NCBI GenBank assembly: GCA_038128225.1
Contig: JAYPJF010000001.1
Coordinates: 2,155 to 66,154 of the forward strand
Source of the DNA: a bacterium
Lineage (GTDB): Bacteria > Patescibacteriota > Minisyncoccia > Phycocordibacterales > UBA2100
Length of the DNA: 64,000 bases
Direction: 5' to 3'
The position numbers and the translations under genes were made by a program. This document shows, one piece after another, positions 1 through 64,000 of the stretch. A model generated the notes under the pieces. That model did no database searches. It had not been told where the DNA came from and saw only the letters and a list, made by a program, of their open reading frames with translations. The stretch's first letter is position 1, and each line of letters opens with the position of its first letter.

Positions 1-43
1 CACCGACAACTACATTTCAAAAAATGTTTTACGAAATCCGCTC

Positions 44-1213
44 ATGAGAATTTTAGGCATCGAAACTTCATGTGATGAGACCGCGGCGTGCGTGATTGAG
101 GCAACAGGCACGATCGCCTCACACTTTTCATTTTCAGTACGTGGTAATGCGTTGTACTCACAAATCGAAAAACATCGCCCATACGGGGGCGTGTTCCCTA
201 ACCTCGCAAAGCGCGAGCACGCAAAAAACCTTGTACCAATCCTTTTCTCCGCCCTCAAAGAAGCTGAGATGATCACTCCCGCGCGCGCGCCTACCATTTC
301 AAAAGCTGATCTTGATGAGATAAAAACAATCCTCGAGCGTGAGCCGGAACTCTTTAGCCAGCTTGTTCCTTTTTTTGCACAGTATGAAAAGCCGCCGATT
401 GACGCAATCGCGGTCACGTATGGACCAGGACTCGAGCCAGCACTTTGGGTTGGGGTAAATTTTGCGCGCACTCTTTCCCACGCATGGAGTATTCCTGTAG
501 TTTCAGTAAATCACATGGAGGGACATGTGGTCATTGCCGCAATAAAAGAAAGCACCCTGGCTCCCCTTACGTTCCCCGCGCTCGCACTTCTTATTTCGGG
601 AGGCCACACTGAAATTGTCTTAATGAAGGAATGGTTCTCATACGAAAAAATAGGACAAACACGCGACGACGCTGTCGGTGAAGCATTCGACAAAGCAGCC
701 CGTCTTTTAGGACTGCCCTACCCTGGAGGTCCGGAAATATCGCGATTAGCAAAAAAAGCGCGTGAGCAAAATATTCTACCGCCGTTCCCGCTGCCTCGCC
801 CTATGGAAAAAAGTGGTGACTTGGATTTTTCTTTCTCAGGCCTTAAAACTGCTGTGCGGCGCTCAGTTGAATTACTCGGGACAGTCACGGACGCGCATAA
901 ACTAGGAATCGCGCGCGAGTTCGAAGACGCGGTAGCTGATGTGTTAGTCGCAAAAACGCGAGACGCGGTACTACAAACCGGAGCACGCGCGGTACTCCTT
1001 GGCGGAGGTGTTGCAGCAAACCACTATATCGGCGCAAAATTGCAGGCAATGCTTGCTGAAGAATTCGAGGCCACGGCACTTTTCGTATGCCCGCCCATTC
1101 AAGCGACCGACAATGCACTCATGATTGCGCTTGCTGGATATTTTCGAGCATTAAGAAATGAGTTTACTGACCCCACCACAATGCGAGCAAACGGTAATCT
1201 GAAACTTTCTTAA
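44..1213 (+). CDS. tsaD: tRNA N6-adenosine threonylcarbamoyltransferase TsaD (Kae1/Gcp family)
   Basis: N-terminus MRILGIETSCDETAACV; full-length family match; RBS-like stretch upstream. Confidence 0.9.
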   Translation: MRILGIETSCDETAACVIEATGTIASHFSFSVRGNALYSQIEKHRPYGGVFPNLAKREHAKNLVPILFSALKEAEMITPARAPTISKADLDEIKTILEREPELFSQLVPFFAQYEKPPIDAIAVTYGPGLEPALWVGVNFARTLSHAWSIPVVSVNHMEGHVVIAAIKESTLAPLTFPALALLISGGHTEIVLMKEWFSYEKIGQTRDDAVGEAFDKAARLLGLPYPGGPEISRLAKKAREQNILPPFPLPRPMEKSGDLDFSFSGLKTAVRRSVELLGTVTDAHKLGIAREFEDAVADVLVAKTRDAVLQTGARAVLLGGGVAANHYIGAKLQAMLAEEFEATALFVCPPIQATDNALMIALAGYFRALRNEFTDPTTMRANGNLKLS

Positions 1214-1231
1214 AGCGGTGCCTGTGCTAGG

Positions 1232-3448
1232 ATGACTCTTATGCCAAAAGACGGCTCAAAACCTAGCAATATTCCTGAGGTCTTTTTGAAGCCATACAAT
1301 GCTGTCGACGAAGAACTTTCGATTCTTGCCTTGTGGGAGAAAAGTGGGTACGCAAACCCGGATGTGTGCATTCAGAAAGGGATCTCCTCCTCAACCGCTG
1401 AACCGTTTTCAATCGTCCTTCCTCCCCCCAATGTTACCGGCACCCTTCACATCGGCCATGCCGCGATGCTTGCCGTAGAAGATATCCTCGTGCGTCATGC
1501 GCGCATGCAAGGAAAACGCACCTTGTGGCTTCCTGGAACCGACCATGCGGCAATCGCAACCCAATCAAAAGTGGAAAAAGAAATGCAAAAAAAAGAAGGT
1601 CTATCGCGCCACGATCTTGGGCGTGAAAAGTTTTTGGAGCGCGTAGTCAAGTTTGCACAAGAAAGCCACGATACGATCGTCGGGCAAGTTACCCGTATTG
1701 GCTCTTCGGTAGACTGGAGTCGCGAAGCATTCACCCTTGATGAGGCGCGAACAAAGGCGGTGCGGACTGCATTTAAAAACATGTACGATGCCGGTCTTAT
1801 TTACCGCGGTCATCGCATCGTAAACTGGGATCCGAAAGGGCAAACCACTATTTCAGACGACGAGATTGTGTACGAAGAACGAAAAGAGAAGTTTTATTAT
1901 CTCAAGTATGGGCCGTTTGTGATTGGAACGGCACGCCCGGAAACTAAGTTCGGTGATAAATACGTGGTCGTGCACCCTGATGATGCTCGATACGCTGACT
2001 ACGCGCACGGACAAGAGATTACGCTTGAGTGGATCAATGGGCCAATTACAGCGACGGTGCTTAAAGACGCTGCCGCAAACCCCGAGTTTGGCACTGGAGC
2101 GATGACCATCACTCCGTGGCACGATGCCACCGACTTTGATATCGCCGAGCGGCACGACCTGAAATACGAACAAGTAATCGATTGGTACGGAAAATTGCTC
2201 CCGATCGCAGGTGAATTCGCGAACATGAAAATTGCCGAGGCGCGAGAAAAAATAATCGAAAAGCTACAGGCAAAAGGTTTGGTGGATCGAGTTGAAGAGT
2301 ACGTGCACAACGTTGCGACTGCAGAACGTACGGGAGCGGTAGTCGAACCTCAAATCAAACTCCAGTGGTTTATTGACGTCGACAAACCGTTCGCGCTCCC
2401 CCACTCGCAGATTAAAGGCATGCTGCCAAACACTGAAACGACACTCAAACGCCTCATGAAAACCGTAGTTGAGACAGGTCAGGTAACCATAGTTCCTGAC
2501 CGTTTTGCAAAAACATATTACAATTGGATCGATAACCTGCGTGATTGGTGTATTAGCCGTCAGATTTGGTATGGACATCGCATTCCCGTGTGGTATCGAG
2601 AAAACGAAGTGTACTGTGGTATTGAAGCACCCGAGGGCGCGGGGTGGGAACAAGATACGGATACATTGGACACGTGGTTTTCCTCTGGGTTATGGACTTT
2701 TTCAACACTCGGCTGGCCAGACCAGACGCAAGATTTAGAAACCTACCACCCAACGACAGTGCTCGAAACCGGGTACGACATCCTTTTCTTTTGGGTTGCG
2801 CGTATGGTACTAATGACCGGTTTTACTATGGGCGCGGTCCCCTTCAAATACGTGTACCTGCATGGACTCGTACGCGATGCGCAAGGGCGCAAAATGAGTA
2901 AATCCCTCGGAAACACGATTGACCCTCTGGAAATGATTGAAAAGTACGGCGCTGACGCGACACGTATGTCGCTCATTGTGGGAGCGCAGCCAGGAAATGA
3001 CATCAAACTCTCTGAAGATCGGATTCGGGGGTACAAGCATTTTGCAAACAAACTATGGAACATTGCCCGCTTTGTGCTTGAGAACACCGAATCATACGAT
3101 CCACAAGCACCGTACACTGCGCATGATGCGAAAATCGCGGCAGAAGCCCAGGAAGTTGTGCGTACTGCACACACGCATATCACCACATTCAGGCTCGACC
3201 TTGCAGCAGACGCTGCATACCACTTTGTGTGGGATCGATTTGCTTCAGAGGTACTCGAGGAGTCAAAAACAATATTCCGAAGTGAAGATATGGAAGCAAA
3301 GCGTTCGCGCGCCCGCCTTTTGTACGAGACTCTTACTCTTATGCTGCGCGTCTTACACCCTTTTGTACCATTTGTGACAGAAGCAATTTGGCAACGGTTG
3401 CCGCGAAAAGAATCCGATGTGTTGATGGTTGCGAAATGGCCACAATAA
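1232..3448 (+). CDS. valS: valyl-tRNA synthetase (short form lacking C-terminal coiled coil)
   Basis: Class I aaRS HIGH motif (PPPNVTGTLHIGHA) and KMSKS (KMSKSLGN); editing domain present. Confidence 0.9.
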   Translation: MTLMPKDGSKPSNIPEVFLKPYNAVDEELSILALWEKSGYANPDVCIQKGISSSTAEPFSIVLPPPNVTGTLHIGHAAMLAVEDILVRHARMQGKRTLWLPGTDHAAIATQSKVEKEMQKKEGLSRHDLGREKFLERVVKFAQESHDTIVGQVTRIGSSVDWSREAFTLDEARTKAVRTAFKNMYDAGLIYRGHRIVNWDPKGQTTISDDEIVYEERKEKFYYLKYGPFVIGTARPETKFGDKYVVVHPDDARYADYAHGQEITLEWINGPITATVLKDAAANPEFGTGAMTITPWHDATDFDIAERHDLKYEQVIDWYGKLLPIAGEFANMKIAEAREKIIEKLQAKGLVDRVEEYVHNVATAERTGAVVEPQIKLQWFIDVDKPFALPHSQIKGMLPNTETTLKRLMKTVVETGQVTIVPDRFAKTYYNWIDNLRDWCISRQIWYGHRIPVWYRENEVYCGIEAPEGAGWEQDTDTLDTWFSSGLWTFSTLGWPDQTQDLETYHPTTVLETGYDILFFWVARMVLMTGFTMGAVPFKYVYLHGLVRDAQGRKMSKSLGNTIDPLEMIEKYGADATRMSLIVGAQPGNDIKLSEDRIRGYKHFANKLWNIARFVLENTESYDPQAPYTAHDAKIAAEAQEVVRTAHTHITTFRLDLAADAAYHFVWDRFASEVLEESKTIFRSEDMEAKRSRARLLYETLTLMLRVLHPFVPFVTEAIWQRLPRKESDVLMVAKWPQ

Positions 3449-3466
3449 AAGTGCTAGGATAGATCC

Positions 3467-4147
3467 ATGAACGAGTTTATGTCGATACTTCTCGCCACCG
3501 CAGGCGGGATTTTTCCTGCACTTATTTGGCTTTGGTTTTGGCTGCGCGAGGACATGCGCCACCCCGAACCTCGATATCTTATTGCACTCGCATTTGTTGC
3601 TGGCGCGTTCACTGTCGCTCTGGTCATTCCTATCCAAAAAGTGATCGCAACAATGGTAACGGGGACACTCATTATCTTTGCACTATGGTCCCTAATTGAA
3701 GAGGTGGCAAAGTATATACTTGCGCGTATCACGGTCTTGAATCGACGCGACGCCGACGAGCCGATTGATATGGTCATTTACATGGTGACGGTAGCGCTCG
3801 GGTTTGCCGCGATTGAGAATGCTCTTTTTCTTCTTTCGCCACTTGCAGGAAGTACACCGGTCGAGACATTTTTGACAGGCAACTTGCGCTTCGTCGGGGC
3901 CACACTGCTTCACGTACTTTCTTCAGCAACTGTAGGCGCCTTCCTCGCGTTATCCTTCTACAAAACTAAAAGCCAGAAGGCCGTATACACCGCAATTGGG
4001 ATTATCCTTGCTGCCGCTTTGCATAGTGGGTTCAACTTCCTTATACTGAGAGCTGCCGAAGAGCATTTACTGCGAACCTTTGGACTGGTGTGGGTGGGAG
4101 TGATTGTCATGCTCGCGGTTTTAGAATTCATTAAGCGCTTGCGATAA
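3467..4147 (+). CDS. PrsW-family intramembrane protease-like membrane protein
   Basis: Multi-TM protein with EExxK (IEEVAKY), FAAIENALF and downstream His motifs typical of PrsW/YpdC. Confidence 0.55.
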   Translation: MNEFMSILLATAGGIFPALIWLWFWLREDMRHPEPRYLIALAFVAGAFTVALVIPIQKVIATMVTGTLIIFALWSLIEEVAKYILARITVLNRRDADEPIDMVIYMVTVALGFAAIENALFLLSPLAGSTPVETFLTGNLRFVGATLLHVLSSATVGAFLALSFYKTKSQKAVYTAIGIILAAALHSGFNFLILRAAEEHLLRTFGLVWVGVIVMLAVLEFIKRLR

Positions 4148-4153
4148 CCCCGT

Positions 4154-4654
4154 ATGAAAAAACTCTCTTTACTTGAGCGACTCACTGGCTCTTCTTCACA
4201 AGAGGAGTACGACGACTTTTTTGATACTAATGACCAGAACGCTGGAGTGCCTGTGCGCCAGCAAGAGCGTACACCACAGAAACCGATGCAGCAGGAACAG
4301 CAAACGTGGGAAGAACCCCAAGAAGAGGGTGAACTTGCGGTTGATGTATATCAAACTCCCGAATTTGTAGTTATCAAAGCACTTGTTGCAGGCGTTATTC
4401 CCCAAAACCTAGACATATCACTCACGCGCACTATGGCCACTATACGCGGTGTTCGCGAGGACGAACGCGAAGTGGCGAATGAAAATTATTTCCAAAAAGA
4501 ACTGTATTGGGGAGCGTTTTCGCGTACCATTCTGCTTCCTGAAGAAGTAGATGTAGATTTAGCGGAAGCATACGAAAAACATGGCATTTTGATCATCCGC
4601 CTTCCTAAAATCAACAAATCAAAAGAGACTAAGCTGAAGGTAAAAAGCCGGTAA
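4154..4654 (+). CDS. Hsp20/alpha-crystallin family small heat shock protein
   Basis: Acidic N-region then alpha-crystallin domain (ELAVDVYQTPEFVVIKALVAGV...ILIIRLPK). Confidence 0.8.
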   Translation: MKKLSLLERLTGSSSQEEYDDFFDTNDQNAGVPVRQQERTPQKPMQQEQQTWEEPQEEGELAVDVYQTPEFVVIKALVAGVIPQNLDISLTRTMATIRGVREDEREVANENYFQKELYWGAFSRTILLPEEVDVDLAEAYEKHGILIIRLPKINKSKETKLKVKSR

Positions 4655-4775
4655 TTTTAAAATTGCATTCGCTCAACAAACTGTGACTCGTCCCACATCA
4701 GTCTCTCGGTAAATTTCGAGGTGCCACTACTTGTGTAGATGAAGCCATGACACTGATTACTCACGTAGTATACGG

Positions 4776-4848
4776 GAATCGGGGTGAGGCTTGAGCTCAC
4801 CACCTTTAAGCTTCACAGAGAAGCTTTAGTTACTGAGATGCGTTACGC
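4776..4848 (-). pseudogene. degenerate tRNA-Phe-derived copy (pseudo-tRNA)
   Basis: Minus-strand sequence resembles the adjacent tRNA-Phe (D-arm ...CTCAGT..., T-arm GTGAG-CTCAAGC-CTCAC, 3-prime strand CCCGATTC). Acceptor stem cannot pair and T-loop has C54. Folding attempted by eye only. Confidence 0.4.
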
Positions 4849-4850
4849 AG

Positions 4851-4924
4851 TGCTCGGGGTGAGACTCGAACTCACGACCCTTCGCTCTTCAGGCGAATGC
4901 TCTAACCAACTGAGCTACCCGAGC
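4851..4924 (-). tRNA. tRNA-Phe (anticodon GAA)
   Basis: Cloverleaf folded by eye: acceptor GCTCGGG/CCCGAGC, D-arm AGCTCAGTTGGTTAGAGC, anticodon loop CTGAAGA, T-arm GTGAG-TTCGAGT-CTCAC, discriminator A; CCA not encoded. Confidence 0.85.
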
Positions 4925-4926
4925 TT

Positions 4927-5259
4927 CTATTCACCAAGCGTACCCTCAGGAAGATACGCTTTGAGTCCGTCCAGAATACCAGAAAGATCAGAAATGGGAA
5001 TATTCACGTTAGCCCCCAAATCTTGCACCTGCTGCATAGATCCCTGTACCTGATTGAGGGTATTCATAGCCTGATTCAGGGTTGGAGCAAGGTATTGTAT
5101 GTAAAGCCAGAGTGGGATTACGATAAACGCAGCCCAAACGAGCAATTTAAACACTCCCCCAATAAACGCGTTGCGGCGCATCGCCTTCAACATGCGGTTA
5201 TTTTCTCGCGCCAGTTCGTATGTGCGCCGCAACCACTCCTCCTGAGTCGGTTCTTGCAT
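4927..5259 (-). CDS. hypothetical small membrane protein
   Basis: ORF 4927..5307 trimmed to Met17 (MQEPTQEEW...) so it does not overlap tRNA-Arg; one predicted TM helix; weak RBS. Confidence 0.4.
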   Translation of the reverse strand: MQEPTQEEWLRRTYELARENNRMLKAMRRNAFIGGVFKLLVWAAFIVIPLWLYIQYLAPTLNQAMNTLNQVQGSMQQVQDLGANVNIPISDLSGILDGLKAYLPEGTLGE

Positions 5260-5281
5260 GGGCAAAGTATACCATCTATAA

Positions 5282-5353
5282 GTGCCCCCGGCAGGAATCG
5301 AACCCACATTGAGCCCTTAGGACGGGCCAGTTCTATCCATTGAACTACAGGGG
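5282..5353 (-). tRNA. tRNA-Arg (anticodon CCT)
   Basis: Acceptor GCCCCTG/CGGGGGC, D-arm GTTC-AATGGATA-GAAC, anticodon loop GTCCTAA, T-arm GTGGG-TTCGATT-CCTGC, discriminator A. Confidence 0.7.
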
Positions 5354-5371
5354 CGTATCGAGACTCTAACA

Positions 5372-5399
5372 CAAAAGCCGCCCTCTCGGGCGGCTTTTG
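5372..5399. terminator. bidirectional rho-independent terminator between tRNA-Arg and glutaredoxin gene
   Basis: AAAA-GCCGCCC-TCTC-GGGCGGC-TTTT hairpin. Confidence 0.7.
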
Positions 5400-5411
5400 T
5401 GTGCGCACACA

Positions 5412-5645
5412 TTACAATCCCAGTTTTTGCTTCAATGCATCCTCATCAAAACCAACAATGATCTCATCTCCAATTACGATAACAGGCACCCCCATTTGAC
5501 CGCTCTTTTCGATCATTTCACTACGTTTCTCTAAGTCTGAAGCAACATCATGCTCAGTGTAAGAAACTTTATTTTCATTAAAAAACTCTTTTGCTGCATG
5601 ACAGAAATGACATGTTGGCGTGCTGTAGATCGTTACTTGAGGCAT
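5412..5645 (-). CDS. NrdH/glutaredoxin-like small redox protein
   Basis: CxxC active site (STPTCHFCHAAKEF) and glutaredoxin fold motifs (GVPVIVIGDEIIVGFD). Start moved to Met52 (MPQVTIY) because upstream ORF part runs into tRNA-Gly-related sequence. Confidence 0.75.
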   Translation of the reverse strand: MPQVTIYSTPTCHFCHAAKEFFNENKVSYTEHDVASDLEKRSEMIEKSGQMGVPVIVIGDEIIVGFDEDALKQKLGL

Positions 5646-5690
5646 ACGAAGATATATAAAATAATAATGCTTGCCAAGTATACACCATTT

Positions 5691-5709
5691 GTGCGGGATG
5701 CGGGAATCG
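5691..5709. repeat. 19-bp direct repeat of the 3-prime end of tRNA-Gly (copy 1; copy 2 = 5837..5855 inside/adjacent to the tRNA)
   Basis: gtgcgggatgcgggaatcg occurs identically at 5691 and 5837. Confidence 0.85.
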
Positions 5710-5837
5710 GTCACGAGTTTCGCTCTGCGAACCCTCGACCCCGCCTCAGCCCGGCTCGGGCTTCCGGCTTTCGATTCCCACCCTCCGTTACAAAACAACA
5801 GTCATCGTACGCTCACGCGTACTCTTCGTTTGTTTTG

Positions 5838-5908
5838 TGCGGGATGCGGGAATCGAACCCGCATCTGCTGCTTGGGAAGCAGCCATTCTACCACTAAACT
5901 AATCCCGC
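5838..5908 (-). tRNA. tRNA-Gly (anticodon CCC)
   Basis: Acceptor GCGGGAT/ATCCCGC, anticodon stem-loop GCTGC-TTCCCAA-GCAGC, T-arm GCGGG-TTCGATT-CCCGC, discriminator A. Confidence 0.85.
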
Positions 5909-6010
5909 AATCTTCTTAGAATCTTTTCTGCTCCCGAGTGTCCCCAGGACACTGCTTGTTGCCGCACACGACCACCGCCGAGGAAATTACTATACCAAAA
6001 ACACTCGTCG

Positions 6011-6412
6011 CTACCAGCCAAGCCATCGCCACCACGATTGTGGTTCTTCTGGCACCTCAGAAACCTCTTCGTCAACGACAATAACTACCCCTTCACCTTC
6101 CTTAACAAGCCCGAACCGATCTCGAAGCGCCGCCTCTATGCCTCGGTCGTTTTTGAGTGACGCAATATTCTCACGTAATTCTTTTTCCCGCCCTTCTACG
6201 TTCGTGAGCTCTTTTTGCGCGCGTTCCTGGTACTTTTCCGCCTCTTGAAAACGCAGGTGCATGCCCCACACAGCGCGCATCAGAAGGACAGCTAACACAA
6301 TAAGTACCAGCCACCCAAACCGCTTCCACACAAGCCAGACCGCACGATCCCGTTGCCCCATTTTTTTCATGTGGTAGTATTCTAGCACTTGAATATGAGC
6401 TTTTTGTTCCAC
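6011..6412 (-). CDS. FtsB/DivIC-like septum formation initiator (TM plus coiled coil)
   Basis: Single N-terminal TM followed by coiled coil and conserved ...NDRGIEAALRDRFGLVKEGE... segment typical of FtsB/DivIC. Confidence 0.6.
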   Translation of the reverse strand: MEQKAHIQVLEYYHMKKMGQRDRAVWLVWKRFGWLVLIVLAVLLMRAVWGMHLRFQEAEKYQERAQKELTNVEGREKELRENIASLKNDRGIEAALRDRFGLVKEGEGVVIVVDEEVSEVPEEPQSWWRWLGW

Positions 6413-6574
6413 AAACGCACCAAAAAAGTAGTTCAGTACATCTGGGTTGTTTTGGCAGTACTGATTATTATCTCAATGGTAGTTTTCTTCTCACCGGGAC
6501 TAATTACATTTTAGTTTGACATACACGAGTAGCCCGATACACTCCACATAGTCAAAAACTGCGAGGAGGAAGAG

Positions 6575-7021
6575 GTGATCTACACTACGCCCCTAAAGAG
6601 TTTTAAACCCGCCTTCCAAACGGTAAGTTGCTGTGTAACGACTGGCGAAGAGATGCTCTTCTTGCATCGTTTACCAACGAAAACGTATGGAAATATGTGG
6701 GGCTTCCCTACGGGGAAACTGTGGTTAGGCGAGGACGCTGACACAGGCATGCGACGTGAGCTAGAAGAGGAAACCGGAATTTGCGAGGTTCCCCGTTTTT
6801 TCCAAAGCATCTTTGTCCATCCCGCTGACGAATCGCACCCGCAGTTTACGTATCATCTGTACCGGCTTCGCCTTTCAAAACGACCTCTCATTCGCCTCGA
6901 TAGTTCCGAGCACGATGCACACTGCTGGATTTCGACGAACGCGCTCAAATCGTTGGAGCTTGTACCAGATCTTGCCGCATGCATTGAGTTACTCACAAAT
7001 TCGCGAGTACCCACTGTATGA
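6575..7021 (+). CDS. NUDIX hydrolase
   Basis: Nudix box GEDADTGMRRELEEETGI; GTG start preceded by GAGGAGGAAG RBS. Confidence 0.8.
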   Translation: MIYTTPLKSFKPAFQTVSCCVTTGEEMLFLHRLPTKTYGNMWGFPTGKLWLGEDADTGMRRELEEETGICEVPRFFQSIFVHPADESHPQFTYHLYRLRLSKRPLIRLDSSEHDAHCWISTNALKSLELVPDLAACIELLTNSRVPTV

Positions 7022-7063
7022 TATTTCACTTGAGAGCGCCTACGGGTGCTCTCGTCGTTTTTA

Positions 7064-8857
7064 TCATTCATCAGATTCGCGCATTACTTTCAAAAACACA
7101 TCATGCGGAATATGTACTTTAGTGCCCCCTAATTCTGCGCGACGCTTCTTACCCTTTTTTTGCTTTTCAAGCAGTTTCATTTTCCGAGTCACGTCGCCAC
7201 CATACAGATACCCCGTGACGTCTTTGCGGCGTGCAGATTTTCTGCGCGCCGCGATAATTCTCCCCATTGCTTTAGCTTGTATCTTGAGTACGAACAGCTG
7301 CTGTGGTAACAACTTTTCAAGGCGCTCAACCATTGCCTCACCCTCTGTCTGTACTTTACGCCGCGAAACAATGCGCGAAAATGCGGGCATCACTTCTTCA
7401 GAAACAAGCACATCCAGGCGCACAACATCCGCCTGCTGCAATCCCATCAGCTCATAAGACAAGGAAGCAAAACCCGATGAGGCGTTTTTAAGTTTGTCGA
7501 AAAAACCGCGCATCATTTCACGAAGCGGCATGCGCGCCACAAGTTCTATACGCCCATCGGGAAGAGTTTCAGTTTTCTCAGTCTCCGCTTCGTGATCGTG
7601 AAGCAGCTGCACAATGGGGCCAAGAAATTCTCCTGGTGTGAAAAGTGAGATACGCACCCACTGTTCGCGCACGGATACAATCGAACCATCATCAGGAAAC
7701 CGCGCAGGAGAATAAATCATGAGCTGCTCGTTATTGCTGCGAGTCACTTCATACACGGTCGTGGGTAGTGTTACCACGAGCTCAAGATCAAATTCTCTGC
7801 GGAGTCGCTCAGTAATAATTTCCAAATGCAACATCCCCAAAAAACCACACCGAAATCCTCGGCCCATAATCCCCGATTGTTCTTCCTCATATGAGAGCGA
7901 AGAGTCGGTGAGCCGCAATCTCTCGAGCGCCTGCTTGAGAAGCGTGAAGTCATCTTGGCTTTCGGGATACACACTCGCCCAAATGACCGGAGCAGGACTT
8001 TGATATCCATGCAATGCCGGGGAAGGTTTTTTTGCTATCGTAACCGTATCGCCGACTGAAGCAATACCTGGTTTCTTGATTCCAGTCACTATATAGCCAA
8101 TGTCGCCGACGTGAAGCGCGTCACTTACAGTCTCGTGTGGTGTAAGCACACCAACCTCAGCCGCAACAAATTCTTCCCCTGAAGCAACAAAACGCAACCG
8201 GTCGCCTTTTTTGAATTGTCCGTCGAAAATGCGGCAGTACACAATAACGCCCCGATGATCTGAGTACGAAAAATCAAACACGAGCGCGCGTGTTTCATCA
8301 GCTCCCGCTTCTGGCGCGGGTATGCGCGCAACAATTGTGTCAAGAAGTTCCGCGACACCCGCTCCGGTTTTCCCCGACGTAAGCAAGATATCTGCTTCTT
8401 CGCACCCCAAAAGCAGCGAAACTTCACTGCGTACATCATTCACGCGCGCATGAGGCGCGTCGATTTTTGACAACACAGGTATGACAACCCGATTAAGTGC
8501 TTTTGCCGTGTTTAATACAGAAAGTGTTTGTGCTTGGATTCCTTGCGTAGCATCCACTAACAACACTACCCCCTCCACCGCTGAAAGCGCACGCGAAACC
8601 TCGTAAGCAAAGTCGACATGTCCTGGGGTATCTATAAGATTGATTGTGTATGCGTCGCCTCCAGCGTGCCACTGCATGCGTACCGGTTGCATCTTAATGG
8701 TAATACCCCGCTCGCGTTCAAGCTCCATTGAATCGAGTATCTGCTCCCGCATGACACGCTTTTCAATAGTTCCTGTCACCTCAAGCATGCGGTCTGCAAG
8801 CGTCGATTTCCCATGGTCAATATGGGCGATGATACTGAAATTGCGAATATGGTTCAT
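7064..8857 (-). CDS. lepA: elongation factor 4 (LepA) GTPase
   Basis: MNHIRNFSIIAHIDHGKSTL G1 motif and LepA C-terminal domain. Start set at Met27 of the ORF; its ATG overlaps the murJ TGA stop (ATGA). Confidence 0.9.
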   Translation of the reverse strand: MNHIRNFSIIAHIDHGKSTLADRMLEVTGTIEKRVMREQILDSMELERERGITIKMQPVRMQWHAGGDAYTINLIDTPGHVDFAYEVSRALSAVEGVVLLVDATQGIQAQTLSVLNTAKALNRVVIPVLSKIDAPHARVNDVRSEVSLLLGCEEADILLTSGKTGAGVAELLDTIVARIPAPEAGADETRALVFDFSYSDHRGVIVYCRIFDGQFKKGDRLRFVASGEEFVAAEVGVLTPHETVSDALHVGDIGYIVTGIKKPGIASVGDTVTIAKKPSPALHGYQSPAPVIWASVYPESQDDFTLLKQALERLRLTDSSLSYEEEQSGIMGRGFRCGFLGMLHLEIITERLRREFDLELVVTLPTTVYEVTRSNNEQLMIYSPARFPDDGSIVSVREQWVRISLFTPGEFLGPIVQLLHDHEAETEKTETLPDGRIELVARMPLREMMRGFFDKLKNASSGFASLSYELMGLQQADVVRLDVLVSEEVMPAFSRIVSRRKVQTEGEAMVERLEKLLPQQLFVLKIQAKAMGRIIAARRKSARRKDVTGYLYGGDVTRKMKLLEKQKKGKKRRAELGGTKVHIPHDVFLKVMRESDE

Positions 8858-10512
8858 GCGAGCTCTTCCTCGGTAGAACGCGGAGCAAAAAATCGAAGCG
8901 TACGCGTGTGAATAACATTCATGATTTCGCGGCACTCACGACTGCCAAGGAGCATATACACTACGACAATTACCCCTATGCCCGCAACCCCTGCAGATAT
9001 CGCGTGCATAATTACTGTAAGCAATGTGGTTGCTGGCGAAATACCTCCTAGAAACTGAAGTACTCCATACGAAACCATGCTGCCGACCCCCGTTGCAGTC
9101 ATACTTTGGAGGACGACCTCACCTACTGCACGTACGAAACCTCCCGAACGCACCTCGAACCAGATAAGAAGCAGTATGGCGTGTAGCACTCCTGCAAGTG
9201 TAAAAACAAATGGGAGCATGAGTACTTCAGTACCTGGCACATCAACAATGCGGAACAAATGCTCAATAAATGCTCTGGTGTGCACGTCGCGAAAGAACAT
9301 CTGAATGTAAGGAACACTAACGATCGCTATACTGACACTTAGCGCTCCGGTTATAAATGGTGCCCATGATTGTCCAGAGGCGTAGTACGCGCGGGCAATC
9401 AAAAGCGTAAGAGCCTGAAACACAAGCCCAACCGCGAGCATCGCAAATACCGCGGCAGTAAGACGTGTATCGGTCCAGTCAAAATTTCCTGAACCGAGCA
9501 CCACGCGCACGATGTGTGCGCGCAACACAATCAAAAGACCGATTGCCGGAACTGACCAGAAAATAATATGCCGCGCCGCAAGCGCAACATGCGAAATAAA
9601 TGCCTCATGATCACCACCGGCAAAAGCCCGTGAGAGTACTGGGAACGCTGCCACGGAATAACTCGCGCCAATGATAGCGAGTGGAACCGCTTCGAGATTG
9701 ATTGCAAACGAAAAGATGGAAACCGTACCTGCGGTAAGTGTTGTCCCGAGGGTAACTAAGAACAAAAGGAGTATTTGCTGCATCGAAAGCGCAAGCGTTC
9801 GTGGAAGCGAGACCCGAATCGTGTTGAAAATATCTGCGATACGAACTCGCAACGAAAAGCCACGAAACACATATTCTTGAAACACAAAAGGAAGCAGTGT
9901 TGCAGTATGTAGTAGCGCACCGAGTACAACCCCCCACGCAAGCCCAACAGAACCCAACGCAGGGTACAATACAAACAAACTCGCAATAATTCCGATATTG
10001 TACATAAGTGGTGCAATCGCGTACAACAAAAATCGCCCACGAAGCTGAACAATAGCCGCGAGGAAATTTGAGGCACTCAATAAGAGTGCTTGCAAAAGCA
10101 TGATACGACTCATGAGAATCAGGAGCTCACGCGATGCTCCTGGAAATAAATGTGTCGCGATAAAAGGCATCAAAACCCATGTAGTACTCGCAACAACAAG
10201 CATCAAAATAGCATACCCGGTAAACACTGAATCAATGTAGGTGCGCTGTTCCTGTTCTGATCGCTTCGAGAGTTCTGGGATTAACACATACGTCGATACG
10301 AGCGCTGCGGCAATCACGAATACCAAATCGGGAATGCGAAACGCCGCGTAGTACGTATCAAGTAAGGGACCCGCACCAAACATGTGCGCAAAAAGACGAT
10401 CCCTCAGTAGTGCAAGTAGCGAAGAAACGAGCGCGCCGCCACCAAGAATATAGGCAGCAGCGTGCACACCCCTTACTTCATTGTCGAAGAAACGCCACAG
10501 GCGCCCAATCAT
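8854..10512 (-). CDS. murJ: lipid II flippase MurJ/MviN
   Basis: 14-TM protein; N-terminal LLRDRLFAHMFGAGPLLDTYYAAFRIPDLVF signature. Confidence 0.85.
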   Translation of the reverse strand: MIGRLWRFFDNEVRGVHAAAYILGGGALVSSLLALLRDRLFAHMFGAGPLLDTYYAAFRIPDLVFVIAAALVSTYVLIPELSKRSEQEQRTYIDSVFTGYAILMLVVASTTWVLMPFIATHLFPGASRELLILMSRIMLLQALLLSASNFLAAIVQLRGRFLLYAIAPLMYNIGIIASLFVLYPALGSVGLAWGVVLGALLHTATLLPFVFQEYVFRGFSLRVRIADIFNTIRVSLPRTLALSMQQILLLFLVTLGTTLTAGTVSIFSFAINLEAVPLAIIGASYSVAAFPVLSRAFAGGDHEAFISHVALAARHIIFWSVPAIGLLIVLRAHIVRVVLGSGNFDWTDTRLTAAVFAMLAVGLVFQALTLLIARAYYASGQSWAPFITGALSVSIAIVSVPYIQMFFRDVHTRAFIEHLFRIVDVPGTEVLMLPFVFTLAGVLHAILLLIWFEVRSGGFVRAVGEVVLQSMTATGVGSMVSYGVLQFLGGISPATTLLTVIMHAISAGVAGIGVIVVVYMLLGSRECREIMNVIHTRTLRFFAPRSTEEELA

Positions 10513-10514
10513 AC

Positions 10515-12812
10515 TTATTCACCTGTTGATGTCTCTTTCGCCGCAGCGGCAGCTTGTCGAGCGGTTTCGAGAGCGGCACTCGCCTCTGCACTCGTGGGAT
10601 TAAGTTGAGTGACAACCTCAAGTGCGCGGACCGCATCCTCGGCTCGTCCGATTCGGAGATATGAAGCGCTGAGAAGATACAGTGCGTCTGCGTACTGTGA
10701 ATTGCGCACAACCGCTTGCTCAAACGCCGCGGCAGCATCGGTAAACTGACCCGTACTAAATAAAATACTTCCGAGGTAGAACCACGCCACTGGTTCTTCT
10801 GGGACTGCCTGCACGAGGCCTACTGCAACCGCTTGTGCAGATTGTAAGTCGTTTGCGGAAACTAATAACTGCATCTGTAGCAAGAGCGCAGGAGCATAAT
10901 TTTGCTTAACCTGAAGCGATTGGTTAAGAAACGCTACACCTTCTTCGGCTTTTCCTTGTGTGAAAGCAAGCCGCGCTAATTGCAAATAAGGGAATGGGTT
11001 TGAAGGATTTTCCTGCACCGCGCGTTCGTACGCTTTGCGCGCCTCTTCATACGCACCCTGAACCTGCGCCCCTACCAGCTGTTCATACCCACGTGCAAGC
11101 GCGAGCCAGTTTTGGTAATCGTATGCATTGCCATTTACAGCAGCGAGGCCGTGCTGAATTGATGTTTGAAGCACTTGCTGTAATTCATTTCGCAACTGCT
11201 CAGTGTCTTCCCCGCCTTTTTGAATTAGTGCGTTCAATTGAATAAACCCGAGCTCAACTGCAGCACGATGTGCGCGATCATTGTTTGGCGCAATCGAAAG
11301 CGCCTGTTGGACATACTGCTGAGCGCGCGCAAGATCAGTACTTGTTTGATACACGGCGGCTGCGCGATTTACGAACAGCTCAGCTGCCATAGCGCGGCCT
11401 GTCATGGCTCCCGCATAGAGAGCGCCCGCGATCACAACCACTGCCCCAATGTAAACAATAAAACGTGCTCGAGGCTGTTCATCGCCCCCAATCACAAACT
11501 TCGAGACACTGCCGGATACGCGTCCGAGTGCAACACAAACCCCCGTGAGTAAGAAAGCAAGCGCGATGAGAGCAACGCCCGACGGATACATGATGTGCAA
11601 CCCCCACAAGTACAACGTTGCAATCACGATCCCTAATCCAACAAACCACGCGCGCTCATCAAGTGCTTTTGATCCAACAATAAGTCGAGTTCCACGATAC
11701 AGTACCGCACACAAAAATATGACCCACGCGAGTACACCAATAATCCCTGTCGTTATAAACGCCGTGGGTATAAAGCCAACTCCTTGCACGAAATCCGCAT
11801 TCCAAAATACAGTTTCGTTCACCCCGGCAGGTTTCGCTTTTGCCCACTCACGCACGAACGTGTTTGGGCCCGAGCCGGTAAGTGCACGTGCGCCGTCATA
11901 CACTGCTGCAGCAACTGCCACTGTGCCCTCCCACGAAGGACGTACCTCAATTTGTGCCGTTTGCAAACGCTCAGGAAGTATTTGTTGCACATTCGAACCA
12001 AAAAAGTACAACGTACCTGAAAGAATGAGCGGGAGCGCAAATAGTACCAACGGCAGTAGCTGGCGTTGTTGCGTGCGCATACGAAATGCCGTAACACTCA
12101 AGGCGACAAACGAAGCAGCACCGAGCACTATCCATACATCGAGCATGTTTATGAGAGCGAGGAGCACAAGCGATGCGGCGTAGACCGCCCACGCAACGTA
12201 TCGCGCTCGGTCCACACCCGATTGCGCAAGATAGGCTCCCGCCATTAAAACCAGCAGACCAAGAAAGGCGGCGAGGTCATGCCAGGACCCAACAACACTT
12301 GCGGTTTTTCCAGACAGGACACCACCAAGATCAAGCAAAGAAAAGGGTACTACCAATCGCACTAATGTAAAAAACACAACAAACAAGCCCCCGATAAGCA
12401 CCAGCCGGTAACCGGAAAGGATCGCGCGGTATGAGTGGAGTGCAAACGCCGCAAGCGCAAAAGCAATAAACCACATCGTTATCGCTGTTACCGTATCACG
12501 CTCAATACCATACCCTACGAATGAAGTCGGTATGTTTTCCGTAAACAGAAGCGAAACTGCATAGGAGAGCGGTATAAGTACCGTGCCAACCAAGATCCAA
12601 TCTTTAGGGATCGCGAGCGTGCCCTGTTTAAATCGCGTAATACCCCAAGCCACAAAACCAGTTACTAAGAGCGCTGTCAGAAGAACCATTTTTGCATGCG
12701 TAATCGGTACCCATGGCACGGGTACAAAAAAGAGCGCCAAGAAACCAAGTAGAATAAAAACGGAGAGTTCGGCGATTCGTGCAAAAAAACCGCCTGTATA
12801 TTGTTCCTGCAT
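10515..12812 (-). CDS. O-antigen ligase (Wzy_C)-like polytopic membrane protein with C-terminal TPR repeats
   Basis: About 12 TM helices with periplasmic loop, then multiple TPR-like repeats (AYEEARKAYERAVQENPSNP..., AAFEQAVVRNSQYADALYLL...). Confidence 0.6.
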   Translation of the reverse strand: MQEQYTGGFFARIAELSVFILLGFLALFFVPVPWVPITHAKMVLLTALLVTGFVAWGITRFKQGTLAIPKDWILVGTVLIPLSYAVSLLFTENIPTSFVGYGIERDTVTAITMWFIAFALAAFALHSYRAILSGYRLVLIGGLFVVFFTLVRLVVPFSLLDLGGVLSGKTASVVGSWHDLAAFLGLLVLMAGAYLAQSGVDRARYVAWAVYAASLVLLALINMLDVWIVLGAASFVALSVTAFRMRTQQRQLLPLVLFALPLILSGTLYFFGSNVQQILPERLQTAQIEVRPSWEGTVAVAAAVYDGARALTGSGPNTFVREWAKAKPAGVNETVFWNADFVQGVGFIPTAFITTGIIGVLAWVIFLCAVLYRGTRLIVGSKALDERAWFVGLGIVIATLYLWGLHIMYPSGVALIALAFLLTGVCVALGRVSGSVSKFVIGGDEQPRARFIVYIGAVVVIAGALYAGAMTGRAMAAELFVNRAAAVYQTSTDLARAQQYVQQALSIAPNNDRAHRAAVELGFIQLNALIQKGGEDTEQLRNELQQVLQTSIQHGLAAVNGNAYDYQNWLALARGYEQLVGAQVQGAYEEARKAYERAVQENPSNPFPYLQLARLAFTQGKAEEGVAFLNQSLQVKQNYAPALLLQMQLLVSANDLQSAQAVAVGLVQAVPEEPVAWFYLGSILFSTGQFTDAAAAFEQAVVRNSQYADALYLLSASYLRIGRAEDAVRALEVVTQLNPTSAEASAALETARQAAAAAKETSTGE

Positions 12813-12867
12813 CTTTGCATGATATCACGAGCAAAACAGATAAGTTTATAAGAGTGGAAAACTTATT

Positions 12868-12998
12868 CTTAGCCAAAAGAAGACCCTTTCGGGCCTTCTT
12901 TTGATTCATTTCGCTGCATCATATGCAGCGCATATAGATTTGCTTACTCACAAAAGAAGACCCTTTCGGGCCTTCTTTTGATTCATTTCGCTGCATCT
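12868..12998. repeat. tandem direct repeat (period 77 bp) of a terminator unit plus the last ~18 nt of rnpB
   Basis: caaaagaagaccctttcgggccttcttttgattcatttcgctgcatc at 12874-12920 and 12951-12997. Each copy folds as a 10-bp stem (one A/C mismatch) followed by a T-run; the spacer holds the palindrome ATATGC-AGC-GCATAT. Confidence 0.8.
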
Positions 12999-13326
12999 AT
13001 AAGCCGGGTTCTGTCCCTCGCTTTTTAGCGAGTGTGTAGTCATTTATCTGGGCGCATAGTTACCTAAGCGCTCGAGCGGTACGAACCAGTAAAACTGGAA
13101 CACGACCTTGCACGGAGATAAGGATTTAGCCGTTTCAATCCTGCATTACTGCAGGCATCACCCCGAAGGGGCTCTCGCCTTTCGGCTTAAGCGTCTCTGC
13201 TCGCACCTCTCATCTTACGATGTGTGGGCGTTACCCACTACCCTTTTCCTCGGTTTACCGAGGCCGAGCCCGGACTTTCCTCAGCCAGGCATTACTGCCG
13301 GCCGCGACCACCCAATGCAGCTGTGG
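12988..13326 (-). ncRNA. rnpB: RNase P RNA (bacterial type A-like)
   Basis: Minus strand carries GAGGAAAGTCCGGGCTC (P4 5-prime strand), GGGTAACGCCCAC and ACAGAACCCGGCTTA (P4 3-prime strand). P1 pairing GCTGCAT/ATGCAGC defines the ends; about 340 nt. Confidence 0.85.
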
Positions 13327-13328
13327 GT

Positions 13329-13357
13329 ACTGTAACAAACTTGCACTTCTCAGTAAA
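13329..13357 (-). promoter_or_regulatory. putative sigma70-type promoter of rnpB (TTTACT-17-TACAGT)
   Basis: Minus-strand -35/-10 hexamers with 17-nt spacer ending ~7 nt before the P1 5-prime strand. Confidence 0.45.
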
Positions 13358-13370
13358 GATTGTATGGTCT
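13343..13370 (+). promoter_or_regulatory. putative promoter of the 13400 gene (TTGCAC-16-TATGGT), overlapping the rnpB promoter on the other strand
   Basis: Hexamers upstream of AAAGGAG RBS and ATG at 13400. Confidence 0.4.
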
Positions 13371-13399
13371 AAGGCAGTCTAAAAGCAAAGGAGTGCCTC

Positions 13400-13858
13400 A
13401 TGAAAAAACTCGTTCTCTGCGCTTTCTTCGTGATCTTTTTTGTAAGCTCCGGAGTGGCTCTCGAGGGGCAAAAAACCGATTCGCGATGGGCATATGAGTA
13501 CATTCTCGCGCGTCCGACCATCGAGCAGGATGGATTGAAAGGAATAGAAGACAAACTCGAAGGGGCGCCGTTTGGATTTCGCGTATTCGCAAACACGTTC
13601 TATCCTCAATCTCTCATTTTCGTCGTGCCAATGATTCTTGCAATCCACAATGAAGACGGGAGCATACAACCTGTCCACTGCATTAGTAAAATTAGTGACG
13701 AAGGACTTGATGGGAGTGTGAATTGGGTACGCGTCGCGTGTTTTGGCGATATCACCAATGACGAACAGGCCGTACTTACTGAAGCGGTGCGTGAAGGAGC
13801 GGATCATGTGCTCATGCGCATGATCGCTGTTCTGAAGCGACACCACGTACCTCTGTAA
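13400..13858 (+). CDS. hypothetical secreted protein (signal peptide)
   Basis: Strong RBS AAAGGAG, N-terminal signal peptide MKKLVLCAFFVIFFVSSGVA, followed by terminator; preferred over the overlapping antisense ORF. Confidence 0.6.
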   Translation: MKKLVLCAFFVIFFVSSGVALEGQKTDSRWAYEYILARPTIEQDGLKGIEDKLEGAPFGFRVFANTFYPQSLIFVVPMILAIHNEDGSIQPVHCISKISDEGLDGSVNWVRVACFGDITNDEQAVLTEAVREGADHVLMRMIAVLKRHHVPL

Positions 13859-13862
13859 CACA

Positions 13863-13898
13863 TCAAAAGAGCGCGGCTCCCGCCGCGCTCTTTTGTTT
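13863..13898. terminator. bidirectional rho-independent terminator
   Basis: AAAAGAGCGCGGC-TCCC-GCCGCGCTCTTTTG between convergent genes. Confidence 0.8.
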
Positions 13899-13927
13899 TC
13901 AAAACACTCTTCCAATTGAAACTTTTC

Positions 13928-16285
13928 TTACACTATCTCACACACTCCACCTGCACACGCAAGCTCTTTCTTTTGTTCAGTCTCATCGCGTTTTTCGTAA
14001 GTGACAATCTTCGAGTAGTCGATGTGACCAACGCGCTTAAGTAGCTCTTCGTACTTCTCTTTCGTACACGCCTCCATAGGAGCAAGCCGGTAGACGTGAT
14101 CTGCCCGCGGCAAGAACGACAAGCCGCCGATAATATTCCAGTTTTCGTAGAGCCAATTCGCAACAGTGATCCATTCATTTTCACCAACCGAAATCGTTAC
14201 CGATGGATTATGTTCCGTATAGTTGAGTTTGACCATTTTCCAATACTCAAGCTGGTCAAGCGCGGTAAAGTCGTCTTTGAACTTTGAACCCTTCGGTGCC
14301 TTAACCGGGAATTCAAGCACGTAGGTATTCGCGCTGTCGATCGACTGACCAACTTCTGGATAATACGGTACACCCTGATCCCTCAACATCTTGAAAAGCG
14401 CATCGGTCGCAGAGATACGGATACGTTGGATATAGTACTGCGCAAACCGTGGGTGCATGCCTGACGCATTATCGAACGTTTTAGAGACAGTTCCCGATGG
14501 CTTCACACACGTGATAGCGCTCGAGGGGTTTATTTTGAAGCGTTTCGCGTATTTTTGATTTTCCTTAACAGCAGCGTCTCGCATTTTCTTGAGTGTCTCC
14601 GCATTGCGAACCGCAGGAGAATCCCATTGTCCAGTGATTGATACCCCGAGCAATCGCTCTTGTTCACAGTTCTCGCTCCATTCTTTGGAAATATAGTTGA
14701 AGCGCGTCAGTGTTGATTGATACGTTCCCAGAAGTGTCGCAAGGCGCGTTTTCCGAATCAACGACGCTTCCGTGTCCTGTGAGCGCGCAATAACCTCCGT
14801 TAAGTTACAGAATTGGCGGCTCTGGAGAATGATCTCACCACACGGGTTTGTGCCCAATTGACCAATGTAGCCGTTTCCTTTTCCAAATTTCTTGCGAAGA
14901 TACTCAACGCGCCGCTTTGGAAGCGTTGCAGAAAGCGAACCGCGATTAAAAATACCACGCTCTCCGGTACCCGCTTTCATCAAAGCAACCCATTCGTCCA
15001 TAAACTCGACGTTGGTTGGCTTAAACTCATACACCGCTGAGTTATTTGCAATCGATCGATGTGGGTCTGTGAGGAAGAATTGGCCTTTTTTAGCATCCCG
15101 CACAAATTCATCATCAATATCCGAGAGCGATATCATTGCACTCCGGCGCACACCTCCCGCTACGACACATTCGCCGATTTTACAAATGATGTCATGTGCA
15201 TCGATAGTGCGCAGCCGTCTCCCTTGGCGCGCCAAAATGCGATCACGTGCAAAATCAAGTAGCGAACGAAGCGGATCGGGGCCGGACGCTTTGCCCCCCA
15301 TGGTCTTAAGTCGCGCCCCTGCTGGACGCACTTGCGAATAATCGAAGGTGACGTCCTTGCCCGAGTACCATGTTTTAAGGCCTAACGTAAGCGAGTCTGC
15401 CCATCCTTCTTTCGAGTCCCCAACAACATGCGCCGGGAGCACTTCTCCAGTTTGTTTCGCGATTTGTGGCAATTGTTCCACGTTTTGACTTTCTACCGAG
15501 AAACCAACTCCCGTACCCATCATCGAGAGGTACATGATTTCCGCAAAATCCTCAAGGCGTGTAGGGGCAATAAATGAGCAGTTGTACGCACACACATTAC
15601 ACTTACGCGCAGAATCGCCTGAAAACTGCATCAAGCGCATCGAAGGCATGACCTCTTGCTTCAAAATCGCATCCTTCACCTCTGCGTACTCTTTCTTGGT
15701 GAGTTTGTCACCAAGATTCTCCTTCATGAAGTCGACGTAGCGCTCTACGGTCTCAACCCACGTCTCGCGTCGCTGCTCGCTTTCGATCCAGCGCGCATAC
15801 GAGCGCAAATACACAAACTCACCAAGCGGATTATCTTTGAAATATTTTTTACTTTCTTCTGCAAGCTTACGCACATGCTCAGGAACTTCGCCGAGTTCTT
15901 TGCGAATCTTTGCACGCTCCGCGCGATACAAAATATACGCTTTCGCGGTCGCGACGTAGTCAGAAAGGATCAATTGACGCTCCACTTCATCCTGACAACC
16001 TTCAACGGTGGGCAAAAAGTTCTTGTATTTCTTGGCGATTGTCATCATCTCACTCGCTACCTTATGAGAAACTACAACCGCTTCTTCAAGCGATCCTTCA
16101 CCGGTAGCAAGCATTGCTTTATGCACTGCAGTTTGTACTTTTTCAAACTCGAACGGAACAACACGCCCATCTCGTTTCTGAATCTTGGGCAAATATTTCC
16201 GATACACTTTTATCAACGCGTCGCCACTTTGATTCGCAATGCGACCTACGGGGCGGCGAGCAACGGTTGTCTTAGACATGCGCAC
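13928..16285 (-). CDS. nrdJ: class II (adenosylcobalamin-dependent) ribonucleotide reductase with N-terminal ATP-cone
   Basis: ATP-cone (VYRKYLPKIQKRDGRVVPFEFEKVQ...), active-site TNPCGEI, C-terminal Cys pair CAGGVCEI; 785 aa. Confidence 0.85.
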   Translation of the reverse strand: MRMSKTTVARRPVGRIANQSGDALIKVYRKYLPKIQKRDGRVVPFEFEKVQTAVHKAMLATGEGSLEEAVVVSHKVASEMMTIAKKYKNFLPTVEGCQDEVERQLILSDYVATAKAYILYRAERAKIRKELGEVPEHVRKLAEESKKYFKDNPLGEFVYLRSYARWIESEQRRETWVETVERYVDFMKENLGDKLTKKEYAEVKDAILKQEVMPSMRLMQFSGDSARKCNVCAYNCSFIAPTRLEDFAEIMYLSMMGTGVGFSVESQNVEQLPQIAKQTGEVLPAHVVGDSKEGWADSLTLGLKTWYSGKDVTFDYSQVRPAGARLKTMGGKASGPDPLRSLLDFARDRILARQGRRLRTIDAHDIICKIGECVVAGGVRRSAMISLSDIDDEFVRDAKKGQFFLTDPHRSIANNSAVYEFKPTNVEFMDEWVALMKAGTGERGIFNRGSLSATLPKRRVEYLRKKFGKGNGYIGQLGTNPCGEIILQSRQFCNLTEVIARSQDTEASLIRKTRLATLLGTYQSTLTRFNYISKEWSENCEQERLLGVSITGQWDSPAVRNAETLKKMRDAAVKENQKYAKRFKINPSSAITCVKPSGTVSKTFDNASGMHPRFAQYYIQRIRISATDALFKMLRDQGVPYYPEVGQSIDSANTYVLEFPVKAPKGSKFKDDFTALDQLEYWKMVKLNYTEHNPSVTISVGENEWITVANWLYENWNIIGGLSFLPRADHVYRLAPMEACTKEKYEELLKRVGHIDYSKIVTYEKRDETEQKKELACAGGVCEIV

Positions 16286-16433
16286 GAGCGATAAACTGAT
16301 AATGAGTGCATTGTACTCCTCTCGCCAACTGCTCAGCCTTGTGGATAACCGAAGCTCAAATTAATTTACCTGAATCAATACTCAAATAAGGAATTTTTGT
16401 AGTAGACGAAGCTGCGTCAGCGCACGAATTGAC

Positions 16434-16901
16434 TCAAAGGTCAACCGCCACACCATCCCCGATCTTGATGTTGTATTGTTCAGCAAACCCAGCGGGAACT
16501 TCAAGAACATAACGCGCCGGTACGTGGGGACGAAAAACCTTAGGGTAGCTCTCTGGCGCCACGTTCGCTTCAATATCCGTAACAATTTTTTCTTCCGAAA
16601 TCCAGAACACATCTATAGGAAACTTCATATCGCGCATCCAGATGCCGTACATATCATCTTTTTCAAAAACAAAAAACATTCCTTGGTTTAAAGGCAATCT
16701 GGTCCTCCCCGAAAGTCCTTGTTCTCGCTCGCGCGGCTCATCCACAACATACACACGCAAAGGAGTGCCGCCAATACTTAAGGGTTTAAGTCCTGCACCC
16801 TCAGGCACAAAGGGAACCACGCCGTCCTCCACCGAGTATATAGATATCATTACCGCGAGTATCAGCACGGATGCTGCAAACACGATAACCTTCGCATTCA
16901 T
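16434..16901 (-). CDS. DUF192 family secreted protein
   Basis: N-terminal TM/signal then DUF192 motifs (RTRLPLNQGMFFVFE...GIWMRDMKFPIDVFWI). Confidence 0.7.
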   Translation of the reverse strand: MNAKVIVFAASVLILAVMISIYSVEDGVVPFVPEGAGLKPLSIGGTPLRVYVVDEPREREQGLSGRTRLPLNQGMFFVFEKDDMYGIWMRDMKFPIDVFWISEEKIVTDIEANVAPESYPKVFRPHVPARYVLEVPAGFAEQYNIKIGDGVAVDL

Positions 16902-16940
16902 ACTGCGAGTGTAGCACGCTGAATTGTCCGCGTACGGTAA

Positions 16941-17351
16941 TTACGGGATAAGAACAAGCACTAAAGCCATGACCAAGATCGCAAGAAGTTGGTACGATGC
17001 ATTAATGAAGAAAAGTTTCCAAGGCTTCATGTCCCACAGCACGGGAGAAAGGAGTATGGGAACTTGAAAACCAAGCCAGATCCAAAAACCGAGCTCGAGC
17101 GCACCACGCCAATCGAAAACTCCCCACGCGAAACTGAAGTGAGCAAGCACATACGCAAAGACAAGCGACGCAAGCAATGCAATTCCCATCATGGGAAACA
17201 TTCTGCTTTTAGCTTTCTCAGCCATATCAGGAGTAATCCCGACAATATTCATCCAGGCAGTGCCAAAAACTTTCGGATGGTACCATACCATGCCCAACAA
17301 AAGTGGTACCAACGCGGCAACCGCTACTGCTAAAAGAGAGATTTCAAACAT
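16941..17351 (-). CDS. DUF1761 family membrane protein
   Basis: WYHPKVFGTAWMNIVG motif and 4 TM helices typical of DUF1761. Confidence 0.7.
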   Translation of the reverse strand: MFEISLLAVAVAALVPLLLGMVWYHPKVFGTAWMNIVGITPDMAEKAKSRMFPMMGIALLASLVFAYVLAHFSFAWGVFDWRGALELGFWIWLGFQVPILLSPVLWDMKPWKLFFINASYQLLAILVMALVLVLIP

Positions 17352-17428
17352 AGTGCTATATATCTTGGATAATACTGAAATGATAACAAAAGATGAGGAA
17401 AAGTGTAAGGCGCGTTCCGGCGACGTGT

Positions 17429-18058
17429 TTACAACTCACCTGGATGATGATGCCGAGCATACACCCTTGCGTTTCGTTGTAGGCCCAATAAAAGCACCAC
17501 ACCACAGAACGAAAGCGCCGACACCGTCATGAAGAGCGCGTTAAACCCATACGCCTCAGCGATCACTGCTCCCATCGTTGCCGCAATGGCAGTGCCGATA
17601 CTCGTGAGCGTTGAGTGCATACTCCACTCGAAACTTTCTTTTCCTCGATCGAGATGCAAACTCCACAAACCAAGCCACGTCGCATAAGCAATACCACTTC
17701 CAATTCCATACAAAAATTGGATGAAATAAATATGGTACACGTTTTCAGCGACAATATAGAGTAACGGCACCAACATCACGACTGTGGTTGCGCGTAATAG
17801 CCAGGCGAGGTCGTTGGCATCGTTATGCGTGTCAACATGCCGTGCAAATGGCAATTGAACAACGCTTTTTGAAACCAAAAATATAGAGGACGCGACCCCA
17901 ACACTGGTGAGTGTCATGCCCGTTATGGAGTCCGTAAGAAAAACGGCAAAAATGGGGTCAATAAGGCCAAATCCCGATATAATAAATATGTCTGCGGTGA
18001 GAAGATAAAACACTATCGGGTGCATTTTTACAAACCCCGATGGTCGCCGGAGACGCAT
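17429..18058 (-). CDS. MFS-like 6-TM half transporter
   Basis: Six predicted TM helices with MFS-like loop motifs; only half the size of a canonical MFS protein. Confidence 0.45.
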   Translation of the reverse strand: MRLRRPSGFVKMHPIVFYLLTADIFIISGFGLIDPIFAVFLTDSITGMTLTSVGVASSIFLVSKSVVQLPFARHVDTHNDANDLAWLLRATTVVMLVPLLYIVAENVYHIYFIQFLYGIGSGIAYATWLGLWSLHLDRGKESFEWSMHSTLTSIGTAIAATMGAVIAEAYGFNALFMTVSALSFCGVVLLLGLQRNARVYARHHHPGEL

Positions 18059-18060
18059 AC

Positions 18061-18444
18061 CTACGTGTGTTTAAAATCCAAGGAACATGAGTTAATACAA
18101 TACCGTTTTCCCCCTTCTTTGTGCGGCCCATCGTCGAATACGTGTCCCAAATGCCCACCACAGTGTGCGCACAAAACCTCTGTACGATTCATGCCATGCG
18201 AAGCGTCGTGTTCAAATACTACCGAGCCGGGCAGTGCGTCACTAAAACTTGGCCATCCTGTCCCTGAATCAAACTTTGTACTGGAGTCAAAAAGTTGCGT
18301 GCCGCAGCCAGCGCAACGATACATGCCTGGCTCATGTTTATCATAATATTCACCCGCAAAGGGGGCTTCGGTTCCCTTTTCGCGCAACACGTGATACTGC
18401 TCAGGAGTTAGTATCTGTTTCCATTCATCCTCGCTCCGATTCAT
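18061..18444 (-). CDS. msrB: peptide methionine (R)-S-oxide reductase MsrB
   Basis: Zn-binding CxxC pairs and catalytic [10 protein letters not shown] motif. Confidence 0.9.
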
Positions 18445-18462
18445 GTAACTAGTATAACGTAT

Positions 18463-18487
18463 GAAAAGGCCGCGCAGCGCGCGGCCT
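18463..18487 (-). terminator. rho-independent terminator after prs
   Basis: GGCCGCGC-AGC-GCGCGGCC hairpin followed by T-run on the minus strand. Confidence 0.7.
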
Positions 18488-18495
18488 TCGCAGGT

Positions 18496-19467
18496 TCAAA
18501 CTGCATTACCGTCAGGCGGTCGCAGGAAAAGCGACGTCAAAGACCCTCCATCATGGATCCGTCTAATCGCTTGGGCCAATAAGGGCGCAATCGAGAGTAC
18601 GGTTACATTTTTAGGAAGCGCCTTTCCGGTAAGAGGGACGGTGTCCGTCACCACAAGCTCGATGATACTGCTCTCCTCTATCAAACTCAACGCACCGGCA
18701 GAAAAGAGTCCGTGCGTCGCAAACGCATACACTCCTTTTGCGCCAGCTTTCATTGCTGCCTTTGCTTCTTCTACCAACGTACGCGCGGAATCAACCATGT
18801 CATCAACAAAAAGAACATACTTACCCCTAACAGCGCCCACGATAGTTACGCCACCGATCATTCCTGGTGCAGAACGTTCTTTTAAAAACATCACTATGTC
18901 ACTTACCCCAAGAAGTTTCGCGTACTGGCGTGCACGTGCGACCCCACCTGCGTCAGGTGACGCAACCACAAAAGGAGTCTTGATGCGCTTCTTGAGATAC
19001 TGCACAGCTACAGAAGCGCCCGCCAGGTGGTCGATCACCATCACAGGATCGAAGTAGCCCGCAGTCGGTGCCGAATGCAAATCAAACAAAAGCACACGAT
19101 CGGCTCTTGTGGTGCACAATATATCTGCTACCACTTTTGCACTGTGCGCAACTCGTGGCCGATCTTTTCGATCCTGGCGATTGTACCCAAGATACGTAGG
19201 AACGAGTGTGATGTTTTTTGCCGAAGACCCGCGCGCTGCGCGCGCGAGTAATATCATTTCAAGAAGATTTTCAGCAGGCGGATGTGTCGCGCCAACAATA
19301 AAAACATCTGCATCGCGTACATTACTCGTAACCTGCACGTCTATTTCTCCATCGTTGAACCTTCCGATGCGCGCTTCTCCAGGGTCAACACTCAGTAGAC
19401 TGCATGTCGATCGAACGAGTTCGGTACTGTTGTTAGTACCAAACACCATAATGCGACCGTTTGGCAT
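18496..19467 (-). CDS. prs: ribose-phosphate pyrophosphokinase
   Basis: PRPP synthetase family; PRPP-binding loop VDDMVDSARTL; about 320 aa. Confidence 0.9.
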   Translation of the reverse strand: MPNGRIMVFGTNNSTELVRSTCSLLSVDPGEARIGRFNDGEIDVQVTSNVRDADVFIVGATHPPAENLLEMILLARAARGSSAKNITLVPTYLGYNRQDRKDRPRVAHSAKVVADILCTTRADRVLLFDLHSAPTAGYFDPVMVIDHLAGASVAVQYLKKRIKTPFVVASPDAGGVARARQYAKLLGVSDIVMFLKERSAPGMIGGVTIVGAVRGKYVLFVDDMVDSARTLVEEAKAAMKAGAKGVYAFATHGLFSAGALSLIEESSIIELVVTDTVPLTGKALPKNVTVLSIAPLLAQAIRRIHDGGSLTSLFLRPPDGNAV

Positions 19468-19526
19468 ACATACCTCCTTTACCCTTATTCGTAACCAGGA
19501 TCACTGTAGTGTACTCGTATAGAAAA

Positions 19527-19560
19527 AGAAAGAGGCGCACGCGGATGCGTGCGCCTCTGA
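19527..19560 (-). terminator. rho-independent terminator of the GC-rich gene
   Basis: Perfect 12-bp stem AGAGGCGCACGC-GGAT-GCGTGCGCCTCT followed by TTTCTTTTTCT on the minus strand. Confidence 0.75.
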
Positions 19561-19582
19561 AAGCTTGGCGAACTCCTCGAGC

Positions 19583-20107
19583 TTAGTTGCTCGTGCCGGT
19601 CTCGGTCGTGGCCGGATCGATGGGAGCGGCCGGGCCCGGCTCGACCTTCGGAAGCTCGGTCGTGACCGGCGCGAGCGTTGTGGAAGCATCGGGTGCCGAC
19701 GCGATGTCGGTGCCGTTCGTCTTCGCATACGCGGCCTGGAGCTTCGCGGCCTCTTCGGGGCTCACGAAGAACGTGATCCCGCGATCGCAGGAGTTGTTCC
19801 CCACGTCCAGAAGCCGACTGCCGAGATAGCCCTCGTACTTGTACTTGACGTTCTCGCCGACCTGGCCGACGAGAACCACGGCGTCGTCGATCCTCATGAC
19901 GCACTTGTCGCCGGCGACGTTGTCGCGCCCCTCATTCCAGTTGTAGCCGGCGGCGTCGACGATCGTGACCTGCGTATCCGCCTCGATGAGTCCGTAGGTC
20001 GGCTCCGTGACAGGAACCGCCTCCCCAGCAAGGATCGAACCGCCGAAGAGGCCGACAGCGAGGAGAGACAGGGCGAGCACGAATCCGAATTTGGGTTTCT
20101 TGCGCAT
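19583..20107 (-). CDS. hypothetical secreted protein encoded with strongly GC3-biased (foreign-like) codons
   Basis: Signal peptide MRKKPKFGFVLALSLLAVGLFGG; two Cys; C-terminal Pro/Thr/Ala-rich tail. Coding GC is by-eye about 64% with third positions nearly all G/C, while flanks are AT-rich. Shadow ORFs in all frames. Confidence 0.7.
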   Translation of the reverse strand: MRKKPKFGFVLALSLLAVGLFGGSILAGEAVPVTEPTYGLIEADTQVTIVDAAGYNWNEGRDNVAGDKCVMRIDDAVVLVGQVGENVKYKYEGYLGSRLLDVGNNSCDRGITFFVSPEEAAKLQAAYAKTNGTDIASAPDASTTLAPVTTELPKVEPGPAAPIDPATTETGTSN

Positions 20108-20173
20108 AAATACTCCTTTTTGTGCGCTCGTTGAACCGGATCAGGGTTTCAATGTAGATCCGGACCGCTCAAG

Positions 20174-20201
20174 ACTATAGTACAGAAAAATTATTTTACA
20201 A
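20174..20201 (-). promoter_or_regulatory. putative promoter (TTGTAA-16-TATAGT) and AAGGAG RBS region of the GC-rich gene
   Basis: Host-like AT-rich hexamers on the minus strand upstream of the ATG at 20107. Confidence 0.4.
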
Positions 20202-20706
20202 GTTTTGGTACCTCTATCGACTCCCACGTGTTTTTAATCAATGCGAGAAGTTTTTTGAGTGCTTCTTGCGTCAAAACCAAGGAACATGTGTTGATATTTG
20301 GATGTAGGTGCACAAAATCGGCGGCAAAAAGTCTCTGATCAATAAATATATGCACGCGCCGCTCCTCATCATTGAGTACCCCTAGAAGCGATACAGACCC
20401 CGGTTCCACTCCAAGACATCGTTTCAGTTCGTCTGGGTTACCGAATAAAAGCTTCTTTTCACCTACCCGATCCGCAAGGACATTCAAATCGACCCGCTCA
20501 CCATCTGCCACCACCACCAAAAAATAGCGCGACCCTTCGCGGTTACGCAGAAAAAGGTTCTTAGTACCTACGCCCGGAATATGCGCCGCGTGTTCCTGTA
20601 CTGCTTCGTACGTAAAAAGCGCGGGGTGATCGTACCGCTCATACGCTATGCCGTGTCCTACGAGAAACGCGAGCGCGCGTTTCTCTTGTTCTGCGTGGTC
20701 TCTCAC
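20191..20706 (-). CDS. YbaK/ProX-like aminoacyl-tRNA deacylase domain protein
   Basis: YbaK/EbsC family motifs (GTKNLFL..., LLGV...HPNINT). Start trimmed to GTG at 20706 to remove the 65-nt overlap with the upstream VOC gene. Confidence 0.65.
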   Translation of the reverse strand: MRDHAEQEKRALAFLVGHGIAYERYDHPALFTYEAVQEHAAHIPGVGTKNLFLRNREGSRYFLVVVADGERVDLNVLADRVGEKKLLFGNPDELKRCLGVEPGSVSLLGVLNDEERRVHIFIDQRLFAADFVHLHPNINTCSLVLTQEALKKLLALIKNTWESIEVPKLVK

Positions 20707-20707
20707 G

Positions 20708-21124
20708 TTACTTTCCCGACGTGTCCTGCATGATTCCGAAAATCGTTCCTTCGGGGTCTTTGCAGTATGCAAGCCACCCTACCCCCGGGATTTCCATTTT
20801 TGGAAGCGCAATCGAGCCTCCCGCTTTTTCAACCTTTTCGATCGTGTCATCAACCGACTCGACTGTCAGACTACATACAAATGCATTGACCGGCTCTCCT
20901 CCCTGCGGCTTCGGCCCTTGTCTTTTCACCATCCCGCCGTTGATCCCAGGCCATTTTGACTCGTCTTTGTAATTTTCAGGAGCGGTCATGATAATCCAAT
21001 ATTCAAAACCTGCCCCAGGAGCATCCCACTTTCGAACCTCCCATCCGAACACCCCTCGATAAAATGTGGCAAGTTTCTCTGGGTCCTCCGCATGTATCTC
21101 AAAATGAACTACGCGATTCATCAT
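20708..21124 (-). CDS. VOC/glyoxalase-bleomycin resistance family protein
   Basis: MMNRVVHFEIHAEDPEKLATFYRGVFGWEV N-terminal glyoxalase-fold signature. Confidence 0.75.
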   Translation of the reverse strand: MMNRVVHFEIHAEDPEKLATFYRGVFGWEVRKWDAPGAGFEYWIIMTAPENYKDESKWPGINGGMVKRQGPKPQGGEPVNAFVCSLTVESVDDTIEKVEKAGGSIALPKMEIPGVGWLAYCKDPEGTIFGIMQDTSGK

Positions 21125-21155
21125 ACTGCTTTAAATGCTACTCTTTATAAATAAA

Positions 21156-21593
21156 CTACTTTTTCCTTTTCATCTCTGCGCTTACCAGGCCGGGATTTTT
21201 TGCAGCGTGCTGAAGGACTTTTTTTAACGCGGGAAGATGTATGTCTTCGACCTTTTTGAATCGTATGCAGCTTTTACCAACACTTACTTTTCCCAGCTCT
21301 TTTCGATATTTCTCAGCAAGATACTCTCCCTTGTCGAGCGCACACACGTATATACTTACATATTGTTTCTGATTTGCGAGTGAAATTACTGGCCACCCAA
21401 CCTGCTCTTTCTTGGCATTGATGTACGGAAAACTACCGTATCCGAGCATATTATATGCAAAATGAGGTTTGAGCTTCGGAACAGTTTTCTGAATAAATGC
21501 GTGCAGGAAATTGATGGTTTCTGAACGTTCAGCAGGTACCGCATCGAGATACGCGCGCACTGTTTTCGCCTTAGTCGGCTTAAACATGTTCAT
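21156..21593 (-). CDS. DUF1801/YdhG-like protein
   Basis: Size and motif pattern (VRAYLDAVP...ISLANQKQYVSIYV) consistent with the DUF1801 fold; assignment tentative. Confidence 0.5.
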   Translation of the reverse strand: MNMFKPTKAKTVRAYLDAVPAERSETINFLHAFIQKTVPKLKPHFAYNMLGYGSFPYINAKKEQVGWPVISLANQKQYVSIYVCALDKGEYLAEKYRKELGKVSVGKSCIRFKKVEDIHLPALKKVLQHAAKNPGLVSAEMKRKK

Positions 21594-21607
21594 GGTTGCA
21601 GTATACG

Positions 21608-22084
21608 TTACTCCTCGCTTTTTGGCTTGCGACGCAGAGGCTTGATGTAGTGCACTGATTCCTGTGCTTTCTTAAAACCCACGGCTTTATGAAACTTTTG
21701 GCTTCGAATATTTTTTACACTGGTATCTGAAGCAATTTCTTTATACCCACGCGCTTTAAGCCACCGCTCAACATATTCAAGAATATGCTCTCCAACTCCC
21801 TCGCCACGAAATTGTTTGTGCACAAAAATTCCTTCGAGGTATGGGATTGGGTATTCGTGCGCCCCTTCGACACAATCGGTACGGAACGAGACGTTGGCGA
21901 ACGCTGCGGGTTCACCGCTGTTGCCATAACACATAAACGCCGTGCCTTTTCTTTTTCTAAAAAATCCATCGAAATTTTCAATGAGGTCTTTTCTTTCCGC
22001 GAGCGGCGAAAGTTCCTGATTCATCAAAAACCATTCTTTAAAATCTTTGCGCTGCACTCTTCTGCACGTAATGAGTTGACTCAT
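21608..22084 (-). CDS. GNAT family N-acetyltransferase (AAC(6')-like)
   Basis: Acetyl-CoA binding motif GIFVHKQFRGEGVGEHILEYVERWLKARGY. Confidence 0.75.
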   Translation of the reverse strand: MSQLITCRRVQRKDFKEWFLMNQELSPLAERKDLIENFDGFFRKRKGTAFMCYGNSGEPAAFANVSFRTDCVEGAHEYPIPYLEGIFVHKQFRGEGVGEHILEYVERWLKARGYKEIASDTSVKNIRSQKFHKAVGFKKAQESVHYIKPLRRKPKSEE

Positions 22085-22282
22085 ACAATATATGTGTCCT
22101 TATGTGAGAGGCTAGCACCCCTTGATGCATAAAGGCAAGCGTCTTGTATCGTGAAGTACCCGCCTGCCCTTGGTGTTATCAGAACGCTCTGGAAACCAAG
22201 GGTGTTTGACGACCCTAGGATCGCATGACTGAATTCAGTCTATTTCTACACAATAGTTGGAGAGAAATGCAATGTTTTTTCT

Positions 22283-22591
22283 CTACACTCGAATTGTGAG
22301 TAGAAAGGTCACGTCATCTTCAGCTTCAAGATGCTCTCTTCTGCGAATCTCCGCTTTCAGAGGCAGTAGATACGCGCCCGCTTTCTTGTCGGGAAAAATA
22401 GACGTGTGCCATGATGTTTTTCCGATAGTTACCACGACTGGCAGTGAGCCCCATCCTTTTGCTCGTGCGCCGAAGTGTTTTTTAATTTCCTCTGATTGTT
22501 TTTTCGGAACGGAAATAAAATGCCAACCAGCCATTCCAGGGTACAACCATATTTTCGATTTTAGTTTGAATTCGTTCTTTGCCACACTCAT
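22283..22591 (-). CDS. DUF1905 family protein
   Basis: IWLYPGMAGWHFISVP motif characteristic of DUF1905. Confidence 0.7.
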   Translation of the reverse strand: MSVAKNEFKLKSKIWLYPGMAGWHFISVPKKQSEEIKKHFGARAKGWGSLPVVVTIGKTSWHTSIFPDKKAGAYLLPLKAEIRRREHLEAEDDVTFLLTIRV

Positions 22592-22768
22592 TGACTATAC
22601 CATTGGCGGGCGTCTCGCAGTTAGTACTCTGAGGTCTAACCACCACAAGGGTTTTTTAGCGACTTTCGCTAGATTATTTTGAGGCGTCAGCATAGGGTCT
22701 AACTTTTAGACAAGCTGGGCGAGATTTGATACAGTCTTGCTACTCAACAATTAAGAGGAGACTGCGTC

Positions 22769-23014
22769 ATGTACGCGGTGGCAAACGTTGAAAAGTTCCT
22801 TTCCGATAACAAAGGCAAGATCAGCCATCAGAAGGCGGCGGCGATCCTGAAGCGCGCACGCAAGCAGGGCGAACCCGACGGCGTCCTGATGGCAGGCATG
22901 AGCAAGGATCTTTGGCGAGACGCTAAGCTCGAAACCCAATTCGGGCAAGTTCTGACCAACGACGTCGAGCATATCGAGATGAGTTTCAGGGCTATCAGAG
23001 CTCGCAAACACTGA
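22769..23014 (+). CDS. hypothetical small basic protein (81 aa), elevated GC3
   Basis: RBS AAGAGGAG 8 nt upstream of ATG; followed by hairpin terminator; no recognisable family. Confidence 0.5.
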   Translation: MYAVANVEKFLSDNKGKISHQKAAAILKRARKQGEPDGVLMAGMSKDLWRDAKLETQFGQVLTNDVEHIEMSFRAIRARKH

Positions 23015-23037
23015 ACGATTCTATCTCCGACGGATTT

Positions 23038-23068
23038 CAGCCCGGACTAGCGCCGGGCTTCTTTTTTA
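23038..23068 (+). terminator. rho-independent terminator
   Basis: AGCCCGGACTAGCGCCGGGCT hairpin followed by TCTTTTTT. Confidence 0.7.
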
Positions 23069-23103
23069 GACCTCAGCATACCTCCGATAAAAAATACCTA
23101 GGG

Positions 23104-23190
23104 CGGAGAGGGAGGGATTCGAACCCTCGGTCCGGTTGCCCGGACACGTCCTTTCCAGGGACGCGCTTTAGACCACTCAGCCACCTCTCC
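23104..23190 (-). tRNA. tRNA-Ser (anticodon GGA), class II with long variable arm
   Basis: Acceptor GGAGAGG/CCTCTCC, anticodon stem-loop CGTCC-CTGGAAA-GGACG, variable arm TGTCCGGGCAACCGGAC, T-arm GAGGG-TTCGAAT-CCCTC, discriminator G. Confidence 0.85.
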
Positions 23191-23280
23191 GTGTTATGAG
23201 TTTATACCACCTAGAATGAAACGGTGCCAAAAAAGACCCCGCGCGCTTGCGCGGGGCCCTTCCGTCACAACCAATAGAGC

Positions 23281-23709
23281 TCAAGGATCAGCGCCCCCCC
23301 TGTTCCGCTCGACAGGAATGGTCCACGCGCGAGCGGTGATGAAGGCGGAATCTCCCGGCTCAGAAGAACTGCCGTCCAAGCGACGTAAGCTGCCGTGACG
23401 TCGCCACTGATTCATCCGGTGGCGTTTCCACGAATTCCCGTACTGCCGTTGATAACGCCTCAGCTCTGCCCGCCGGCAACGCTCTCGACGCTCTGCCGCC
23501 GCATCAACAGGGTCCGCTTCCTCAGCGGGATCCTCTTCCCTGTAGTGTGACACCATCTCGAAAGATGCGTCGAGCCACTCTTCGAGCCACTGCCGACGAT
23601 CTTCGGCAGCGAGGCGAGAGATCGTTTCATCATAGGTTTCATCGAATGGATCACGCGGTGAGTCCCATTCCCAGCTCGTGCCCGGGTCGAATACCTGACG
23701 AGTCGACAT
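23281..23709 (-). CDS. hypothetical protein, acidic N-half and Arg-rich C-half, elevated GC
   Basis: Start taken at MSTRQVF (Met14 of ORF) preceded by AGGAGGAG RBS; no family recognised. Confidence 0.5.
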   Translation of the reverse strand: MSTRQVFDPGTSWEWDSPRDPFDETYDETISRLAAEDRRQWLEEWLDASFEMVSHYREEDPAEEADPVDAAAERRERCRRAELRRYQRQYGNSWKRHRMNQWRRHGSLRRLDGSSSEPGDSAFITARAWTIPVERNRGGADP

Positions 23710-23785
23710 CTCTCCTCCTGTTCTCTTTTTCACTAAAACTCGTGGCACTATACAATATAGATATACAAAGTCAATATTTCTACAC

Positions 23786-24685
23786 TTACACTCTCATGCC
23801 GCGCAGCGCTGCTAGGCGTTCTGGTACCGGCGGGTGGGTCGAAAACAGCTTCGCAATAAACTTCCCTGCCTCAGCCGCGCCAAAAGGGTTGGAGATAAAT
23901 AAGTGCGCAGTCGCATGACTCGCGTTTTTCATTGGCGTCTTGTAGTCGCTAATTTTTTCAAGCGCGGATGCAAGTCCTTCAGGATAGCGAGTTAAAAGCG
24001 CTCCTGATGCATCAGCAAGAAATTCGCGCCGCCGAGAAATGGCGAGCTGCAAAAGCTGCGCGGCAATCGGAGCCACTATCGCAGCAACAACCGCAGCGAT
24101 AGCAAACACAACACCCGCCTTTCCACTATCACTATCACGCCCACCACCGTAAAAACTCATCCTCAAGAAAAAGTCTGCAAGAATTGAAAGAAACCCCACA
24201 AGCACCACAGCAACGGTCATGACTAAAATGTCACGATTGCCGATGTGTGAAAGTTCATGCGCGAGCACACCTTCAAGCTCAGAACGATCGAGTCGCTCTA
24301 AAAGTCCGGTGGTCACCGCCACGACACCGTTTTTTGGTCCACGTCCTGTTGCAAACGCGTTCGGAGCAGGATCATTGATAACGTACACGCGCGGCTTAGG
24401 CAGACCTGCGGTGATCGCGAGGTTTTCAACCAATCGATTAAGCTCGAGCCATTGAGAACCCTCAGCTGGTTTTGCGCCCGTTGATGCAATCGCTACCTTG
24501 TCGGAAAACCAGTACGCACCAACATTCATCACGATGCTGAAAAATACGGCGACCCAGAGAATCGCCGGGTCACCGAGGTATGCCGACATAACCCACCCAA
24601 CCAACATCACCATGATGAAAAAACCGCTCATAAGTACCCATGTTTTCCATACATTTGCTGATTGATGAGCGTAGAGAGATGCCAT
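23786..24685 (-). CDS. htpX: M48 family zinc metalloprotease HtpX
   Basis: HELSHIGNRD zinc-binding motif and 4 TM helices. Start provisionally at Met28 (MASLYAH...); the full ORF extends to 24766. Confidence 0.8.
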   Translation of the reverse strand: MASLYAHQSANVWKTWVLMSGFFIMVMLVGWVMSAYLGDPAILWVAVFFSIVMNVGAYWFSDKVAIASTGAKPAEGSQWLELNRLVENLAITAGLPKPRVYVINDPAPNAFATGRGPKNGVVAVTTGLLERLDRSELEGVLAHELSHIGNRDILVMTVAVVLVGFLSILADFFLRMSFYGGGRDSDSGKAGVVFAIAAVVAAIVAPIAAQLLQLAISRRREFLADASGALLTRYPEGLASALEKISDYKTPMKNASHATAHLFISNPFGAAEAGKFIAKLFSTHPPVPERLAALRGMRV

Positions 24686-24787
24686 ACGAATATTGTGCTG
24701 AAATTCATTGTGTTTGCAAGCAGTGCTGATTTTTGTGTACACGACACTGCGTTCATCCATGCGCAATTTTTGTGAGATAATTCACAC

Positions 24788-25471
24788 ATGACTTTTGAAC
24801 AACCCCCAAGAAATGGTAGTGGCACTACTTCAGAGAAATTTTGGCAGAGCGTTGAGTCTTGGATAAGGGCGCGCAACCGTGACCTTAATATTGCAACGGG
24901 AATTTTGCTTGCTGGCCTTGCCGGGTACGTGTATTTTCACAACAGCAAAGAAGTACACTGTCTGGCTCAAAACATTATTCACGAAGCACAGTTTGAACCA
25001 AAAAAAGGCCAAGAGGCTGTCGCGCTCGTCACTGTTTTGCGCGCCCTTTCTGGCAAATATCCTGAATCAGTGTGCGGGGTCGTTTTTCAAACAGAGCACG
25101 GCAGACAGTTCTCATGGACCGGAAATAAGGCGTTGGTTGCTGAGGATATAGGCGCCCGCCTTACGCATCAAATCGCGGAAATCGCGGAAAATGTTTTCGA
25201 TCTGAAAGATAACCCCAACGCACTCGCAAAGAAAGTTGCAGAACTAGGATTGACACAAGATACATATTTCTACAAACGATTCGACTGGGTGGGCGAAAAA
25301 CTAACTGAAAAGACAAAATGGTTTTTTGAACAATGCCTTGAGCCCCTCAGAGATACAAGTGGAAACCCGCTTCAGATAGGCGCCCATGTGTTCTACCGCC
25401 CGCGACTCGAATATTGCCCACCGCCACAAAAAATTCCTCCCTTGCCGGAGCGAAACCCGGTACGTTCGTGA
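24788..25471 (+). CDS. SleB/CwlJ-like cell wall hydrolase domain protein with N-terminal TM anchor
   Basis: AVALVTVLRALSGKYPESVCGVVFQTEHGRQFSW matches the Hydrolase_2 (SleB) core. Confidence 0.6.
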   Translation: MTFEQPPRNGSGTTSEKFWQSVESWIRARNRDLNIATGILLAGLAGYVYFHNSKEVHCLAQNIIHEAQFEPKKGQEAVALVTVLRALSGKYPESVCGVVFQTEHGRQFSWTGNKALVAEDIGARLTHQIAEIAENVFDLKDNPNALAKKVAELGLTQDTYFYKRFDWVGEKLTEKTKWFFEQCLEPLRDTSGNPLQIGAHVFYRPRLEYCPPPQKIPPLPERNPVRS

Positions 25472-25526
25472 CTTTACAAATTGTCCCCCGTTCGTATGCT
25501 CTTCACAGTTGCAAAAGGAGGACCAT

Positions 25527-25880
25527 ATGCACTACCGCGATGTGCCCGCTTCTCAACACGTAGCACTGGTTAATAGTAACGCCGATTTGATTGCAAGCGC
25601 TCTCGAACGCATCGTTGGAATGAAACACTTCGTTAGTTCGGCGGTGATCACTGATGCCCCTCGATCGGGCCGGCTGCTCTATACCACGCGAGTTACCGGC
25701 GACACGCCACTTCCCGACGGTTCTGCCTCAGCTATTGCTCTTGCAATCGATATTGTAATTCTGAGCGAGGAAGCGCGCTACTACCCTGTGACCGTGCTGG
25801 GAAAAAGTAAAGGGTGGGAGGTGCGGCGTACGCTCGTGCGAAATCAACCGGCGGCTATTTTGTGGACTGCTTGGGTGTGA
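25527..25880 (+). CDS. hypothetical protein (117 aa)
   Basis: AAAGGAGG RBS 6 nt upstream of ATG at 25527; followed by terminator. Confidence 0.5.
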   Translation: MHYRDVPASQHVALVNSNADLIASALERIVGMKHFVSSAVITDAPRSGRLLYTTRVTGDTPLPDGSASAIALAIDIVILSEEARYYPVTVLGKSKGWEVRRTLVRNQPAAILWTAWV

Positions 25881-25915
25881 AAGCCGACCCGTCCGAAAGG
25901 ACGGGCTTTTTTTGT
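25880..25915 (+). terminator. rho-independent terminator
   Basis: CCCGTCC-GAAA-GGACGGG hairpin followed by TTTTTTTG. Confidence 0.75.
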
Positions 25916-25921
25916 ATCAAT

Positions 25922-26470
25922 TTAAAATTGTACTTTCACCGGCTCTTTTGCTGCCTGTTCGTTCTCGGCAAGTGCAAAGAAATCAGATTCCTTAAACTTG
26001 AACATGCTGTTGAGCGCATTGCCTGGGAATGACTGGAGCCCCGTATTCAATTCTTGCACTACCGAGTTATAGAAACGACGCGCCGCTTGAATTTTGTTTT
26101 CAGTATCGGCAAGTTCGCGTTGCAATTCGAGAAAGTTCGTGTTTGCTTTAAGGTCTGGGTAGTTTTCCGAAACAGCAAACATGGTCTTCAGCGCACCTGC
26201 GAGCATATTTTCCGCCTCACTATGTTCCGCGACTGTTTGTGCATTCATGGCACGTGTGCGCATCTCCGTTACTTTTTCAAGGGTCGTATTTTCGTGACCG
26301 GCGTATCCTTTCACGGTCTCGACAAGGTTCGGAATGAGATCATAGCGACGTTTCAGCTGCACATCGATATCCGACCACGCCTCCCGTACGCGATTAGTAA
26401 GTGTGACAAAGCGATTATAAATCCACATAACCCACAAACCAGCGCCAACAAGTATGATGAGTATCCACAT
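25922..26470 (-). CDS. LemA family protein
   Basis: N-terminal TM then LemA motifs (NRFVTLTNRVREAWSDIDVQLKRRYDLIPNLV...). Confidence 0.8.
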   Translation of the reverse strand: MWILIILVGAGLWVMWIYNRFVTLTNRVREAWSDIDVQLKRRYDLIPNLVETVKGYAGHENTTLEKVTEMRTRAMNAQTVAEHSEAENMLAGALKTMFAVSENYPDLKANTNFLELQRELADTENKIQAARRFYNSVVQELNTGLQSFPGNALNSMFKFKESDFFALAENEQAAKEPVKVQF

Positions 26471-26504
26471 GTCTGCATTTTAATACTCTCGAAAAACCAT
26501 GCAA

Positions 26505-26531
26505 GAAAAAACCGGCTGCACGCCGGTTTTT
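26505..26531 (-). terminator. rho-independent terminator after groEL
   Basis: AAAAAACCGGC-TGCAC-GCCGGTTTTT. Confidence 0.75.
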
Positions 26532-26549
26532 CCTCTCGTGCGCGTATTC

Positions 26550-28217
26550 TTAGTAGTCCATGTCGTCCATCCCACCCATGCCTCCGTGCCCATGATTCCC
26601 AGGGGTTTTCTTTTCATCTTCCGGCACCTCGGCAACCGCAACTTCGGTTGTGAGCAGCACCGCCGCGGCTGATGCCGCATTTTCAACACCGCTTCGTGTA
26701 ACTTTCACAGGATCGATGATCCCTTGCTCGTACATATCAACATACGTTGGTTCCACACTGTCGCCTGCGGCGTCGATACCGATTGCCGCACCTTTTTGTG
26801 CAACTTCACGCACTATTGCACCAGGGTCTTCGTACCCTGCGTTTTTCGCAATATGGCGCAACGGCGCATACAATGCACTCACGAGAATTTTGTACCCGAT
26901 GCTATTTTCATCATGCGCATCCGCATCAACTTTCTTGGCAAGTTTTTCTGCAACTTTGACAAGCGCGGCCCCTCCTCCTGGCACAATACCTTCGGCGATT
27001 GCGGCCTTTGTTGCGTTCACCGCGTCCTCAATCTTATCTTTAAGGTATTTCATTTCGGTTTCAGTCGCTGCACCCACACGAATTACTGCGACACCACCTG
27101 AAAGCTTCGCCAAACGCTCTTCAAGTTTCTCTTTGTCGAATTTTGAGTCAGTAGTTTCGATTTGCTTCTTGATTTGAGCAATGCGCGATTCAATGTCCGC
27201 TTTCTTGCCCTTGCCACCGACAACTACCGTTGAATCTTTCGTAGCTACGACGCGATTTGCTTTGCCAAGCATCGAGAGTTCGGCGCTTTCAAGTTTAAGA
27301 CCTACATCTTCTGAAATGAGCTGCGCGCCAATGGTGACAGCAATATCCTGCAGCATTTCTTTCTTACGGTCACCATACCCAGGTGCCTTCACTGCGAGAA
27401 CCGAGAACACTCCGCGAAGTTTGTTCAAGACAAAGGTCGTAAGCGCTTCTCCATCAACATCATCTGCGATGATCACCAATTCTTTCTTGCCACTTTGCAA
27501 AAGTTTTTCAAGAAGTGGGAGCACGTCTTGAATTGCAGAAATTTTTTTGTCGGTGATCAGGATTGGTGCGTCTTTCACCACCGCTTCCATGCGCTCAGGA
27601 TTAGTGATCATGTATGCGGACACATATCCTTTATCAAATTCGAGCCCTTCTACAAGATCAATCTCTGTACCGAGCGACTGTGACTCTTCAACAGTTACGA
27701 CGCCATCCTTTCCCACTTTTCCAATTGTTTCAGCAATTGTTTTCCCAAGCTCTTTACTTTCTGCCGAAATGCTCGCTACCTGCTCGATCTCCTGCTTACC
27801 CTTCACTTCTTTGGCCATTTTTTTCAATTCCGTCACCGCATCTTCTGCTGCTTTTTCAATACCTCGACGAATCATTACTGCATTTGCTCCCATCGCGGTG
27901 CGCTTCAACCCTTCAGCAATGATTGCTTGCGTCAACACAACCGCTGTCGTGGTGCCGTCCCCCGCTTTGTCATTGGTTTTTGAGGCAACTTCTTTTACCA
28001 CTTCTGCGCCCATGTTTTCGAATTTGTTCTTGAGCGTGATTTCTTTTGCAATTGAGACACCATCGTTTGTTATACGAGGTCCGCCGAATGATTTATCGAG
28101 CGCAACGTTTCTCCCGCGTGGTCCGAGGGTGACACGCACTGCGTTTGCTACCGTATCCACACCACGCTTGAGCGCTTCACGTACTTCTTGTCCAAAAAGA
28201 ACCTGTTTTGCTGCCAT
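26550..28217 (-). CDS. groL: chaperonin GroEL
   Basis: Full-length Cpn60 including C-terminal GGM repeats (GGMGGMDDMDY). Confidence 0.95.
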   Translation of the reverse strand: MAAKQVLFGQEVREALKRGVDTVANAVRVTLGPRGRNVALDKSFGGPRITNDGVSIAKEITLKNKFENMGAEVVKEVASKTNDKAGDGTTTAVVLTQAIIAEGLKRTAMGANAVMIRRGIEKAAEDAVTELKKMAKEVKGKQEIEQVASISAESKELGKTIAETIGKVGKDGVVTVEESQSLGTEIDLVEGLEFDKGYVSAYMITNPERMEAVVKDAPILITDKKISAIQDVLPLLEKLLQSGKKELVIIADDVDGEALTTFVLNKLRGVFSVLAVKAPGYGDRKKEMLQDIAVTIGAQLISEDVGLKLESAELSMLGKANRVVATKDSTVVVGGKGKKADIESRIAQIKKQIETTDSKFDKEKLEERLAKLSGGVAVIRVGAATETEMKYLKDKIEDAVNATKAAIAEGIVPGGGAALVKVAEKLAKKVDADAHDENSIGYKILVSALYAPLRHIAKNAGYEDPGAIVREVAQKGAAIGIDAAGDSVEPTYVDMYEQGIIDPVKVTRSGVENAASAAAVLLTTEVAVAEVPEDEKKTPGNHGHGGMGGMDDMDY

Positions 28218-28223
28218 AGGTAC

Positions 28224-28541
28224 TTATTTGATGATTGCTAAAATATTTGACTCATTGACGATGTAGTACTCTTCGTCTTCAATCTTTACCTCGTCATACC
28301 CATACTTTGAAAACATGATCGTATCCCCAACTTTAACGCGCATCGAGAGCACTTCCCCTTTTTCATTACGTCGCCCTTCTCCTACAGCGACCACTTTCCC
28401 ACGTTCGGGTTTTTCTTTCTTTGCAGTGTCAGGAATAATGATGCCTCCAGGAGACTTTTCATCTCTCGCACCTTCGGGCTTTACTAACACACGATCCCCC
28501 ATTGGCTGAATTGAAATCTTTGCCGCTTTTTTTGCTGCCAT
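28224..28541 (-). CDS. groS: co-chaperonin GroES
   Basis: Cpn10 family, 105 aa, immediately upstream of groEL. Confidence 0.95.
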   Translation of the reverse strand: MAAKKAAKISIQPMGDRVLVKPEGARDEKSPGGIIIPDTAKKEKPERGKVVAVGEGRRNEKGEVLSMRVKVGDTIMFSKYGYDEVKIEDEEYYIVNESNILAIIK

Positions 28542-28584
28542 GGTTTTTAAAATAGTTTATTAACGTACGCACGCTAGCGGAACG

Positions 28585-28613
28585 ATTATATACGTGTTCT
28601 TGTGCACAGCAAA
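28585..28613 (-). promoter_or_regulatory. putative groESL promoter (TTTGCT-17-TATAAT); no CIRCE operator evident
   Basis: Minus-strand hexamers with 17-nt spacer. Confidence 0.45.
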
Positions 28614-28667
28614 GTTGACTACCACCAATAGTAAGGGTGTAATAATAAGCCCCGCTGCGAAATTGAC

Positions 28668-28928
28668 GTGCCTCATTTTCCTGATATGATTATCCCGATG
28701 ACGACAGTGTTGGCCGTACTTCCCTATATCCAAATAGCGCTCTCCGCGCTTCTTATGATTGCGATCCTGATGCAACGCACTGGCGCTACCCTGGGCGGCG
28801 CATTCGGCGCAGACAATTTTAGTTCTGGCTTTCACACACGTCGTGGGTTGGAGCGTACCCTGTTCCAAGCTACGATAGTTTTGAGCGTTTTGTTCGCTTT
28901 GACTGCGCTCATCAATATTCTCTACTAG
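28668..28928 (+). CDS. secG: preprotein translocase subunit SecG
   Basis: Two TM helices flanking LMQRTGATLGGAFGADNFSSGFHTRRGLERTL signature. Start ambiguous (GTG 28668, ATG 28686 or 28698); putative TTGACT-17-TGTAAT promoter at 28614-28642. Confidence 0.75.
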   Translation: MPHFPDMIIPMTTVLAVLPYIQIALSALLMIAILMQRTGATLGGAFGADNFSSGFHTRRGLERTLFQATIVLSVLFALTALINILY

Positions 28929-28965
28929 TAACTTAAAGAGGGCTAAACCCTCGCGTAGCATTATT

Positions 28966-30711
28966 ATGCCTGAATGGGACCACCCTAAATCTTGGCTCAC
29001 CTCTGACATACGAATTCCACCACTCTCGTACCTTGAGTCACTCTTGGTAAAGTTTTCTCCTGCAGAACGCGCAGGGCTCTATACACTCACCCTTGGTGCA
29101 GTTACCGGTGTATTCTTGATGTTGATTTCACTCAACTTCAGTACAACCGTTCTTGTGCCCGCGCACGGCGGATCCCTCACCGAAGGTGTTATTGGCACCC
29201 CACGTTTCATTAATCCGCTCCTTGCAATCTCGGATGCAGATCGTGATCTTACTGAACTCATTTACTCAGGGCTCATGCGAGCACATCCAAATGGCGAACT
29301 CATTCCCGATCTCGCGGCTTCATATGAAATATCCGAGGACGGGACTGTGTATACCTTTGTTCTCAAAGACGGCGTCGTATTCCATGATGGCACTCCCGTA
29401 ACAGCCGCGGACATTGTTTTTACCGTTTCGACAGCACAAAACCCTGAGATCAAAAGCGTGCGTCGCGCCGATTGGGAAGGAGTTGTTGTAGAGGCAGTGG
29501 ATGAAAAAACTGTGCGCTTCACATTGCCGCGGCCATACGCACCGTTTCTCGAAAATACAACTATGGGAGTGCTCCCAAGCTATCTTTGGGAAGAGGTTTC
29601 ACCCGAAGAATTTCCTTTTTATTTCCTCAATACCAAGCCAATCGGATCAGGCCCGTTTAGTATCCTTCGCATAGAATCAAATGCTACGGGCGTGCCTGTA
29701 AAATTCGAACTTCGCGCATTCCCGGCATTTTCGCTCGGCGAACCATACCTCGACACTATCACCATCGAAGCATTCCCCAACGAAGACGCGGTGCGCAGCG
29801 CACTTCGTGAAGGTTCTATTGAATCGGCAGCCGGCCTTATAAACGTAGACGCGTCGGCATCCGCGAACCCTTCCAACGCGCTGCGCACTACACTCCCCCG
29901 CGTGTTTGCAGTTTTCCTTAACTTTAATAAAGCTCCGGCGTTCACCGATATACAAGTTCGAAAAGCACTCGAGATGGTCGTAGACCGAGACATGATTGTG
30001 CAACAAGCGCTCTCTGGGTACGGCACCCCTGTATTTTCGCCTGTTCCCGTAGGTCTCATCGACAATGCTGGTGACACAGCCACCACTACGCTGGAAGAAC
30101 GTGTCCAGACCGCAGGAGCACTCCTCGATAAAGCGGGCTGGCAGCGCGACCAAGAGACAGGAATGCGCGTCAAAAAAGACGTCCCGCTTACATTCTCAAT
30201 CTCAACATCTGACACCCCCGAACTCGTTGCGACTGGAGAGTTGCTTGCAACAACATGGCGCAACCTTGGTATCGACGTCACTCTCAAAGTGTTCGCTATT
30301 AGTGATTTAAACAACTCTGTCATACGACCACGTGATTATGAAGCGCTTTTGTTTGGTGAGATTATTGGGCGCCCTGCCGACGTTTTTGCTTTTTGGCACT
30401 CGTCACAGCGAAATGATCCCGGACTGAACCTCGCGCTCTATGCAAACCCCGCAACAGACAAGCTGCTCGCGGAAACACGCTCTGAAATTGACCGAGACGC
30501 ACGTATCGAAAATATTCGCGAGTTTGTGCGGCACGTTGTAAAAGACGTCCCGGCGATCTTCTTGTATTCTCCAGATTTTATGTATATCATTCCTAACGAC
30601 CTTCGAGGCGTGAACCTCGGACTCCTATCAACGGGGGCGGAACGTTTCTCTCTTGTGCACCAATGGTACCGGGAAGAAGAGCGTGTCTGGCAAGTTTTTC
30701 TCAATGAGTAA
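28966..30711 (+). CDS. ABC transporter substrate-binding protein, family 5 (Opp/Dpp-like), membrane-anchored
   Basis: N-terminal TM/signal, SBP_bac_5-like architecture about 580 aa. Confidence 0.65.
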   Translation: MPEWDHPKSWLTSDIRIPPLSYLESLLVKFSPAERAGLYTLTLGAVTGVFLMLISLNFSTTVLVPAHGGSLTEGVIGTPRFINPLLAISDADRDLTELIYSGLMRAHPNGELIPDLAASYEISEDGTVYTFVLKDGVVFHDGTPVTAADIVFTVSTAQNPEIKSVRRADWEGVVVEAVDEKTVRFTLPRPYAPFLENTTMGVLPSYLWEEVSPEEFPFYFLNTKPIGSGPFSILRIESNATGVPVKFELRAFPAFSLGEPYLDTITIEAFPNEDAVRSALREGSIESAAGLINVDASASANPSNALRTTLPRVFAVFLNFNKAPAFTDIQVRKALEMVVDRDMIVQQALSGYGTPVFSPVPVGLIDNAGDTATTTLEERVQTAGALLDKAGWQRDQETGMRVKKDVPLTFSISTSDTPELVATGELLATTWRNLGIDVTLKVFAISDLNNSVIRPRDYEALLFGEIIGRPADVFAFWHSSQRNDPGLNLALYANPATDKLLAETRSEIDRDARIENIREFVRHVVKDVPAIFLYSPDFMYIIPNDLRGVNLGLLSTGAERFSLVHQWYREEERVWQVFLNE

Positions 30712-30752
30712 GTAAATAATTAGTAGTATTAACAATAGTTTAAAAACATAGT

Positions 30753-32600
30753 ATGGATCAACGAAAGCGCCCAATGAAGGTGCGCCGCCCGCACGAGGCG
30801 CGTGAGCGCGGCAATCGTGTTCGCCGTTTCAATCGGCCTATGCGCCGCCCCATGCGCCGCAACGTACCGTTGCGCGAAATCACAAACTCGCGAGGTACAG
30901 TCTCAACCCCCATCCCTGCGCTTGCCCCCGATGCGATTCGCATCATTCCACTCGGTGGCGTTGAAGAAGTGGGCCGCAACATGACCGCACTTGAAGTTGG
31001 AGAATCAATTTTTGTCATTGATTGTGGTTTCCAATTCCGAGAGGACGATACGCCAGGCATCGACTACATTCTCCCAAACACGCAATATTTGGAAGAAAAT
31101 CGCGCGCGCATTAAAGCGATGTTTGTTACCCACGGACACCTCGACCACATTGGAGGTATCCCCTACATCCTCGATCGCATTGGCAATCCTCCGATTTACA
31201 CACGCAAACTCACAGGGCTGATGATCAAAAAGCGTCACGCAGAATTTGCCCACTTGCCCGAGCCGATCATTCGAGAAGTCGAGAAAGACGAGCACGTATC
31301 GGTAGCGGGGCTTTCCGTGTCGTTTTTCGCAGTCACCCACACGATCCCTGATTCAATGGGTATTATTTTTGAAACGGCATTTGGCGATGTCGTAGTGACA
31401 GGAGATATAAAACTCGACCAAGAAAACGGGAGGCCGACTGAAGCAGAGGAACGAGAGTTCGCCACGTTCCAAAACCGGAAAGTGCTTGCGCTTTTGATGG
31501 ACTCAACGAATGTGGAGCGTCCAGGGTGGTCAATCCCCGAGCGTACTGTTTTCAAGACGCTTGAGGAGATTATCATCAACACCCATGGGCGCATTATCAT
31601 AGGAACGTTCGCGTCACAACTAGAACGCTTAATGAGGATCGTGCAGATTGCTGAAGCGACTGACCGCCGCATTGTGATTGATGGTCGTTCCATGCGAACA
31701 AATATCGAAATTGTACGCGAGCTTGGCATTCTCAAACACAAAGACGAGACAATTGTGTCAGTCGAATCAATGCCCGAATACCCTCCCGAGAAGCTCATTA
31801 TTCTTGCAACCGGAGCGCAGGGTGACGAATTCGCATCACTCATGCGCATTGCAAACAAAAATCATAAATACATAAGCCTCACCCCCCGAGATACCGTGGT
31901 CCTTTCTTCTTCGGTTATCCCCGGAAACGAGCGCGCAGTGCAACGCCTCAAAGATAACTTGTCCCGCCAAGGCGCGCACATCATTACTTACCAGTCGAGT
32001 GATGTGCACGCGTCCGGACATGGAAACCGCGAAGAAGCAAAATGGGTGCACACAAAAGTTCGTCCGAAGTTCTTCATTCCACAGCATGGATATCACTACA
32101 TGCTCCGCGTACATGCTGACCTCATAAAAGAATCGATTGGTCTTCCTGAGGAGCAAATCGCAATACCAGACAACAGTTCTATTATTGAAATCCAAGAAAG
32201 CGGCACAAAATTGGTGCGTCGCGCGGAGAAAGTACCATCGAGTTTGCGTGTAGTCGAAGGACAATCAATCGGTGAACTCTCAGATGTACTCATGCGCGAC
32301 CGCAAGGCGCTTTCTCAAGACGGGTTTTGCGTTGTTGTCGCGACCGTTGATCGCCGTACTGGTAAACTTCACAAATCGCCCGATATTATCTCGCGTGGCT
32401 TCGTCTACCTGCGAGACAATAAAGATCTGATGGATCAAACTCGGCTAATCATCCGAAAAAGTGTTGAATCATCTTTGAAAGGTACACGCATCTCCGATCT
32501 CGACGCTGCAAAAGAAGAGCTCGCAGAAAACGTCTCTCGCTTCTTGATGCTTCAGACACAAAAACACCCGATTGTTATCCCGGTCATCGTGAGCGTATAG
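30753..32600 (+). CDS. rnj: ribonuclease J (metallo-beta-lactamase/beta-CASP) with Arg-rich N-terminal extension
   Basis: HGHLDHIGG motif, beta-CASP and C-terminal domains; about 60 N-terminal residues are Arg-rich (RRPHEARERGNRVRRFNRPMRRPMRR). Confidence 0.85.
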   Translation: MDQRKRPMKVRRPHEARERGNRVRRFNRPMRRPMRRNVPLREITNSRGTVSTPIPALAPDAIRIIPLGGVEEVGRNMTALEVGESIFVIDCGFQFREDDTPGIDYILPNTQYLEENRARIKAMFVTHGHLDHIGGIPYILDRIGNPPIYTRKLTGLMIKKRHAEFAHLPEPIIREVEKDEHVSVAGLSVSFFAVTHTIPDSMGIIFETAFGDVVVTGDIKLDQENGRPTEAEEREFATFQNRKVLALLMDSTNVERPGWSIPERTVFKTLEEIIINTHGRIIIGTFASQLERLMRIVQIAEATDRRIVIDGRSMRTNIEIVRELGILKHKDETIVSVESMPEYPPEKLIILATGAQGDEFASLMRIANKNHKYISLTPRDTVVLSSSVIPGNERAVQRLKDNLSRQGAHIITYQSSDVHASGHGNREEAKWVHTKVRPKFFIPQHGYHYMLRVHADLIKESIGLPEEQIAIPDNSSIIEIQESGTKLVRRAEKVPSSLRVVEGQSIGELSDVLMRDRKALSQDGFCVVVATVDRRTGKLHKSPDIISRGFVYLRDNKDLMDQTRLIIRKSVESSLKGTRISDLDAAKEELAENVSRFLMLQTQKHPIVIPVIVSV

Positions 32601-32636
32601 TGGCGGCCGGCAGAAAACTGCCGGCCTTTTCTCCAT
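32601..32636 (+). terminator. rho-independent terminator after rnj
   Basis: GGCCGGCAG-AAAA-CTGCCGGCC followed by TTTTCTCC. Confidence 0.8.
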
Positions 32637-32643
32637 TACCAAA

Positions 32644-32814
32644 CTACCAACGCGGCAGGTCGCTGCTGTCCTTCTCTCCCGCAAATCGCCGAGTTTTCTC
32701 CCCCGGTCGGGCGGGATGTCCCAAGAGAACGATCCACCCTATCATGAGTCCGAGTACAATCCCCAAACCCGCACCAATGGCGCCAAATACAAGTGTTTCC
32801 ATGCTTTCCTCCAT
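32644..32814 (-). CDS. hypothetical small single-TM protein
   Basis: Gly/Ala/Leu-rich TM segment (LVFGAIGAGLGIVLGLMIGWIVLL); start uncertain. Confidence 0.3.
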   Translation of the reverse strand: MEESMETLVFGAIGAGLGIVLGLMIGWIVLLGHPARPGEKTRRFAGEKDSSDLPRW

Positions 32815-32878
32815 TTCGAAGTAAATCAACCAAGGATTATACCGACCATGCACTATACAGACAAGCTATACTGTACGC

Positions 32879-34042
32879 ATGGTTAGCCGCGTATATGCGC
32901 CGCCCTTTCTGGTATTGTACATGCTCGGTTTTTTGTTTGCACTTCAGATCGCTCTCTCGGGGTATTACAACATCCCTTTCTTGACGGAACGTGGTTTTTC
33001 TCAAGACGCGTCGGGCCTCGTGTACATCGTAGGCGCCTGTGGTGCCATCGTATGGTTCTTGTTCCTCCACCCCATACTACGCACACTTGGCCCGTTGCGA
33101 CTTGCGATCCTCACGGGGTTCCTTATGAGCGTGAGCGCGTGGGGGCTAGCAGGTACGCTTGACCCGCACACCATTACTATTCTCTTGGGCATATTTCTTG
33201 CTGCGCAAATGGTGATGTACTCGCTTATTGATACGCTCATCGAGACGCGCATCGCGCGCGCCGAATCACTCACAGGGCGTGTGCGAGGCCTCTATCTCAC
33301 TGCGGCAAATGCCGGTTTTATTGTAGCGCCAGCGCTTGCTGGTTTTATTGTTGGCTCATTTTCATACGAACTCCTGTACGTCACGATCGCGCTTCTCGGA
33401 ATTGTCTTTTGTTGGACAACGGCACGCTCTTTCTCGTATGCACCCGTACAGTATGCAAAAACTCAGGGTCGCATTGCACATCTCATGCGCACTCCCCGTA
33501 TTCGCAGCATGGTGAGCATCCAATTCTTGATCCGCCTGATGTATGCGGTAACGCTTATGTATCTTACGATATTTCTCACTACCGAAATTGGTCTCTCCGT
33601 CACCCATGCCGGCTTACTTCTCTCGCTTTCGATTATCCCTTTCGCTATCGTGCAGTTTCCGCTCGGGTTCTTGGGCGATGTGCGTTTAGGTGAAAAAGAA
33701 CTCCTTACAACCGGGATAACATTGATGGCGGGAGCAACAGTTGCACTAGGACTCTTTGCTCACGCGGACTTTTGGACGCTTCTTGTAATACTGGGGATTC
33801 TCAACACCGGCGCCGCAATTTCGGAAATTATGGTGGAAAGCTACTTTTTCAAACACATTGGAAGCAAGAATGATCTTGAAATAAGTGCGTTTCGTATACT
33901 GACCCCGCTTGCCTACATCGTCGCCCCGTTGCTTGGGGCGCTGGTACTAAGCTTTTCCTCACTCAGTGTTTTATTTGTCCTGCTTGGATCCATTCTTTTT
34001 TTGGGAATCCCTTGTGCGCTCACGCTTCGTGACACGCGGTGA
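32879..34042 (+). CDS. MFS transporter (12 TM)
   Basis: 12 predicted TM helices with MFS loop motifs. Confidence 0.7.
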   Translation: MVSRVYAPPFLVLYMLGFLFALQIALSGYYNIPFLTERGFSQDASGLVYIVGACGAIVWFLFLHPILRTLGPLRLAILTGFLMSVSAWGLAGTLDPHTITILLGIFLAAQMVMYSLIDTLIETRIARAESLTGRVRGLYLTAANAGFIVAPALAGFIVGSFSYELLYVTIALLGIVFCWTTARSFSYAPVQYAKTQGRIAHLMRTPRIRSMVSIQFLIRLMYAVTLMYLTIFLTTEIGLSVTHAGLLLSLSIIPFAIVQFPLGFLGDVRLGEKELLTTGITLMAGATVALGLFAHADFWTLLVILGILNTGAAISEIMVESYFFKHIGSKNDLEISAFRILTPLAYIVAPLLGALVLSFSSLSVLFVLLGSILFLGIPCALTLRDTR

Positions 34043-34885
34043 GCGAGCAATGCGAATGTATCTGCCACGTTGCTCAACAAGTCCATCCCGTATAAGGGTG
34101 CGCACGGCTTCTCCTGCGCGAGGCTTCATTCTTTGCTCCATTGCCTCCATGAGCGTTTTTTCAGTTGCCGAATGCTTAGTGAGAACGCGTACTATTGCGC
34201 CACGCACTTCGCGCAGCGAGCCGCGAAAGGATTTCTGCTTTACATACACCATGCTCGCGCGATTTGCGTTTCCGTACTGCTTTTTTGTATAGGCACCGTA
34301 ATCCATGAGTGCCCAGTACCATACGCGCGGGCTTTTTTCACTGTATCGACGCATGATGTTTTTGACTTGTTCCTCTGAAACACGATGTCGCCCAGCAAAA
34401 AATAAACGGATAATCGCTGAACGAACATTTGTTTCGAGCACGATCGCGGGCATATCAAATGCAAACGCTTGAATTGCTGCAGCGGTATACTCCCCTACAC
34501 CAGGGAGAGACTCAAGATCCTCGCGCAAGCAAGGCACGCGCCCATCAAAACGATCAACGATTATTTTTGCCGCTTTGTGCAAAAATAAGGCACGGCGATT
34601 ATAGCCAAGTCCCTGCCACAGGCGCACAACCGTAGAAAGCGGCGCCCGCGCAAGCATATGTACCGTCGGGAATGTTTTCAAAAATGTACGGTAGTATGGA
34701 AGCACTCTGTCAACTTGCGTTTGTTGAAGCATGATTTCAGAAACAAGTATTCGATATGGATCAGTGGTTTTCCGCCATGGCAAGGTATGTCTGCCATGTT
34801 TCTTGTAGTGCGCATACACGTCGCGCCTTAATTTTTTGAATTTCTGATACATGGAGGGCGCCGTGGAGATCCACGGCGCCCTCAT
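33971..34885 (-). CDS. HhH-GPD base-excision glycosylase, MutY-like (no Fe-S Cys cluster seen)
   Basis: LPWRKTTDPYRILVSEIMLQQTQV MutY/Nth hallmark and HhH-GPD (LPGVGEYTAAAI); lacks the C-x6-C-x2-C-x5-C cluster. Confidence 0.7.
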   Translation of the reverse strand: MRAPWISTAPSMYQKFKKLRRDVYAHYKKHGRHTLPWRKTTDPYRILVSEIMLQQTQVDRVLPYYRTFLKTFPTVHMLARAPLSTVVRLWQGLGYNRRALFLHKAAKIIVDRFDGRVPCLREDLESLPGVGEYTAAAIQAFAFDMPAIVLETNVRSAIIRLFFAGRHRVSEEQVKNIMRRYSEKSPRVWYWALMDYGAYTKKQYGNANRASMVYVKQKSFRGSLREVRGAIVRVLTKHSATEKTLMEAMEQRMKPRAGEAVRTLIRDGLVEQRGRYIRIARSPRVTKRERTRDSQKKNGSKQDK

Positions 34886-34886
34886 C

Positions 34887-36727
34887 TTACTCAGTAGTTA
34901 CTGCTTTTGCGAGGTTTCGTGGCTGATCCACATCACACCCGCGCGCAACTCCCGCGTAGTATGCGAGGAGATCGAGTGCAGTGGTAACCACAAAGACATC
35001 CATAAGAGGATGCGGGACCCGCGGCACAAAGATCGTATGATCGGCTTGCTGTTCAACCTCCGTGTCACCTTCGGTTGCAATCGCAAAAACCGGACCTTTC
35101 CGCGCACGAATCTCCGCAAGACTTGTGAGCGTCTTTTCACGTGCGGGGCCTTGTGGCACAACGATCACACTTGGAAACGACTCGTTGACGAGCGCGAGCG
35201 GGCCGTGTTTCATTTCACCAGCTGCATACCCTTCTGCATGTATGTAGGACACCTCTTTAATTTTGAGAGCGCCCTCACACGCAGCCGGATAGTGGAGTCC
35301 ACGCCCAAGATAGAGTGCGTTCTCGTACTTTGAAAGCACCGCCGCTTTCTCCTGCACATACGCGCGCCATTCTTTACTCAACATTCGTTCTAAAATATCA
35401 GGTGTTGCCGCAAGATCCGTAAGGATCTGCACCGCCGTCTGATGAGGAAGCCCGCGCATCCGACCTAACTGAACCGCCATCATAAGAAGGATGGCGACCG
35501 GCGCAAAAAACGCCTTCGTTGATGCAACCGCGCTCTCCTGCCCGGCGCGCATATGCACTCCTGCGTGCGTGATGCGTGTTAGCCGAGAGTTCGCGGTGTT
35601 AACGACACCAAGTGCAAGAGCACCCCGCCGTTTTGCCTCTTCGAGCGCATCGCATGTATCCTTCGTCTCGCCGGACTGCGATACTGCAACAACCGCTGCG
35701 TGCCGCAACACCGAGACTCGATCTGCAAATTCAGATGCGAGCACAACTTCCGTAGGAATCCCCGCGAGCGTCTCAAAGAAATACGCCCCGAACTGCGCTG
35801 CGTAATACGCAGTACCGCATCCGGTAAATACAACTCGTTCGAGCTCATATAGCCAATCCTTAACTCTTTCGAGTCCGCCAAGCCAGACAAGTCCATCTTT
35901 AGACTTATTCCTTCCAGCCATACATACGCGCAACACCTCGGGAATCTGCATGATTTCCTTCAGCATATAATGACGATATTCGCCGCGATCGAGCTCCTGC
36001 TCCGACAGATGAACTTGTTGCTCCTTGCGAACGACATGACCGCCGTTAAGCCTGACAATGGCGTGCGCGTGCGGTTCAAGCACCGCGATATCGCCATCTT
36101 CCATCCAGATCATACTTGCTGTGTGTGCAGCAAGCGCGATTGGATCCGAAGCCACCAAACGCGCCTGCTCGGTAATACCGATGATGAGCGGGCTGCCGGC
36201 ACATGCTGCAATCAAGATTTCCGGACAATCGAGGTGTACCACTGCGATCCCGTACGCACCGCGAACACAACTTAGCGCAGCCTCTACGGCGGTACACAAC
36301 GATTCGTTTCTTTTGTACTCACGCTCGATTAAGTGCGCAAGCACTTCTGAATCAGTTTCCGATGCAAACGCATGACCTTGCTTTTCAAGTTCGTCGCGCA
36401 ATTCGCGCCAGTTCTCGATGACACCATTATGAACGACGGCGATTCGCTTTGTGCAGTCGAGGTGTGGGTGCGCATTCGCTTCAGTGACTTCTCCATGTGT
36501 CGCCCACCGTGTGTGTGCCACACCCGAGCAACTCGGATTCTTGTGTACCCTACGCGCTTCAATATGCGCTGCAAGTTGCGAAACCTTTCCTACAGAGCGC
36601 ACACAAGTCCCGTCGGAAAGAAAAACTCCCGCGGAATCGTACCCTCGATATTCAAGGCGGTACAATCCGTCAACAAGCGACCGGATTACTCCTGCATCCT
36701 TGCTAGTGATGCCGATAATGCCACACA
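34887..36727 (-). CDS. glmS: glutamine--fructose-6-phosphate aminotransferase
   Basis: Start at MCGIIG (Ntn Cys1) with GGAGGT RBS; two SIS domains; about 613 aa. Confidence 0.9.
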
Positions 36728-36801
36728 TGTCTGTACCTCCATCTTTAACCTGCCTCGCAGGTTCTCTGTTCACTCTACCACAGCGGATCGCTTGCGCGCC
36801 C

Positions 36802-37497
36802 TTAGTTTATGTCGTAGACCACGTCTTTGCGCTCAACCACTACTTTCCACTCATTGCGGCGGGCGTGCCGATACAGTTTTTGATTAGGATTGAAACAGAT
36901 GGGGGTTTGTACCATTTCAAGAAACGGAATGTCTGATTCGGTATCACCAACGCCAATCGAGTGCGTAAGTGAAAATGTTTCTTTTTCAATCACCCGCTTT
37001 ATAATATTCGCTTTGTTCGCAATAATATGCTCATCAACCACCTCTCCTGTAAATCGGTCGTGTGGCCCGAGCGCAAACACCGTGCCGTATACCTTATGAA
37101 ACCCTAGGCGAGGGCAGAAAAAATCAAGGATGGTTTTTGGGGAATGCGAAATTGCAAGCAGATAGTAATCGCGCTCTGCCAGATCGGTGAGCATGTCTCG
37201 TGTATACCGATATACTCGCTTCCATTGCGTGTCGACTACCTGCTCTGCAATGTCTGCAAACTCTGCATATGCCACACCTTTAAGATGTTTGCGAAACGTG
37301 CGCACCATCGCATCGACATACGCTTGATAATCGCCCTCCCGCTCCAACCATTTTTTATGTTCGCGCTCATACGCACGCCGCGCTTCTTGCGGAAACAAAC
37401 CGGCATCGATCAGGGCTTCCGTAAGTTGTATAAAAAGACTCGAGCGAAAGATAGTGCCGTCGACATCAAATATCGCAAGCCGCCGTTTTTGTTCCAC
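36802..37497 (-). CDS. HAD-superfamily hydrolase (subfamily IB-like)
   Basis: DVDGT motif I (LAIFDVDGTIF) and downstream HAD motifs (GVGDTESD). Confidence 0.7.
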   Translation of the reverse strand: MEQKRRLAIFDVDGTIFRSSLFIQLTEALIDAGLFPQEARRAYEREHKKWLEREGDYQAYVDAMVRTFRKHLKGVAYAEFADIAEQVVDTQWKRVYRYTRDMLTDLAERDYYLLAISHSPKTILDFFCPRLGFHKVYGTVFALGPHDRFTGEVVDEHIIANKANIIKRVIEKETFSLTHSIGVGDTESDIPFLEMVQTPICFNPNQKLYRHARRNEWKVVVERKDVVYDIN

Positions 37498-37516
37498 ACA
37501 GCCATCCTAGCAAGAT

Positions 37517-38245
37517 TCAAATCTTTGGCCACCGCCTCGCTGCCGGTGGCCATAGTTTTGTCAGCGGATGAGCAGCGCACTCATGTTTGCGTGCCGGGCA
37601 TACGTACCGCCCATAGAGAACTAGGCCGTTATTGACATACTTCCAATCTTTTTTTGGCACCAACGCCTCAAGATCTTTTGAGATTTTTTTAAGATCAGTA
37701 TGGGCACTAAGGGCAAAACGGTGTGCGAAGCGCTTCACATGGGTATCGGTGGGGATCCCCTCCCAACTATCGAATAGTTCCCCAATAATGACATGCGCTG
37801 TTTTATACCCCACCCCGGGGAGTTTTTGTAGTTCAGTAGCTGTTTTTGGCACGCGGCCAGCATGCTCGCGTGTCACTTTCTGCGCCGCCGAAATGATGTG
37901 GCGCGCTTTGTTACGGAAAAATGGAATGGACGATATCTCGCGGTCAAACACTTTGGGGTTAGCGTCTCCAAAACACGAGGGCTTTTTATACTTTTTGAAA
38001 AGTTCTTGCGTCACTTTATTTACTGCCTTGTCGGTACATTGTGCAGATAACACAACGGCCACCAAAAACTGGAACGGTGTTTTGTAGCGCAATTCACTTT
38101 TAGGAATTGGGTATGCTTTTTTCAAATAGGCAACAATGCGTCGCGCCCGTATTTTTTGTTCGTGAGACACGCAGCAAGTGTACCACTCATGTGCACTTGA
38201 CTTGAATCGTCTGAGCGACTGCGTATCCTTCAGACAGGCAATCAT
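37517..38245 (-). CDS. nth: endonuclease III family HhH-GPD glycosylase
   Basis: LVAVVLSAQCTDKAVNKVT and LPGVGYKTAHVI motifs; C-terminal Cys cluster partly divergent. Confidence 0.7.
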   Translation of the reverse strand: MIACLKDTQSLRRFKSSAHEWYTCCVSHEQKIRARRIVAYLKKAYPIPKSELRYKTPFQFLVAVVLSAQCTDKAVNKVTQELFKKYKKPSCFGDANPKVFDREISSIPFFRNKARHIISAAQKVTREHAGRVPKTATELQKLPGVGYKTAHVIIGELFDSWEGIPTDTHVKRFAHRFALSAHTDLKKISKDLEALVPKKDWKYVNNGLVLYGRYVCPARKHECAAHPLTKLWPPAARRWPKI

Positions 38246-38257
38246 AAGGAGCTTGCC

Positions 38258-38704
38258 ATGAACGCCTTGCTTGGAAACCGTTTTTTTGCCGCATTACAAG
38301 AGGGTCATGCGGTGACATGCCCTTTTTCATGCGAAGCGCCTGTCGAATGGTACCGAAAAAACCAGGTCAAAAAAGTACCTGAGCATATACGTGGCGTTGT
38401 TGCATTACTTGGAAATATGCGCACTGAATCACCGTACCGGGTTGGCGAAGAGGGTTTTGACGATTATGTAACATATAAAAGTTTTGTTGAAATCCTAGTA
38501 TGCGGAGCAATTGGCGCGCCACCCCACACCAACATAGGTTTCTATGCGGAATGGGACATGGTCGTGGTGCTCCCTCAAGATCAGAGTGTGTGTACTGTGC
38601 GTAGAGCCGCGGCCGCTGTCGCGGCCTCGTTTTCTTTTTTATTCAAGCTTTTCGATTCGCAATCCAACGAGTCTAAGCGCTTTATTGCGTGGATTTTCTC
38701 TTGA
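38258..38704 (+). CDS. hypothetical protein
   Basis: AAGGAG RBS before ATG; 3-prime end overlaps dinB convergently by 66 nt; no family recognised. Confidence 0.4.
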   Translation: MNALLGNRFFAALQEGHAVTCPFSCEAPVEWYRKNQVKKVPEHIRGVVALLGNMRTESPYRVGEEGFDDYVTYKSFVEILVCGAIGAPPHTNIGFYAEWDMVVVLPQDQSVCTVRRAAAAVAASFSFLFKLFDSQSNESKRFIAWIFS

Positions 38705-39733
38705 TTCAAGAAACGACAGGATCAACTTGATCGCCTTGAGCTCTAGCTCTCGAAGCGTACCGCGCGGTTCCGACAACGTCAGCGACCGACTTACCGTTGT
38801 AAAATCAGAAAAACGCACGGTAAGCACCACGGTTTTGAATGACGTGAATCCTTCACGCGCAAAGGTACGCATAATGCGGCGCGCTTGATCCATCAGAACC
38901 TCTTGGATGTCTTGCAGGTTACGCGTATCCGTCTCAAAAGTATGATGCCGCCCAATCGAGAGCGGAGCTTCATGTTCCGCAACAACAGCGCGGTCGTCAA
39001 TTGCCCGCAATCGTTCATACAGAGAAAAGCCCCACTTCCCGAACATGCGACGCGCATCCTGCCATGCAAGCGCTTTTGCATCATGTACCGTTTTGAAACC
39101 TTTTTGTTTTAAGCGGGCCGCTGTTTTCGGTCCAATACCGGGAATTTCCTGGAGTGGAAGCGGGTCTAAAAACCGCTCGGCAGCACGAGTTGTTACGATC
39201 GTAAGACCGTTGGGCTTTTGTGTTCCTGCCGCTATTTTTGCAATGAGTTTATTTGGGCCGATACCGATCGATGCGGTCAGGCCACAGGTATCTCGAATAT
39301 CTTTCCTCAGAACTTCCGCAAGCCTGCGCGCCTGCGTATATGAACCTGTAAATGAAAGGTCTAGATACGCTTCATCAACACTTACCTGCTCAAGTACGCG
39401 CACGTGTTTACGAACCAGGGCAAAAACTTCCTGTGACGCTTTACTGTAACTGTGCATACCTGGTGTCACAAACACACACGCGGGATAACCAGCACAGCGT
39501 GCCGACTCACACAATTTCCAAGCTTTCGAAATTGGCATCGCGCTTCTTACGCCGTAGCGACGTGCGGCATAGCTCGCCGTAGAAACCACACCACGACCCC
39601 TACCGCCCTGCGGGTCGGATCCAACTATAATAGGCGCGCCTTTAAGATACGGCTTTTCACGCTCTTCGACAGACGCAAAAAAGGCGTCAAGATCTATATG
39701 TCCAATAATACGCACGCTGCTAGCGTACCTCAT
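38639..39733 (-). CDS. dinB: DNA polymerase IV (Y-family)
   Basis: IIGHIDLDAFFASVEE N-terminal motif and Y-family palm/finger/little-finger domains. Confidence 0.9.
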   Translation of the reverse strand: MRYASSVRIIGHIDLDAFFASVEEREKPYLKGAPIIVGSDPQGGRGRGVVSTASYAARRYGVRSAMPISKAWKLCESARCAGYPACVFVTPGMHSYSKASQEVFALVRKHVRVLEQVSVDEAYLDLSFTGSYTQARRLAEVLRKDIRDTCGLTASIGIGPNKLIAKIAAGTQKPNGLTIVTTRAAERFLDPLPLQEIPGIGPKTAARLKQKGFKTVHDAKALAWQDARRMFGKWGFSLYERLRAIDDRAVVAEHEAPLSIGRHHTFETDTRNLQDIQEVLMDQARRIMRTFAREGFTSFKTVVLTVRFSDFTTVSRSLTLSEPRGTLRELELKAIKLILSFLESRENPRNKALRLVGLRIEKLE

Positions 39734-40172
39734 CAGCAGACATCACCAAAATCCCACTCGAATCACGTCGCCATAAAGCAAACGCGACAAAAAATAGTCC
39801 AAATGTGGTTCCAGCCGAGACAAGACAATACACGCACCACGCACCAATTAAAAAAGCTTGTACGTACAGAAAGTAGAGTGAGAAGAGAATGCCAACGCAT
39901 GACCATCCGAAGAAAAACAAACGCGTACGGTTACTATATGAGCTAAAGAGTAGCGCTGTTGCACATACCATGCCACCAAAAAATATCGCGCCAAGTAGCG
40001 AAAGCGGTACCCCAAATAGTACCGAGTGCGGACTATTTGCGACAATATTACACCCTTCGAGAATGTCGCACACCAAAGGAGTCCCACTCACGCGTTTCGC
40101 ATACAAAAACGTCGCGTCTGCAAGCCCAATGAAGCTTAAAAGCACTCCTGTCGTGCGCAACCAAAAATCCAT
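39720..40172 (-). CDS. vitamin K epoxide reductase (VKOR) family membrane protein
   Basis: 4-5 TM helices, loop Cys pair and active-site CxxC (AWCVYC). Confidence 0.7.
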   Translation of the reverse strand: MDFWLRTTGVLLSFIGLADATFLYAKRVSGTPLVCDILEGCNIVANSPHSVLFGVPLSLLGAIFFGGMVCATALLFSSYSNRTRLFFFGWSCVGILFSLYFLYVQAFLIGAWCVYCLVSAGTTFGLFFVAFALWRRDSSGILVMSADEVR

Positions 40173-40190
40173 GCTCCTATTGTAGCCAAT

Positions 40191-41414
40191 TTAAAGGATA
40201 AAAGAACCGTCGCGATACACGATTTGTTGCGTTCCATTTTTCAAGTGGGCCGTTACGGTGCGCGGCGCAGTCGAAATGATGTCCGTGTGAACCGCCGAAT
40301 CATTGAACCCCAACTTCACCCAATCTGCTTTTTTTAGTTTCGCAGGATCACCCACAAGGGTATCTTTGTATGCCATGCCAAGTGCAATGTGTGTATTGCC
40401 TTGAGGTCCACCCATATTTTCGTCAAAAAGCGTATTCGCCATGAATTTCGTAATGCGAGAATGCCGTTTATCAGTGAGTGAAAACTCCCCAATTTTGTCA
40501 GCACCGGGAGTTGCGATCATTGCTTTAAGTACATGCTCATTCTGTTTTGCAGATGCGCGTATCACTTTTCCTTTTTTGAATTCGAGTTCGATACCTTCGA
40601 TCAAATTGCCGTATCGATACAATGGTTGATTGAATTTAATCCACCCTTCGGTACCACGCCAATCCGGTGATGTGAACAACTCAAAACTGGGAATGTTTCT
40701 TCCACCACCACCGAGCCACTGGCGCTTCTCACCAAGCGAGATCCACAAATCTACATCTACTCCCTCCACATGCAGGCGGTCGACTTTTTTCGATAGCGCG
40801 TTCATCTTCTTGCGTTGGGCGTCAATTTCCTTTTGAAATACTTTCCATTTCGCAACTGGGTCTGTTTCGTCGAGATAGCACGCCTTGATGATTTGTTGCC
40901 AATACTCTTCTTCGGTGAGGCGCGCCTCTTTTGCCATCGCTGGTGTGCCATAGAGACAGAGTGACCACGTGAGTTTTCCTTGATTTTCTTTTTCAGTGCG
41001 CCACTCCATAAACGGTTTTACCGCCTTCCCTTTTTCCATAATCTTCTTAGGATCCACACCTTTGAGTTCGTGTGGGTTCGCGTCCGCGATGATATAGAGA
41101 TAGTGGTCAATTTCATCGACTAAACCTCGCATGTACTTTTTTGGAAAATGCTTGAGTTGGTGGGGTTTTGCGCGCTCATAAAAGTCGCGAGAGACTTGGT
41201 AGCGATCAGAACTTGCGGGCATGTAATTAGTTATCACGTGACCGCCGGCATCCAAGATTTCGTTGCGAATAGCGATAAACAATGGCTTCGCATCCTCAGT
41301 TGACACAAGATACACTGTATCGCCTGACTTGATTCCGTTTCCTCCCCCAAGGGCAAAGCGCACCATAACCTTGGCGTATCGTTTTAATATTTGTTCGCTT
41401 GGTGTATAGATCAT
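40191..41414 (-). CDS. M29 family aminopeptidase (AmpS/PepS-like)
   Basis: Architecture and motifs of thermophilic metalloprotease M29; start set at Met37 (MIYTPSEQILKRYAKV). Confidence 0.7.
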   Translation of the reverse strand: MIYTPSEQILKRYAKVMVRFALGGGNGIKSGDTVYLVSTEDAKPLFIAIRNEILDAGGHVITNYMPASSDRYQVSRDFYERAKPHQLKHFPKKYMRGLVDEIDHYLYIIADANPHELKGVDPKKIMEKGKAVKPFMEWRTEKENQGKLTWSLCLYGTPAMAKEARLTEEEYWQQIIKACYLDETDPVAKWKVFQKEIDAQRKKMNALSKKVDRLHVEGVDVDLWISLGEKRQWLGGGGRNIPSFELFTSPDWRGTEGWIKFNQPLYRYGNLIEGIELEFKKGKVIRASAKQNEHVLKAMIATPGADKIGEFSLTDKRHSRITKFMANTLFDENMGGPQGNTHIALGMAYKDTLVGDPAKLKKADWVKLGFNDSAVHTDIISTAPRTVTAHLKNGTQQIVYRDGSFIL

Positions 41415-41496
41415 GCGGGGATTATACACATAGTTGCATTTCACGAAAGCGCAGCGTATGGTGCGTATTAGCATGAACAACACGTAGGAGGTTGAG

Positions 41497-41823
41497 ATGC
41501 CCCGTGCGTTTCGAATCATCATGGCGCTACTTGTGGTGTTGGCGGCGCTGTGTTTCTACATAGCTTTTTTCCTCACAGAAGCGCGCGCGCACAGCTGGTA
41601 CGATCCGGAATGTTGCAGCGGTAAAGATTGCCGCCCCGCCAAAGACGTGGTCGTGAGAGACGACGGGAGTATCGTTATCACTACCGAAGATGGCATATCG
41701 GTGATCGTGCCACCTTCTTTGCCTCGGCGTCAATCGCACGACAACAAATGGCACGTGTGTCCGTATCCTTCGTCAGAATTGGTACTTCGCGCGCGGTGTG
41801 TCTACGAGCCCGGAAATGTATGA
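41497..41823 (+). CDS. hypothetical small Cys-rich membrane-anchored/secreted protein
   Basis: GGAGG RBS; N-terminal TM; CCSGKDC and CPYP...C motifs. Confidence 0.55.
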   Translation: MPRAFRIIMALLVVLAALCFYIAFFLTEARAHSWYDPECCSGKDCRPAKDVVVRDDGSIVITTEDGISVIVPPSLPRRQSHDNKWHVCPYPSSELVLRARCVYEPGNV

Positions 41824-41868
41824 TCTCGAGCGCCCCAGCAAATCCGCTGGGGCGCGTACTATACATAC

Positions 41869-42579
41869 CTATCGCAATTTAAATGTCGCACGAGCAGTTA
41901 CCATGACATCTTTCTCTATTGAAGACGTGTCGTATTGCCCATAGTCTGCTACTTCGATTGAGTTGGGGGCGAGTACTTGCACTACCCCGCTTGATGCCTG
42001 CTGCATTTTCCCCACATTCTGGCCAAGCGCACCGGCGATCTCATCAGCGCGTTTCTTTGCATCTTTAACAGCCTCGCCCAACAAACGCACGCGTAATTCG
42101 GGCAAATTTGACACATAAAACTCTGGCGCCTGTGGCGAGAATGAAACGCCTTGCTGCGCAAGTACCAAAGTATTTTGGGACATAGTGTTCACGCGAGAAA
42201 CATCAGGACTCGTGACCGTCACATTCTGCCGCACTGCAAGACGACGTCCATTGTCGTAGTTACCTCCGTAGTACTCATCAACAAAAATCGGGGAAACAAC
42301 AATTTGTTCGGGCGTCACGCCATTGTCAGCCAAAAATTTCTTTATACGCGCCGTATCAGCTGCTACCTGGCTATACGCGCCAGAGACTCCACCTTCGTAC
42401 ACCACACGCTCAGCGCGGAGCGTCCACTTTGCAGTATCTGCCTGCACCCGTTCTTTTGCAGACCCGGTCGCTGACAATGTATCTGTAGAACGCGCTGCAT
42501 AAAAGGTCCAAGAGCCAATAATCGAAGACAGTACCAATGCGCCTCCCAAGATCCATGCCCCCACATGAGTTTTTTCCAT
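41869..42579 (-). CDS. SIMPL domain (DUF541) protein
   Basis: N-terminal TM plus SIMPL motifs (LLGEAVKDAKKRADEIAGALGQNVG). Confidence 0.75.
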   Translation of the reverse strand: MEKTHVGAWILGGALVLSSIIGSWTFYAARSTDTLSATGSAKERVQADTAKWTLRAERVVYEGGVSGAYSQVAADTARIKKFLADNGVTPEQIVVSPIFVDEYYGGNYDNGRRLAVRQNVTVTSPDVSRVNTMSQNTLVLAQQGVSFSPQAPEFYVSNLPELRVRLLGEAVKDAKKRADEIAGALGQNVGKMQQASSGVVQVLAPNSIEVADYGQYDTSSIEKDVMVTARATFKLR

Positions 42580-42628
42580 GCCGCCAGTATATCTCTGGTT
42601 TTAGATTTGTCAGCAGTATACTAGGCTC

Positions 42629-44089
42629 GTGTCTCGTATAATTCTATTTACTGCCATAGTAATTTTTGTGCTGTTTTTAGTTATTAGTACGTGGCTTACG
42701 CTGCCAAAGCACTACATTGTTACGCGTACTGAAACTGGGTTTTCTCCGAAAGAGCTGCACATCCAAAAAGGCGACTTGATCACATTCACATCAACGCGTG
42801 CTATTCCGTATTGGCCAGCATCAGACTACCACCCAAGTCACGGTCGCTACCCTGCATTTGACCCTGGGCACGAACTTGGCCCTGATGAAACATGGACTTT
42901 CGTTTTCGACAAAGCCGGAGTTTGGAGCATGCACGACCATCTTGATGCAACTGTTACGGGCACAATTTTTGTTCTCGGTGATGAAGGCGAAAGTATCGCA
43001 TCGTGTCTCGAAACCAACACCGACACTCTGCGAGAAGTGTGTTGGGAGGGCGAACTTAAAGTAGCGATTGAGCGCGGCGGTCTCGCCGAAGGTTTTAGAA
43101 AATTTTCAGCATGGTACGCGAACGACCCACAGTTTCAGAGAAATTGTCACGATATAGGACACGTCTTGGGAAAAGTTGCCTATGCGCAATTCAAAGAAAC
43201 TGGCATCAGTGTTGTCGAGCCAGAAACTACGTACTGTGGCTACGGTTTCTATCATGGTTTTATAGAAGCCGCGACTCAAAGTACGGGGGCTTTCGACTTG
43301 AAAGAAGCTGTTGACTATTGTTATGCGCTTGCGGAGAATCCCAAAATTACAAATAAAATCGTCGCACACAATATTTCTGGCGCATGCTTCCATGGTCTTG
43401 GTCATGCGGTATTTGATTCAGTGAACAGTTCTTTGTGGGGAGATGACCGCGCCATGGTGCACTCGTCGCTCCAAGCATGTGAGAATGCGATTGGTAAGGA
43501 ATGGGAGCGCGGCCGGTGTGCTTCTGGCGTTTTTAATTCGCTTGCCGGCGCATACAGTGACCGTGCGTACAAACTCGATTTCAATGATTCAGAACCTCTT
43601 CGTGCCTGCACCGCAGGATCACTCGATTACCACAGCGAGTGTTCGCAAGAAATAGGTATCGGTTACGTGCGCGATAGAAATAAAACCATCGAGGAGAGCC
43701 TCGACTTCTTTGCTCGTATCGGGATTGCCTCCTCGACACTCGACACTATCAACGCATACATGGGCGACGAAATTCGTCGCAATCGATCTCGAACTGATTT
43801 CAGCATACAAGCGTATGTTACTGTATGCGAGCATATTCGTGACTATGAACAGGCGCGGTCCTGCGTACAGGGACTCGTCGAGGGTTTCTCATTAAGTTCG
43901 CCTGCGGGTGAAGAAACAACACATACACTGGACTCGTGTGTACTGTATACAAATAGCGCCCTCCGTTCTTTTTGTTTTAATGAAGCGGGCACTGAGGTCG
44001 AAGCATACCGCGGACGTGCTGCGTTACCAGAGTGGTGCGCAACGCTCAGCGCAGCAGATAGAACTGCAGTTACCGTGTGCGCTCTGTAA
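42629..44089 (+). CDS. hypothetical membrane-anchored protein: cupredoxin-like (Cys-less) domain plus novel Cys/His-rich repeat domain
   Basis: N-terminal TM. Cupredoxin-like beta-sandwich signature ending WSMHDHLDATVTGTIFV without the Cu-ligand Cys. Then repeated C-x-H-[DG]-x-G-H-x-x-G-like units (NCHDIGHVLG, CGYGFYHGF, CFHGLGHAVF, CASGVFNSLAGAY) and more than 15 further Cys. Confidence 0.6.
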   Translation: MSRIILFTAIVIFVLFLVISTWLTLPKHYIVTRTETGFSPKELHIQKGDLITFTSTRAIPYWPASDYHPSHGRYPAFDPGHELGPDETWTFVFDKAGVWSMHDHLDATVTGTIFVLGDEGESIASCLETNTDTLREVCWEGELKVAIERGGLAEGFRKFSAWYANDPQFQRNCHDIGHVLGKVAYAQFKETGISVVEPETTYCGYGFYHGFIEAATQSTGAFDLKEAVDYCYALAENPKITNKIVAHNISGACFHGLGHAVFDSVNSSLWGDDRAMVHSSLQACENAIGKEWERGRCASGVFNSLAGAYSDRAYKLDFNDSEPLRACTAGSLDYHSECSQEIGIGYVRDRNKTIEESLDFFARIGIASSTLDTINAYMGDEIRRNRSRTDFSIQAYVTVCEHIRDYEQARSCVQGLVEGFSLSSPAGEETTHTLDSCVLYTNSALRSFCFNEAGTEVEAYRGRAALPEWCATLSAADRTAVTVCAL

Positions 44090-44480
44090 CGTCAGTGGTT
44101 ACACCGTCAAAGTGTTCGTCATCACTCTCCGCTTCCGCTCTAGTCGCGTGCCACACCTGATCACGATGATGTGGCGGCGAGTAGAGTGTATATAATTTCA
44201 AGTCACTCGTTCCGGTGTTTACAATGTTATGCTCGGTCCCTGCCGGAATTATAATAACCGAGTCATCAGCGAGTGCGTATTCTTTCGCATTGAGAATTGC
44301 TTTTCCTTCTCCTCGTTCAATCCGAATAAACTGATCTGTATCTTCGTGTGTTTCCATACCAATCTCCCCACCAACGGGGATACTCATCACCACTAATTGT
44401 GTGTGGCGCGCAGTATACAGTACTTTGCGAAACAAGTTATTTTCAAGCGTTTCCTTCTGGATGTTAGCAACATAACCCAT
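44070..44480 (-). CDS. cupin domain protein
   Basis: Cupin motifs G(X)5HXH... (GGEIGMETHEDTDQFIRIERGEG) and second motif (IPAGTEHNIVN). Confidence 0.75.
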   Translation of the reverse strand: MGYVANIQKETLENNLFRKVLYTARHTQLVVMSIPVGGEIGMETHEDTDQFIRIERGEGKAILNAKEYALADDSVIIIPAGTEHNIVNTGTSDLKLYTLYSPPHHRDQVWHATRAEAESDDEHFDGVTTDVTERTR

Positions 44481-44544
44481 GACCTAAGTATAAGCTGCCT
44501 AGAAAATTTTCAAAACACCAATGGCAGTGCATCGGTTTCTGTTT

Positions 44545-45285
44545 TTACTCTGCCCAGCATTTAATAGCCTGTATCGATTCGTCCTCAAGAAAATCTCCTG
44601 AACGCTGCTGCTCTGTTGCCCATGCGGTTACCAAAGCGTCTTTACTAAACGTACCGATTTTTTTATCACTCGCAATCCTCTCATATGCGCGTAGAGATAT
44701 CGCCCTAAGCCATCTCGAAAAAATTTCATGCGAGGGAAAGATGGCGAATAAGTTACACTCATACTTTTCCTTGAGAATTCGCGCGCAGTGTATCGCTTCA
44801 GCCCACGCGTTCCGTTCATGATGGATTAACTCTTGAACCGCCCGTGCGGACATGTTCTGTACCAAAGATTCGCCGAGGCTTTCCCACCATTCCATATCCT
44901 TATACACAATGTCGTGTTCTTTGCGTTTTTCTTGTGACATTTTCCTCCACCTTATTATGTGCCCAATTTCATGCAGGATAACAAAAATGTATCTCTTGTC
45001 TGCAGCTGCTTCCATTTTTATGCGCACCAGAGCTTGATTCACTTTTGCCGCCGTTGAACTACCAGAAACAAAGGTTATGTCCCCAAAAACTTGACTTAAA
45101 TCTATACACACCTGCTTTGAATCAAATAATGTAATCGATAGCGATTCTTCTTTAGTGGCTTCCGAATCTGTATTTTGACTTATGAGCAGCTTCCACTCCG
45201 GTGTAAGATTTTGCTCATAAATAACTGGGGACTTTTCAGCTAGATCACGCCTCGACACCTTCTCAAGCATGCGCTGATTATACAC
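44545..45285 (-). CDS. hypothetical HExxH-motif protein (putative zinc metallopeptidase-like)
   Basis: ILHEIGHII with downstream Glu; no other recognised domain. Confidence 0.5.
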   Translation of the reverse strand: MYNQRMLEKVSRRDLAEKSPVIYEQNLTPEWKLLISQNTDSEATKEESLSITLFDSKQVCIDLSQVFGDITFVSGSSTAAKVNQALVRIKMEAAADKRYIFVILHEIGHIIRWRKMSQEKRKEHDIVYKDMEWWESLGESLVQNMSARAVQELIHHERNAWAEAIHCARILKEKYECNLFAIFPSHEIFSRWLRAISLRAYERIASDKKIGTFSKDALVTAWATEQQRSGDFLEDESIQAIKCWAE

Positions 45286-45287
45286 GT

Positions 45288-47075
45288 CTAGTTCGTACGG
45301 CGTGCTTTTGCGCGATCGTTCTCGGTAAGATACTGCTTGCGTAGCCGCACGCTCTTCGGTGTTATTTCTAAATACTCGTCTTCAGCCATAACTTCCAGTC
45401 CCCGCTCAATCGTCAGCTCATAAGGCGGTACCAACACAATTGCATCATCAGATCCTGATGCGCGCATGTTGCTAAGTTGTTTTGCTTTAGTAGGATTGAC
45501 CGTCATTTCTTCACCTTTTGACGTGTTCCCCACAACCATACCTTCATACACTTCAACACCGGGGCCAATGTACATAATCCCGCGTTCTTGGAGATTCCAT
45601 AACGCAAACCCAAGCGCCTTGCCAGACATCATGGAAATCATTGAACCCGTCTGCCGCTTCGTAATTGTTCCCTCAAAGTGTTTGAATCCAACTACGCGAC
45701 TTGCCATGATTCCCTCTCCTTTTGTATCAATAACAAACTGATTCCGATACCCTAAAAGTCCCCGAGTCGGGCCTTCAAACGTGAGTCGCACCGTCTCATG
45801 TTGGACCAAATTTGAAAGCACAAACCCGCGCTGCCCCAGTCGCTCGATGATTGTGCCCTGGTACTCCGAAGGGGTATCGATAATGACTTCCTCGAAAGGC
45901 TCGATGGTAACACCGTTTTCTTCTTTGGTGATTACTTGCGGCTGCGAGACCTGCACTTCATATCCTTCACGGCGCATATTTTCAAGCAGAATAGCAACAT
46001 GTAGCTCGCCACGCCCTGAAACTTTAAAGATATCGTTGCTAGAAAAATCGACGCGCAGCCCCACGTTTATTTCTAATTCTCGCTCCAAACGCTCCCGAAT
46101 CTGTCGCGTGGTTACATATTTTCCATCGCGCCCAGCAAACGGCGAGTTGTTAACCAGAAAATACAGAGAGATTGTCGGTTCGTCTACGGCAATTGCAGGC
46201 AATGGTTCCACGTCAGCCTGCGCTGCGATCGTTTCGCCAATTTCCACATCAGAAATTCCGGCAATCATAACAATGTCACCCGCGGTCGCGTTTTTTGTTT
46301 CAATACGCCCTAGCCCTTCAAACGTAAACATTTTGGTAAGTCTCCCTTGGCGTACTTCGCCCAAAGGTTTCCGTATAATGACTGGTGCAGTATCCGTAAG
46401 TGTACCTTCGTATATGCGTGCTACCGCCATGCGCCCGAGAAAATTGTCATACGCGAGATTGAATGGTTGCATGCGCAGCGGCTTCTCCGCAGCGCCTTGT
46501 GCTGACGCAACAGGAACTTTTTCTAGAATCATGTCGAGAAGCGGCGTCAGATCTTTCGAATCATCCGTGAGCGCTCGTTTCGCTATACCCTCGCGGCCAA
46601 TTGCATACACAACAGGAAATTCACACTGTTCATTATTTGCACCAAGTTCCAAGAAAAGTTCCAACACCTGCTCTTCACAGCGCGCGGGGTCCGCTGCCGG
46701 CTTGTCTATCTTATTGATAACAACGATCGGCTTGAGCCCGAGCTCGAGAGATTTTTTGAGCACGAAACGCGTCTGCGGCATTGGCCCCTCTTGCGCGTCC
46801 ACCACCAGAAGCACTGAATCAATCGAGCGGAGTACGCGCTCCACTTCTGAACCAAAGTCGGCGTGGCCAGGCGTGTCAACAATGTTTATCTTAGTCCCTT
46901 TGTACATCACCGCGGCGTTTTTTGCGTAAATGGTGATGCCCCGCTCTTGTTCGAGTTTGTTCGAATCCATCGAAACCCCAACCTCTGCCGCACCCGTCTG
47001 CCGCAAAATGGCATCGGTGAGCGTTGTCTTCCCGTGGTCAACGTGGGCAATAATGGCGATGTTGCGGATTTCCAT
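45288..47075 (-). CDS. typA: translational GTPase TypA/BipA
   Basis: [19 protein letters not shown]; EF-G-like domain order; start at Met19 of the ORF. Confidence 0.9.
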
Positions 47076-47159
47076 ATAAAAAGCCTCGCGCGCGAGGCAA
47101 GTTGCACCATAGTACTCCAGAATCGTCAAAATACAACGGTTAACAAAATCAACACCCTC

Positions 47160-47933
47160 TTAAGAACAATACAGGACCAACTCGTGCTTCTCCTTTGCCG
47201 AGAGCGACACATTCGTTTCCTTTCCCAAAAGAGTTGCGCCGTTAAGCGTTACATCACGAACATTTGACGGCAATCCAAATGTAAGTGTGACGGTAAGTAC
47301 TTTTATTGTAAGCGCGCTTCGCGATGTGCCATCTACATACACTGGCACCCCGGGAAGTTTGGCTTCCACTGAGCCACCGCTTACGAGCGCTTCCGATGGA
47401 AGTGACAGGCCCGGTAGTGAGACAGGAATTGAAGTTGAAGGATACATGGTAGGACATCCTTCATTACGAATAGTGACCTCCACTGATGTCTGCTGCAACG
47501 CAACAACACCGATCGCAACGATGGTAATGATACCCAGCGGACCTCTTGCGCCCTTGATAATGCGCCCCCAACGAGACGCGGTGTGTACCGGCTGCTCTCC
47601 CCCAGTATTCTGCAATTCCTCCTGCACGCGAGCAACTTCACTTTGAAGCTGTTTCCAACTTGTGATGAAAAGCAAAATATATTTCTTTCGCTTCTTCTCT
47701 TCCTCGGTATTCTCAGGCAAATGCTCTGCAGTAAGGTGGATAATCTCGCCACCCGAGAGCTTGTCCCACGCAGAAAGTGCCTCTTCGCATTTTTGTATCA
47801 TCTGATCAATGCGCGAATCAATACCTCGTATGAGGGTACATACTGATGCAAACTTCTCGCGTGTAGTCGTCGGCTCCACAAGGAGCGTGTGTGCTGCTTT
47901 GAGTCTACGGACTGAATCTTTGGCACTTAGCAT
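47160..47933 (-). CDS. hypothetical membrane protein
   Basis: One central TM helix (IITIVAIGVVAL), otherwise unrecognised. Confidence 0.45.
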   Translation of the reverse strand: MLSAKDSVRRLKAAHTLLVEPTTTREKFASVCTLIRGIDSRIDQMIQKCEEALSAWDKLSGGEIIHLTAEHLPENTEEEKKRKKYILLFITSWKQLQSEVARVQEELQNTGGEQPVHTASRWGRIIKGARGPLGIITIVAIGVVALQQTSVEVTIRNEGCPTMYPSTSIPVSLPGLSLPSEALVSGGSVEAKLPGVPVYVDGTSRSALTIKVLTVTLTFGLPSNVRDVTLNGATLLGKETNVSLSAKEKHELVLYCS

Positions 47934-47966
47934 GAGAAAAGTTTGATCGATTTAAATTCCTACATA

Positions 47967-48158
47967 TTACTGTCGCCCATTAACACAATACAAACATACT
48001 TTTTGATTTTCACGAGTCTTTACATACTTATTACCACATGAGCAAATTAAAATCACACTCTTAAGCGGCTTGTATTGGTACCCATTTGGTGGCGTGTGTT
48101 TTACTACATGACTTTCGATCACTTTTTCTTTTGCCTTGCCTTTTGTTTCGCGTGCCAT
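47967..48158 (-). CDS. hypothetical small zinc-ribbon-like protein (or frameshifted C-terminal extension of the upstream helicase)
   Basis: CSC...CLYC arrangement. ATG lies 2 nt after the helicase TAA stop, in a different frame. Confidence 0.35.
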   Translation of the reverse strand: MARETKGKAKEKVIESHVVKHTPPNGYQYKPLKSVILICSCGNKYVKTRENQKVCLYCVNGRQ

Positions 48159-48160
48159 AG

Positions 48161-49393
48161 TTATTCTACAAAGGTAAGTGCTTTGCCTACCGAACCCGCT
48201 CGGCCGGTGCGCCCAATACGGTGTACATAATCTTCATAACTTTCAGGAACATCGTAGTTGATAACGTGAGACACTTGGGGAATATCAAGGCCGCGCGCCG
48301 CAACATCAGTTGCTACGAGTATCGTCACCGCGTTTTCCTTAAAAAGTTTCAGCGCGCGTTGGCGTTGATTGTGATTTTTATTGCCATGAATTGATTCGGC
48401 TTTAAACCCCAGTTCACGTAAGTCTTTCGAGAGGCGTTCGACGCCGTGTTTTGTGCGGCCGAACACGAGTACTTTATTGAACTCGGGAAGCACAAGTAGT
48501 TCTCGAAGGTATTCGATTTTTTGTTTGCCATTTCCAATCCTTACCACATCTTGGTCAACGCTTTGCGCCGTGTCGCGTGTCTTTACGGAGACGCGCGTTG
48601 GATTGTTAAGAAAATCTCCAATGAGGCGCTCAATATCGGCAGATAGCGTTGCTGAGAAAAAGAGCGTTTGCCGTGTAGAGTTCATTTTTCCCAAAATAAG
48701 GCGCATGTCGTTAATGAACCCCATATCGAGCATACGATCAGCCTCGTCTAAAACTACGGTGGAGAAGCGTGAGAGATCAAGTTCGCGCCGCTCAATCACA
48801 TCTTTGAGACGTCCGGGAGTACCGATGACAAAATGTGGGCCCCGGCGAAGGGTGCGGATTTGCGGCATGATATTTGCACCACCAACCACACACACCGAAT
48901 GGATGTTTAATGCCCCGGCAAGTACGCGGCATTCAGTGTCGATCTGCAGCGCAAGCTCTCGCGTCGGCACCATAATAAGCACCCGCTCAGTTCTGTTTTC
49001 AATTACTTTATGCAAAAGCGGAATAAGGAAAGCGCTTGTTTTTCCAGTACCCGTATTTGCAATACCGACTACGTCTTCCCCACGCAACACATGAGGGATC
49101 GCCTTATCTTGAATCGGTGTTGGCGACACAAAGCCTTTTTGTGCAATGTTCTTCTTGAGCCGAAGATCGATCGGAAAATCATTGAACTGATGCGCGGGCA
49201 AGAAAGGCTCCACCGCCTCAGCGGCCACTGCCTTGTTTACAAACTTTGAGAAATGTATGGAGTTCCCGCCGCGACTGCGTCGTTTATGAGCAGAATGCCC
49301 GCTGCGGCGGTTGAAAGGGCGTCCCGAACGCCGCGATCGATGTAATGGAAATTGCGTCATACTAATTATGCGCTGAGAGATGGTTGCTCTCAT
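48161..49393 (-). CDS. DEAD-box ATP-dependent RNA helicase with Arg-rich N-terminal extension
   Basis: Q-motif, TGTGKT, VVLDEADRML (DEAD), SAT, HRIGRTGR; N-terminal about 50 aa Arg/Ser-rich. Start uncertain. Confidence 0.85.
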   Translation of the reverse strand: MRATISQRIISMTQFPLHRSRRSGRPFNRRSGHSAHKRRSRGGNSIHFSKFVNKAVAAEAVEPFLPAHQFNDFPIDLRLKKNIAQKGFVSPTPIQDKAIPHVLRGEDVVGIANTGTGKTSAFLIPLLHKVIENRTERVLIMVPTRELALQIDTECRVLAGALNIHSVCVVGGANIMPQIRTLRRGPHFVIGTPGRLKDVIERRELDLSRFSTVVLDEADRMLDMGFINDMRLILGKMNSTRQTLFFSATLSADIERLIGDFLNNPTRVSVKTRDTAQSVDQDVVRIGNGKQKIEYLRELLVLPEFNKVLVFGRTKHGVERLSKDLRELGFKAESIHGNKNHNQRQRALKLFKENAVTILVATDVAARGLDIPQVSHVINYDVPESYEDYVHRIGRTGRAGSVGKALTFVE

Positions 49394-49513
49394 ACAACGC
49401 TCTCGAGTATTTTGCTACGAAGATCGCATATAAACAAAAGCGATCTTGAGAAGGTTGGTGGAACAATAATAACAGGGATTTCCTTTTTGTCAATTTACTG
49501 CTATACTCGCCCT

Positions 49514-50221
49514 ATGGAACCTTCTGAATTCCCGATGCGAATCAATAAATACCTCGCCCATCAAAAAGTCGCGACGCGACGCGACGCGGATAAACTCATT
49601 GAGGCAAAAAAAGTGTACATCAACGAGCGTATCGCCGTTTTGGGAGACAAAGTCCAGATTGGCGATAAAGTCGAAGTGCGCACAACGCGAAAAAGAGCGC
49701 ATCGTTATTTTGCATACAATAAGCCAAAAGGTGTCATAACCCACTCGCCGCAACAAGGCGAAAAGGAAGTGGCTGACGACATGCCGATTCCAGGCGTCTT
49801 CCCTGTAGGTCGTCTTGATAAGGACTCGTATGGCCTTTTGATTCTTACTGACGACGGTCGTCTCGTTGACGCTCTCCTTAACCCCGAACATGAACATGAA
49901 AAAGAATACGTAGTAGCGGTTAAAGAACCTGTGCGAAAAAGTTTTAAAGGTTATCTTGAGCAAGGAATTGACATCGAGGGTTATACGACTAAACCTTGTA
50001 CCGTGACCATGCGCTCCCCTCGCTCTTTTTCCATCACTCTCACCGAAGGTAAAAAGCATCAAATACGCCGCATGGTTTCAGCGCTCCACAATGTGGTCAC
50101 TGATTTGAAGCGCGTACGCATCATGAATATCGAACTCGGAAAACTGAAATCTGGTGAACACCGTCCAATCGAAAGTGCGGAGCTTGCAAAACTTCTTTCG
50201 TCGCTTGGTATACCTCACTAA
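49514..50221 (+). CDS. pseudouridine synthase, RsuA/RluB family (S4 domain plus catalytic domain)
   Basis: S4 domain (MRINKYLAHQKVATRRDADKLI) and catalytic GRLDKDSYGLLILTDDG; start set at MEPSEFPMRINKY. Confidence 0.8.
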   Translation: MEPSEFPMRINKYLAHQKVATRRDADKLIEAKKVYINERIAVLGDKVQIGDKVEVRTTRKRAHRYFAYNKPKGVITHSPQQGEKEVADDMPIPGVFPVGRLDKDSYGLLILTDDGRLVDALLNPEHEHEKEYVVAVKEPVRKSFKGYLEQGIDIEGYTTKPCTVTMRSPRSFSITLTEGKKHQIRRMVSALHNVVTDLKRVRIMNIELGKLKSGEHRPIESAELAKLLSSLGIPH

Positions 50222-50727
50222 AACTTCCTGCTGTCGTATGCCCAATGCAAAAGCGCTTGTCGTTGTTTAGTGTGGCATGCAAAATCTCCCTTCCTGCAAT
50301 TTTTTTGAACTTGTGCGATATGCCGCCGCATCGCACGCCACCGCTTTATTTGCCGATCGTCCTCGCCAGAAATTCGTCTCCCCATGTAGTATCGACAATA
50401 CCATTGAAACCATCCGCGCGGATCGTCCTTGTATATCCAACCGTTATTGCGCCATATCTGCAGCGGCTGTGATGCGAGTATTTGAAAATAATTCAATTCT
50501 GCGTGAGTTTTTTTATCTTTTGTAAGTTTCGCTTTTACAAACCACGAACGCGGAAACTCCTTAGGCTGATCACTCATATAGAGGCCGCCAAAGACACCAA
50601 GCTGAAGCATTTCTTTTGGCGTGAGGTCGGGTTGAAAACGCGGATCGAACTCTCTGCCTACAGGTTTGGTCCTACTGTACCGATACTTTTTTTGAAACCG
50701 ATCACTGACCGTAACTAACTCTCCCAT
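50218..50727 (-). CDS. conserved hypothetical Trp/Arg-rich protein
   Basis: No confident family; motifs GWFQWYCRYYMGRR; 169 aa. Confidence 0.45.
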   Translation of the reverse strand: MGELVTVSDRFQKKYRYSRTKPVGREFDPRFQPDLTPKEMLQLGVFGGLYMSDQPKEFPRSWFVKAKLTKDKKTHAELNYFQILASQPLQIWRNNGWIYKDDPRGWFQWYCRYYMGRRISGEDDRQIKRWRAMRRHIAQVQKNCRKGDFACHTKQRQALLHWAYDSRKF

Positions 50728-50916
50728 GTTACAAAAGTGAACTAAAGTGTGCCCCTAGGTAGTATGGCCAGATGATAATCGCGTATATGCTCTGCAAAAA
50801 GGTAAGTTGCAGGTACCCTATAGTGAAAAGCCAGCCCACAAACCATACGCCACCGGAAAATGTATGGTTTTCTATTTTTACTTTGTCGCTCATACGTTTT
50901 TTTGTTTGTGCGGTTG

Positions 50917-51174
50917 CTATGCTTTTTTCCAACGGGGGGCAAACCGAATCATGAAAGTCGCAAACCAACGAAAGAGCACGTTTTCGCCACGCGCTTTCAT
51001 GCTCTCGTTCACGATGTGTTGGAATTCCTTGAGATCATTCCCTTGGTACATAAGCTGTCCATTTCTAAAACAGAGCGAACAATACTGATCCGACTCGCGC
51101 ACACCTGGGTCCTTGTTAAAAGGCATCAAGCAGCTTTCACACATCTTATTTGTCATGTTTCTATTATACAACAA
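50917..51174 (-). CDS. putative zinc-ribbon domain protein
   Basis: CESC...CSLC pairs near N-terminus (MCESCLMPF...YCSLCF). Confidence 0.5.
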   Translation of the reverse strand: MLYNRNMTNKMCESCLMPFNKDPGVRESDQYCSLCFRNGQLMYQGNDLKEFQHIVNESMKARGENVLFRWFATFMIRFAPRWKKA

Positions 51175-51255
51175 CGCATTATGTAAGAACGATGTACTTT
51201 GTGCGTCATTTTTGAGAGAATGTTCTTTCGTTTACGAAACCTAACAATAAAAACC

Positions 51256-51657
51256 ATGGCCATAGCTGTACTTATCCTCGCGTTCATAATTAGTGGTGGC
51301 GTTTCGTTTGCCGCAGAAAAAAGCTTGCCTGGAAACCCGCTTTACATTGTTAAAACAACGGTGAATGAAAACGTGCGCTCTGTGCTCGCATACTCTCCTG
51401 AGGCGAACGCTGCGTGGCAAGCTGAAGCAGCAGAGCGTAGAATGCACGAACTCGTTACTCTTTCCGAGCACGGAGACCTCACCCCCGCTATCGCCGCGCG
51501 CCTGCGTGTTAAATTCGAGGATCGCGCGACCGCTGCAGTCGAAGCCGCTGCTGAACTTGCGGAAAACGGTGACGTTGCCACGTCGCAAGCCATTGCATCA
51601 AAACTTGAAAGTATGATGACTGAGTATACGCGCATGCCGGTTAACAGCATACAGTAA
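51256..51657 (+). CDS. DUF5667 domain protein (secreted)
   Basis: Signal/TM then LPGNPLYIVK...E motif characteristic of DUF5667, a family typical of CPR bacteria; start at Met20 of ORF. Confidence 0.6.
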   Translation: MAIAVLILAFIISGGVSFAAEKSLPGNPLYIVKTTVNENVRSVLAYSPEANAAWQAEAAERRMHELVTLSEHGDLTPAIAARLRVKFEDRATAAVEAAAELAENGDVATSQAIASKLESMMTEYTRMPVNSIQ

Positions 51658-51703
51658 ATCTCCTCGCCTCGTAGAGACAGTTCGTTCCACGTCGCAGCAG
51701 AGT

Positions 51704-52627
51704 TTATTTTGCGCTCTTTACTACTTGCTCCAACGTCGCAATATCAAATTTTTTCATTTTCAAAAATGCTTGCGTAAGACGATTGAGTGCCGCCTTGTCT
51801 GTTGTATGCATCCATGTATCCATTGCGCGAGGCACAATCTGCCATGAAACTCCGTATGCATCCTTAAGCCACCCGCACTGTTCTGCTTCCGGCACCGCAG
51901 ATAACTTTTCCCAATAGTAGTCAATTTCTTTTTGAGAATCGCATTTAACTACCAAAGAAACCGCTTCATTAAAAGCAAACGCGTGTTTTTGTGCACTGTC
52001 CATTGCCGCAAACTGTTGTTCGCCCAATGCAAAACCGCCGTGCTTGATAGTGCCTTCTCGTTCTGGTACCTCATCCGCACCATACCTAAGCTGATATGTT
52101 ATTTTTGACTGCGGAAAAACAGACGTGTACATGATCATCGCTTCCTCAGCTTTCCCGCTTACGTCTCCCACAAACATCAATGTTGGCACGATACGTTGCA
52201 CAACCGACTGCCCTCCCATATACATGATCTGCCACGAAAGACCGTACGCATCTTGAATCCACCCGTAACGCTCACTAAATGGATATGCTCCAATGTCCAT
52301 GAGCGGTGTTCCTCCTTGAATTAACTTTTGCCAAAGGGCATCAACATCTTCTTTGGTTTCGCACCCCACCAAAAATGAAATCGACGGGTTGAATTTGAAG
52401 TAAGGACCTGCGCTGATGAGCATGAATTCCTGCCCATACAACTGCATGGTGAGTATTTCGGCATCACCAGACGGAGTGCCCTCAAGAATCTGAGACCCCG
52501 TAATCACCGATTTACCACTCGAAGCGGCGTCCACAAACGTCTGAGTGTAAAACTCTGCTGCCTCTCGCGCTTGGGTGTCAAACCACAAGTGAGGGACAAT
52601 TTTTTGCATACTACTGTTTGTCGACAT
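51704..52627 (-). CDS. tandem PhnB-like/VOC (3-demethylubiquinone-9 3-methyltransferase-fold) protein
   Basis: Two repeats each starting VP(H/T)LWF/LMF... with glyoxalase-fold motifs. Confidence 0.65.
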   Translation of the reverse strand: MSTNSSMQKIVPHLWFDTQAREAAEFYTQTFVDAASSGKSVITGSQILEGTPSGDAEILTMQLYGQEFMLISAGPYFKFNPSISFLVGCETKEDVDALWQKLIQGGTPLMDIGAYPFSERYGWIQDAYGLSWQIMYMGGQSVVQRIVPTLMFVGDVSGKAEEAMIMYTSVFPQSKITYQLRYGADEVPEREGTIKHGGFALGEQQFAAMDSAQKHAFAFNEAVSLVVKCDSQKEIDYYWEKLSAVPEAEQCGWLKDAYGVSWQIVPRAMDTWMHTTDKAALNRLTQAFLKMKKFDIATLEQVVKSAK

Positions 52628-53042
52628 TCACCATCCAATTAACGCCAAATTTGTCGCGAACCATCCCAAAATATGCGCCCCAAAACATTTCTTGATACGG
52701 AAGCGTGACGGTTCCTCCATCGGCAAGCGCGTTAAGTAGTCGCTCACCTTCTTCTTTCGACTCTGGATGCAGTGACAAGCTTACATTGTCACCCATGGTG
52801 AGTGTCTGCCCCATCGAAGGCATCGCATCAGTGCCCATGAGCGTGTTTTCACCAACAGGCAACGAAACGTGCATAACTTTTTGAAGATCTTCTTCACTCA
52901 TTTGGTCTTTGTTGGGTAAGTCGGGTACATCTTTAAATCGCTGTATACCTCCTCTCTCATACTCACCTCCAAACACTGACTTATAGAACTCAAAAGCTTC
53001 TTCAGTCTGGCCCATAAAATTTAGATATGGATTCAGTTTCAT
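52611..53042 (-). CDS. PhnB-like/VOC family protein
   Basis: Start at MKLNPYLNFMG (Met44 of ORF); same fold as the neighbouring gene. Confidence 0.6.
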   Translation of the reverse strand: MKLNPYLNFMGQTEEAFEFYKSVFGGEYERGGIQRFKDVPDLPNKDQMSEEDLQKVMHVSLPVGENTLMGTDAMPSMGQTLTMGDNVSLSLHPESKEEGERLLNALADGGTVTLPYQEMFWGAYFGMVRDKFGVNWMVNVDKQ

Positions 53043-53064
53043 ACGAGTTGTTACTGCCCCCTGT

Positions 53065-53685
53065 TTATAATACCGCCCCATCAATACCCACTTGTCGTTT
53101 GTATTCCTCGATAACCTCAGGGTGTTGCCCTTCTTTGCATTCAGAAACAAACTTCGCAGCTGCAGCGCCATCAGGGAACGTCATGTACGCAAGCGCCCCT
53201 TCGCAAATAGTATTGATGTTCAATTTGGTACTCACATTTGGTGCCCCCGTACTTGTGCCGAGTATTCGCGTAACCGTGAATACTCCTTTCATGTCGTACT
53301 TTGCCCATTGATTAGAACTGAGCGCTTCTTTAATGACCACCGTACCCTCAGCGGTAATGTATTGGTCGTTCTCCAGCTGTGCGCGCTCTGTAGACGAAAG
53401 TTGAGCTGCGTCAACCGCGTAATATTCTCCGCCGTCGGTGCGTAGCCCAAAAGCACACTCTTCTGTTTGAGGACCGCTCTGATCTTTATGTGGCAAACAG
53501 GTAAATCTGCCCGCGAGCGTCACCGGACGCGGGGTGGGATCAAGATCAGTCGCCCCTGGCGTACCCGTACGCGTATCAGAATTTGTCTGTTGGGTCTGGG
53601 CCCATACCATATACCCTCCCCCGGCGAGGACAATAAGTAAAGCTACAACAACAAGTGGCGTGATGCGTGCATCCATACACCGCAT
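53065..53685 (-). CDS. hypothetical secreted protein
   Basis: N-terminal TM/signal (ITPLVVVALLIVLAGGGYMVWA); no family recognised. Confidence 0.45.
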   Translation of the reverse strand: MRCMDARITPLVVVALLIVLAGGGYMVWAQTQQTNSDTRTGTPGATDLDPTPRPVTLAGRFTCLPHKDQSGPQTEECAFGLRTDGGEYYAVDAAQLSSTERAQLENDQYITAEGTVVIKEALSSNQWAKYDMKGVFTVTRILGTSTGAPNVSTKLNINTICEGALAYMTFPDGAAAAKFVSECKEGQHPEVIEEYKRQVGIDGAVL

Positions 53686-53759
53686 TATACATCCTCATTC
53701 ATAGAGATAGGATGAAGTGCGGGGGCGCGTTGCATTACTTTTTTTGATACTATGCGGGT

Positions 53760-55226
53760 ATGCGTTTCGTTTTACTTTTTGCTATCACGGCAGCGTTCCT
53801 TGTGCCGGTTACCACCCACGCGGCGCGTTCACTTTATTTAGGAGTGTCGGGAAGTGATGTTACAGCATTACAACAAGCTCTCATCGCGGAGAGTTATTTG
53901 GCTTCTGGAAAAGCAACAGGTTACTTTGGCCCACTTACCGAAACAGCGGTTAAAAAATTTCAGTGTGACCGTGAAGTGGTGTGTAGCGGAGAACAAGGAT
54001 ACGGTGTATATGGCCCAGCAACGCAGGCACGCATGGCTTCAGTGCGCGCCGCTTCTGACAATCCTTCAAGTATTGCTACGGGAGTGTTAACTCCACCCGC
54101 GCGAGGGCCTTTTGAAACTTCCGGCTGGATCCCGTACTGGCGTTCGGCAACAGGCACTCGCGACGTAAGCCAACACCTCACGTCACTCACAAGCGTCATG
54201 CCTTTTGTGTACACTGTGCGAAGCGACGGAACAATTGTAGACAATGGAAAACTCTCTGAAGAACCGTGGGCAAGTTTTATTATGGAGGCAAAGAAAAACA
54301 AAGTGCGCGTTGTCCCCACGATTATGTGGGGCGACGGCGAAGCTATTCACCGTATTCTAAGCAACACACCATCACGCATCAAACTCGAAGACGACATTGC
54401 CGCGCTCGTGAAGCAACACAACTTTGACGGAATCGATATAGACTTCGAGGCGAAAAAACATAAGACAATCTCTTACTTCTCGACATTCCTAAAAGGTCTT
54501 TACCAAAGAATGGGAAACAAGTGGGTATACTGCACTATTGAGGCACGTATGCCATTGGAGAATCGCTACAGCCCCGGTGCAACAATTCCACCTGACGCCA
54601 CTGACTTCGCAAATGATTACGTCGAAATGAACAAGTACTGCGATCGTATCGAGATCATGGCGTACGACCAAGGAACGATCGACGTGCGTCTTAACGCGGC
54701 GCGCAATGCGCCATACGCTCCTACAGCAGACCCTGCATGGGTTGAATCTCTTGTGACGCTCGCGGCACAAACTATCGAACGCAATAAAATCATCGTTGGT
54801 ATTCCTACGTACGGTTATGAATATAAAGTGACGCCACTTTCAGACGGAAGCTATCAGTACAAAGTGCTCTGGCCCTTCAACCCAGGATACGCTCTTGATA
54901 TCGCACAAAAACTCGGCATCACCCCAACGCGCACCAGCGCAAATGAAATCGGTTTCAGCTATGACCCTGACCGCCTTGCAACGCTTGCGCCAACGGGCAG
55001 CGACTCAACACAAACCCAGCAAGTGATCCCCTCATCTTCGGTTGTACACAACGCAGGAACTACGAGCGCAATCCAAAATCTCAAACCATTCAATTATATT
55101 TCGTGGAGTGACGCGACTGCAATTAAAGATAAAGTAGATATTGCACGGCGCCTTGGTGTACGCGGCGTTGCAGTATTTAAGTTTGACGGCAGCGGCGACC
55201 CGCTTGTATGGGACGTGTTGAAATAG
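53760..55226 (+). CDS. secreted glycoside hydrolase family 18 (chitinase-like) with N-terminal peptidoglycan-binding domain
   Basis: Signal peptide, PG_binding_1-like (GVSGSDVTALQQALIAESYLASGKATGYFGPLTETAVKKFQ), GH18 catalytic DGIDIDFE. Confidence 0.8.
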   Translation: MRFVLLFAITAAFLVPVTTHAARSLYLGVSGSDVTALQQALIAESYLASGKATGYFGPLTETAVKKFQCDREVVCSGEQGYGVYGPATQARMASVRAASDNPSSIATGVLTPPARGPFETSGWIPYWRSATGTRDVSQHLTSLTSVMPFVYTVRSDGTIVDNGKLSEEPWASFIMEAKKNKVRVVPTIMWGDGEAIHRILSNTPSRIKLEDDIAALVKQHNFDGIDIDFEAKKHKTISYFSTFLKGLYQRMGNKWVYCTIEARMPLENRYSPGATIPPDATDFANDYVEMNKYCDRIEIMAYDQGTIDVRLNAARNAPYAPTADPAWVESLVTLAAQTIERNKIIVGIPTYGYEYKVTPLSDGSYQYKVLWPFNPGYALDIAQKLGITPTRTSANEIGFSYDPDRLATLAPTGSDSTQTQQVIPSSSVVHNAGTTSAIQNLKPFNYISWSDATAIKDKVDIARRLGVRGVAVFKFDGSGDPLVWDVLK

Positions 55227-55298
55227 TGTGCGCGGTTACAGTCGTGCCTCAGTCATACTAATGGCTATAACAAACCCTTGATCAAAACTTTCGTGCCA

Positions 55299-55688
55299 TC
55301 ACTTGAGGCGTACCAATATGCCCTTTCGCTTGACGATATTTTTGTAATCCCACTGAATCTTTTTTGATTTTTTAAGCCATCGTTTGAGATCCTTCACTCG
55401 TATTTCTTCAGGGTCCGTGTACCGTACTTCCGCAGCCTTAAAACTTCCTTCAGGCTCCAGACTCTTCTCTTCAAACGACTGCCCGCTCCAGAACAAAAGC
55501 TGAATATCATTTTTGCGCTTCGCGTAGCCAACAACTGGGTTTCCATCCAAAAACCAGACGGCAGTTCTATGCCACATTTTACTTTCGGCCTTAGGTAACC
55601 CTGCATCAATCTCCTTCGCCAAACAAGCGACAATTCTCTTATCCTTACCGGCAAGCGCTGTGTTATATGCCCGTATATCTTTGTGCAT
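55299..55688 (-). CDS. DUF1801 (YdeI/YdhG-like) protein
   Basis: WHRTAVWFLDGNPVVGYAKRKNDIQLLFWSGQSF matches DUF1801 core. Confidence 0.65.
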   Translation of the reverse strand: MHKDIRAYNTALAGKDKRIVACLAKEIDAGLPKAESKMWHRTAVWFLDGNPVVGYAKRKNDIQLLFWSGQSFEEKSLEPEGSFKAAEVRYTDPEEIRVKDLKRWLKKSKKIQWDYKNIVKRKGILVRLK

Positions 55689-55850
55689 ACGGATAACTAT
55701 ATCAAAACCTACTGGAACGTAGGTCAGTCATTCAAAATCCTACAAGCCAGAAAAAAGCGTGGTCAAGCGGTGTTCACTGGTCGTTCAGAAAATCATGCTC
55801 TAATTCGTTACTTCGCGAGAGAAACGAAACTCGGCGGCGAAGCGTCCTTC

Positions 55851-57728
55851 ATGAAAAAACTCCTCACAACCCCATCGCTGCTTCTCGTCACACTCCTGGT
55901 GGTTGCGCCAGCTGCATCACTAAGAGCGGCAACGAATACACAAACGAGTCCTGCGACAACAAGCGCCACCCAAAGCGACAACGCTCGTGGGCGAGTGCGC
56001 GCAAATGTAGAATCAACACAGACACCCGAAACCGAACGCACAAAAATTCAGTGGCAAGGCGCAAAAAAAATTGCACCAAGCCTTAACACCACCCCAAAAC
56101 AAGTAGAACCGGGTGCACCCACAGTGCGCACTGCGGCCCTTTCGGGAAATCTAATTCCAAACCCTTCCGTAGAAGCAGCTGGATCTGGCGGGTTACCCGC
56201 ATCATGGAAGAAAGGAGGCTATGGTTCCAATACTCGCACGCTTACTTACCCGGTCACTGGCTCGTCGGGAAGTGGGATTCGCGTGCAGGTTTCAAATTAT
56301 CAAGCTGGTGACGCAAAATGGTATTTCACTCACATTCCCATTCACGCAGGCACAGCATATCGCTTTTCTGATCTCTACCAATCAAGCGTTCCGTCAATTG
56401 TCACCGCGCAATTTCAACTCGCGAATGGGTCCTATGTATACAAGGACATTGCCTCGCTCGCGCCGGCTGCGTCATTCGCACCAATGACAGTCGAATTTGT
56501 GGCGCCATCTAATGCGGTAGCGCTCACCATATTCCACCTCATTAAGAGCAACGGTACATTGACCACTGATGATTACGATCTCCGAGAAGTCACACAAGGA
56601 GGTGGCGCCAATTATGTCCCAAACGGCACGCTCGAAACAGGGAGCGCGACCCCTGACTCATGGAGGCAGGGTCGCTGGGGGCAGAACACAACCACTTTTT
56701 CCTATCCAGTAACCGGCTCGGGTGGCGGCAAGGCAGCACGCGTTACCCTCACCAACAAAGTTACCGGTGATGCAAAATGGTTTTTCAATCCGATAGCACT
56801 CTCCCCGGGCACATATACTTTCCAAGATGAATACACCGCAAGTATTTCATCACACGTTACCGTGCAGATACAACACACAAACGGTACGGTTACCTATCAA
56901 GATATCGCTCATCCACCTGCTTCTCCTTCGTGGTCGAGCGCTGTTGCAAGCTTTACCGTTCCGCAAACCGCGACGCTCGTTACCATCTTCCACCTCATTA
57001 ACCAAAATGGAACACTCACTATCGACAACATGTCGATTACAGGAGGGAGTGCGCGCCCAGGAATTTTTCAAACCGGTGCGGTAACGCTCCGTTTCGATGA
57101 TAACTGGGACTCACAATACACGCGCGGGTTCCCTAAATTGAATAGCCGAGGTCTTAAAGGCGTACTATACGTGGTCTCTCGGCAGATCGATGAGCTTGGG
57201 TTCCCAGGATATATGACACGCGCGCAAATTGAAGAAGTATACAATCAGGGGCACGAGATTGGTGCACACACTCGAACACACCGTGATCTCGCCTCACTTT
57301 CGTATACCGAGCAGCAAAATGAAGTGGCGGGTTCGAGACAAGATCTTCTTGGGTGGGATGTGGGTACTGTTGATTCCTTTGCATACCCTTTTGGTTCGTA
57401 CACCACGCAAACACTCCAGGTGGTGGCCGACGCAAATTTCGAAAGCGCCGCATCATCAAACGGCGGGCTCGTTACCCCAACTTCTGACCCCTATCAGCTC
57501 GAGCGCCGTGGCCTTGAAAACACAACCGCTTTCGAACAAGCGCGGCAATGGATCGACGAAGCGATCGCGAGTAAGAATTGGCTCATACTTACTATCCATG
57601 ACATACAACCTTCGTGCGCAGATCGCTATTGTGTCTCTATGGCCGTGTTCAACCAAATTGTTGATTACCTCGCCGACCAAAACACTCCTGTCGTGACGGT
57701 CAAACAGGCATTTGATTCGCTGGAGTAG
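55851..57728 (+). CDS. secreted polysaccharide deacetylase (CE4/NodB) with two tandem CBM4_9-like carbohydrate-binding repeats
   Basis: Signal peptide MKKLLTTPSLLLVTLLVVAPAASLRA. Two ~150-aa repeats (…NPSVEAAGSGGLPASWKKGGYG… / …NGTLETGSATPDSWRQGRWG…). C-terminal CE4 motifs (TLRFDDNWDSQY, HEIGAHTRTH). Start set at Met57 of the ORF. Confidence 0.7.
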   Translation: MKKLLTTPSLLLVTLLVVAPAASLRAATNTQTSPATTSATQSDNARGRVRANVESTQTPETERTKIQWQGAKKIAPSLNTTPKQVEPGAPTVRTAALSGNLIPNPSVEAAGSGGLPASWKKGGYGSNTRTLTYPVTGSSGSGIRVQVSNYQAGDAKWYFTHIPIHAGTAYRFSDLYQSSVPSIVTAQFQLANGSYVYKDIASLAPAASFAPMTVEFVAPSNAVALTIFHLIKSNGTLTTDDYDLREVTQGGGANYVPNGTLETGSATPDSWRQGRWGQNTTTFSYPVTGSGGGKAARVTLTNKVTGDAKWFFNPIALSPGTYTFQDEYTASISSHVTVQIQHTNGTVTYQDIAHPPASPSWSSAVASFTVPQTATLVTIFHLINQNGTLTIDNMSITGGSARPGIFQTGAVTLRFDDNWDSQYTRGFPKLNSRGLKGVLYVVSRQIDELGFPGYMTRAQIEEVYNQGHEIGAHTRTHRDLASLSYTEQQNEVAGSRQDLLGWDVGTVDSFAYPFGSYTTQTLQVVADANFESAASSNGGLVTPTSDPYQLERRGLENTTAFEQARQWIDEAIASKNWLILTIHDIQPSCADRYCVSMAVFNQIVDYLADQNTPVVTVKQAFDSLE

Positions 57729-57737
57729 AGAAATTAT

Positions 57738-57890
57738 TTTCTTAAAAAATCAGCGCGCAGCGAAAGTAGGCCGAGGGCGAGAAACAACGCTGCTTCAATC
57801 CAGTTATTTCTCTGAATCGCTTCAACAAGCGCAATACCAAAGAACAGAACAAAGACCGTTATGTTCGCGTATGAGATATTTTTCATGTTC
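57738..57890 (-). CDS. unlisted 50-aa two-TM small protein
   Basis: ATG immediately follows the stop of the upstream aroK-like fragment; hydrophobic MKNISYANITVFVLFFGIALVEAIQRNNWIEAALFLALGLLSLRADFLRK. Confidence 0.3.
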
Positions 57891-58148
57891 TTACTCTATC
57901 ATTTCAACGCTCCTCGGAATGATTAAAATTGCGATTTCCTGTGCCAATTGCTCGGGAGATTTATTGTTAGCATCTATGACGAAATCTGCATGCTTCATAT
58001 AAAGATTTTCTCGTTCCGAATATAAGTCCTCAAAGCTTTTACTCTTTAAACCGACAATACCACGAGTGCTCGCTTCAATTCGTGTTTTTAGGGCTTTAGG
58101 ATCGACTGCAAGATACAGGACGATTGAAATATCCTTGAGGGTTTTCAT
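57891..58148 (-). pseudogene. aroK: shikimate kinase-like C-terminal fragment lacking the P-loop N-terminus
   Basis: IVLYLAVDPKALKTRIE...ADFVIDANNKSPEQLAQEIAILI resembles the C-terminal half of AroK-type kinases. The upstream part of the ORF runs into tRNA-Gln and no Walker A is present. Confidence 0.4.
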
Positions 58149-58220
58149 TGCCCAAACTGGCTGCCGGACTTGGATTCGAACCAAGATAAACAGATCCAGA
58201 GTCTGTTGTCCTACCATTAG
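58147..58220 (-). tRNA. tRNA-Gln (anticodon CTG), CCA encoded
   Basis: Acceptor TGCCGGA/TCCGGCA, anticodon stem-loop ACAGA-CTCTGGA-TCTGT, T-arm CTTGG-TTCGAAT-CCAAG, discriminator G plus CCA. Confidence 0.8.
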
Positions 58221-58278
58221 ACGATCCGGCAATGGCGTGATTTTATCAAAAACCCGATGTATTTGCTACACTCCGGCC

Positions 58279-58947
58279 ATGGCTCGCTATCGGAGATACA
58301 AACGAGGACACAATGGAAATGACGTATTCTTGTTTCTTGCAGCACTGGTGGTTATTGGCGTTCTTGCGTATGTTTTCATAAGCAAAGCAGAGTCGATACT
58401 AATTGCGAGCACCGCTATTTCTTTTTTTGTAATTGCAGGGTTTTATATCGGACACCCGATTGTGAAATTTCTGAGTAAGAAAAGTTATGAGCATATACGT
58501 AAAGTTCGCAAAGACTGGAGAGAAATCAAGGAGATTGAAAAAACGAGGAGATTCTATACCGTACACCAACTAGTACAACTCGACCCGATTGTGTTCGAAC
58601 GGCATATGGCTCAAGTGTATCGTGCACTTGGATATACTGTTGAAATTACTCCACCGCAAAAAGACAAAGGCATCGACCTGATCCTTCACAAACACGGAAT
58701 TACTTGTGCGGTGCAAGTAAAACGCTACACGCGAAATAATGTAGGAGCTCCGGAGATACAGGCGTTCTATGGTGCGTACGCCCGCCGGTATGACAAGGGG
58801 CTATTTGTTACAACTTCTGACTTTACACAGGAAGCACGCCTGTATGCGAAAGAAAATGAAGTCATGCTTACTAATGGTACAGATTTAGGAGAACTTGAAA
58901 AAGAGGCTTTTGATAACAAATCTTCAACTAGTCGCATCCTTCATTAG
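58279..58947 (+). CDS. membrane-anchored Mrr-like restriction endonuclease-domain protein
   Basis: Two N-terminal TM helices, then Mrr_cat-like core (FERHMAQVYRALGYTVEITPPQKDKGIDLILHKHGITCAVQVKRY...GLFVTTSDFTQEA); start at Met72 of ORF. Confidence 0.6.
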   Translation: MARYRRYKRGHNGNDVFLFLAALVVIGVLAYVFISKAESILIASTAISFFVIAGFYIGHPIVKFLSKKSYEHIRKVRKDWREIKEIEKTRRFYTVHQLVQLDPIVFERHMAQVYRALGYTVEITPPQKDKGIDLILHKHGITCAVQVKRYTRNNVGAPEIQAFYGAYARRYDKGLFVTTSDFTQEARLYAKENEVMLTNGTDLGELEKEAFDNKSSTSRILH

Positions 58948-59454
58948 CTCACTGAAGTGTTTTTGTATTTTTTCGACTTTGGGCGCCACCACGATCTGAC
59001 AATACGGTGCGTTTTTATTGTTCGCGTAATACTCTTGATGATACTCTTCGGCAGGATAAAAAGCTTCGAGTTTTTCGATGCGCGTTACCGCCTCCACCCC
59101 TTCTTTTGCGAATTCTGTCAAAGAGTTCTCCGCATCGCTTCGCTGCGCTTCAGTCGTGTACAAAATGAGTGAGCGGTATTGAGTTCCCACATCAGCACCT
59201 TGTTTGTTTAGCGTCGTCGGATCGTGCGAAGCAAAAAAGACCGCGAGCAGATCACGATAACTGATTATCGATGGATCAAATTCGACCTTAATGACTTCTG
59301 CATGCCCGGTGCGGCCGCTCGATACTTGTTCGTAATTTGGGTCTTCCTTTTCTCCTCCTGCATATCCCGAAACCACACTCGTTACTCCCTTAAGCATTCT
59401 AAACACCGCCTCAGTGCACCAGAAGCATCCGCCACCAAATACAGCAATTTCCAT
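58924..59454 (-). CDS. msrA: peptide methionine (S)-S-oxide reductase MsrA
   Basis: MEIAVFGGGCFWCTEAVF active-site motif. Confidence 0.9.
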   Translation of the reverse strand: MEIAVFGGGCFWCTEAVFRMLKGVTSVVSGYAGGEKEDPNYEQVSSGRTGHAEVIKVEFDPSIISYRDLLAVFFASHDPTTLNKQGADVGTQYRSLILYTTEAQRSDAENSLTEFAKEGVEAVTRIEKLEAFYPAEEYHQEYYANNKNAPYCQIVVAPKVEKIQKHFSELMKDATS

Positions 59455-59471
59455 ACATAGAGCGTAGCACG

Positions 59472-60422
59472 CTATTCAGACTTCAAACATGTACGCCGAT
59501 CTCGTCCGAGCGAGAACACATGCTCCCGCACTGCCACAACCCCCTGGGTATCGAATGTTACCGAAACACCAAGGCCTGTGCGCACCGCATCGTCCCAGTA
59601 CTGATCAAAAATAAAATTACCGAGCGAATAGTAAATTCGCGCCCCGTGGTACTCTTCCATTTCCTGAATAACGTGTGGGTGCGAGCCGATCACGATCACC
59701 GCGCCTGCATCTACAAATGAGCGTGCGAGCTCCCTCACACGCTGAGGCGGTGGCACATATTCGTCTCCCCAATGGGCATACACGATAGGCACGCGCCCGG
59801 ATTCTTTTTCTACACGCACTTGTGCCACCGTGTGGTCAGTCTTGTCGCTCGTCCAGTCACTCCAGTTTATAAAAGAGAGCGGCGTGTCGTTAATCGTCAT
59901 CCGCGCAACTCGATCACTTTCTTGGGCGTCAGGATCACCAAAGTGGCGCACTCGAGCACTCTCGAGCCACTGCTTCGTCTGCACAAGACCATCTCTTCCG
60001 AAATTCATGATGTGATTGTTGCCAATCGAGACAAGCGAAACATTGTTTCGTTTGAGTAAGGCAGCGGTCGATGTCGGAAATGTGAAAGTGTAGTTTTCAG
60101 GCGAACCGACAACACTCCCAACGCTTTTTGATGCGTACGACGTAATAGGGCCTTCCAAATTCCCGACCACCAAATCTACCGTGCCGAAAAGATCACGGAT
60201 GCAGGAAAAAATATACTCTTCTCCTTTTTCTTCGATTGTTGTGCGGATACTTCGGTCAAACATCATGTCACCCACAAACAGTACCGCCGCTTCTTTTTTG
60301 GAGACCTGTGCAGGAGCGGCGAAAAAAATAAAATCATCAAGTATCACAGGCGGGAAAAGAGCAGACACGACAAGCACGAACGCAAAGAAAAAAACTAACG
60401 TTCCACTAGTGCGGTTATTCAT
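59472..60422 (-). CDS. CapA/PGA_cap family metallophosphatase (poly-gamma-glutamate capsule synthesis protein-like), secreted
   Basis: Signal/TM, VGDMMFDR and LVVGNLEGPITS motifs. Confidence 0.7.
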   Translation of the reverse strand: MNNRTSGTLVFFFAFVLVVSALFPPVILDDFIFFAAPAQVSKKEAAVLFVGDMMFDRSIRTTIEEKGEEYIFSCIRDLFGTVDLVVGNLEGPITSYASKSVGSVVGSPENYTFTFPTSTAALLKRNNVSLVSIGNNHIMNFGRDGLVQTKQWLESARVRHFGDPDAQESDRVARMTINDTPLSFINWSDWTSDKTDHTVAQVRVEKESGRVPIVYAHWGDEYVPPPQRVRELARSFVDAGAVIVIGSHPHVIQEMEEYHGARIYYSLGNFIFDQYWDDAVRTGLGVSVTFDTQGVVAVREHVFSLGRDRRTCLKSE

Positions 60423-60933
60423 CCTCTTTCAGTGCCTCTTTAATGCCGACGAGTCCTTGTTTGTTTTTAACCGCGAGAAAGAGCCGCCGAGCAGTATCAA
60501 GAATCACGGGCAACTCGAGGTAATCAATAAGTATCGCAACCCACGCAAGCCATGCCGGCAATACGGTTTCGTGCGTGTGTGCGCCGGTGAAAGTGTCCAC
60601 CACAAATTCATCGGTAATCCAAAACATGTGAAGCCACTGCGAGTGTAGAAGTGCGAGCATGACAACTGCGTGCCATTTCTCTCCCCTACGCCACGCGTCG
60701 ATATACACGAGAGATATGGTGAGAATCGCTGGAATCTCTGTGTAATCAATGAGAATAATGATGATTTGCCAAATTCCTTGGAGATCAAAAATTCCTTCGC
60801 CTAAAAGCCTTGTGGCAATTACATCGCCCCCGAGCCAGGTAAGATGTCCGAGTTGCAAAAGAAAAAGCCCGAGCGCAACCGAGACATTGAGCACATAGTT
60901 TCGTTCATACCATTTCCAAAACCCAGAAAGCAT
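60415..60933 (-). CDS. hypothetical polytopic membrane protein
   Basis: 4-5 predicted TM helices; no family recognised. Confidence 0.45.
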   Translation of the reverse strand: MLSGFWKWYERNYVLNVSVALGLFLLQLGHLTWLGGDVIATRLLGEGIFDLQGIWQIIIILIDYTEIPAILTISLVYIDAWRRGEKWHAVVMLALLHSQWLHMFWITDEFVVDTFTGAHTHETVLPAWLAWVAILIDYLELPVILDTARRLFLAVKNKQGLVGIKEALKEDE

Positions 60934-60990
60934 AGCCAGATACTAGCACACCTCAACGTCGATATATCGAAGCCAAAAAATTGCGTTTTG

Positions 60991-62646
60991 TTAACGTCTG
61001 TCTCTACCCTTATCGATACACGCTTTTATATACGCGGTAAAGAGTGGGTGCGGCGCAAGTGGACGCGCCTTAAGTTCTGGGTGGAATTGCGTCCCCAGCA
61101 TAAATGGGTGCTTGGTTTTTGAAAGTTCCGCAATTTCCATGAGTCGTTTGTCAGGAGAAATGCCTGAAAAAACCACTCCTCCTTTTTCAAGCACTTCAAT
61201 GTACTCAGGATTTACTTCGTATCGATGACGATGTCGCTCGCTTACCATCTCTGCTTTATACGCAGCGCGTGCGATCGTGCTTTGTTTCAAGTAACACGGG
61301 TACGCGCCCAGGCGCATCGTCCCTCCATAATGTTTGTGAGCAATTTTGTCTTTTTGGTCAGGCATGACATCGATAACCGGCGTTGCTGTTTTCGGATTGA
61401 TCTCAACCGTATGGGCGTCCTTCATTTTGAGCACGTTTCGCGCATATTCAACAAGCATAAGCTGCATGCCGTAGCAGAGGCCAAAATACGGGATGCGCTT
61501 TTCTCGCGCATATTTAATTGCCTGGATTTTTCCCTCAATACCAGTTTCCCCAAATCCACCTGGCACCAAGAGACCGTCGAATCGCCCGAGCTCTTCAAGA
61601 TTTTTTCCATCCTGATATCGTTTGGCGTTGAGCCACTCAAGTTCCGGTTTTACATTTAAATGATAGGCGGAATATTTTAGTGCTTCAATGACAGAAAGAT
61701 ACGCATCTGAAAGAACGAAATCCCCCGTATCAAAATATTTCCCCACAATGCCAATGCGCACCTTTTTTTGTCCATTATGTGCCTTTGCAGCAAATTTTCT
61801 CCATGCAGCAAGGTCACTTTTTTGTTTTGGCTTGAGTCCTAAGCGCTTTAACAACACCCCCGAAAGATCGTCTTTCTCAAAATTAATCGGCACATCATAG
61901 ACACTTGAAACATCGGGAGCAGAAATAACATGTTCAGGACGTACTGAACACCAGATCGCAAGTTTCTCCTTTCGTTTCGTATCAAGAGGCACTTCGCTGC
62001 GAGCAACAATAAATTCAGCCTGCACACCGTATGAGTTAAGTTGTCGAATCGCGTTTTGCGTCGGTCGCGTTTTCATCTCTCCAACGCTTTTAGGTACAGG
62101 TAAGTAGGAAACAATGACAAACGTGACGTCCTGCGGCGCACGCATCTGCATAACGCGCGCCGCCTCAATGAAGAGCGCATTTTGAAAATCGCCGATGGTG
62201 CCACCGATTTCAATCACCGACACATCGGATTTAGCAGCGTGCGCCGCGCGTTCGAAACGTCCAATGATTTCATCTCGAACATGCGGAATCGCTTCAACAA
62301 ATTTTCCACCATACCCAAGGTTTCGTTCACGCTCGATTACGGTCTTATACACCATGCCGCTCGTCATATAATCTTCCGGTGGCAAATCGCGTCCAAGAAA
62401 GCGCTCGTAATTCCCCATGTCCTGATCTGTTTCGAGTCCAGAGTCGAGCACGAACACTTCCCCGTGTTCGGTGGGATTCATAGTGCCCGCATCAACGTTA
62501 AGGTATGGGTCCACTTTCACAAGATTCACCGAAAAACCCCGAGCCTGGAGTATCTGCCCCATAGATGCTGAGGCAATACCTTTTCCAACGCCAGACATGA
62601 CGCCACCGACAACGAAAATATATTTGTGCGCACGCTTTGTAGTCAT
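60991..62646 (-). CDS. pyrG: CTP synthase
   Basis: N-terminal synthetase domain (YIFVVGGVMSGVGKGI) and C-terminal GATase domain. Confidence 0.95.
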   Translation of the reverse strand: MTTKRAHKYIFVVGGVMSGVGKGIASASMGQILQARGFSVNLVKVDPYLNVDAGTMNPTEHGEVFVLDSGLETDQDMGNYERFLGRDLPPEDYMTSGMVYKTVIERERNLGYGGKFVEAIPHVRDEIIGRFERAAHAAKSDVSVIEIGGTIGDFQNALFIEAARVMQMRAPQDVTFVIVSYLPVPKSVGEMKTRPTQNAIRQLNSYGVQAEFIVARSEVPLDTKRKEKLAIWCSVRPEHVISAPDVSSVYDVPINFEKDDLSGVLLKRLGLKPKQKSDLAAWRKFAAKAHNGQKKVRIGIVGKYFDTGDFVLSDAYLSVIEALKYSAYHLNVKPELEWLNAKRYQDGKNLEELGRFDGLLVPGGFGETGIEGKIQAIKYAREKRIPYFGLCYGMQLMLVEYARNVLKMKDAHTVEINPKTATPVIDVMPDQKDKIAHKHYGGTMRLGAYPCYLKQSTIARAAYKAEMVSERHRHRYEVNPEYIEVLEKGGVVFSGISPDKRLMEIAELSKTKHPFMLGTQFHPELKARPLAPHPLFTAYIKACIDKGRDRR

Positions 62647-62653
62647 GTTTACC

Positions 62654-63586
62654 TCATTTTTTCAAATATCGTCGCACTGCTAAATAGCTCGAGAAAGCAC
62701 CCAGGAGGGCCCCAGTACCCATAATCAAGAAGAACAAGTGCGGGAAATTGCTCGTAAAGTATTCATAGGTATTGAACACGCCAAAAAACTTTTCTGAAGA
62801 TGCAGAAAGATAGAGTGAGATCGGATAGAGCGCCACGAGCACAATGACTGCTGAAACGATTCCATAAAGGATACCCGCGATAACAAAAGGTCCTCGCACA
62901 TACCAGTGCGCAGCGCCAACAAGCCTCATGATATTGATTTCTTCTTTTGACGTGTAGATCGCAAGCCGGATCGTATTAAACGCGATCAAAATAGATGCGA
63001 TGACAAAAAAACCCGCAACAAAAAAACCGAACGTACGCGAGGTGTCGATGATACTCCCCAGACGTTCGATAGTGGTCTTATTTTGATAGTAGTTCACTTT
63101 TTCGATAATGTGTTCTTCCCCAGAATTTCCCGCAGCGGGCAAACTTTCTATGAATCGCGCAATCGACTCGTACTGATTGGTGTCTTTTGCTTGAATGGCA
63201 AGCGAGGCTCCCAGTGGATTCTCTTCAAGTTCATCAAGGGCCTGCAGAGTTAGCTGGTCATTTTTATGCCGCTCGCGAAAACGCTCGAGCGCCACTTCAC
63301 GTGACGTGTACTCGATAGAGGCAACTTCAGGCAGACTCTCTATAGTACGTTTAACGCCAAGCACCTCTTCTTCTGTTGCTGTGGTGAGGAAATACACGTT
63401 CACATCAACTTTTTGCGTAAGTTGTTCAAGCGTCGACGACAGCGCGGCTCCTGCAATCGTCATACAGGCGATGACGAAAAGTGTGATCGTCATAATGAAA
63501 ATTGCAGAAAGCGAAACGAAGCCATTTCGGAAAAATCCGATCAGCCCGTATCGGCCAACACGCTTCAAATTGGTCCATCCTCCCAT
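62654..63586 (-). CDS. ftsX: cell division ABC transporter permease FtsX
   Basis: N-terminal TM, periplasmic domain and C-terminal 3-TM FtsX domain; directly downstream of ftsE. Confidence 0.85.
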   Translation of the reverse strand: MGGWTNLKRVGRYGLIGFFRNGFVSLSAIFIMTITLFVIACMTIAGAALSSTLEQLTQKVDVNVYFLTTATEEEVLGVKRTIESLPEVASIEYTSREVALERFRERHKNDQLTLQALDELEENPLGASLAIQAKDTNQYESIARFIESLPAAGNSGEEHIIEKVNYYQNKTTIERLGSIIDTSRTFGFFVAGFFVIASILIAFNTIRLAIYTSKEEINIMRLVGAAHWYVRGPFVIAGILYGIVSAVIVLVALYPISLYLSASSEKFFGVFNTYEYFTSNFPHLFFLIMGTGALLGAFSSYLAVRRYLKK

Positions 63587-63588
63587 AC

Positions 63589-64000
63589 TTACAAAGTATA
63601 GTGCCCCGTTGGGTCATCGCGCACTATTTTTCCCCGATCCATAGTGACAACACGTTTCCCAACTGAGTCAACAACATTCCTGTTATGAGTCGTGAGAAGC
63701 ACCGTGGTGCCCAAATCGTTGATTTTCTTCAAAATTTGCACCACTTCATAAGTGTTGATCGGATCAAGGTTTCCTGTCGGTTCATCAGCAATAAGGACAT
63801 CGGGTTGGTTGACAATCGCACGCGCAATTGCGACACGCTGCTGCTCGCCACCGGAAAGCTCTTTAGGGAAACTCCACATTTTCTCGCCCAAATCGACAAG
63901 GTCGAGAACGTACGGCACATCGGCAGCAATGTCTCCATCGGAGCGTCCGGCAGCTTCCATCGCAAACGCGATATTTTCGTACACATTTTTTGTCGGAAGA
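63589..64000 (-). CDS. ftsE: cell division ABC transporter ATPase FtsE (C-terminal part; N-terminus beyond window end)
   Basis: ABC signature [16 protein letters not shown] and Walker [13 protein letters not shown]. Confidence 0.85.

Follow-up and report, generated by a model that had tools for sequence, protein, structure and literature searches.

A tRNA-Gly gene in the patescibacterial DNA analysed here is followed by a second, displaced copy of its own 3′ end, which raises the question of how this copy arose and what the short DNA enclosed by the two copies is. A direct repeat of a tRNA 3′ end that starts in the T-loop is a known signature of T-loop-type integration into tRNA genes. The genomes of Patescibacteria are tiny and streamlined, and few mobile elements or non-coding RNAs are recognised in them. 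Three readings had been put forward in the initial annotation: the scar of an excised or decayed integrase element, a miniature mobile insertion, and a structured RNA. We weighed these using a 64,000-nucleotide stretch of DNA (the window) and the corresponding loci of relatives. The features referred to below are given in window coordinates.

5838 to 5908, minus strand: intact tRNA-Gly(CCC) gene, no encoded CCA (ARAGORN; Rfam RF00005, 73 bits, full length).
5834 to 5855, minus strand: first copy of the direct repeat (D1), from mid T-loop to the discriminator plus CAAA (repeat search, 22/22).
5791 to 5837, minus strand: module domain 1, in which the trailer CAAAACAA pairs with UUGUUUUG, with the apical hairpin GUACGC-GUGA-GCGUAC at 5807-5822 (fold, coordinates).
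5770 to 5798, minus strand: anti-tail, an inverted and diverged copy of the tRNA tail and trailer that pairs with D2 in the minimum-energy fold (inverted repeat).
5743 to 5768, minus strand: internal hairpin B1, GCC..GCCCGA-GCC-(U)CGGGC..GGC (folds, coordinates).
5709 to 5740, minus strand: internal hairpin B2, GGUCGAG..UUCGC-AGA-GCGAA..CUCGUGACC (folds).
5688 to 5709, minus strand: second copy of the direct repeat (D2), the displaced tail copy (repeat search and empty-site relatives).
5649 to 5677, minus strand: promoter-like site TTGGCA-17-TATCTT for the glutaredoxin gene, between D2 and the ATG.
5412 to 5645, minus strand: glutaredoxin gene (Pfam Glutaredoxin, 1e-20).
4773 to 4807, minus strand: decayed module remnant behind tRNA-Phe, a GGUGAG-CUCAAGC-CUCACC hairpin and then CCGATTCCCG (repeat search; fold z = -3.3).

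The 19-bp sequence GTGCGGGATGCGGGAATCG, reported in the initial annotation as a duplicate of the tRNA 3′ end, was present exactly at 5691-5709 and 5837-5855 and was otherwise unique in the window, even with three mismatches allowed. The identity extends further, to a 22-bp repeat (TTTGTGCGGGATGCGGGAATCG) at 5688-5709 and 5834-5855 with 22/22 identical positions; the 127 bp separating the 19-mers correspond to 124 bp separating the 22-mers. Of this repeat, 18 nt are the end of the tRNA itself, running from C56 in mid T-loop up to the discriminator, and the remaining 4 nt, CAAA, belong to the trailer. Because CAAA is the conserved trailer start of tRNA-Gly in many lineages, the 4-nt extension is no sign of a recent event. 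A generic low-complexity coincidence, named at the outset as grounds for refutation, was ruled out, as the 19-mer occurred twice in none of 100 dinucleotide shuffles of the window.

The repeat lies among housekeeping genes in the order TsaD, a class I aminoacyl-tRNA synthetase, PrsW, Hsp20, tRNA-Phe, a 110-aa ORF, tRNA-Arg(CCT), a terminator, the 77-aa glutaredoxin/NrdH-like gene, the insert, tRNA-Gly, DivIC, LepA and MurJ. Relatives identified through DivIC are Paceibacteria/Nomurabacteria-type Patescibacteria at no more than ~35% identity, and the glutaredoxin has many homologues with 75-84% identity that are annotated as Kaiserbacteria or Pacebacteria. The insert has a G+C content of 0.59 compared to 0.49 for the window and is single-copy in the 64 kb. 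A protein-coding insert was rejected, since the ORFs called there are spurious and overlap the glutaredoxin gene or the tRNA, with none credible within the 124 bp.

In five relatives (L012, L017, L018, L025 and L026) only a short promoter region separates tRNA-Gly(CCC) from the glutaredoxin start, which lies 44 to ~105 nt on, and there is no tail duplicate. D2 ends ~46 nt before the glutaredoxin ATG, which is the position of the genuine tRNA end in these empty-site relatives. Because distant relatives place tRNA-Gly directly before the glutaredoxin promoter, the window has an insertion of 146 bp compared with the ancestral layout, made up of the 124-bp core and one tail copy. The initial annotation had proposed that an empty site would lack the insert and one copy of the repeat, and this is the arrangement found in all five. 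The insertion leaves the tRNA intact and the predicted glutaredoxin promoter untouched, and is for that reason probably near-neutral; the inserted module is probably co-transcribed as the trailer of the tRNA.

Other relatives are occupied. One such locus (L022), recovered in a 22-mer search of metagenome contigs, retains the whole gene order of the window (DivIC, tRNA-Gly, insert, glutaredoxin, tRNA-Arg, tRNA-Phe) and carries an insert of 150 nt, in which the terminal tail copy is slightly decayed (TCGATTTCCGCATCCGCA) and pairs with an inverted copy made up of GTGCGCGGAT, a hairpin and then GCGGGAATCGAA. A second group (L034-L039; glutaredoxin 82% identical) carries a tandem pair of modules, 196 and 229 nt long, downstream of tRNA-Gly, with perfect copies of its own lineage's tail (ATTCCGC, not ATCCCGC) and inverted copies. 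In a third (L032 and L033; glutaredoxin 84% identical), tRNA-Arg(CCT) is followed by three modules and tRNA-Phe by one, all of them with direct and inverted copies of the local tRNA's tail, and L079 has a decayed module behind tRNA-Arg. Related Patescibacteria (L022, L035, L032, L079) thus carry zero to three tandem modules of ~145-230 bp behind tRNA-Gly, tRNA-Arg or tRNA-Phe, and the tandem arrays are made of unlike modules. The module-bearing tRNAs (Gly-CCC, Arg-CCT and Phe-GAA) all lie in one ~2-kb tRNA cluster; no modules were found at tRNA-Ser and tRNA-Gln of the window or at tRNA-Val of L022. When ordered by glutaredoxin identity to the window, occupied and empty loci interleave (L032 84% and L035 82% occupied; L025 70%, L012 and L017 66%, and L026 61% empty; L022 60% occupied). 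Judged from these comparisons, the duplicated tail marks a member of a previously undescribed, clade-specific module family of Paceibacteria-like Patescibacteria; a literature search found no published description of such elements and only general concepts (CIME accretion, REPINs, template switching).

A chance repeat or an assembly artefact would account for the window copy without any such family, and one observation could be read in its favour, as short-read Logan contigs never span 5721-5832 of this copy. Five Logan contigs from at least five samples stop exactly at 5833 or start exactly at 5720, and the 112-nt interior is never joined. These contigs come from strains 100%, 99.9% and 99.2% identical and from a different species sharing only the tRNA, and no repeat of 31 nt or more is present in the interior. 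The breaks would fit alternative sequences after ...CACAAAA within populations, given that modules of other lineages have CACAAAA at their start and differ from there on. The contigs of other samples confirm both junctions, a Logan contig of another lineage (L034) spans two modules, and the architecture recurs in relatives from separate assemblies (JGI, ENA, NCBI, Logan); together with the shuffles this makes chance or artefact scarcely credible.

Within the window, a second site bears on what the modules carry with them. The remnant behind tRNA-Phe lies ~45-90 nt downstream of this tRNA and includes a T-arm-like hairpin. The sequence that follows ~90 nt from the tRNA, CCGATTCCCG, is the junction between a module's right end and the tail; its only window copies are at this site and at 5701-5710, and two copies occurred in 0 of 100 shuffles. 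The site is a decayed second module end. Because CCGATTCCCG here follows a tRNA with a different T-loop, the right end ...CCGATTCCC is module-borne and not target-derived.

The classical explanation for such a locus is an integrase footprint, in which a phage or genomic island, having entered tRNA-Gly at its 3′ end, later lost everything except attL, attR and ~124 bp of att arms. A direct repeat from the 3′ part of the tRNA does flank inserted DNA, the repeat starts in the T-loop, relatives have empty sites, the insert has a G+C content above its surroundings, and tandem remnants at tRNA and tmRNA genes are documented in other systems (PMC5704250, PMC3146451). Nevertheless, no integrase or other gene lies inside the insert, and Pfam searches found no integrase, transposase, reverse transcriptase, HUH nuclease or RAYT among the 49 ORFs of the 64-kb window (on a contig of at least 376 kb). 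No full-length element was found at the same site in ~25 related loci, and no ICE or IME using the same att site was found in the window or those loci. The 22-mer had no exact match in 2.9 million IMG/VR viral contigs, so that no attP-bearing viral contig was recovered, and the module cores likewise had no exact match there; 30 matches to 15-mers were discarded as chance matches without module context. Moreover, independent copies would not be reduced to one and the same ~190-bp unit by random decay, nor would their hairpins be maintained through compensatory change, which leaves the decayed scar unsupported, and an inverted copy of the tail inside the insert is not explained by this route. 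We consider it quite improbable. The integrase-scar reading of the initial annotation is correct only in part and, in the form given there, unsupported.

The internal organisation of the insert is more elaborate than first described. Both perfect hairpins reported initially, GTACGC-TCAC-GCGTAC at 5807-5822 and AGCCCG-GCT-CGGGCT at 5748-5762, are present; that account had overlooked the inverted tail copy at 5770-5798, the module end behind tRNA-Phe and the existence of a family. Domain 1 resembles, in a degenerate version, the A-tract/hairpin/T-tract terminators that follow the tRNAs of relatives (trailer comparison). The anti-tail (plus strand TTCGATTCCCACCCTCCGTTACAAAACAA, compared to TTCGATTCCCGCATCCCGCACAAAACAA for tRNA tail and trailer) is present in every related module, although in the window it pairs with the acceptor part at only 4/7 positions. 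The 3′ end of B2, GUGACC, adjoins the second tail copy, and a right end GUGAC..CC is common to type X modules (described below). Across modules, the anti-tail/tail inverted repeat measures 14-19 bp and the flanking direct repeat 18-37 nt of tRNA tail. A tRNA pseudogene produced by tandem duplication was rejected, as what lies upstream is no decayed 5′ half: this arm matches the tail in reverse-complement orientation, with T-loop (AATCGAA in place of TTCGATT) and trailer included, and ARAGORN and Infernal call nothing there.

Folding the segment, one of the checks suggested with the initial annotation, found it unusually structured. On the minus strand, which is the tRNA strand, the 150 nt between the tRNA end and the second copy reach -67.6 kcal/mol (z = -5.7); the plus strand reaches -55.3 kcal/mol (z = -3.7). 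All eight extracted modules fold far better than their shuffles (z -3.8 to -7.9) and share a common architecture. In the 5′ part, which resembles a terminator hairpin and starts immediately after the tRNA discriminator, an A-rich trailer is paired with its complement and capped by a small hairpin, and in the 3′ part a long anti-tail/terminal-tail helix encloses two to three hairpins. The 3′ end of every module coincides with the discriminator base. Three modules have the anti-tail interrupted by a hairpin where acceptor and T-stem meet, giving a tRNA-like three-way fold of acceptor stem, hairpin and extended T-arm, with matched arms in L022 (GCGGAU/AUCCGC). The closing helix continues through the T-loop positions and no T-loop is formed.

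This architecture could reflect a functional RNA in the tRNA trailer, cis-encoded and co-transcribed, whose anti-tail/tail helix mimics an acceptor and T-stem minihelix ending at the discriminator. RNase P, RNase Z or the CCA-adding enzyme could release or finish such an RNA, or the module could insulate or terminate before the glutaredoxin promoter; the tail copies would then owe their identity with the tRNA to selection or gene conversion instead of mobility. The tRNA-sense strand is the more stable in 7/8 modules and its folds contain 31 G-U pairs compared to 15 in antisense folds, and the exact discriminator ends, the three split anti-tails, the compensatory pairs described below, and tail copies that follow each lineage's acceptor variant (ATCCCGC or ATTCCGC) point the same way, as do the short anti-tails already found after the terminators of module-free tRNAs. 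Against this, many relatives have no modules and copy number varies among close relatives, which marks the modules as dispensable, their interiors are mostly unrelated, and the 4/7 pairing of the window anti-tail with the acceptor makes a poor minihelix mimic. The covariance-model search suggested initially returned only tRNAs in the window at E-values up to 10, with no match on the insert, and Rfam at E-values up to 1 matched no module of L022, L032 or L035 (tRNA and tmRNA models included). No canonical intrinsic terminator was found on the minus strand at 5688-5837, the sole match being on the plus strand at 5807-5822. The structured-RNA proposal of the initial annotation is consistent with the conserved structure and the favoured tRNA-sense strand yet finds no counterpart in Rfam, and a functional trailer RNA seems to us unlikely.

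The origin of the anti-tail can be approached through module-free tRNAs, which in relatives are directly followed by an A-tract/GC-hairpin/T-tract terminator. In several cases (L074 Phe, L026 Arg, L025 Phe) the palindrome already extends back into the tRNA, giving tail-terminator-anti-tail palindromes of 4-14 nt, as in tRNA-Phe of L074 (CCCAAGCAC, terminator, GTGCTTGGG) and tRNA-Arg of L026 (TGAGGGCAC, terminator, GTGCCCTCA). Template switching between inverted-repeat arms is known to build, extend and homogenise stems and to mimic compensatory substitution (PMC8794818, PMC8604942). The modules might accordingly be passive palindrome by-products with neither function nor mobility, a terminator hairpin having been template-switched into the tRNA tail to give the anti-tail, later switches or slippage having given the second tail and extra hairpins, and local ectopic recombination having spread modules to neighbouring tRNAs. 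The tail-terminator-anti-tail palindromes of module-free tRNAs, the capacity of template switching to make long stems with apparently compensatory changes, and the confinement of modules to neighbours in one cluster all favour this. It is hard to reconcile with the second tail of the window, which is identical to the tRNA tail and not to the complement of the diverged anti-tail, with ~100-nt interiors that lack a tRNA counterpart and recur across tRNAs and lineages, or with the right end CCGATTCCCG behind a tRNA with a different T-loop, and we rate it improbable.

Whole modules are gained or lost at the tail repeats. L036 (~97% ANI to L035) is missing precisely the 196-bp module next to the tRNA; the 23-nt repeat CGATTCCCGCATTCCGCACAAAA bounds the gap, and two short contigs from other samples (L042 and L043) begin inside this repeat. 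A suspected higher conservation of the module shared by L035 and L036 relative to its neighbours was dropped (divergence 2/315, adjacent gene 0/240, upstream flank not significantly different).

Module types also occur behind different tRNAs. When interiors were compared after removal of the tail-derived arms, most modules proved unrelated, and the interior of the window copy was weakly similar to one other module (L035_Gly_2, z = 4.6); the window copy could, on this comparison, be old and vertically inherited. Two types recur. Type X is found downstream of tRNA-Gly in L035 and of tRNA-Arg in L032 (interior z = 19), and type Y is represented in L032 at both tRNA-Arg and tRNA-Phe (z = 18), so that ~100-nt interiors without a tRNA counterpart are common to modules at different tRNAs and in different lineages. 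The type X copies have the same ends, from CAAAAA... to ...CTTAGTGACTTGACCCCGATTCCC, and the only stretch replaced outright is the eight anti-tail bases opposite the acceptor strand (CGAAATGC for Gly, CCCTCGGA for Arg). Elsewhere in this pair both sides are changed in 7/46 predicted pairs and none is broken, a covariation that rests on two sequences per type and that template-switch events could mimic in place of selection.

The reading we favour, at roughly even chances, is that of a miniature, non-autonomous insertion module that targets the T-loop-to-3′-end segment of tRNA genes. It is supported by the insertion compared with the ancestral layout, the shared boundaries at different tRNAs, the tandem arrays of unlike modules with a polymorphic tRNA-proximal one, the patchy distribution and the module-borne, T-loop-like right end. 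Of the three initial proposals, the miniature mobile insertion is accordingly the best supported, given the empty sites, the same boundaries behind different tRNAs and the module present or absent at ~97% ANI. Modules would enter by recombination within TTCGATTCCC of the T-loop/T-stem, a sequence common to tRNA-Gly and tRNA-Arg that is carried at the module's right end and, inverted, inside it; we infer both the mechanism and an enzyme, which would act in trans. New copies would enter beside the tRNA, pushing older tail copies outward, and the anti-tail arm may be re-matched to a new tRNA through template switching of the inverted-repeat arms. Loss would proceed by recombination or slippage between the direct tail repeats. 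An empty-site allele would read tRNA...GCACAAATGGTG, and if the module excises as a circle, the junction would join GTGACC to CGATT...CACAAAAC.

Several points weigh against an insertion module. No recombinase-type enzyme is among the 49 window ORFs, and the searches of viral contigs returned no free or viral copy. Restriction to a single tRNA cluster means that local ectopic recombination could take the place of true transposition. The left boundary of the tail copy is variable, falling in mid T-loop for Gly and in the T-stem for Phe, so that there is no fixed left nucleotide such as a single site-specific crossover would give, and a T-loop crossover between tRNAs would first yield a chimeric tRNA.

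The modules may be a new kind of tRNA-templated element, with a hairpin that rebuilds the 3′-end duplex of the host tRNA as either a folded att site or an RNA minihelix mimic; this is tentative, and we think it doubtful. As a folded att site, the single-strand hairpin would allow a presumed recombinase to place the unit at any tRNA whose T-loop has TTCGATTCCC, the arm then being re-templated on the new target. As a minihelix mimic, tRNA-processing enzymes would release and finish the RNA, which would provide these reduced bacteria with a set of tRNA-punctuated small RNAs. Were the tail/anti-tail hairpin the active site in either form, it would be a compact natural example of target-matched recognition. 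Gene-less structured units turning over behind tRNAs would add to the mobilome or the RNA biology of Patescibacteria, and such modules will probably interrupt short-read assemblies at tRNA loci and be mistaken for integrase att scars by island-finding pipelines.

Among known systems, CIMEs and tandem accretion share with the modules direct repeats of a tRNA 3′ end, an absence of recombination genes, tandem unlike units separated by att-like repeats and variation between strains, and the insert, att-flanked and without recombination or transfer genes, matches the definition of a CIME to this extent. CIMEs, however, are kilobase-sized ICE or IME remnants that depend on a related resident element, whereas the modules are 145-230 bp and gene-less, have no parent that we found, contain an inverted tail and place one unit type behind different tRNAs. 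REPINs and BIMEs (RAYT-mobilised REP doublets) resemble the modules in having two inverted ~20-nt arms and a spacer that form a long hairpin, alternating arm orientation with two kinds of linker (tail-A-anti-tail-B-tail...), paired changes and a non-coding, non-autonomous nature. REPINs differ in occurring as tens to hundreds of dispersed copies with one REP per family and no tie to tRNAs, while the arms of a module reproduce the tail of the local tRNA and differ from one tRNA to another, the 64 kb hold one copy of the insert, and no RAYT domain was detected in the window. MITEs are likewise small and non-coding, with an internal inverted repeat (here GGGAATCG...CGATTCCC), flanking direct repeats and insertion polymorphism. 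Their target-site duplication is 2-10 bp compared to the 18-37 nt of a specific tRNA tail that flank the modules, which, unlike MITEs, have no dispersed copies (unique in 64 kb apart from the decayed end at tRNA-Phe) and no matching transposase.

Folded att sites (integron attC; CTX-phi attP(+)) offer an analogy only. They are imperfect hairpins of ~60-140 nt whose stem rebuilds a recombination site, they form arrays of units beside a fixed site and one strand is favoured; the hairpin size and strand bias of the modules are compatible with an attC-like site, but the modules come without an integron integrase or attI context, and what they target is a tRNA gene. Finally, tRNA-like minihelices and tRNA-punctuated small RNAs (the tRNA-like domain of tmRNA, mascRNA-type processing) share the acceptor and T-stem helix ending at the discriminator and, for some modules, the three-way tRNA-like fold, whereas the modules match no covariance model, form no T-loop and, in the window, have a degenerate acceptor part. 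Set beside these systems, the feature is a variant of known small tRNA-associated or hairpin elements with an unusual tail/anti-tail design.

The trailer of the tRNA-Phe gene looks like a decayed module, that is, a small hairpin-rich non-coding unit 3' of a tRNA.

4850-4924, minus strand: tRNA-Phe

Downstream of this gene (window 4755-4850, minus strand) the trailer forms three small hairpins and its fold scored z = -3.3. One T-arm-like stretch, GGUGAG-CUCAAGC-CUCACC, is a copy of the T-arm of tRNA-Phe itself (83% identity over 29 nt), and the signature of the module right end, CCGATTCCCG, is also present in the trailer. Behind tRNA-Arg in the related locus L032, two consecutive modules of unlike types carry an identical 37-nt right end, AAAAGCCCGCGATTCTGGGACAGCCCCTCCGAGGGCA (3061-3097 and 3282-3318), in which 9 nt, TGGGACAGC, break up the tail copy.

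At the loci L001, L002, L003, L030 and L031, every short-read Logan contig, drawn from five or more samples, broke off at one of the same two bases, 5720 and 5833 of the window, leaving 5721-5832, inside the module behind tRNA-Gly, unassembled in every case. These shared break points may reflect module content that varies within populations.

Gene order around the tRNA cluster was fluid across the clade (L034-L039, L074-L078). A DUF1465 gene is inserted in the L035 lineage (e.g., L035 1392-1832), giving the order DivIC, DUF1465, tRNA-Gly; glutaredoxin directly follows DivIC without tRNA-Gly in the L074 lineage; and the orientation of tRNA-Gly is inverted relative to glutaredoxin and tRNA-Arg in the L032 lineage. 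Between the glutaredoxin gene and tRNA-Arg in the window lies a perfect 15-bp inverted repeat, ACACAAAAGCCGCCC / GGGCGGCTTTTGTGT (5369-5402), a terminator of the bidirectional type. At the promoter-like site of the glutaredoxin gene (5643-5677) only about 4 nt separate the end of the -10 element from the ATG, and no Shine-Dalgarno sequence was evident upstream of this ATG. The glutaredoxin gene may give a leaderless mRNA, and the same seems true of the relatives L017 and L018.

No tail duplicate was seen at the tRNA-Gln gene of the window. The long call of the adjoining Mrr-type ORF overlaps this tRNA, so its actual start is probably downstream of tRNA-Gln. Seven sizeable ORFs of the window (172-486 aa) had no Pfam match at E-values up to 1e-6.

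58158-58231, minus strand: tRNA-Gln
58066-58947, plus strand: ORF with Mrr-type restriction endonuclease domain (1e-28)
13379-13915, 19565-20134, 42629-44089, 44545-45285, 47160-47933, 53065-53685, 60415-60933: ORFs without Pfam match

In module-free relatives, the terminator hairpin 3' of the tRNA runs on into a 4-14-nt complement of the tRNA 3' end, forming a tail-terminator-anti-tail palindrome in the following trailers.

L074, L076, L077: tRNA-Phe trailer
L026: tRNA-Arg trailer
L025: tRNA-Phe trailer

Follow-up and report, generated by a model that had tools for sequence, protein, structure and literature searches.

A tandemly repeated gene end and terminator-like hairpin form a two-unit trailer behind the gene for RNase P RNA in a Candidatus Kaiserbacteria bacterium

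The RNase P RNA gene (rnpB) carried by a 64,000-nt stretch of bacterial DNA, hereafter the window, is followed by a short tandem array, in which the 3' end of the gene and a terminator-like hairpin are present twice. The reading that we favor, and hold to be fairly probable, is that of a clade-typical two-unit trailer, generated by an old tandem duplication, recently homogenised, and acting in fail-safe termination, with a second copy of the P1 3' strand (A2) taking over the pairing of P1 in the longer transcript. The features of the locus are reported in Table 1.

Table 1. Features of the rnpB gene, its trailer and the downstream gene; positions are counted from the first nucleotide of the window.
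Feature	Position	Strand	Sequence	Remarks
rnpB, class A RNase P RNA	12984-13323	minus		RF00010, 110.3 bits, E 7.5e-33
Putative extended -10 of rnpB	13329-13337	minus	TGTTACAGT	read from sequence
Stem a 5' arm	12995-13004	minus	GCUUAUAGAU	overlaps end of P4 and inner half of P1
A1, native P1 3' strand	12989-12999	minus	UAGAUGCAGCG	cmscan alignment
Repeat copy 1	12951-12997	minus		17 nt of P1 3' strand and tail, then hairpin T1 (12951-12980)
Spacer S, 30 nt	12921-12950	minus		aligns with spacers of relatives (L036, L133 and about 20 more)
Spacer motif	12940-12949	minus	GAGUAAGCAA	
Stem a 3' arm	12930-12939	minus	AUCUAUAUGC	inside spacer S
P1 5'-strand mimic	12923-12930	minus	CGCUGCAU	inside spacer S
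Mini-P1 hairpin	12912-12930	minus	CGCUGCAU-AUG-AUGCAGCG	-12 kcal/mol, z = -3.2
Repeat copy 2	12874-12920	minus		A2 (12912-12920) and tail, then hairpin T2 (12874-12903)
Putative extended -10 of downstream gene	12819-12827	minus	TGATATCAT	read from sequence
Downstream 765-aa gene, C-terminal TPR repeats	10515-12812	minus		ORF list, Pfam

The original prediction had recognised rnpB on the minus strand from its P4 strands and from the pairing of its ends. The covariance-model search with RF00010 places it there, above the gathering score of 100, in an alignment which spans model positions 1-367 and is not truncated. The two quoted P4 strands, GAGGAAAGTCCGGGCTC and ACAGAACCCGGCTTA, are located at 13266-13282 and at 13000-13014, and the universally conserved P4 strands (GAGGAAAGUCCGGGC ... 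ACAGAAcCCGGCUUA) are both found in the gene. P1 is formed, in the cmscan alignment, by the pairing of GCUGCAUUG with UAGAUGCAGC; the 5' strand GCUGCAUUG, at 13313-13321, is the partner of A1, in a duplex of -12.9 kcal/mol. In Lui et al. (2021, PMC8172020), RNase P RNAs from CPR bacteria are described as scoring near or below the Rfam thresholds, with helices missing or extended; the modest 110.3 bits of the window gene are consistent with this divergence.

Transcription of rnpB is expected to start at about 13321-13323, downstream of the putative extended -10 element; in the 5' flanks of relatives, a TGnTAnnnT element is found equally far before the P1 5' strand. The scan for sigma-70 -35/-10 elements called no promoter for rnpB, and the consensus promoter and terminator scan was empty over 12300-13800; CPR promoters, as judged from these sequences, seem to rely on the extended -10 element. 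Both such elements of the window lie, as TGnTAnnnT, 6-10 nt before a start codon or an RNA 5' end, where neither a -35 element nor a Shine-Dalgarno sequence is visible. They are also found just past the last terminator in L012, L036, L092, L103, L133 and other relatives, which suggests that leaderless mRNAs and -35-independent promoters may be in use in the clade.

The duplication proposed behind the gene, with a period of 77 bp, was confirmed as an exact direct repeat of 47 nt: the two copies are identical at 47 of 47 positions, their starts are 77 nt apart, no match is given by any of 100 shuffles, and a third copy is absent from the 64,000-nt window. In both copies, GATGCAGCGAAATGAAT, which represents the P1 3' strand and tail, precedes the hairpin CAAAAGAAGGCCC-GAAA-GGGTCTTCTTTTG. 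The first part, GAUGCAGCGAAAUGAAU, includes the outer P1 3' strand and the tail; the gene end is thus duplicated, as proposed, but over 14 nt within the limits set by Rfam, or 17 nt when counted as far as the hairpin, instead of about 18 nt. The hairpin, which may also be written CAAAAGAAGGCCC-GAAA-GGGUCUUCUUUUG, has a 13-bp stem with one G.U pair, a folding energy of -20.3 kcal/mol and a z-score of -5.6: the stem is the one originally seen, and its supposed mismatch is really the G.U wobble. T1 is a stem-loop with a GAAA loop, 3-20 nt beyond the rnpB end. The T-run assigned to the hairpin is present but short, as the GC core is followed by UUCUUUUG, where four consecutive Us, paired to the upstream A-run, precede a G. 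The consensus terminator scan called neither T1 nor T2, because its stem extension absorbs the U-run, paired with the A-run. Tandem Repeats Finder reported no repeat at the locus, since the array has only about 1.6 periods. In each copy, on the minus strand, an AUG within GAAAUGAAU opens a small ORF, of 12 codons in copy 1 (12948-12986, MNQKKARKGLLL) and of 93 codons in copy 2 (12628-12909), out of frame over the next gene; these ORFs, devoid of a ribosome-binding site, are probably meaningless. ORFs have been noted in the repeats of E. coli rnpB as well.

Three elements are found in the 30-nt spacer between the copies: the motif, one arm of a helix here called stem a, and a mimic of the P1 5' strand. 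The arms of stem a constitute an inverted repeat (I6), complementary at 9 of 10 positions and paired in the minimum-free-energy fold. The mimic pairs with A2 in the 8-bp mini-P1 hairpin, which is present when the entire trailer is folded to minimum free energy; with the P1 5' strand itself, A2 forms a duplex of -15.5 kcal/mol, better than that of A1. The palindrome ATATGC-AGC-GCATAT, placed between the copies by the original prediction, does exist (12921-12935), but is weak (-3.3 kcal/mol) and overlapped by a stronger hairpin.

By sequence comparison, the host is an uncultured Candidatus Kaiserbacteria (CPR/Patescibacteria) bacterium. A class II ribonucleotide reductase (RNR) gene lies two genes upstream of rnpB, past a 152-aa gene, and its best matches, at 68-78% amino acid identity, come from MAGs of Candidatus Kaiserbacteria and other Paceibacteria and from metagenome contigs; genome and metagenome scans with this neighbour found no relative above 78% amino acid identity. 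rnpB is located near RNR in 59 fetched loci, from which 49 unique 3' flanks were compared. The 152-aa ORF (13400-13858, plus strand), divergent from rnpB, has AAGGAG as its Shine-Dalgarno sequence, and its product is hydrophobic at the N-terminus; it is unmatched in Pfam, has a single homologue, a 98% identical strain variant, among 5.8 billion proteins, and appears by these searches to be a lineage-specific orphan. Between the convergent ends of the 152-aa and RNR genes, a symmetric hairpin, AAAAGAGCGCGGC...GCCGCGCUCUUUU (13860-13904, both strands, -24 to -26 kcal/mol), is likely a bidirectional terminator, of the same design as T1 and T2. Hairpins composed, like these two, of A-run, GC-stem and U-run are found at other gene ends in the window. 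Five tRNA genes were also located, all on the minus strand (4851-5908, 23104-23190, 58161-58231), three of them clustered in about 1 kb.

An alignment of the whole trailer holds for 22 of the 49 unique Kaiserbacteria rnpB 3' flanks. The order of the elements in these flanks is GGCUUA, A1 (UAUNNNNGCAGYG), a first hairpin, the motif, an arm complementary to the start of A1, a short variable hairpin, A2 (UAU-NNNN-GCAG) and then a different, canonical terminator. The motif of the clade, GAGCAAGCAA (CCGAG-CAAGCAA), sits between the first hairpin and the stem a arm; the first hairpin is usually GAGCGAAGC-GAAAAA-GCUUCGCUUUUUCGUUUCC or a compensated variant. The trailer module was defined as GAGYAAGCAA, 49-54 nt past the end of the P4 3' strand, followed by the stem a arm. 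The window features both: its motif, GAGTAAGC, is found 50 nt past the end of the P4 3' strand (GGCTTA), compared with 49-54 nt in relatives, and its arms AUCUAUA and UAUAGAU form seven Watson-Crick pairs out of seven, a value reached by none of the cross-locus controls. The duplication is thus not lacking in relatives; its lack would have counted against the original prediction.

Positions of A2 are given relative to the P4 3' strand, with counting begun at the initial A of its ACAGAA. In 20 of the 49 loci, 17 of which belong to the extended class, the sequence most like A1 lies between +92 and +102; about 2.5 such loci would be expected. In the window, A2 is found at +92 and is followed by T2. 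A comparison of own and cross matches, addressing the descent of A2 from A1, gives only a modest difference (a mean of 3.7 versus 4.2 mismatches), and the positional clustering is the stronger indication. A2 keeps the GCAG core and the preceding UAU in lineages where T1 and T2 have diverged completely. Ten occurrences of the conserved T1 sequence were counted in 798 kb of loci, and each of them follows rnpB. The conserved first hairpin, GAGCGAAGC-GAAAAA-GCTTCGCTTTTTCGTTTCC, is unmatched in the window at up to 3 substitutions: here the first hairpin is an exact copy of the second, yet it occupies the same alignment columns as that of the relatives. Since its T1 is unlike theirs, the window may work differently from them. 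Its spacer and A2, on the other hand, are readily aligned to their counterparts in L036 and L133. An Rfam search of the trailer, with E up to 10, found chance-level matches only (best 18.7 bits versus a cutoff of 64), and on this comparison the trailer belongs to no described RNA family.

As spacer and A2 are homologous to those of some 20 distant relatives, the two-unit architecture must be old. The suggestion that the array was generated by slippage is thus half right: what is recent is the identity of the two units, not their arrangement. From the sequences compared, the 47/47 identity is best read as the recent homogenisation of an old architecture.

Structure was evaluated on a sequence-only MAFFT alignment of 24 trailers, in which 15 of 17 pairs show compensatory double changes according to RNAalifold. 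For stem a and the long hairpin together, 84.5% of the cells are paired, compared with 70.4% in shuffled alignments, none of 500 reaching the observed value; these counts are not to be taken as probabilities, because the sequences are related, and the variety of pair types and the control obtained by sliding the partners by 1-3 columns, where pairing drops to 32-51%, are the stronger arguments. In the long hairpin, pairing reaches 96.4% and each of the 13 pairs shows double changes; for stem a, double changes are found in five of seven. When complementarity of the stem a arms within loci was compared with that across loci, none of 10,000 permutations was as good as the observed arrangement. 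The spacer arm is complementary to A1 and not to A2, in variants which differ among loci: UAUAGAU/AUCUAUA in the window, UAUCGAC/GUCGAUA in L133, UACAGAC/GUCUGUA in L033. The MAFFT registers of the short, terminator form of the first hairpin differ between subfamilies. Two mutually exclusive registers may be drawn for the region of this hairpin (trailer alignment A2, columns 24-60): one is terminator-like, with a short stem and then a U-run, while in the other a longer stem is formed and the A-rich loop pairs the U-run. In L036 and L006, the segment past the hairpin looks like the 5' end of rnpB (UUUCUGC..., CGCAU...).

The array undergoes turnover among relatives. The L139 sequence equals that of L036 minus exactly 77 nt between A1 and A2, and L028 retains only the A2-type strand and the T2 of its relative L032. 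At least three trailer units are found in L039, L048, L090, L099 and L131; these arrays lie 3' of rnpB, that of L048 at about 6950-7250. Among the P1 3' copies of L039 and L099, the last is closer to the first than the middle one is, which hints at unequal crossing-over or at exchange between lineages. On a rough rnpB tree, loci of the extended class are interleaved with those of the simple class, and the simple relatives look like A1/A2 recombination deletions. Recombination between P1 3' copies thus appears to delete, expand and homogenise the array. One terminator suffices in relatives of the simple class, which makes the second unit dispensable; the turnover also shows that an A2-type strand can serve as the sole P1 3' strand of the gene. 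The first hairpin of L090 and L131 (for example GAAGUGGGAGUGC-UU-GCACUCCCACUUC) lacks a U-run altogether; it cannot therefore be an intrinsic terminator and must be part of the primary transcript.

In the favored interpretation, the trailer would have been born by tandem duplication of the rnpB 3' end, and its units would have been homogenised to 47/47 by gene conversion or by template switching between the copies; A1/A2 similarity could also be kept by conversion instead of selection. A polymerase starting at about 13322 would usually stop at T1, releasing a standard RNase P RNA, with P1 closed by A1. Polymerases reading through T1 would continue over the spacer and A2 to T2, the second of two identical intrinsic terminators, and would stop there, 50 nt before the promoter of the next gene, a form of fail-safe termination or insulation. 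In the read-through RNA, the spacer arm would pair with the start of A1 to form stem a and A2 could take over P1, so that the long transcript would become a folded molecule, with no loose tail. T1 and T2 most likely act as a tandem terminator, and A2 may offer an alternative closing strand for P1.

Partition-function folding is in line with the proposed swap: the partner of the 5' strand is A1 in the short RNA and becomes A2 in the long RNA of L036, L129, L039, L033 and L015, and partly so in the window and in L133; for the long RNA of the window the summed pair probability is 4.7 for A1 versus 2.8 for A2. These folds are based on nearest-neighbour energies without pseudoknots, and the numbers are reliable for only about ten loci; the P1 5' strand was missed by the automatic detection in roughly half of all loci. 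The swap might serve to rescue the read-through RNA, to produce a second isoform or to mark the RNA for decay.

The next gene has features that fit with insulation. That two consecutive hairpins separate it from rnpB is plain from the exact repeat, which carries both. The proposed insulation from rnpB read-through is plausible: the gene features a putative extended -10 element of its own, a few nucleotides before its ATG (12810-12812) and 50 nt beyond the end of T2, and its mRNA is apparently leaderless, or nearly so. For a strongly transcribed RNA gene, followed by a gene with its own putative promoter, two terminators in series are sensible as a fail-safe device. A TGTGATAnnAT element likewise follows the last terminator in relatives, where the next gene may be a homologue of the one in the window (as judged from shared ORF starts), MurJ, or a gene on the opposite strand. 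As to the nature of the downstream gene, the TPR part of its label is supported by the Pfam matches to the C-terminal repeats, while "O-antigen-ligase" is not, since these repeats are all that Pfam matches; the N-terminal 500 aa (11313-12812, minus strand) match no Pfam family, even when E values up to 1 are admitted.

Short exact repeats are a classic cause of assembly errors, and a single terminator might have been falsely expanded into two. Exact-protein look-ups of both flanking genes led to k=31 contigs from several public read sets, independent of each other. Those from SRR26337526, DRR685536, DRR404984 and SRR30758783 (the last a variant strain, which over these 450 nt differs from the window by two SNPs, located in rnpB) stop 30 nt into the repeat, entered from the unique base preceding copy 1, while those from DRR685536 and DRR404984 open with its last 30 nt, followed by the unique base of copy 2. 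Unitigs end exactly there because the 47-mer has two left and two right neighbours in the reads. All junctions (rnpB/repeat, repeat/spacer, spacer/repeat, repeat/downstream) are thus required in the reads, and the 77-nt unit has the length of the L036/L139 indel. With breakpoints at base resolution, for entry in four read sets and for exit in two, the collapse or expansion allowed for in the original prediction is contradicted by four independent data sets, and an artefact, here rejected, is hardly conceivable. A scar left by a mobile element, through att-like duplication of its target at the rnpB 3' end, could also account for direct repeats of a gene end: elements integrating at tRNA or tmRNA genes duplicate their target in this way, and an array upstream of a gene might alternatively be its leader or attenuator. 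Here, though, the copies are only 30 nt apart, with a spacer conserved clade-wide, no integrase gene is found between or beside them, the module is absent elsewhere in the 798 kb of loci, and the downstream gene, which has its own putative promoter, varies among relatives. Both the scar and the leader were rejected on account of the spacer, of the missing integrase and of the changing neighbour, and together they are very improbable. It is rather unlikely, too, that the array is a neutral by-product of slippage or unequal crossing-over at gene-end repeats, with no more function than that of a single terminator. Only two copies, fully identical, are present in the window, copy number varies from one to at least three among relatives, deletion breakpoints fall within the repeats and the two classes are interleaved on the tree, all as such a process would predict. 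Yet motif, stem a and long hairpin are kept, with compensatory changes, across lineages with about 70-76% amino acid identity to the window in RNR, the conserved T1 sequence is found solely after rnpB, and a relic without function would have decayed.

A further interpretation gives the long RNA a role of its own. The read-through product would be a second, selected RNase P RNA, with A2 as the true P1 3' strand; A1, T1 and spacer would form a rod-like helix between P4 and P1, with the conserved A-rich internal loop CCGAGCAAGCAA, and the terminator region would have been converted into an expansion segment. Stem a and the long hairpin covary, the spacer arm fits A1 and not A2 (seven pairs out of seven in the window, L036, L133 and L033), A2 retains its core and UAU beside fully diverged T1 and T2, it equals or beats A1 as partner of the 5' strand, a switch from A1 to A2 is predicted in long RNAs, and the first hairpin of L090 and L131, devoid of a U-run, must be transcribed through. 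Against this, the module is lost in L139 and L028 and is thus dispensable, T1 of the window resembles a competent terminator, so that little long RNA may arise, the basis of the proposal is folding prediction and, to our knowledge, no insertion between P4 and P1 of an RNase P RNA has been described. We regard it as unlikely. If this interpretation were true, the expansion segment of a universal ribozyme would have been born from the duplication of its own 3' end and terminator, and the repeats after E. coli rnpB, unexplained for 40 years, might be explained as well.

The fail-safe trailer may be compared with these repeats. Reed and Altman reportedly described, in 1983, 113-bp repeats after E. 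coli rnpB, starting inside the 3' end of the gene and including the terminator. In E. coli O157:H7 (L167, 1528-1764), where two full copies and a partial third one are present, the repeat covers 82 nt, with a spacing of 113 bp and 91% identity. K-12 carries 3.5 copies, so copy number appears to vary among strains. The second O157:H7 copy has an insertion within the former P4 3' strand. As in E. coli, the tandem unit starts in the 3' end of the gene, contains the P1 3' strand and a terminator, putative in the window, and is arranged head to tail. Unlike in E. coli, it is 77 nt long instead of 113 bp; the E. coli unit also covers the 3' strands of P2 and P4, and the Kaiserbacteria trailer, in a CPR host, is distinguished by its conserved spacer motif and covarying helices. 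Terminator and spacer sequences of the window show no homology to those of E. coli outside rnpB itself, so the likeness is one of analogy and not of membership. Tandem fail-safe intrinsic terminators are also known to follow highly expressed stable RNA operons, such as rrnB with T1 and T2. There, as is proposed here, two signals composed of stem-loop and U-run end a strongly transcribed non-coding RNA gene and shield the next unit; the rrn terminators, however, are unrelated sequences, while the putative ones of the window are exact copies, and each of them follows a copy of the strand that forms the terminal helix of the RNA.

Other papers searched contain no account of rnpB 3' repeats; a terminator named 'rnpBT1', with a nested outer structure around it, is found in PMC3643576. 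The window gene, at 110 bits near the cutoff of 100, resembles the CPR RNase P RNAs of PMC8172020, whose passages on RNase P RNA describe losses and extensions of internal helices and mention neither a duplicated 3' end nor a trailer.

In conclusion, the repeat is real and probably functional, and the duplicated-tail arrangement is in itself already known from E. coli rnpB. For annotation some caution is needed, as k=31 assemblies break at the repeat, in four read sets, and covariance models end at A1. RNase P RNA is a universal, essential ribozyme, yet the making and the control of its 3' end are poorly known outside E. coli. That a host-dependent CPR lineage, distant at the phylum level, shares the E. 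coli arrangement, here with a structure supported by covariation, suggests that the arrangement serves a general purpose, for instance in fail-safe termination, in the quality control of read-through RNA or as an alternative closing strand, and is not the accident of one genome. The A1/A2 strand swap offers a concrete, testable model, and the element would gain in interest if the long isoform proved functional.

Follow-up and report, generated by a model that had tools for sequence, protein, structure and literature searches.

The tRNA-Ser(GGA) gene of the window (the whole 64-kb stretch of DNA analysed here, from a genome of the Paceibacteria, Patescibacteria) lies between two small genes, and the locus raises the question of whether these genes belong to a mobile module attached to the tRNA. 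An earlier note on this DNA had read both sides of the tRNA as one small acquired module or the remnant of one. This reading holds for the side encoding an 81-residue protein (p81), where a 497-nt segment whose ends have homologues elsewhere is absent from a sister strain; the gene on the other side, which encodes a 142-residue protein (p142), has to be excluded from it.

The tRNA was the sole match in an Rfam scan of the locus, and its synteny with LemA-HtpX is found at about 60 of 80 related loci. The features of the locus, among them the p81 gene that the earlier note had correctly described as having its own RBS and terminator beside the tRNA 3′ end, are the following:

22283–22591, minus strand: DUF1905 gene, flanking the 81-aa side
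22605–22609: distal junction repeat GGCGG (CCGCC on the strand of the tRNA), attR core, placed by sequence and junction mapping
22605–22677, minus strand: right end (...AAAGTCGCTAAAAAACCCTTGTGGTGGTTAGACCTCAGAGTACTAACTGCGAGACGCCCGCC), about 70 nt, homologous in other elements
22610–23106, minus strand: putative mini-element of 497 nt (one copy of the 5-nt junction repeat counted), made up of left end, terminator, p81, p81 promoter and right end
22624–22639: left arm of the inverted repeat, GTACTCTGAGGTCTAA, starting 14 nt inside the distal junction
22655–22673, plus strand: terminator-like hairpin within the conserved right end, with a counterpart in the aligned right end of L094
22697–22735, plus strand: promoter-like site of p81 (−35 TAGACA at 22707–22712, −10 TACAGT at 22730–22735)
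22753–22760, plus strand: SD sequence of p81, AAGAGGAG, 8 nt upstream of the ATG
22769–23014, plus strand: p81 ORF (81 aa), from the ORF list
23039–23059, plus strand: intrinsic-terminator stem-loop of p81, followed by the T run TCTTTTTT
23063–23101, minus strand: left end (CTAGGTATTTTTTATCGGAGGTATGC...), matched in L005 and metagenome contigs (nhmmer E 1.5e-9)
23066–23081: right arm of the inverted repeat, TTAGACCTCAGCATAC, ending 20 nt inside the proximal junction and overlapping the left-end GGTATGC
23101–23191, minus strand: tRNA-Ser(GGA) (Rfam tRNA match, 62.6 bits), the putative integration target
23102–23106: proximal junction repeat GGCGG, attL core, the final nucleotides of the tRNA (acceptor and CC end)
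23229–23261, minus strand: terminator hairpin of p142, CCCCGCGC-AAGC-GCGCGGGG, then TCTTTTTT, from an inverted-repeat search and the sequence
23281–23709, minus strand: p142 ORF (142 aa), 5′ of tRNA-Ser and outside the element
23405–23771, minus strand: 367-nt segment missing from sister strains L085 and L086 (p142 promoter, SD sequence and about 102 codons)
23747–23774, minus strand: promoter-like site of p142, TTGACT-16-TATAGT (10/12 match)
23786–24685, minus strand: M48/HtpX peptidase gene, flanking the 142-aa side

Among the short (1.5 kb), k-mer-assembled Logan contigs that make up the sister-strain evidence, one (L088; sample SRR30758783) lacks exactly positions 22610–23106 and is 99.2% identical to the window over 1491 nt. 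In this contig the 3′ end of tRNA-Ser(GGA) is joined directly to the region upstream of DUF1905, with the 5-nt repeat at the junction, which reads ...CTCTCCGCC/AATGGTATAGTCAATG and equals window position 23102 joined to 22609. The occupied site reads GCCC and the empty site GCCA. The 497-nt segment is thus polymorphic with exact junctions, which supports the view that the 81-aa side is a discrete module, inserted or excisable, at the 3′ end of tRNA-Ser. L003, from a different sample (DRR404984), also breaks exactly between 23106 and 23107. Past the break, L003 carries a 63-nt alternative flank that differs from the window.

The junctions of the occupied, empty and circular forms can be written as follows:

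putative attL: ...CTCTCCGCC/CTAGGTATTTT
putative attR: ...GACGCCCGCC/AATGGTATAG
attB (empty site): ...CTCTCCGCC/AATGGTATAG
attP (circular junction, reconstructed): ...GACGCCCGCC/CTAGGTATTTT

CCGCC stands at both junctions, so that attL and attR share a short core with the unoccupied attB of L088. It is this 5-nt repeat, GGCGG in the window's reading direction, that marks the junctions; the CTGAGGTCTAA inverted repeat and the TCAGCATA and TTTTAGAC repeats, for which the earlier note had proposed a check for target-site-duplication-like structure, are no such duplications. A second empty/occupied pair was found within a single sample, L090 being without an insert and L094 having one of 4.6 kb, with the crossover at CCGC. 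No second copy of the 24-nt tRNA 3′ end (at most three mismatches) is present in the 64-kb window, the exact repeat being 5 nt long; a relative, L074, has 19-nt direct repeats of the tRNA 3′ end.

We regard positions 22610–23106 as probably a 497-bp mini-element that has no integrase, or as a decayed remnant, belonging to a family of large-serine-recombinase (LSR) elements of Paceibacteria that occupy tRNA-Ser(GGA) at its CCA end. This reading draws on the conservation of the two ends. The left end matches the sequence following tRNA-Ser(GGA) in L005 at 26 of 29 nt, 22 of them consecutive, in spite of an L005 HtpX that is just 71% identical to that of the window and a tRNA that differs at many positions. 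Its 22-nt GTATTTTTTATCGGAGGTATGC recurs unchanged in L005 and in five of seven metagenome contigs; in all seven contigs the left-end sequence comes after CCGCCC. The left-end hairpin showed no covariation, and the left-end motif had no match among viral contigs and phage records. The right end, whose sequence recalls, in degenerate form, the T-arm and the 3′ acceptor strand of the tRNA, has homologues in L089, L091 and L094. When all loci were searched for GGTACTAACTGC (at most one mismatch), it turned up solely in L091 and in sequences derived from the window, with 14 nt separating its end from the junction in every case. An nhmmer profile built from four right ends gave matches outside its building set in L027 (E 8e-7), L092 (5e-6), L051 (0.011), L090 (0.038) and L020 (0.039); the right ends found in this way are on the tRNA's strand and downstream of tRNA-Ser wherever the contig carries the tRNA-Ser gene. 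Tandem arrays were identified in L074, L094, L089, L091 and L095. The conserved ends span 40–70 nt, longer than a canonical LSR half-site. On these nucleotide matches, each of the two ends of the 497-nt segment is homologous to its counterpart in serine-recombinase elements that occupy this tRNA in other genomes; p81 is the only ORF between them, and homologous ends without an internal recombinase are a feature of CIMEs and psi-SCC elements.

The same data make it unlikely that the flanks are conserved host features, such as a tRNA trailer or a regulatory region, between which 497 nt were lost by slippage at CCGCC, with p81 an ordinary lineage-specific gene. In several genomes the left end does stand immediately after the tRNA, as expected of a trailer, yet it is more conserved than the adjoining tRNA, and the ends are missing from most relatives, including the closest (L004). 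Elsewhere, the right end either joins the left end or lies 0.6–5 kb past tRNA-Ser, in unrelated genomes and with entirely different cargo. A microhomology of 5 nt is typical of slippage deletions, and the same sister haplotype has the 367-nt p142 deletion, which is clearly not site-specific; however, L090 and L094 differ by another presence/absence event, whose crossover falls at the identical point. Finally, the window itself is without a recombinase; L005, L094, L051 and L074 have LSR genes, or what remains of them, between the ends.

Related elements carry genes recognizable as LSRs. L005 has a complete 441-aa LSR (L005:13193–14518) between its left and right ends, with Resolvase, Recombinase and Zn_ribbon_recom domains, and the 4.6-kb insert of L094 includes an LSR that is 77% identical to it; these are the only two intact or near-intact LSRs found. 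Remnants are present in L051 and L074, the former directly before the right end, as predicted from the architecture described below. According to tblastn, an LSR is absent from the module and the 64-kb window, and the window genes around the tRNA have no integrase domains that would point to a tyrosine integrase. As no recombinase was found in the module or the window, the mobility of the window copy stays putative. For the family, we infer from these genes that the LSR is the catalyst.

Pfam scans of the ORFs in and around the L005, L094 and L051 elements and of the flanks of the L089 junction revealed no recombinase other than the LSR, and the families ranking highest for 150 ORFs of the variable segments include no integrase. 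Together with the LSR shared by two independent elements having the same ends, and with the LSR remnants, one of them at the predicted position, these results render it quite unlikely that a site-specific family is moved by some other catalyst (an unrecognised tyrosine integrase or a host function), with the LSR as cargo or a nested element. Such a catalyst would fit the targeting of a tRNA, which is typical of tyrosine integrases and rare for serine integrases, whose use of tRNA genes was described in one survey for 14 of 297 elements and termed previously unreported and unproven (PMC7192596). It would also fit the long conserved ends and the left-end hairpin, which are unlike textbook LSR att sites, as well as the direct repeats of L074, which are of the kind seen in tyrosine-integrase islands. 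The attP of an LSR is usually a clear imperfect palindrome. In the reconstructed attP, dyad symmetry is weak outside a G..TAC / GTATGC motif around ±22 nt, the only part of it shared with other members.

With an LSR as the probable catalyst, the elements at tRNA-Ser(GGA) constitute, we conclude, a previously undescribed family. Read in the direction of the tRNA, a full-length member would consist of the tRNA ending in ...CCGCC, the left end, cargo, the LSR gene, the right end and then host DNA, with the LSR gene pointing back at the tRNA. The left end would have the form C-NNN-GTATTTTTTATCGGAGG followed by a hairpin, and the right end, of about 70 nt, the form AAAGTCGC-AAAAACCCTTA..GG..TTGAC...G[GT]T[AT]C..AAC...CCCGCC, as a putative mimic of the tRNA T-arm and acceptor. 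The window copy would have kept both ends as attL and attR, with p81, accompanied by its promoter and terminator, as its sole cargo. It would not be self-mobile; its insertion or precise excision would call for a family recombinase provided in trans, and the strands would be exchanged within the CCGCC core common to both sites. Occupancy turns the encoded CCA into CCC and shifts the DUF1905 operon 497 nt away from the tRNA, the DUF1905 ATG of the empty allele being placed 13 nt after the tRNA. The presence and absence of the segment among strains, and the tandem arrays elsewhere, give indirect support to the idea that the window copy may be, or may once have been, mobilised in trans or by accretion through the recombinase of an autonomous relative.

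More tentatively, tRNA-Ser(GGA) of Paceibacteria may offer its CCA end as the anchor of a cassette exchange driven by serine recombinases, with p81 as one cassette, an extension that we consider possible if doubtful. Small units, mostly single genes of 0.5–1.3 kb like those of the window, L090, L092 and L027, would share the left-end/right-end site, and the few LSR-bearing members would capture, stack and excise them in trans. Were this true, an integron-like function would have been built from an LSR and a tRNA gene.

The repeats to which the earlier note had drawn attention around p81 are real. The inverted repeat formed by CTGAGGTCTAA (22629–22639) and TTAGACCTCAG (23066–23076) is exact and extends to 16 nt at 14/16 positions, and the direct repeat containing TCAGCATA (22677–22694 and 23063–23080) matches at 15 of 18. 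The hexamer GTCTAA/TTAGAC occurs at the four sites that had been counted (22634, 22697, 22706 and 23066), the hairpin included, and at a fifth, 23168, which belongs to the D-loop of the tRNA. The window contains 21 exact inverted repeats whose arms are 11 nt or longer and fall within 600 nt of each other, compared with 8.5 ± 1.9 in Markov-1 simulations; because this excess consists mostly of short-loop hairpins, the bracketing 11-nt pair is unremarkable alone. Five copies within 540 nt were reached in one of 300 simulations for GTCTAA/TTAGAC itself, and across all hexamers the clustering is borderline, one in 20 simulated windows being equally extreme. Apart from the D-loop copy, one copy is the TTGAC-like box conserved in the right end, another comes after the conserved left-end GGTATGC, and the remaining two form back-to-back −35-like boxes at the putative p81 promoter. 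There, the palindrome GTCTAA-CTT-TTAGAC (22697–22711) overlaps the putative −35 of p81 and, on the opposite strand, a −35-like TAGACC directed at DUF1905. The tRNA D-arm CTGAGTGGTCTAA resembles CTGAGGTCTAA, which had suggested that the repeats are relics of the tRNA 5′ half; since the local-alignment score was met by 9.6% of shuffles, this idea was dropped.

A MITE or IS-type element, with the inverted repeat as its terminal inverted repeats and GGCGG as a 5-bp target-site duplication, would suit the small size, the 16-nt repeat near both ends and the 5-nt flanking repeat, but is highly improbable: the arms are subterminal, set back from the junctions by 14 nt and 20 nt (the distances at which they flank CCGCC in the reconstructed attP), other family members do not conserve the longer inverted repeat, its motif has no second copy in 64 kb except for one 1-mismatch match at chance level, all family members found sit at one target, the tRNA-Ser end, rather than being dispersed, and a transposase is absent.

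The cargo of the window copy, p81, is a basic (pI 9.8), all-helical orphan, whose gene has a foreign-looking composition, with a GC3 of 0.695 (z 4.15 relative to 67 window ORFs), and the same position and orientation as the LSR gene beside the right end in the L005 element. That p81 might be an LSR fragment was rejected, as no similarity was detected. HMM-library searches (Pfam, PHROGs, NCBIfam and PADLOC), which the earlier note had recommended for both small proteins, yielded no match for p81 and a single, insignificant PHROG match for p142 (E 0.096). Nothing significant was found for either protein among PDB sequences, and nothing among viral contigs and phage records. A word-indexed search of 5.8 billion protein clusters retrieved p81 itself only, and the DUF1905 and GNAT products had no exact-protein record. 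The AlphaFold2 model of p81 has four helices (pLDDT 71) and no Foldseek match in the PDB with E <3.

Several known systems share traits with this family. The SCC and psi-SCC elements of staphylococci (LSRs CcrAB/CcrC) are likewise a site-specific family, inserted at the very 3′ end of a single conserved housekeeping gene, with short junction repeats, tandem composite islands and recombinase-less derivatives that keep both att-type ends. However, they target rlmH/orfX, whereas the present family targets a tRNA CCA end in a patescibacterial host; its units are far smaller (0.5–5 kb, often single-gene), have no sequence relationship to SCC and are putatively active. CIMEs, derived from streptococcal ICEs and IMEs, are also short, have attL and attR homologous to those of autonomous relatives without an integrase of their own, and occur singly or in accretion with such a relative. 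The CIMEs described to date go back to conjugative elements of Firmicutes whose integrases are of the tyrosine type (serine in some IMEs), while no conjugation genes were seen here and the cargo is one orphan gene. With the tRNA islands and prophages of tyrosine integrases, the family has in common the tRNA 3′ target, a strain-variable hot spot, tandem arrays and a right end that repeats the 3′ part of the tRNA; it differs in that the LSR is the only recombinase found and the tRNA copy of the window is degenerate, with 5 nt exact. Integron cassettes, too, are small, mostly single-gene, recombinase-less units, arranged in tandem at one fixed site and bordered by conserved recombination sites. 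Integrons have the tyrosine recombinase IntI, a folded single-strand attC site and an attI/Pc platform, none of which is present here; the present units have two distinct ends each, and their anchor is a tRNA gene.

To our knowledge, few mobile elements have been described from the reduced genomes of Patescibacteria. The locus would represent a recurrent site-specific route of gene exchange in these bacteria, with population-level presence/absence among near-identical strains. Furthermore, a family with a defined attB, a reconstructable attP and two LSR sequences makes the question of serine-integrase use of tRNA genes directly testable and offers candidate pairs of recombinase and att sites for genome engineering. 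Strain comparison also delimits a small orphan gene beside a tRNA to the base.

The p142 gene, which the earlier note had included in the module, lies 5′ of the tRNA. The described asymmetry of its product was confirmed: the N-terminal half (residues 1–66) has a pI of 4.1 and a charge of −14, and the C-terminal half, which is rich in arginine and tryptophan and contains the motif WKRHRMNQWRR, a pI of 11.5 and a charge of +9. Its elevated GC and GC3, originally judged by eye, were borne out by formal calculation (0.60, z 3.15, and 0.61, z 2.4, relative to 67 window ORFs). Alignment across relatives also revealed the DUF1905–htpX segment to be variable; as the locus varies and its composition is formally atypical, it is not the conserved, unremarkable locus that would have spoken against acquisition. 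The AlphaFold2 model of p142 is poor (pTM 0.26). No further members were found in 5.8 billion clusters or 1.84 billion representatives, and a three-sequence profile of the family retrieved its own members only. P0003, which exhaustive phmmer had returned as a relative, proved to be an artefact of 12 weak matches summed over an FN3-repeat protein. In six-frame translations of 83 loci (2.1 million residues), the C-terminal motif W-[KR]-x-x-R-x-x-x-W-R was confined to p142 and two tandem ORFs behind HtpX in L004, the nearest genome and the only other one with p142 relatives. These three proteins form a family (pairwise E 3e-5), whose genes follow HtpX immediately and in its orientation. Given this linkage and the separate 367-nt deletion in the sister strains, p142 is unrelated to the element and lies outside it, as a fast-evolving, lineage-restricted orphan in an equally variable HtpX–tRNA gap.

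The order LemA-HtpX-tRNA-Ser(GGA) is kept in about 60 of 80 related genomes, and the backbone picks up again at DUF1761-DUF192-(RNR). Both gaps flanking the tRNA vary widely across relatives: HtpX and the tRNA are separated by anything between 23 nt and about 5 kb, and the tRNA and the next backbone gene by 99 nt to about 7 kb (5.7 kb in the window), the variable segments holding a heterogeneous set of ordinary genes. The host genome is of the Patescibacteria, Paceibacteria/Kaiserbacteria type, judging by its best HtpX relatives, which come from MAGs so labelled (at most 75% identity). The locus is laid out as follows (window positions):

25922-26470, minus strand: LemA
24788-25471, plus strand: cell-wall hydrolase
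23786-24685, minus strand: HtpX
23281-23709, minus strand: p142, a 142-aa ORF
23101-23191, minus strand: tRNA-Ser(GGA)
22769-23014, plus strand: p81, an 81-aa ORF
22283-22591, minus strand: DUF1905
beyond DUF1905, minus strand: GNAT, DUF1801 and glyoxalase genes

Exact-protein look-ups retrieved contigs, sequenced in other runs, of strains almost identical to this one; this strain-level evidence consists of short k-mer assemblies. On the p81 side, comparison with one of them, L088 (SRR30758783), is the decisive result. L088 is 99.2% identical to window positions 21119-22609 and, past 22609, runs straight into the 3′ end of the tRNA (GAGGGTTCGAATCCCTCCCTCTCCGCC before the junction, AATGGTATAGTCAATG... 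after it); therefore, the 497 nt at 22610-23106 represent a presence/absence polymorphism. This segment is bounded by a direct repeat, GGCGG (22605-22609 and 23102-23106), and contains p81 with its promoter and terminator, a palindrome, and both 11-nt arms (22629-22639 and 23066-23076) of the inverted repeat noted earlier as bracketing p81. In the empty allele, the DUF1905 ATG lies 13 nt past the tRNA, and the tRNA gene ends in G-CCA (L088:23-30), as opposed to G-CCC in the occupied allele (window 23101-23106), whose maturation must therefore depend on a CCA-adding enzyme. CCA is encoded by roughly a dozen of the compared related tRNA-Ser(GGA) genes. A second strain contig, L003 (DRR404984), is identical to window positions 21586-23106, after which 63 nt of unrelated sequence (L003:1522-1584) replace the tRNA; its breakpoint is the exact element/tRNA crossover, matching that of L088. 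The new flank has ATTGGCGG, an octamer also present at the distal junction, and may reflect a second element in tandem, a rearrangement or chimerism. Insertion and excision both fit the polymorphism.

The ends of the segment recur elsewhere. On the tRNA strand, its left (tRNA-proximal) end reads CCGCC and, across the junction, CTAGGTATTTTTTATCGGAGGTATGC, and 26 of 29 nt, including 22 consecutive identical ones, agree with the sequence following tRNA-Ser(GGA) in the related locus L005; L005 has an HtpX only 71% identical to that of the window and a tRNA with many differences. When metagenomes were scanned for CCGCCC-N3-GTATTTTTTATCGGAGG, seven contigs were recovered: in three, the motif follows tRNA-Ser(GGA), and in the remaining four the DNA ahead of it is not tRNA and can be aligned with the distal (right) end of the window segment (...AAAGTCGC.AAAAACCCTTA..G..TTGAC...GGTACTAAC...GCCCGCC). 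Among all loci, the right-end 12-mer GGTACTAACTGC (at most one mismatch) was found only in window-derived sequences and in contig L091, in every case stopping 14 nt short of the junction. With nhmmer profiles of the ends, more right ends were detected 3′ of tRNA-Ser and on its strand (E values: L027, 8e-7; L092, 5e-6; L051, 0.011; L090, 0.038; L020, 0.039), together with two further left ends in L074, each behind 19 nt repeated from the 3′ end of the tRNA (GAATCTCTCCTCCTCCGCC; copies and left ends at L074:9211-9313 and L074:12890-12982). The two copies indicate a tandem array at the same tRNA, and an LSR (large serine recombinase) remnant lies between them. The right end itself resembles, in degenerate form, the T-arm and acceptor 3′ strand of the tRNA.

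A hairpin just inside the left end, ATCGGAGGTATGC-NGAC-GCATACC..CGAT, is conserved in sequence and without compensatory changes in six loci (L005, L089, L090, L091, L095 and L074); the window left end is without its 3′ half and has one arm of the bracketing inverted repeat in its place. In L095 (positions 1-330 of the reverse complement), a complete tRNA-Ser(GGA) stands about 170 nt ahead of an 18-nt fragment from the 3′ part of another tRNA-Ser allele (ATCTCTCACCCTCCGCCC), behind which lies the element left end; replacement of the resident tRNA seems to have taken place.

Two of the related elements encode a recombinase, and two more carry remnants of one. In L094, a 4.6-kb insert between tRNA-Ser(GGA) and a right-end/left-end junction encodes an LSR, called as two ORFs (Resolvase and Zn_ribbon_recom domains). 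L090, which comes from the L094 sample, lacks the insert, its identical tRNA 3′ end running straight into the same downstream sequence; the two make a second occupied/empty pair, with the crossover at CCGC. The order in L005 is tRNA, left end, a 1138-aa ORF without a Pfam match, a 441-aa LSR on the opposite strand, right-end-like sequence and host genes; this LSR is complete (Resolvase, Recombinase and Zn_ribbon_recom), and over its N-terminal part it shares 77% identity with the L094 enzyme. LSR remnants lie immediately ahead of the right end in L051 and 250 nt ahead of the second left end in L074, and another LSR immediately follows the tRNA in L064. No other recombinases were found in these elements. 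From this linkage, we infer that an LSR would be the catalyst of the family, in which only two good LSRs were found. The cargo of the decayed element in L051 (9217-11673) is an 819-aa SMC_N/AAA ATPase of a kind seen in defence systems.

No LSR was found in the window, and by its ends the 497-nt segment is a probable integrase-less member or remnant of an LSR-type family that targets the CCA end of tRNA-Ser(GGA). It keeps both junctions (attL and attR), and its single gene, p81, is an orphan of foreign appearance. Other single-gene units that lack an integrase have these ends too: L092 has one of about 1.3 kb, L027 one of about 1 kb and L090 probably one of about 0.6 kb. When the right and left ends of the window element are joined, the reconstructed attP is almost identical to the L091 junction, and the arms of the inverted repeat flank a CCGCC core at distances of 14 nt and 20 nt. 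This spacing roughly recalls the symmetry expected of a dimer-bound site, a likeness that is only suggestive because other elements do not share the 11-nt extension; overall, symmetry at the att site is weak.

The repeats listed in the earlier note were all found in the sequence. The bracketing pair is unremarkable alone, since exact inverted repeats of this kind (11 nt or longer, arms no more than 600 nt apart) number 21 in the window, versus 8.5 +/- 1.9 in simulated sequence. GTCTAA/TTAGAC occurs five times in 540 nt, a density matched in one of 300 simulations for that hexamer and only borderline once all hexamers are allowed for. A resemblance of the repeat motif to the tRNA D-arm was not significant (p about 0.1). 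Measured against the 67 window ORFs (mean GC 0.487, mean GC3 0.486), the atypical composition of p142 judged earlier by eye holds formally (GC 0.60, z 3.15; GC3 0.61), and p81 is atypical as well (GC3 0.695, z 4.15). The window's most atypical composition belongs to a 174-aa orphan ORF at 19583-20107 (minus strand; GC 0.64, GC3 0.84, z about 7), which has a signal-peptide-like N terminus, no Pfam annotation in the Logan gene table and no PADLOC match, and is located within the variable region that separates tRNA-Ser from the DUF1761-DUF192 backbone.

A promoter-like site and a good Shine-Dalgarno sequence precede p81 (81 aa, pI 9.8), and an intrinsic terminator follows it. The -35 of the promoter-like site is overlapped by the perfect palindrome GTCTAACTTTTAGAC, as is, on the opposite strand, a -35-like box facing DUF1905. 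No relatives were found by sequence or fold in the searched libraries, and sequence comparison ruled out kinship with the LSRs. The model predicted from the single sequence has four helices (pLDDT 71); that a basic, helical protein of this small size, encoded next to an att site, might be a regulator or excision factor is a guess that we consider unlikely to be right.

Tyrosine integrases are the enzymes of classical tRNA islands. The psi-SCC and SCC composite islands are LSR-driven and have a fixed 3′-end target, tandem accretion and recombinase-less derivatives; these, with the streptococcal CIMEs, are the closest analogues of the element. No account of such elements in Patescibacteria emerged from a literature search. 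A survey of 2168 genomes counted 14 of 297 cases in which a serine integrase used a t(m)RNA gene, a use that its authors regarded as previously unreported and needing proof (PMC7192596).

p142, which the earlier note had included in the acquired module, lies 5′ of the tRNA and outside the element. It has a promoter-like TTGACT-16-TATAGT, an AGGAGG Shine-Dalgarno sequence and a GC-rich terminator ahead of the tRNA; its predicted structure has a helical middle, the rest being poorly modelled. An exhaustive phmmer search of 1.84 billion representatives returned only p142 itself and a spurious repeat-summed match. The only proteins related to it are encoded by two ORFs in tandem, immediately behind HtpX in the nearest genome, L004 (L004:1055-1630 and L004:1748-2164; NCBI hypothetical proteins AAB421_03835 and AAB421_03840). 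All three share the motif W-K-x-x-R-x-x-x-W-R-R-x-G-x-L-R and are GC-rich relative to their own genomes, the L004 ORFs having a GC3 of 0.70-0.73 versus 0.47 in the adjacent HtpX.

Two strain contigs, L085 and L086, are 99.3-99.9% identical to the window through LemA-HtpX (divergence 0.15-0.65%) and lack window positions 23405-23771, which contain about 102 codons of p142 along with its promoter and Shine-Dalgarno sequence. The 300 nt that are left (L085:4914-5214 and L086:1380-1686 versus window 23404-23102) are only about 90% identical, with frameshifting indels. The sister-strain deletion, this divergence and the scarcity of relatives indicate that p142 is dispensable, fast-evolving and lineage-restricted. 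The sharp jump in divergence beside the deletion suggests an old haplotype or an imported segment; the diverged stretch covers the p142 remnant, the terminator, the tRNA promoter and one base of the tRNA variable arm. In three other relatives, the slot after HtpX is occupied by a membrane protein of 175-182 aa (L005:8897-9442, L006:8913-9449 and L011:8896-9420), whose Arg/Lys-rich tail, with Trp in two of the three (e.g., RRRWHERQNERR), loosely recalls that of p142.

Follow-up and report, generated by a model that had tools for sequence, protein, structure and literature searches.

A probable kinase pseudogene at the 3' end of a tRNA-Gln gene, next to a separate membrane-anchored nuclease gene

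Introduction

How does half a kinase gene come to lie directly against the 3' end of an intact tRNA gene, and does the nuclease-like gene on the other side of that tRNA have a part in it? The question is raised by a locus in a stretch of 64,000 nucleotides from a probable Saccharibacteria genome, here called the window, in which tRNA-Gln(CTG) separates a short open reading frame (ORF) resembling the C-terminal half of a shikimate-kinase-like protein from a gene for an Mrr-like protein. A preliminary description read this arrangement as the mark of a past insertion event at the tRNA, possibly connected with defense. We examine the kinase fragment and its family, the tRNA, the junction between them in independent metagenome assemblies, and the nuclease gene, and then weigh how the arrangement may have come about.

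The kinase remnant

The fragment is an ORF of 85 codons plus stop on the reverse strand (57891..58148), starting 9 nt past the CCA of tRNA-Gln. It retains the LID motif RGIVGL, and the P-loop (Walker A) is missing. The match to Pfam SKI (PF01202) covers profile positions 80-155 of 159 (E 8.5e-08; 32.9 bits, above the curated cutoff of 22.1 bits), and the match to NCBIfam NF040667 covers positions 86-159 of 163 (52.8 bits, E 4.2e-14). Full-length relatives collected by an exhaustive HMMER search are 160-175 aa long, and the remnant aligns to their residues ~88-165. Together with tblastn, these matches identify it as the C-terminal half of a ~170-aa kinase with the SK fold. In the aligned relatives Walker A lies at residues ~10-20, and it occurs neither in the 85-aa ORF nor in the 113-aa ORF at 57891-58232. 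The latter is a mechanical TTG-start frame that runs through tRNA-Gln, and its upstream extension (58149..58232, reverse strand) is spurious: here the tRNA is translated as if it were coding sequence, and kinase homology is lacking. The longer bounds had been taken for the gene in the preliminary description; the C-terminal half without Walker A stands, within the shorter bounds. A public gene call (P0001, 108 aa, Pfam SKI) likewise runs through the tRNA gene. Exact look-ups of this 108-aa call and of a guessed 90-aa edge-truncated product returned no record.

Homology to the relatives begins at 58151 (GCA ATG), which places the truncation within 7 nt of the tRNA-Gln 3' end. By sequence reading, the 9-nt spacer between CCA and ATG (GTTTGGGCA; 58149..58157, reverse strand) is made up of GCA, the kinase's conserved Ala codon, and the remainder GTTTGG, and this leader contains no clear ribosome-binding site for the remnant. 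When 12 relatives (8 full-length, 4 partial) were used as tblastn queries against the 64-kb window, only the C-terminal half was matched, from 58151, and no N-terminal half was found anywhere in the window. A split gene with its N-terminal half elsewhere in the window was therefore rejected.

A family that is naturally about 85 aa long, named in the preliminary description as grounds against its reading, was rejected as well, given the length of the full-length relatives and the scattered starts of the short ones. The short matches in databases start at a variety of places within conserved motifs, and Walker A is present in only 1 of 50, so they look like truncated gene calls. On this comparison we judge 57891-58148 to be a pseudogene and not a member of a naturally short family.

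The kinase family and its neighborhood in relatives

Of the NCBIfam models, NF040667 fits best both the remnant and the full-length relatives (~1e-44), and the AroK/AroL models follow at a distance. The model represents the SK-like homoserine kinase DvMF_0971 of Desulfovibrio vulgaris Miyazaki F (PMC5764234). The relatives P0017 and P0018 score 152 bits, below the curated cutoff of 197 bits, as does the remnant. The AroK/AroL equivalog models give 17-25 bits for the remnant and 60-120 bits for the full-length relatives, against cutoffs of 161-217, and do not support an assignment to either. The profile scores suggest a subfamily related to the SK-like homoserine kinase, closest to NF040667 yet below its cutoff. 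The term AroK-like in the preliminary description thus applies to the fold and not to the family. The window family shares the SKI fold with DvMF_0971; unlike that enzyme, the window copy comprises the C-terminal half only, which precludes enzymatic activity. Members of the family occur widely in anaerobes, Desulfovibrionaceae among them.

tRNA-Gln does not adjoin the kinase in any of the 38 loci with a full-length gene. Conserved tRNA-Gln-kinase synteny was rejected on this count, and the idea that the tRNA occupies the place of the kinase N-terminus fails in the syntenic sense. In a locus from a Saccharibacteria metagenome-assembled genome (L004), the intact kinase adjoins a GH18 gene ~65% identical to the one at 53760-55226 of the window, and by this shared neighbor the kinase belongs to this variable neighborhood in relatives. 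A 206-aa window ORF that occupies the slot of the L004 kinase was considered as part of the kinase and rejected as unrelated.

Next after the remnant on the reverse strand comes an ORF of 50 aa (57734..57886; ORF list), to which hydropathy assigns two hydrophobic segments. The preliminary description had noted this ORF and its two segments correctly and had placed its start on the codon after the kinase stop; it begins 4 nt past that stop, out of frame with the remnant. Independent assemblies also call it as a gene. It has no Pfam, PHROG or PADLOC family, and no small transmembrane ORF downstream of the kinase is common to L004 and a further locus, L005.

An intact tRNA-Gln with an encoded CCA

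The tRNA-Gln(CTG) gene is intact and lies at 58158..58231 on the reverse strand according to ARAGORN and Rfam RF00005 (63.4 bits against a gathering score of 29; full-length match at 58161-58231). The preliminary description had recognized it and placed it at 58147-58220, offset by 11 nt. Its acceptor stem of 7 bp is perfect, including U1-A72, the discriminator is G73, and CCA is encoded at 58158-58160. The absence of an encoded CCA from the other four tRNAs in the 64-kb window prompted doubt as to whether the CCA at the junction belongs to the tRNA. Metagenome contexts of the same tRNA amount to a single locus, L042, from an unrelated lineage, where a near-identical tRNA-Gln likewise has the 3' end GGCAGCCA. 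Since this tRNA also ends in CAGCCA, the hexamer is the native end of tRNA-Gln, and a CCA of other origin was rejected.

On the 5' side, 47 nt separate the tRNA from the start codon of the divergent Mrr-like gene (58232..58278). This intergenic region is the sole space for the promoters of both genes, and a consensus scan of it detected no promoter-like site.

A polymorphic junction at the tRNA 3' end

In contigs from sample DRR685533 (L043/L045), the sequence matches the window from 58163 down to 45299 with 100.000% identity and 0 mismatches over 12,865 nt. Beyond 58163 these contigs carry unrelated DNA, which we call Y, for 186 nt, and only these 186 nt of Y are recovered. The breakpoint between 58163 and 58164 falls between G70 and C71 of the tRNA, six bases before its 3' end. 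Contig comparison defines the shared core as CAGCCA (58158..58163, reverse strand), that is, C71, A72, G73 and CCA. Two alleles can thus be named: X-Z, present in the window and in contig L044, and Y-Z, present in L043/L045, with Z flanks that are 100% identical. In the Y-Z allele, CAGCCA still adjoins the kinase remnant, at the Y|Z junction, which lies inside a 35-kb contig. The window junction is bridged independently by L044 (DRR404984), which comes from another sample and assembler, reaches 58191 and has k-mers spanning the junction.

The contig from SRR26337528 (L001) ends at exactly 58164, and the tRNA-side contigs of four samples all break inside the tRNA (58164, 58198, 58198 and 58206). 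Contig ends alone are weak evidence, because such breaks partly reflect the behavior of assembly graphs at tRNAs. Rather, it is the switch of L043 at 58163|58164 combined with the bridging of the window junction by L044 that marks the tRNA-Gln 3' end, as far as contig comparison can tell, as a polymorphic recombination point among near-identical strains. The X-Z and Y-Z alleles represent presence/absence polymorphism at this end among close strains.

Y itself has a relation to the kinase. Its nucleotides 86-123 match the kinase tail at 30 of 38 positions in the same codon register, and the best of 200 shuffles reached ≤24. At the nucleotide level, the kinase 3' tail is present in Y as a second copy that has decayed. 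At the profile level HMM scores for a kinase C-terminus in Y are negative. Significance is confined to the 38-nt DNA repeat, and taken by themselves the peptide matches VYSIES and FRGASKW do not reach it. With the 186 nt as query, no relatives of Y were found among viral contigs, in a search of 5.8 billion proteins (both frames), in PHROGs or in Pfam, and the tRNA-Gln 3' half had no match on viral contigs.

A membrane-anchored Mrr-like nuclease on the other side of the tRNA

The gene beyond the tRNA (58279..58947, forward strand) encodes a protein of 222 aa and bears out the preliminary description of a two-helix membrane protein with an Mrr_cat domain (PF04471, E 7.6e-29, 100.6 bits against a cutoff of 21). 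Its N-terminus is basic and is followed by helices at residues 13-35 and 37-88, whose hydrophobic parts (~16-62) form two predicted membrane segments. The PD-(D/E)xK domain extends from residue ~100 to 205. Within it the catalytic residues E107, D133 and Q146-x-K148 are invariant in an alignment of 14 relatives, and the D...QxK motif aligns with the LlaBIII nuclease domain (PDB sequence match). An AlphaFold2 model has a pLDDT of 81.7, exceeding 90 over the nuclease domain, and Foldseek matches it to AF1548, MspJI and AspBHI (E 1e-5 to 1e-6). Neither an N-terminal winged helix (Mrr_N) nor a modification-reading domain was detected, and no Pfam domain precedes residue 100. Motifs, hydropathy and the predicted structure identify the protein as a putative membrane-tethered type IV-like PD-(D/E)xK nuclease, with its catalytic domain probably on the cytoplasmic face.

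The protein has the PD-(D/E)xK domain and the D...QxK motif in common with Mrr_cat and type IV enzymes such as E. coli Mrr, MspJI, AspBHI and the LlaBIII domain. In contrast to E. coli Mrr-type enzymes, it is a single-domain protein of 222 aa in which two membrane helices replace the DNA-reading domain. The same layout of a hydrophobic N-terminus and Mrr_cat in ~175-220 aa is found in plasmid proteins of Bacillus, Priestia and Paenibacillus annotated as restriction endonucleases in RefSeq (27-31% identity in alignments over as much as 94% of the query). The window copy differs from these in its chromosomal location, between msrA and the tRNA. PADLOC matches only the nuclease domain, aligning residues 59-219 with the C-terminal parts of the longer profiles PDC-S02, mREase_IV and ZorD. 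It gave no full-length match to a protein of a known anti-phage system and no partner genes.

The genomic setting gives no support to the suggested tie between this gene and the event at the tRNA. The Mrr-like gene lies on the 5' side of the tRNA, whereas the kinase remnant and the polymorphic junction lie on the 3' side, and it is present at 100% identity in all four samples. It converges with msrA (58924..59454, reverse strand; Pfam PMSR 3.1e-62), which it overlaps by 24 nt and which opens a housekeeping block of PGA_cap, pyrG, ftsX and ftsE. No tRNAs were found beside its relatives. We take the Mrr-like gene to be a resident in its own right, with no demonstrated link to the junction. Of the past event at tRNA-Gln that had been proposed, the truncated gene and recombination at the tRNA 3' end are supported, and the part given to the nuclease gene is not.

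Origin of the junction

In our view the locus probably holds a dead 3' remnant of a kinase gene whose 5' half was lost by recombination ending at the tRNA 3' end, at a point that is still active. The half with the P-loop would have been lost in a recombination whose endpoint was the 3' end of tRNA-Gln(CTG), and the window would show, in its unoccupied state, a site located at the very 3' terminus of this tRNA. DNA segments with an SK-like kinase as cargo might enter and leave there through integrase-type recombination or short direct repeats, and an earlier round may have left the kinase remnant, perhaps also the 50-aa ORF, behind as debris. We infer in which direction the event ran and that the missing segment was integrative, and several results count against the integrative part. 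ORF annotation of 37.5-64 kb contains no integrase, transposase or phage gene. The tRNA 3' end occurs only once in the window, even when 3 mismatches in 25 nt are allowed. The demonstrable identity at the junction is 6 nt only, short for a classical tRNA att site, and no close relative with the ancestral arrangement was found.

Where elements integrate at tRNA 3' ends, displaced gene fragments and island scars are well known; the icd' pseudo-copy left by e14/phage 21 and tandem island remnants are examples. The locus shares with them a truncated gene abutting an intact tRNA 3' end, with the junction in the last tRNA bases, an occupancy that differs between otherwise identical strains, and a second decayed tail in the alternative flank. 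Unlike such scars, neither an integrase nor a full att repeat is visible here, the identity block measures 6 nt, and the remnant is on the chromosomal side in both alleles.

The missing integrase and the short breakpoint identity would also suit a non-specific, microhomology-mediated deletion during genome reduction, in which the other allele is an undeleted or rearranged state and neither a mobile element nor a recombinase takes part. Gene decay by deletion is common in reduced Saccharibacteria-type genomes, and the kinase-related debris in Y is as one would expect of local decaying DNA rather than of a foreign element. A deletion does not, however, predict that the kinase of the Y-Z allele is truncated at the same nucleotide, which would take two independent events sharing one endpoint within 12 nt. 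Moreover, the tRNA is kept perfectly to its CCA, and microhomology was rejected because, in the DNA of 20 relatives, the codons at which the kinase is truncated show no CAGCC-type match to the tRNA end. We regard such a deletion as unlikely, though worth keeping in mind. That one of the junctions, tRNA-kinase in the window or Y-Z, is a chimeric join at the tRNA repeat seems barely credible. The graphs of metagenome assemblies typically tangle at tRNAs, and all four tRNA-side contigs break inside the tRNA, but the window junction is reproduced by L044, the Y-Z junction within its long contig needs junction-spanning reads, and Y is homologous to the local kinase tail, unlike a random chimera.

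Two further readings give the neighboring genes a larger role. An intact kinase gene could have been the target of an insertion, in which an island with tRNA-Gln and the Mrr-like defense nuclease displaced or destroyed the N-terminal half. The GC content of 0.40-0.44 across 57600-59200, against ~0.50 on either side, would fit this, as would the few close relatives and defense-type domain matches of the Mrr-like protein and the nuclease-rich cluster that contains its relative P0003. Such an insertion is highly improbable, considering that no N-terminal half lies beyond the Mrr-like gene or elsewhere in the window, that this gene overlaps msrA and is followed by core housekeeping genes, that it and the tRNA 5' part are invariant in four of four samples with the variable side at the tRNA 3' end, and that flanking repeats were not found and Mrr relatives are not tRNA-linked. 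The idea that the 85-aa ORF is instead a functional stand-alone mini-protein, a LID/C-terminal module sharing a transcript with the tRNA and the 50-aa membrane ORF, is remoter still. Its 85 codons contain no internal stop, and the initial Met, a position that hardly varies in the family, also begins ~12 database proteins; the ORF is called in independent assemblies, and the 50-aa ORF follows only 4 nt on. Yet the product would have neither the P-loop nor the substrate-binding half, its 9-nt leader offers no convincing ribosome-binding site, and the scattered starts of short relatives, with the scarcity of Walker A, point to truncated gene calls. In addition, the +1 frame over the tail reads SFRGALK*, like the C-terminus of the closest full-length relative, a weak hint of a frameshift.

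Returning to loss by recombination at the tRNA 3' end, a more specific version can be imagined, which we consider speculative and rather doubtful. CAGCCA, at the extreme tRNA 3' end, would be the crossover site of a new integrative element of Saccharibacteria that needs only ~6 bp of identity, carries an SK-like kinase of the homoserine-kinase type as cargo and, over repeated visits, leaves stacked kinase 3' remnants. Separately, the Mrr_cat nuclease, tethered to the inner membrane, might act as a sentinel against DNA entering a cell that imports DNA as a source of nucleotides.

Implications

Our verdict is that the locus, a tRNA hotspot, bears a pseudogene scar of the ordinary sort. It overturns no existing ideas, the scar being of a familiar kind left by recombination. 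For annotation, the public 108-aa SKI gene call, which runs through a tRNA gene, should be a pseudogene, and the label shikimate kinase would suggest aromatic amino-acid metabolism, though the model of the SK-like homoserine kinase is the one to which the family is nearer. Putative nucleases that combine a membrane anchor with Mrr_cat in a small protein are widespread. At nucleotide resolution, the junction shows structural variation that is ongoing at the 3' end of a tRNA within a population of the Saccharibacteria type. The missing segment, if recovered, could reveal a mobile element in a group whose mobile elements are poorly known.

A truncated kinase gene behind an intact tRNA-Gln

The tRNA-Gln(CTG) gene is located at 58158-58231 on the minus strand by ARAGORN, 11 nt away from the position in the preliminary description (58147-58220), and the Rfam tRNA model matches it over its full length (58161-58231; 63.4 bits, gathering score 29). 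With a perfect acceptor stem (U1-A72 to A7-U66), discriminator G73 and an encoded CCA, the tRNA is intact. The encoded CCA is absent from the other four tRNA genes of the window (Phe, Arg, Gly and Ser, within 4850-5908 and 23101-23191). A near-identical tRNA-Gln in an unrelated low-GC groundwater lineage (L042), which differs by one compensatory T-stem pair, also ends in GGCAGCCA with CCA encoded before the sequences diverge. Thus, CAGCCA is the native tRNA end.

The adjoining ORF at 57891-58232 (113 aa, TTG start) is a mechanical call that translates the tRNA as its first 28 codons, an error shared by the public annotation (P0001, a 108-aa call). Protein homology is confined to 85 codons at 57891-58148 (minus strand), beginning with an ATG 9 nt past the CCA. 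These match Pfam SKI (E 8.5e-08) at profile positions 80-155 of 159 only and contain no Walker A motif, in agreement with the earlier reading of a C-terminal half lacking the P-loop. An exhaustive HMMER search with the fragment, covering 1.84 billion representative proteins, returned 295 matches, of which 149 besides the query were listed. Among those listed, 99 have 130 aa or more (most have 160-175 aa), and it is their residues ~88-165 that align with the fragment; the P-loop (IGMSGxGKS) and a PGGSVVYS motif lie in the N-terminal halves of these longer proteins. The 50 short matches listed start at scattered points inside conserved motifs (MVSPGGS..., MIATGGS..., MVYRARAM...), and one of them has a Walker A. 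Such a scatter fits gene calls cut short at the edges of contigs or within pseudogenes and does not fit a naturally stand-alone family of about 85 aa. Around 12 begin at the fragment's own Met because this residue is near-invariant in the kinase family. In tblastn searches with 12 relatives (8 full-length, 4 partial), the C-terminal half alone aligns, from 58151, and kinase residues 1-88 have no match in the whole window. The ORF is therefore the 3′ remnant of a larger gene. In the +1 frame over its last codons (57897-57934, minus strand) we note SFRGALK*, resembling QFQGASKW* at the C-terminus of P0017, the closest full-length relative, and SFRGASKW in the alternative DNA described below; the remnant may also be frameshifted near its 3′ end.

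Identity and neighborhood of the kinase

The best NCBIfam model for the fragment (4.2e-14) and its full-length relatives (~1e-44) is NF040667, named homoserine kinase ("hom_kin_desulfo"), which scores well above all AroK/AroL models, although the 152 bits of the relatives lie below its cutoff of 197 bits. We take it as the model of the shikimate-kinase-related homoserine kinase of Desulfovibrio, e.g., DvMF_0971, which complemented an E. coli thrB mutant (PMC5764234). "AroK-like" thus holds for the fold but probably not for the function.

In a synteny scan using one genome per species, none of the 38 loci with full-length kinase relatives has tRNA-Gln beside the kinase, so that the window's arrangement is not shared by these relatives. 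The two closest loci are from Candidatus Saccharibacteria MAGs (L004, 53% identity; L005, 46%). In L004, the intact kinase directly adjoins a PG-binding/GH18 gene ~65% identical to window 53760-55226, the two being divergently paired (L004 1220-3253, compared with window 53065-55226). Hence, the kinase belongs to a variable cell-wall neighborhood in relatives, but across the GH18 gene. The equivalent slot in the window holds an unrelated 206-aa secreted protein, which makes this neighborhood a variable accessory region. Housekeeping genes in the window include pyrG, ftsEX, prfB and BipA; taken with the resemblance to L004, they point to a genome of the Saccharibacteria type.

Several further genes were noted. 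A 50-aa ORF with two hydrophobic segments (57734-57886, minus strand) is called as a gene in independent assemblies; the segments agree with the two-TM character ascribed to it earlier. Its start lies 4 nt past the remnant's stop and out of frame, not on the following codon. Pfam, PHROGs and PADLOC assign it no family, and the examined loci outside this organism contain no copy; it is an unproven candidate gene. A large secreted polysaccharide deacetylase (55683-57728, plus strand; 681-aa ORF, 652 aa in other calls) has an internal duplication with segments 56526-56563 and 56982-57019 sharing 76% identity at 456-nt spacing, which suggests tandem N-terminal domains of ~150 aa that lack an assigned family. 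Two mechanical ORFs on the minus strand, 52611-53171 (glyoxalase/3-dmu-9_3-mt-like) and 53065-53685 (no family), have 107 nt in common, and the shorter versions called independently (156 and 203 aa) still overlap by 17 nt. Between a PGA_cap gene and pyrG, all four samples conserve a 172-aa protein (60415-60933, minus strand) that has three hydrophobic segments and matches no Pfam family.

The Mrr-like neighbor

The 222-aa gene at 58279-58947 (plus strand) encodes a two-TM, Mrr_cat-type protein as first described: Pfam Mrr_cat scores 100.6 bits, and a basic N-terminus (MARYRRYKR) is followed by two hydrophobic segments. The AlphaFold2 model (mean pLDDT 81.7) has helices at 13-35 and 37-88 and then an alpha/beta domain with pLDDT >90. 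The positively charged N-terminus, combined with two membrane spans, predicts a cytoplasmic catalytic domain tethered to the membrane. Among solved structures, Foldseek ranks AF1548 and two modification-dependent endonucleases, MspJI and AspBHI, highest. E107, D133, Q146 and K148 do not vary across 14 relatives, and the D...QxK motif lines up with the LlaBIII nuclease domain. PADLOC yields domain-level matches only (PDC-S02, type IV methyl-directed REase, ZorD nuclease).

The nearest relatives share 31-33% identity and the same layout, and none has a tRNA next to the gene. The closest, P0003, lies in a run of MazE antitoxin, TM-Mrr_cat, NmeDI_C, HNH and SNase genes (L002 5822-9801), possibly a defense cluster, with a DUF1801 gene and an AcrVA2-like gene close by. 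Another relative is found among ordinary genes. Plasmids of Bacillus, Priestia and Paenibacillus commonly encode similar small Mrr_cat proteins with a hydrophobic N-terminus, annotated as "restriction endonuclease." The protein is a member of a widespread, uncharacterized kind. Its gene lies on the 5′ side of the tRNA, is invariant in all four samples and is convergent with msrA, the 3′ ends overlapping by 24 nt (58924-58947). We found no tie between this gene and the tRNA-kinase junction, which speaks against the nuclease-linked insertion proposed earlier.

A polymorphic junction at the tRNA 3′ end

Through exact-protein look-ups, the same organism was located in Logan assemblies made independently from four sequencing runs; where these overlap the window, identity is 100% throughout. 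Contig L044 (DRR404984; window 58191 to 54436) spans the tRNA-kinase junction in the window configuration. A 35,246-bp contig from DRR685533 (L043/L045) follows the window from 58163 to 45299 (12,865 nt, zero mismatches) and then switches, between tRNA G70 (58164) and C71 (58163), to 186 nt of other DNA (Y). Contigs on the tRNA side end exactly at 58164 (L001, SRR26337528), at 58198 (L048, DRR685533; L050, DRR404984) and at 58206 (L049, DRR685536). Since tRNAs tangle assembly graphs, contig ends inside the tRNA are weak evidence. That two alternative left-hand junctions exist beside perfectly identical right-hand flanks is a solid fact. By arithmetic, the other end of the DRR685533 contig should lie at ~23104, 3 nt away from the 3′ terminus of tRNA-Ser(GGA) (23101-23191). 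The contig would then be bounded by tRNA 3′ ends on both sides, pointing either to a general tendency of assembly graphs to break at tRNAs or to another tRNA with a variable flank.

In both alleles, CAGCCA, the last six tRNA bases, is still joined to the kinase remnant; the odds of its adjoining the boundary of Y and the remnant by chance are roughly 1 in 4096. As CAGCCA is native to the tRNA and yet present at this boundary, the join between tRNA end and kinase remnant is older than the event that distinguishes the alleles. Y has no match among viral contigs, and neither of its two long open frames finds a relative in a 5.8-billion-protein database, PHROGs or Pfam; the kinase-family profile does not recognize it either. 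It is unrelated to the tRNA or to any other part of the window, save that its nt 86-123 are a diverged DNA copy of the remnant's final 38 coding nucleotides (30/38 identical; more than 24 matches in 0 of 200 shuffles), in the same codon register and 330 nt upstream of the remnant's own copy. The alternative allele thus reads: a second decayed kinase tail, 63 nt, CAGCCA, GTTTGGGCA and the N-terminally truncated kinase. Two partial kinase copies around one tRNA-derived core are the expected residue of repeated recombination at a single site.

Probable recombination at tRNA-Gln

The breakpoint lies inside the last six tRNA bases, where otherwise identical strains differ, and we infer that the tRNA-Gln 3′ end is a recombination site. 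DNA segments carrying shikimate-kinase-like kinases would have entered and left there, leaving the kinase remnant as a putative scar from a previous round. Compared with DRR685533, the window resembles the unoccupied state. The route may be integrase-type recombination, possible because tyrosine recombinases have overlap regions of 6-8 bp, or recombination between short direct repeats. A classical island is disfavored by the lack of an integrase between 37.5 and 64 kb, the lack of an att repeat in the window and a modest GC dip (0.40-0.44 versus ~0.50). The main rival, a plain microhomology deletion, would produce the truncation itself, but leaves its position at the same nucleotide in both alleles unexplained, and matching microhomology is absent from the relatives' DNA. 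The past insertion event suggested earlier thus survives as recombination at tRNA-Gln that is still ongoing, as the two alleles attest, detached from the Mrr-like gene. The locus comprises a pseudogene scar at a tRNA 3′-end hotspot and, next to it, an unrelated membrane-anchored Mrr_cat nuclease, both of known kinds.
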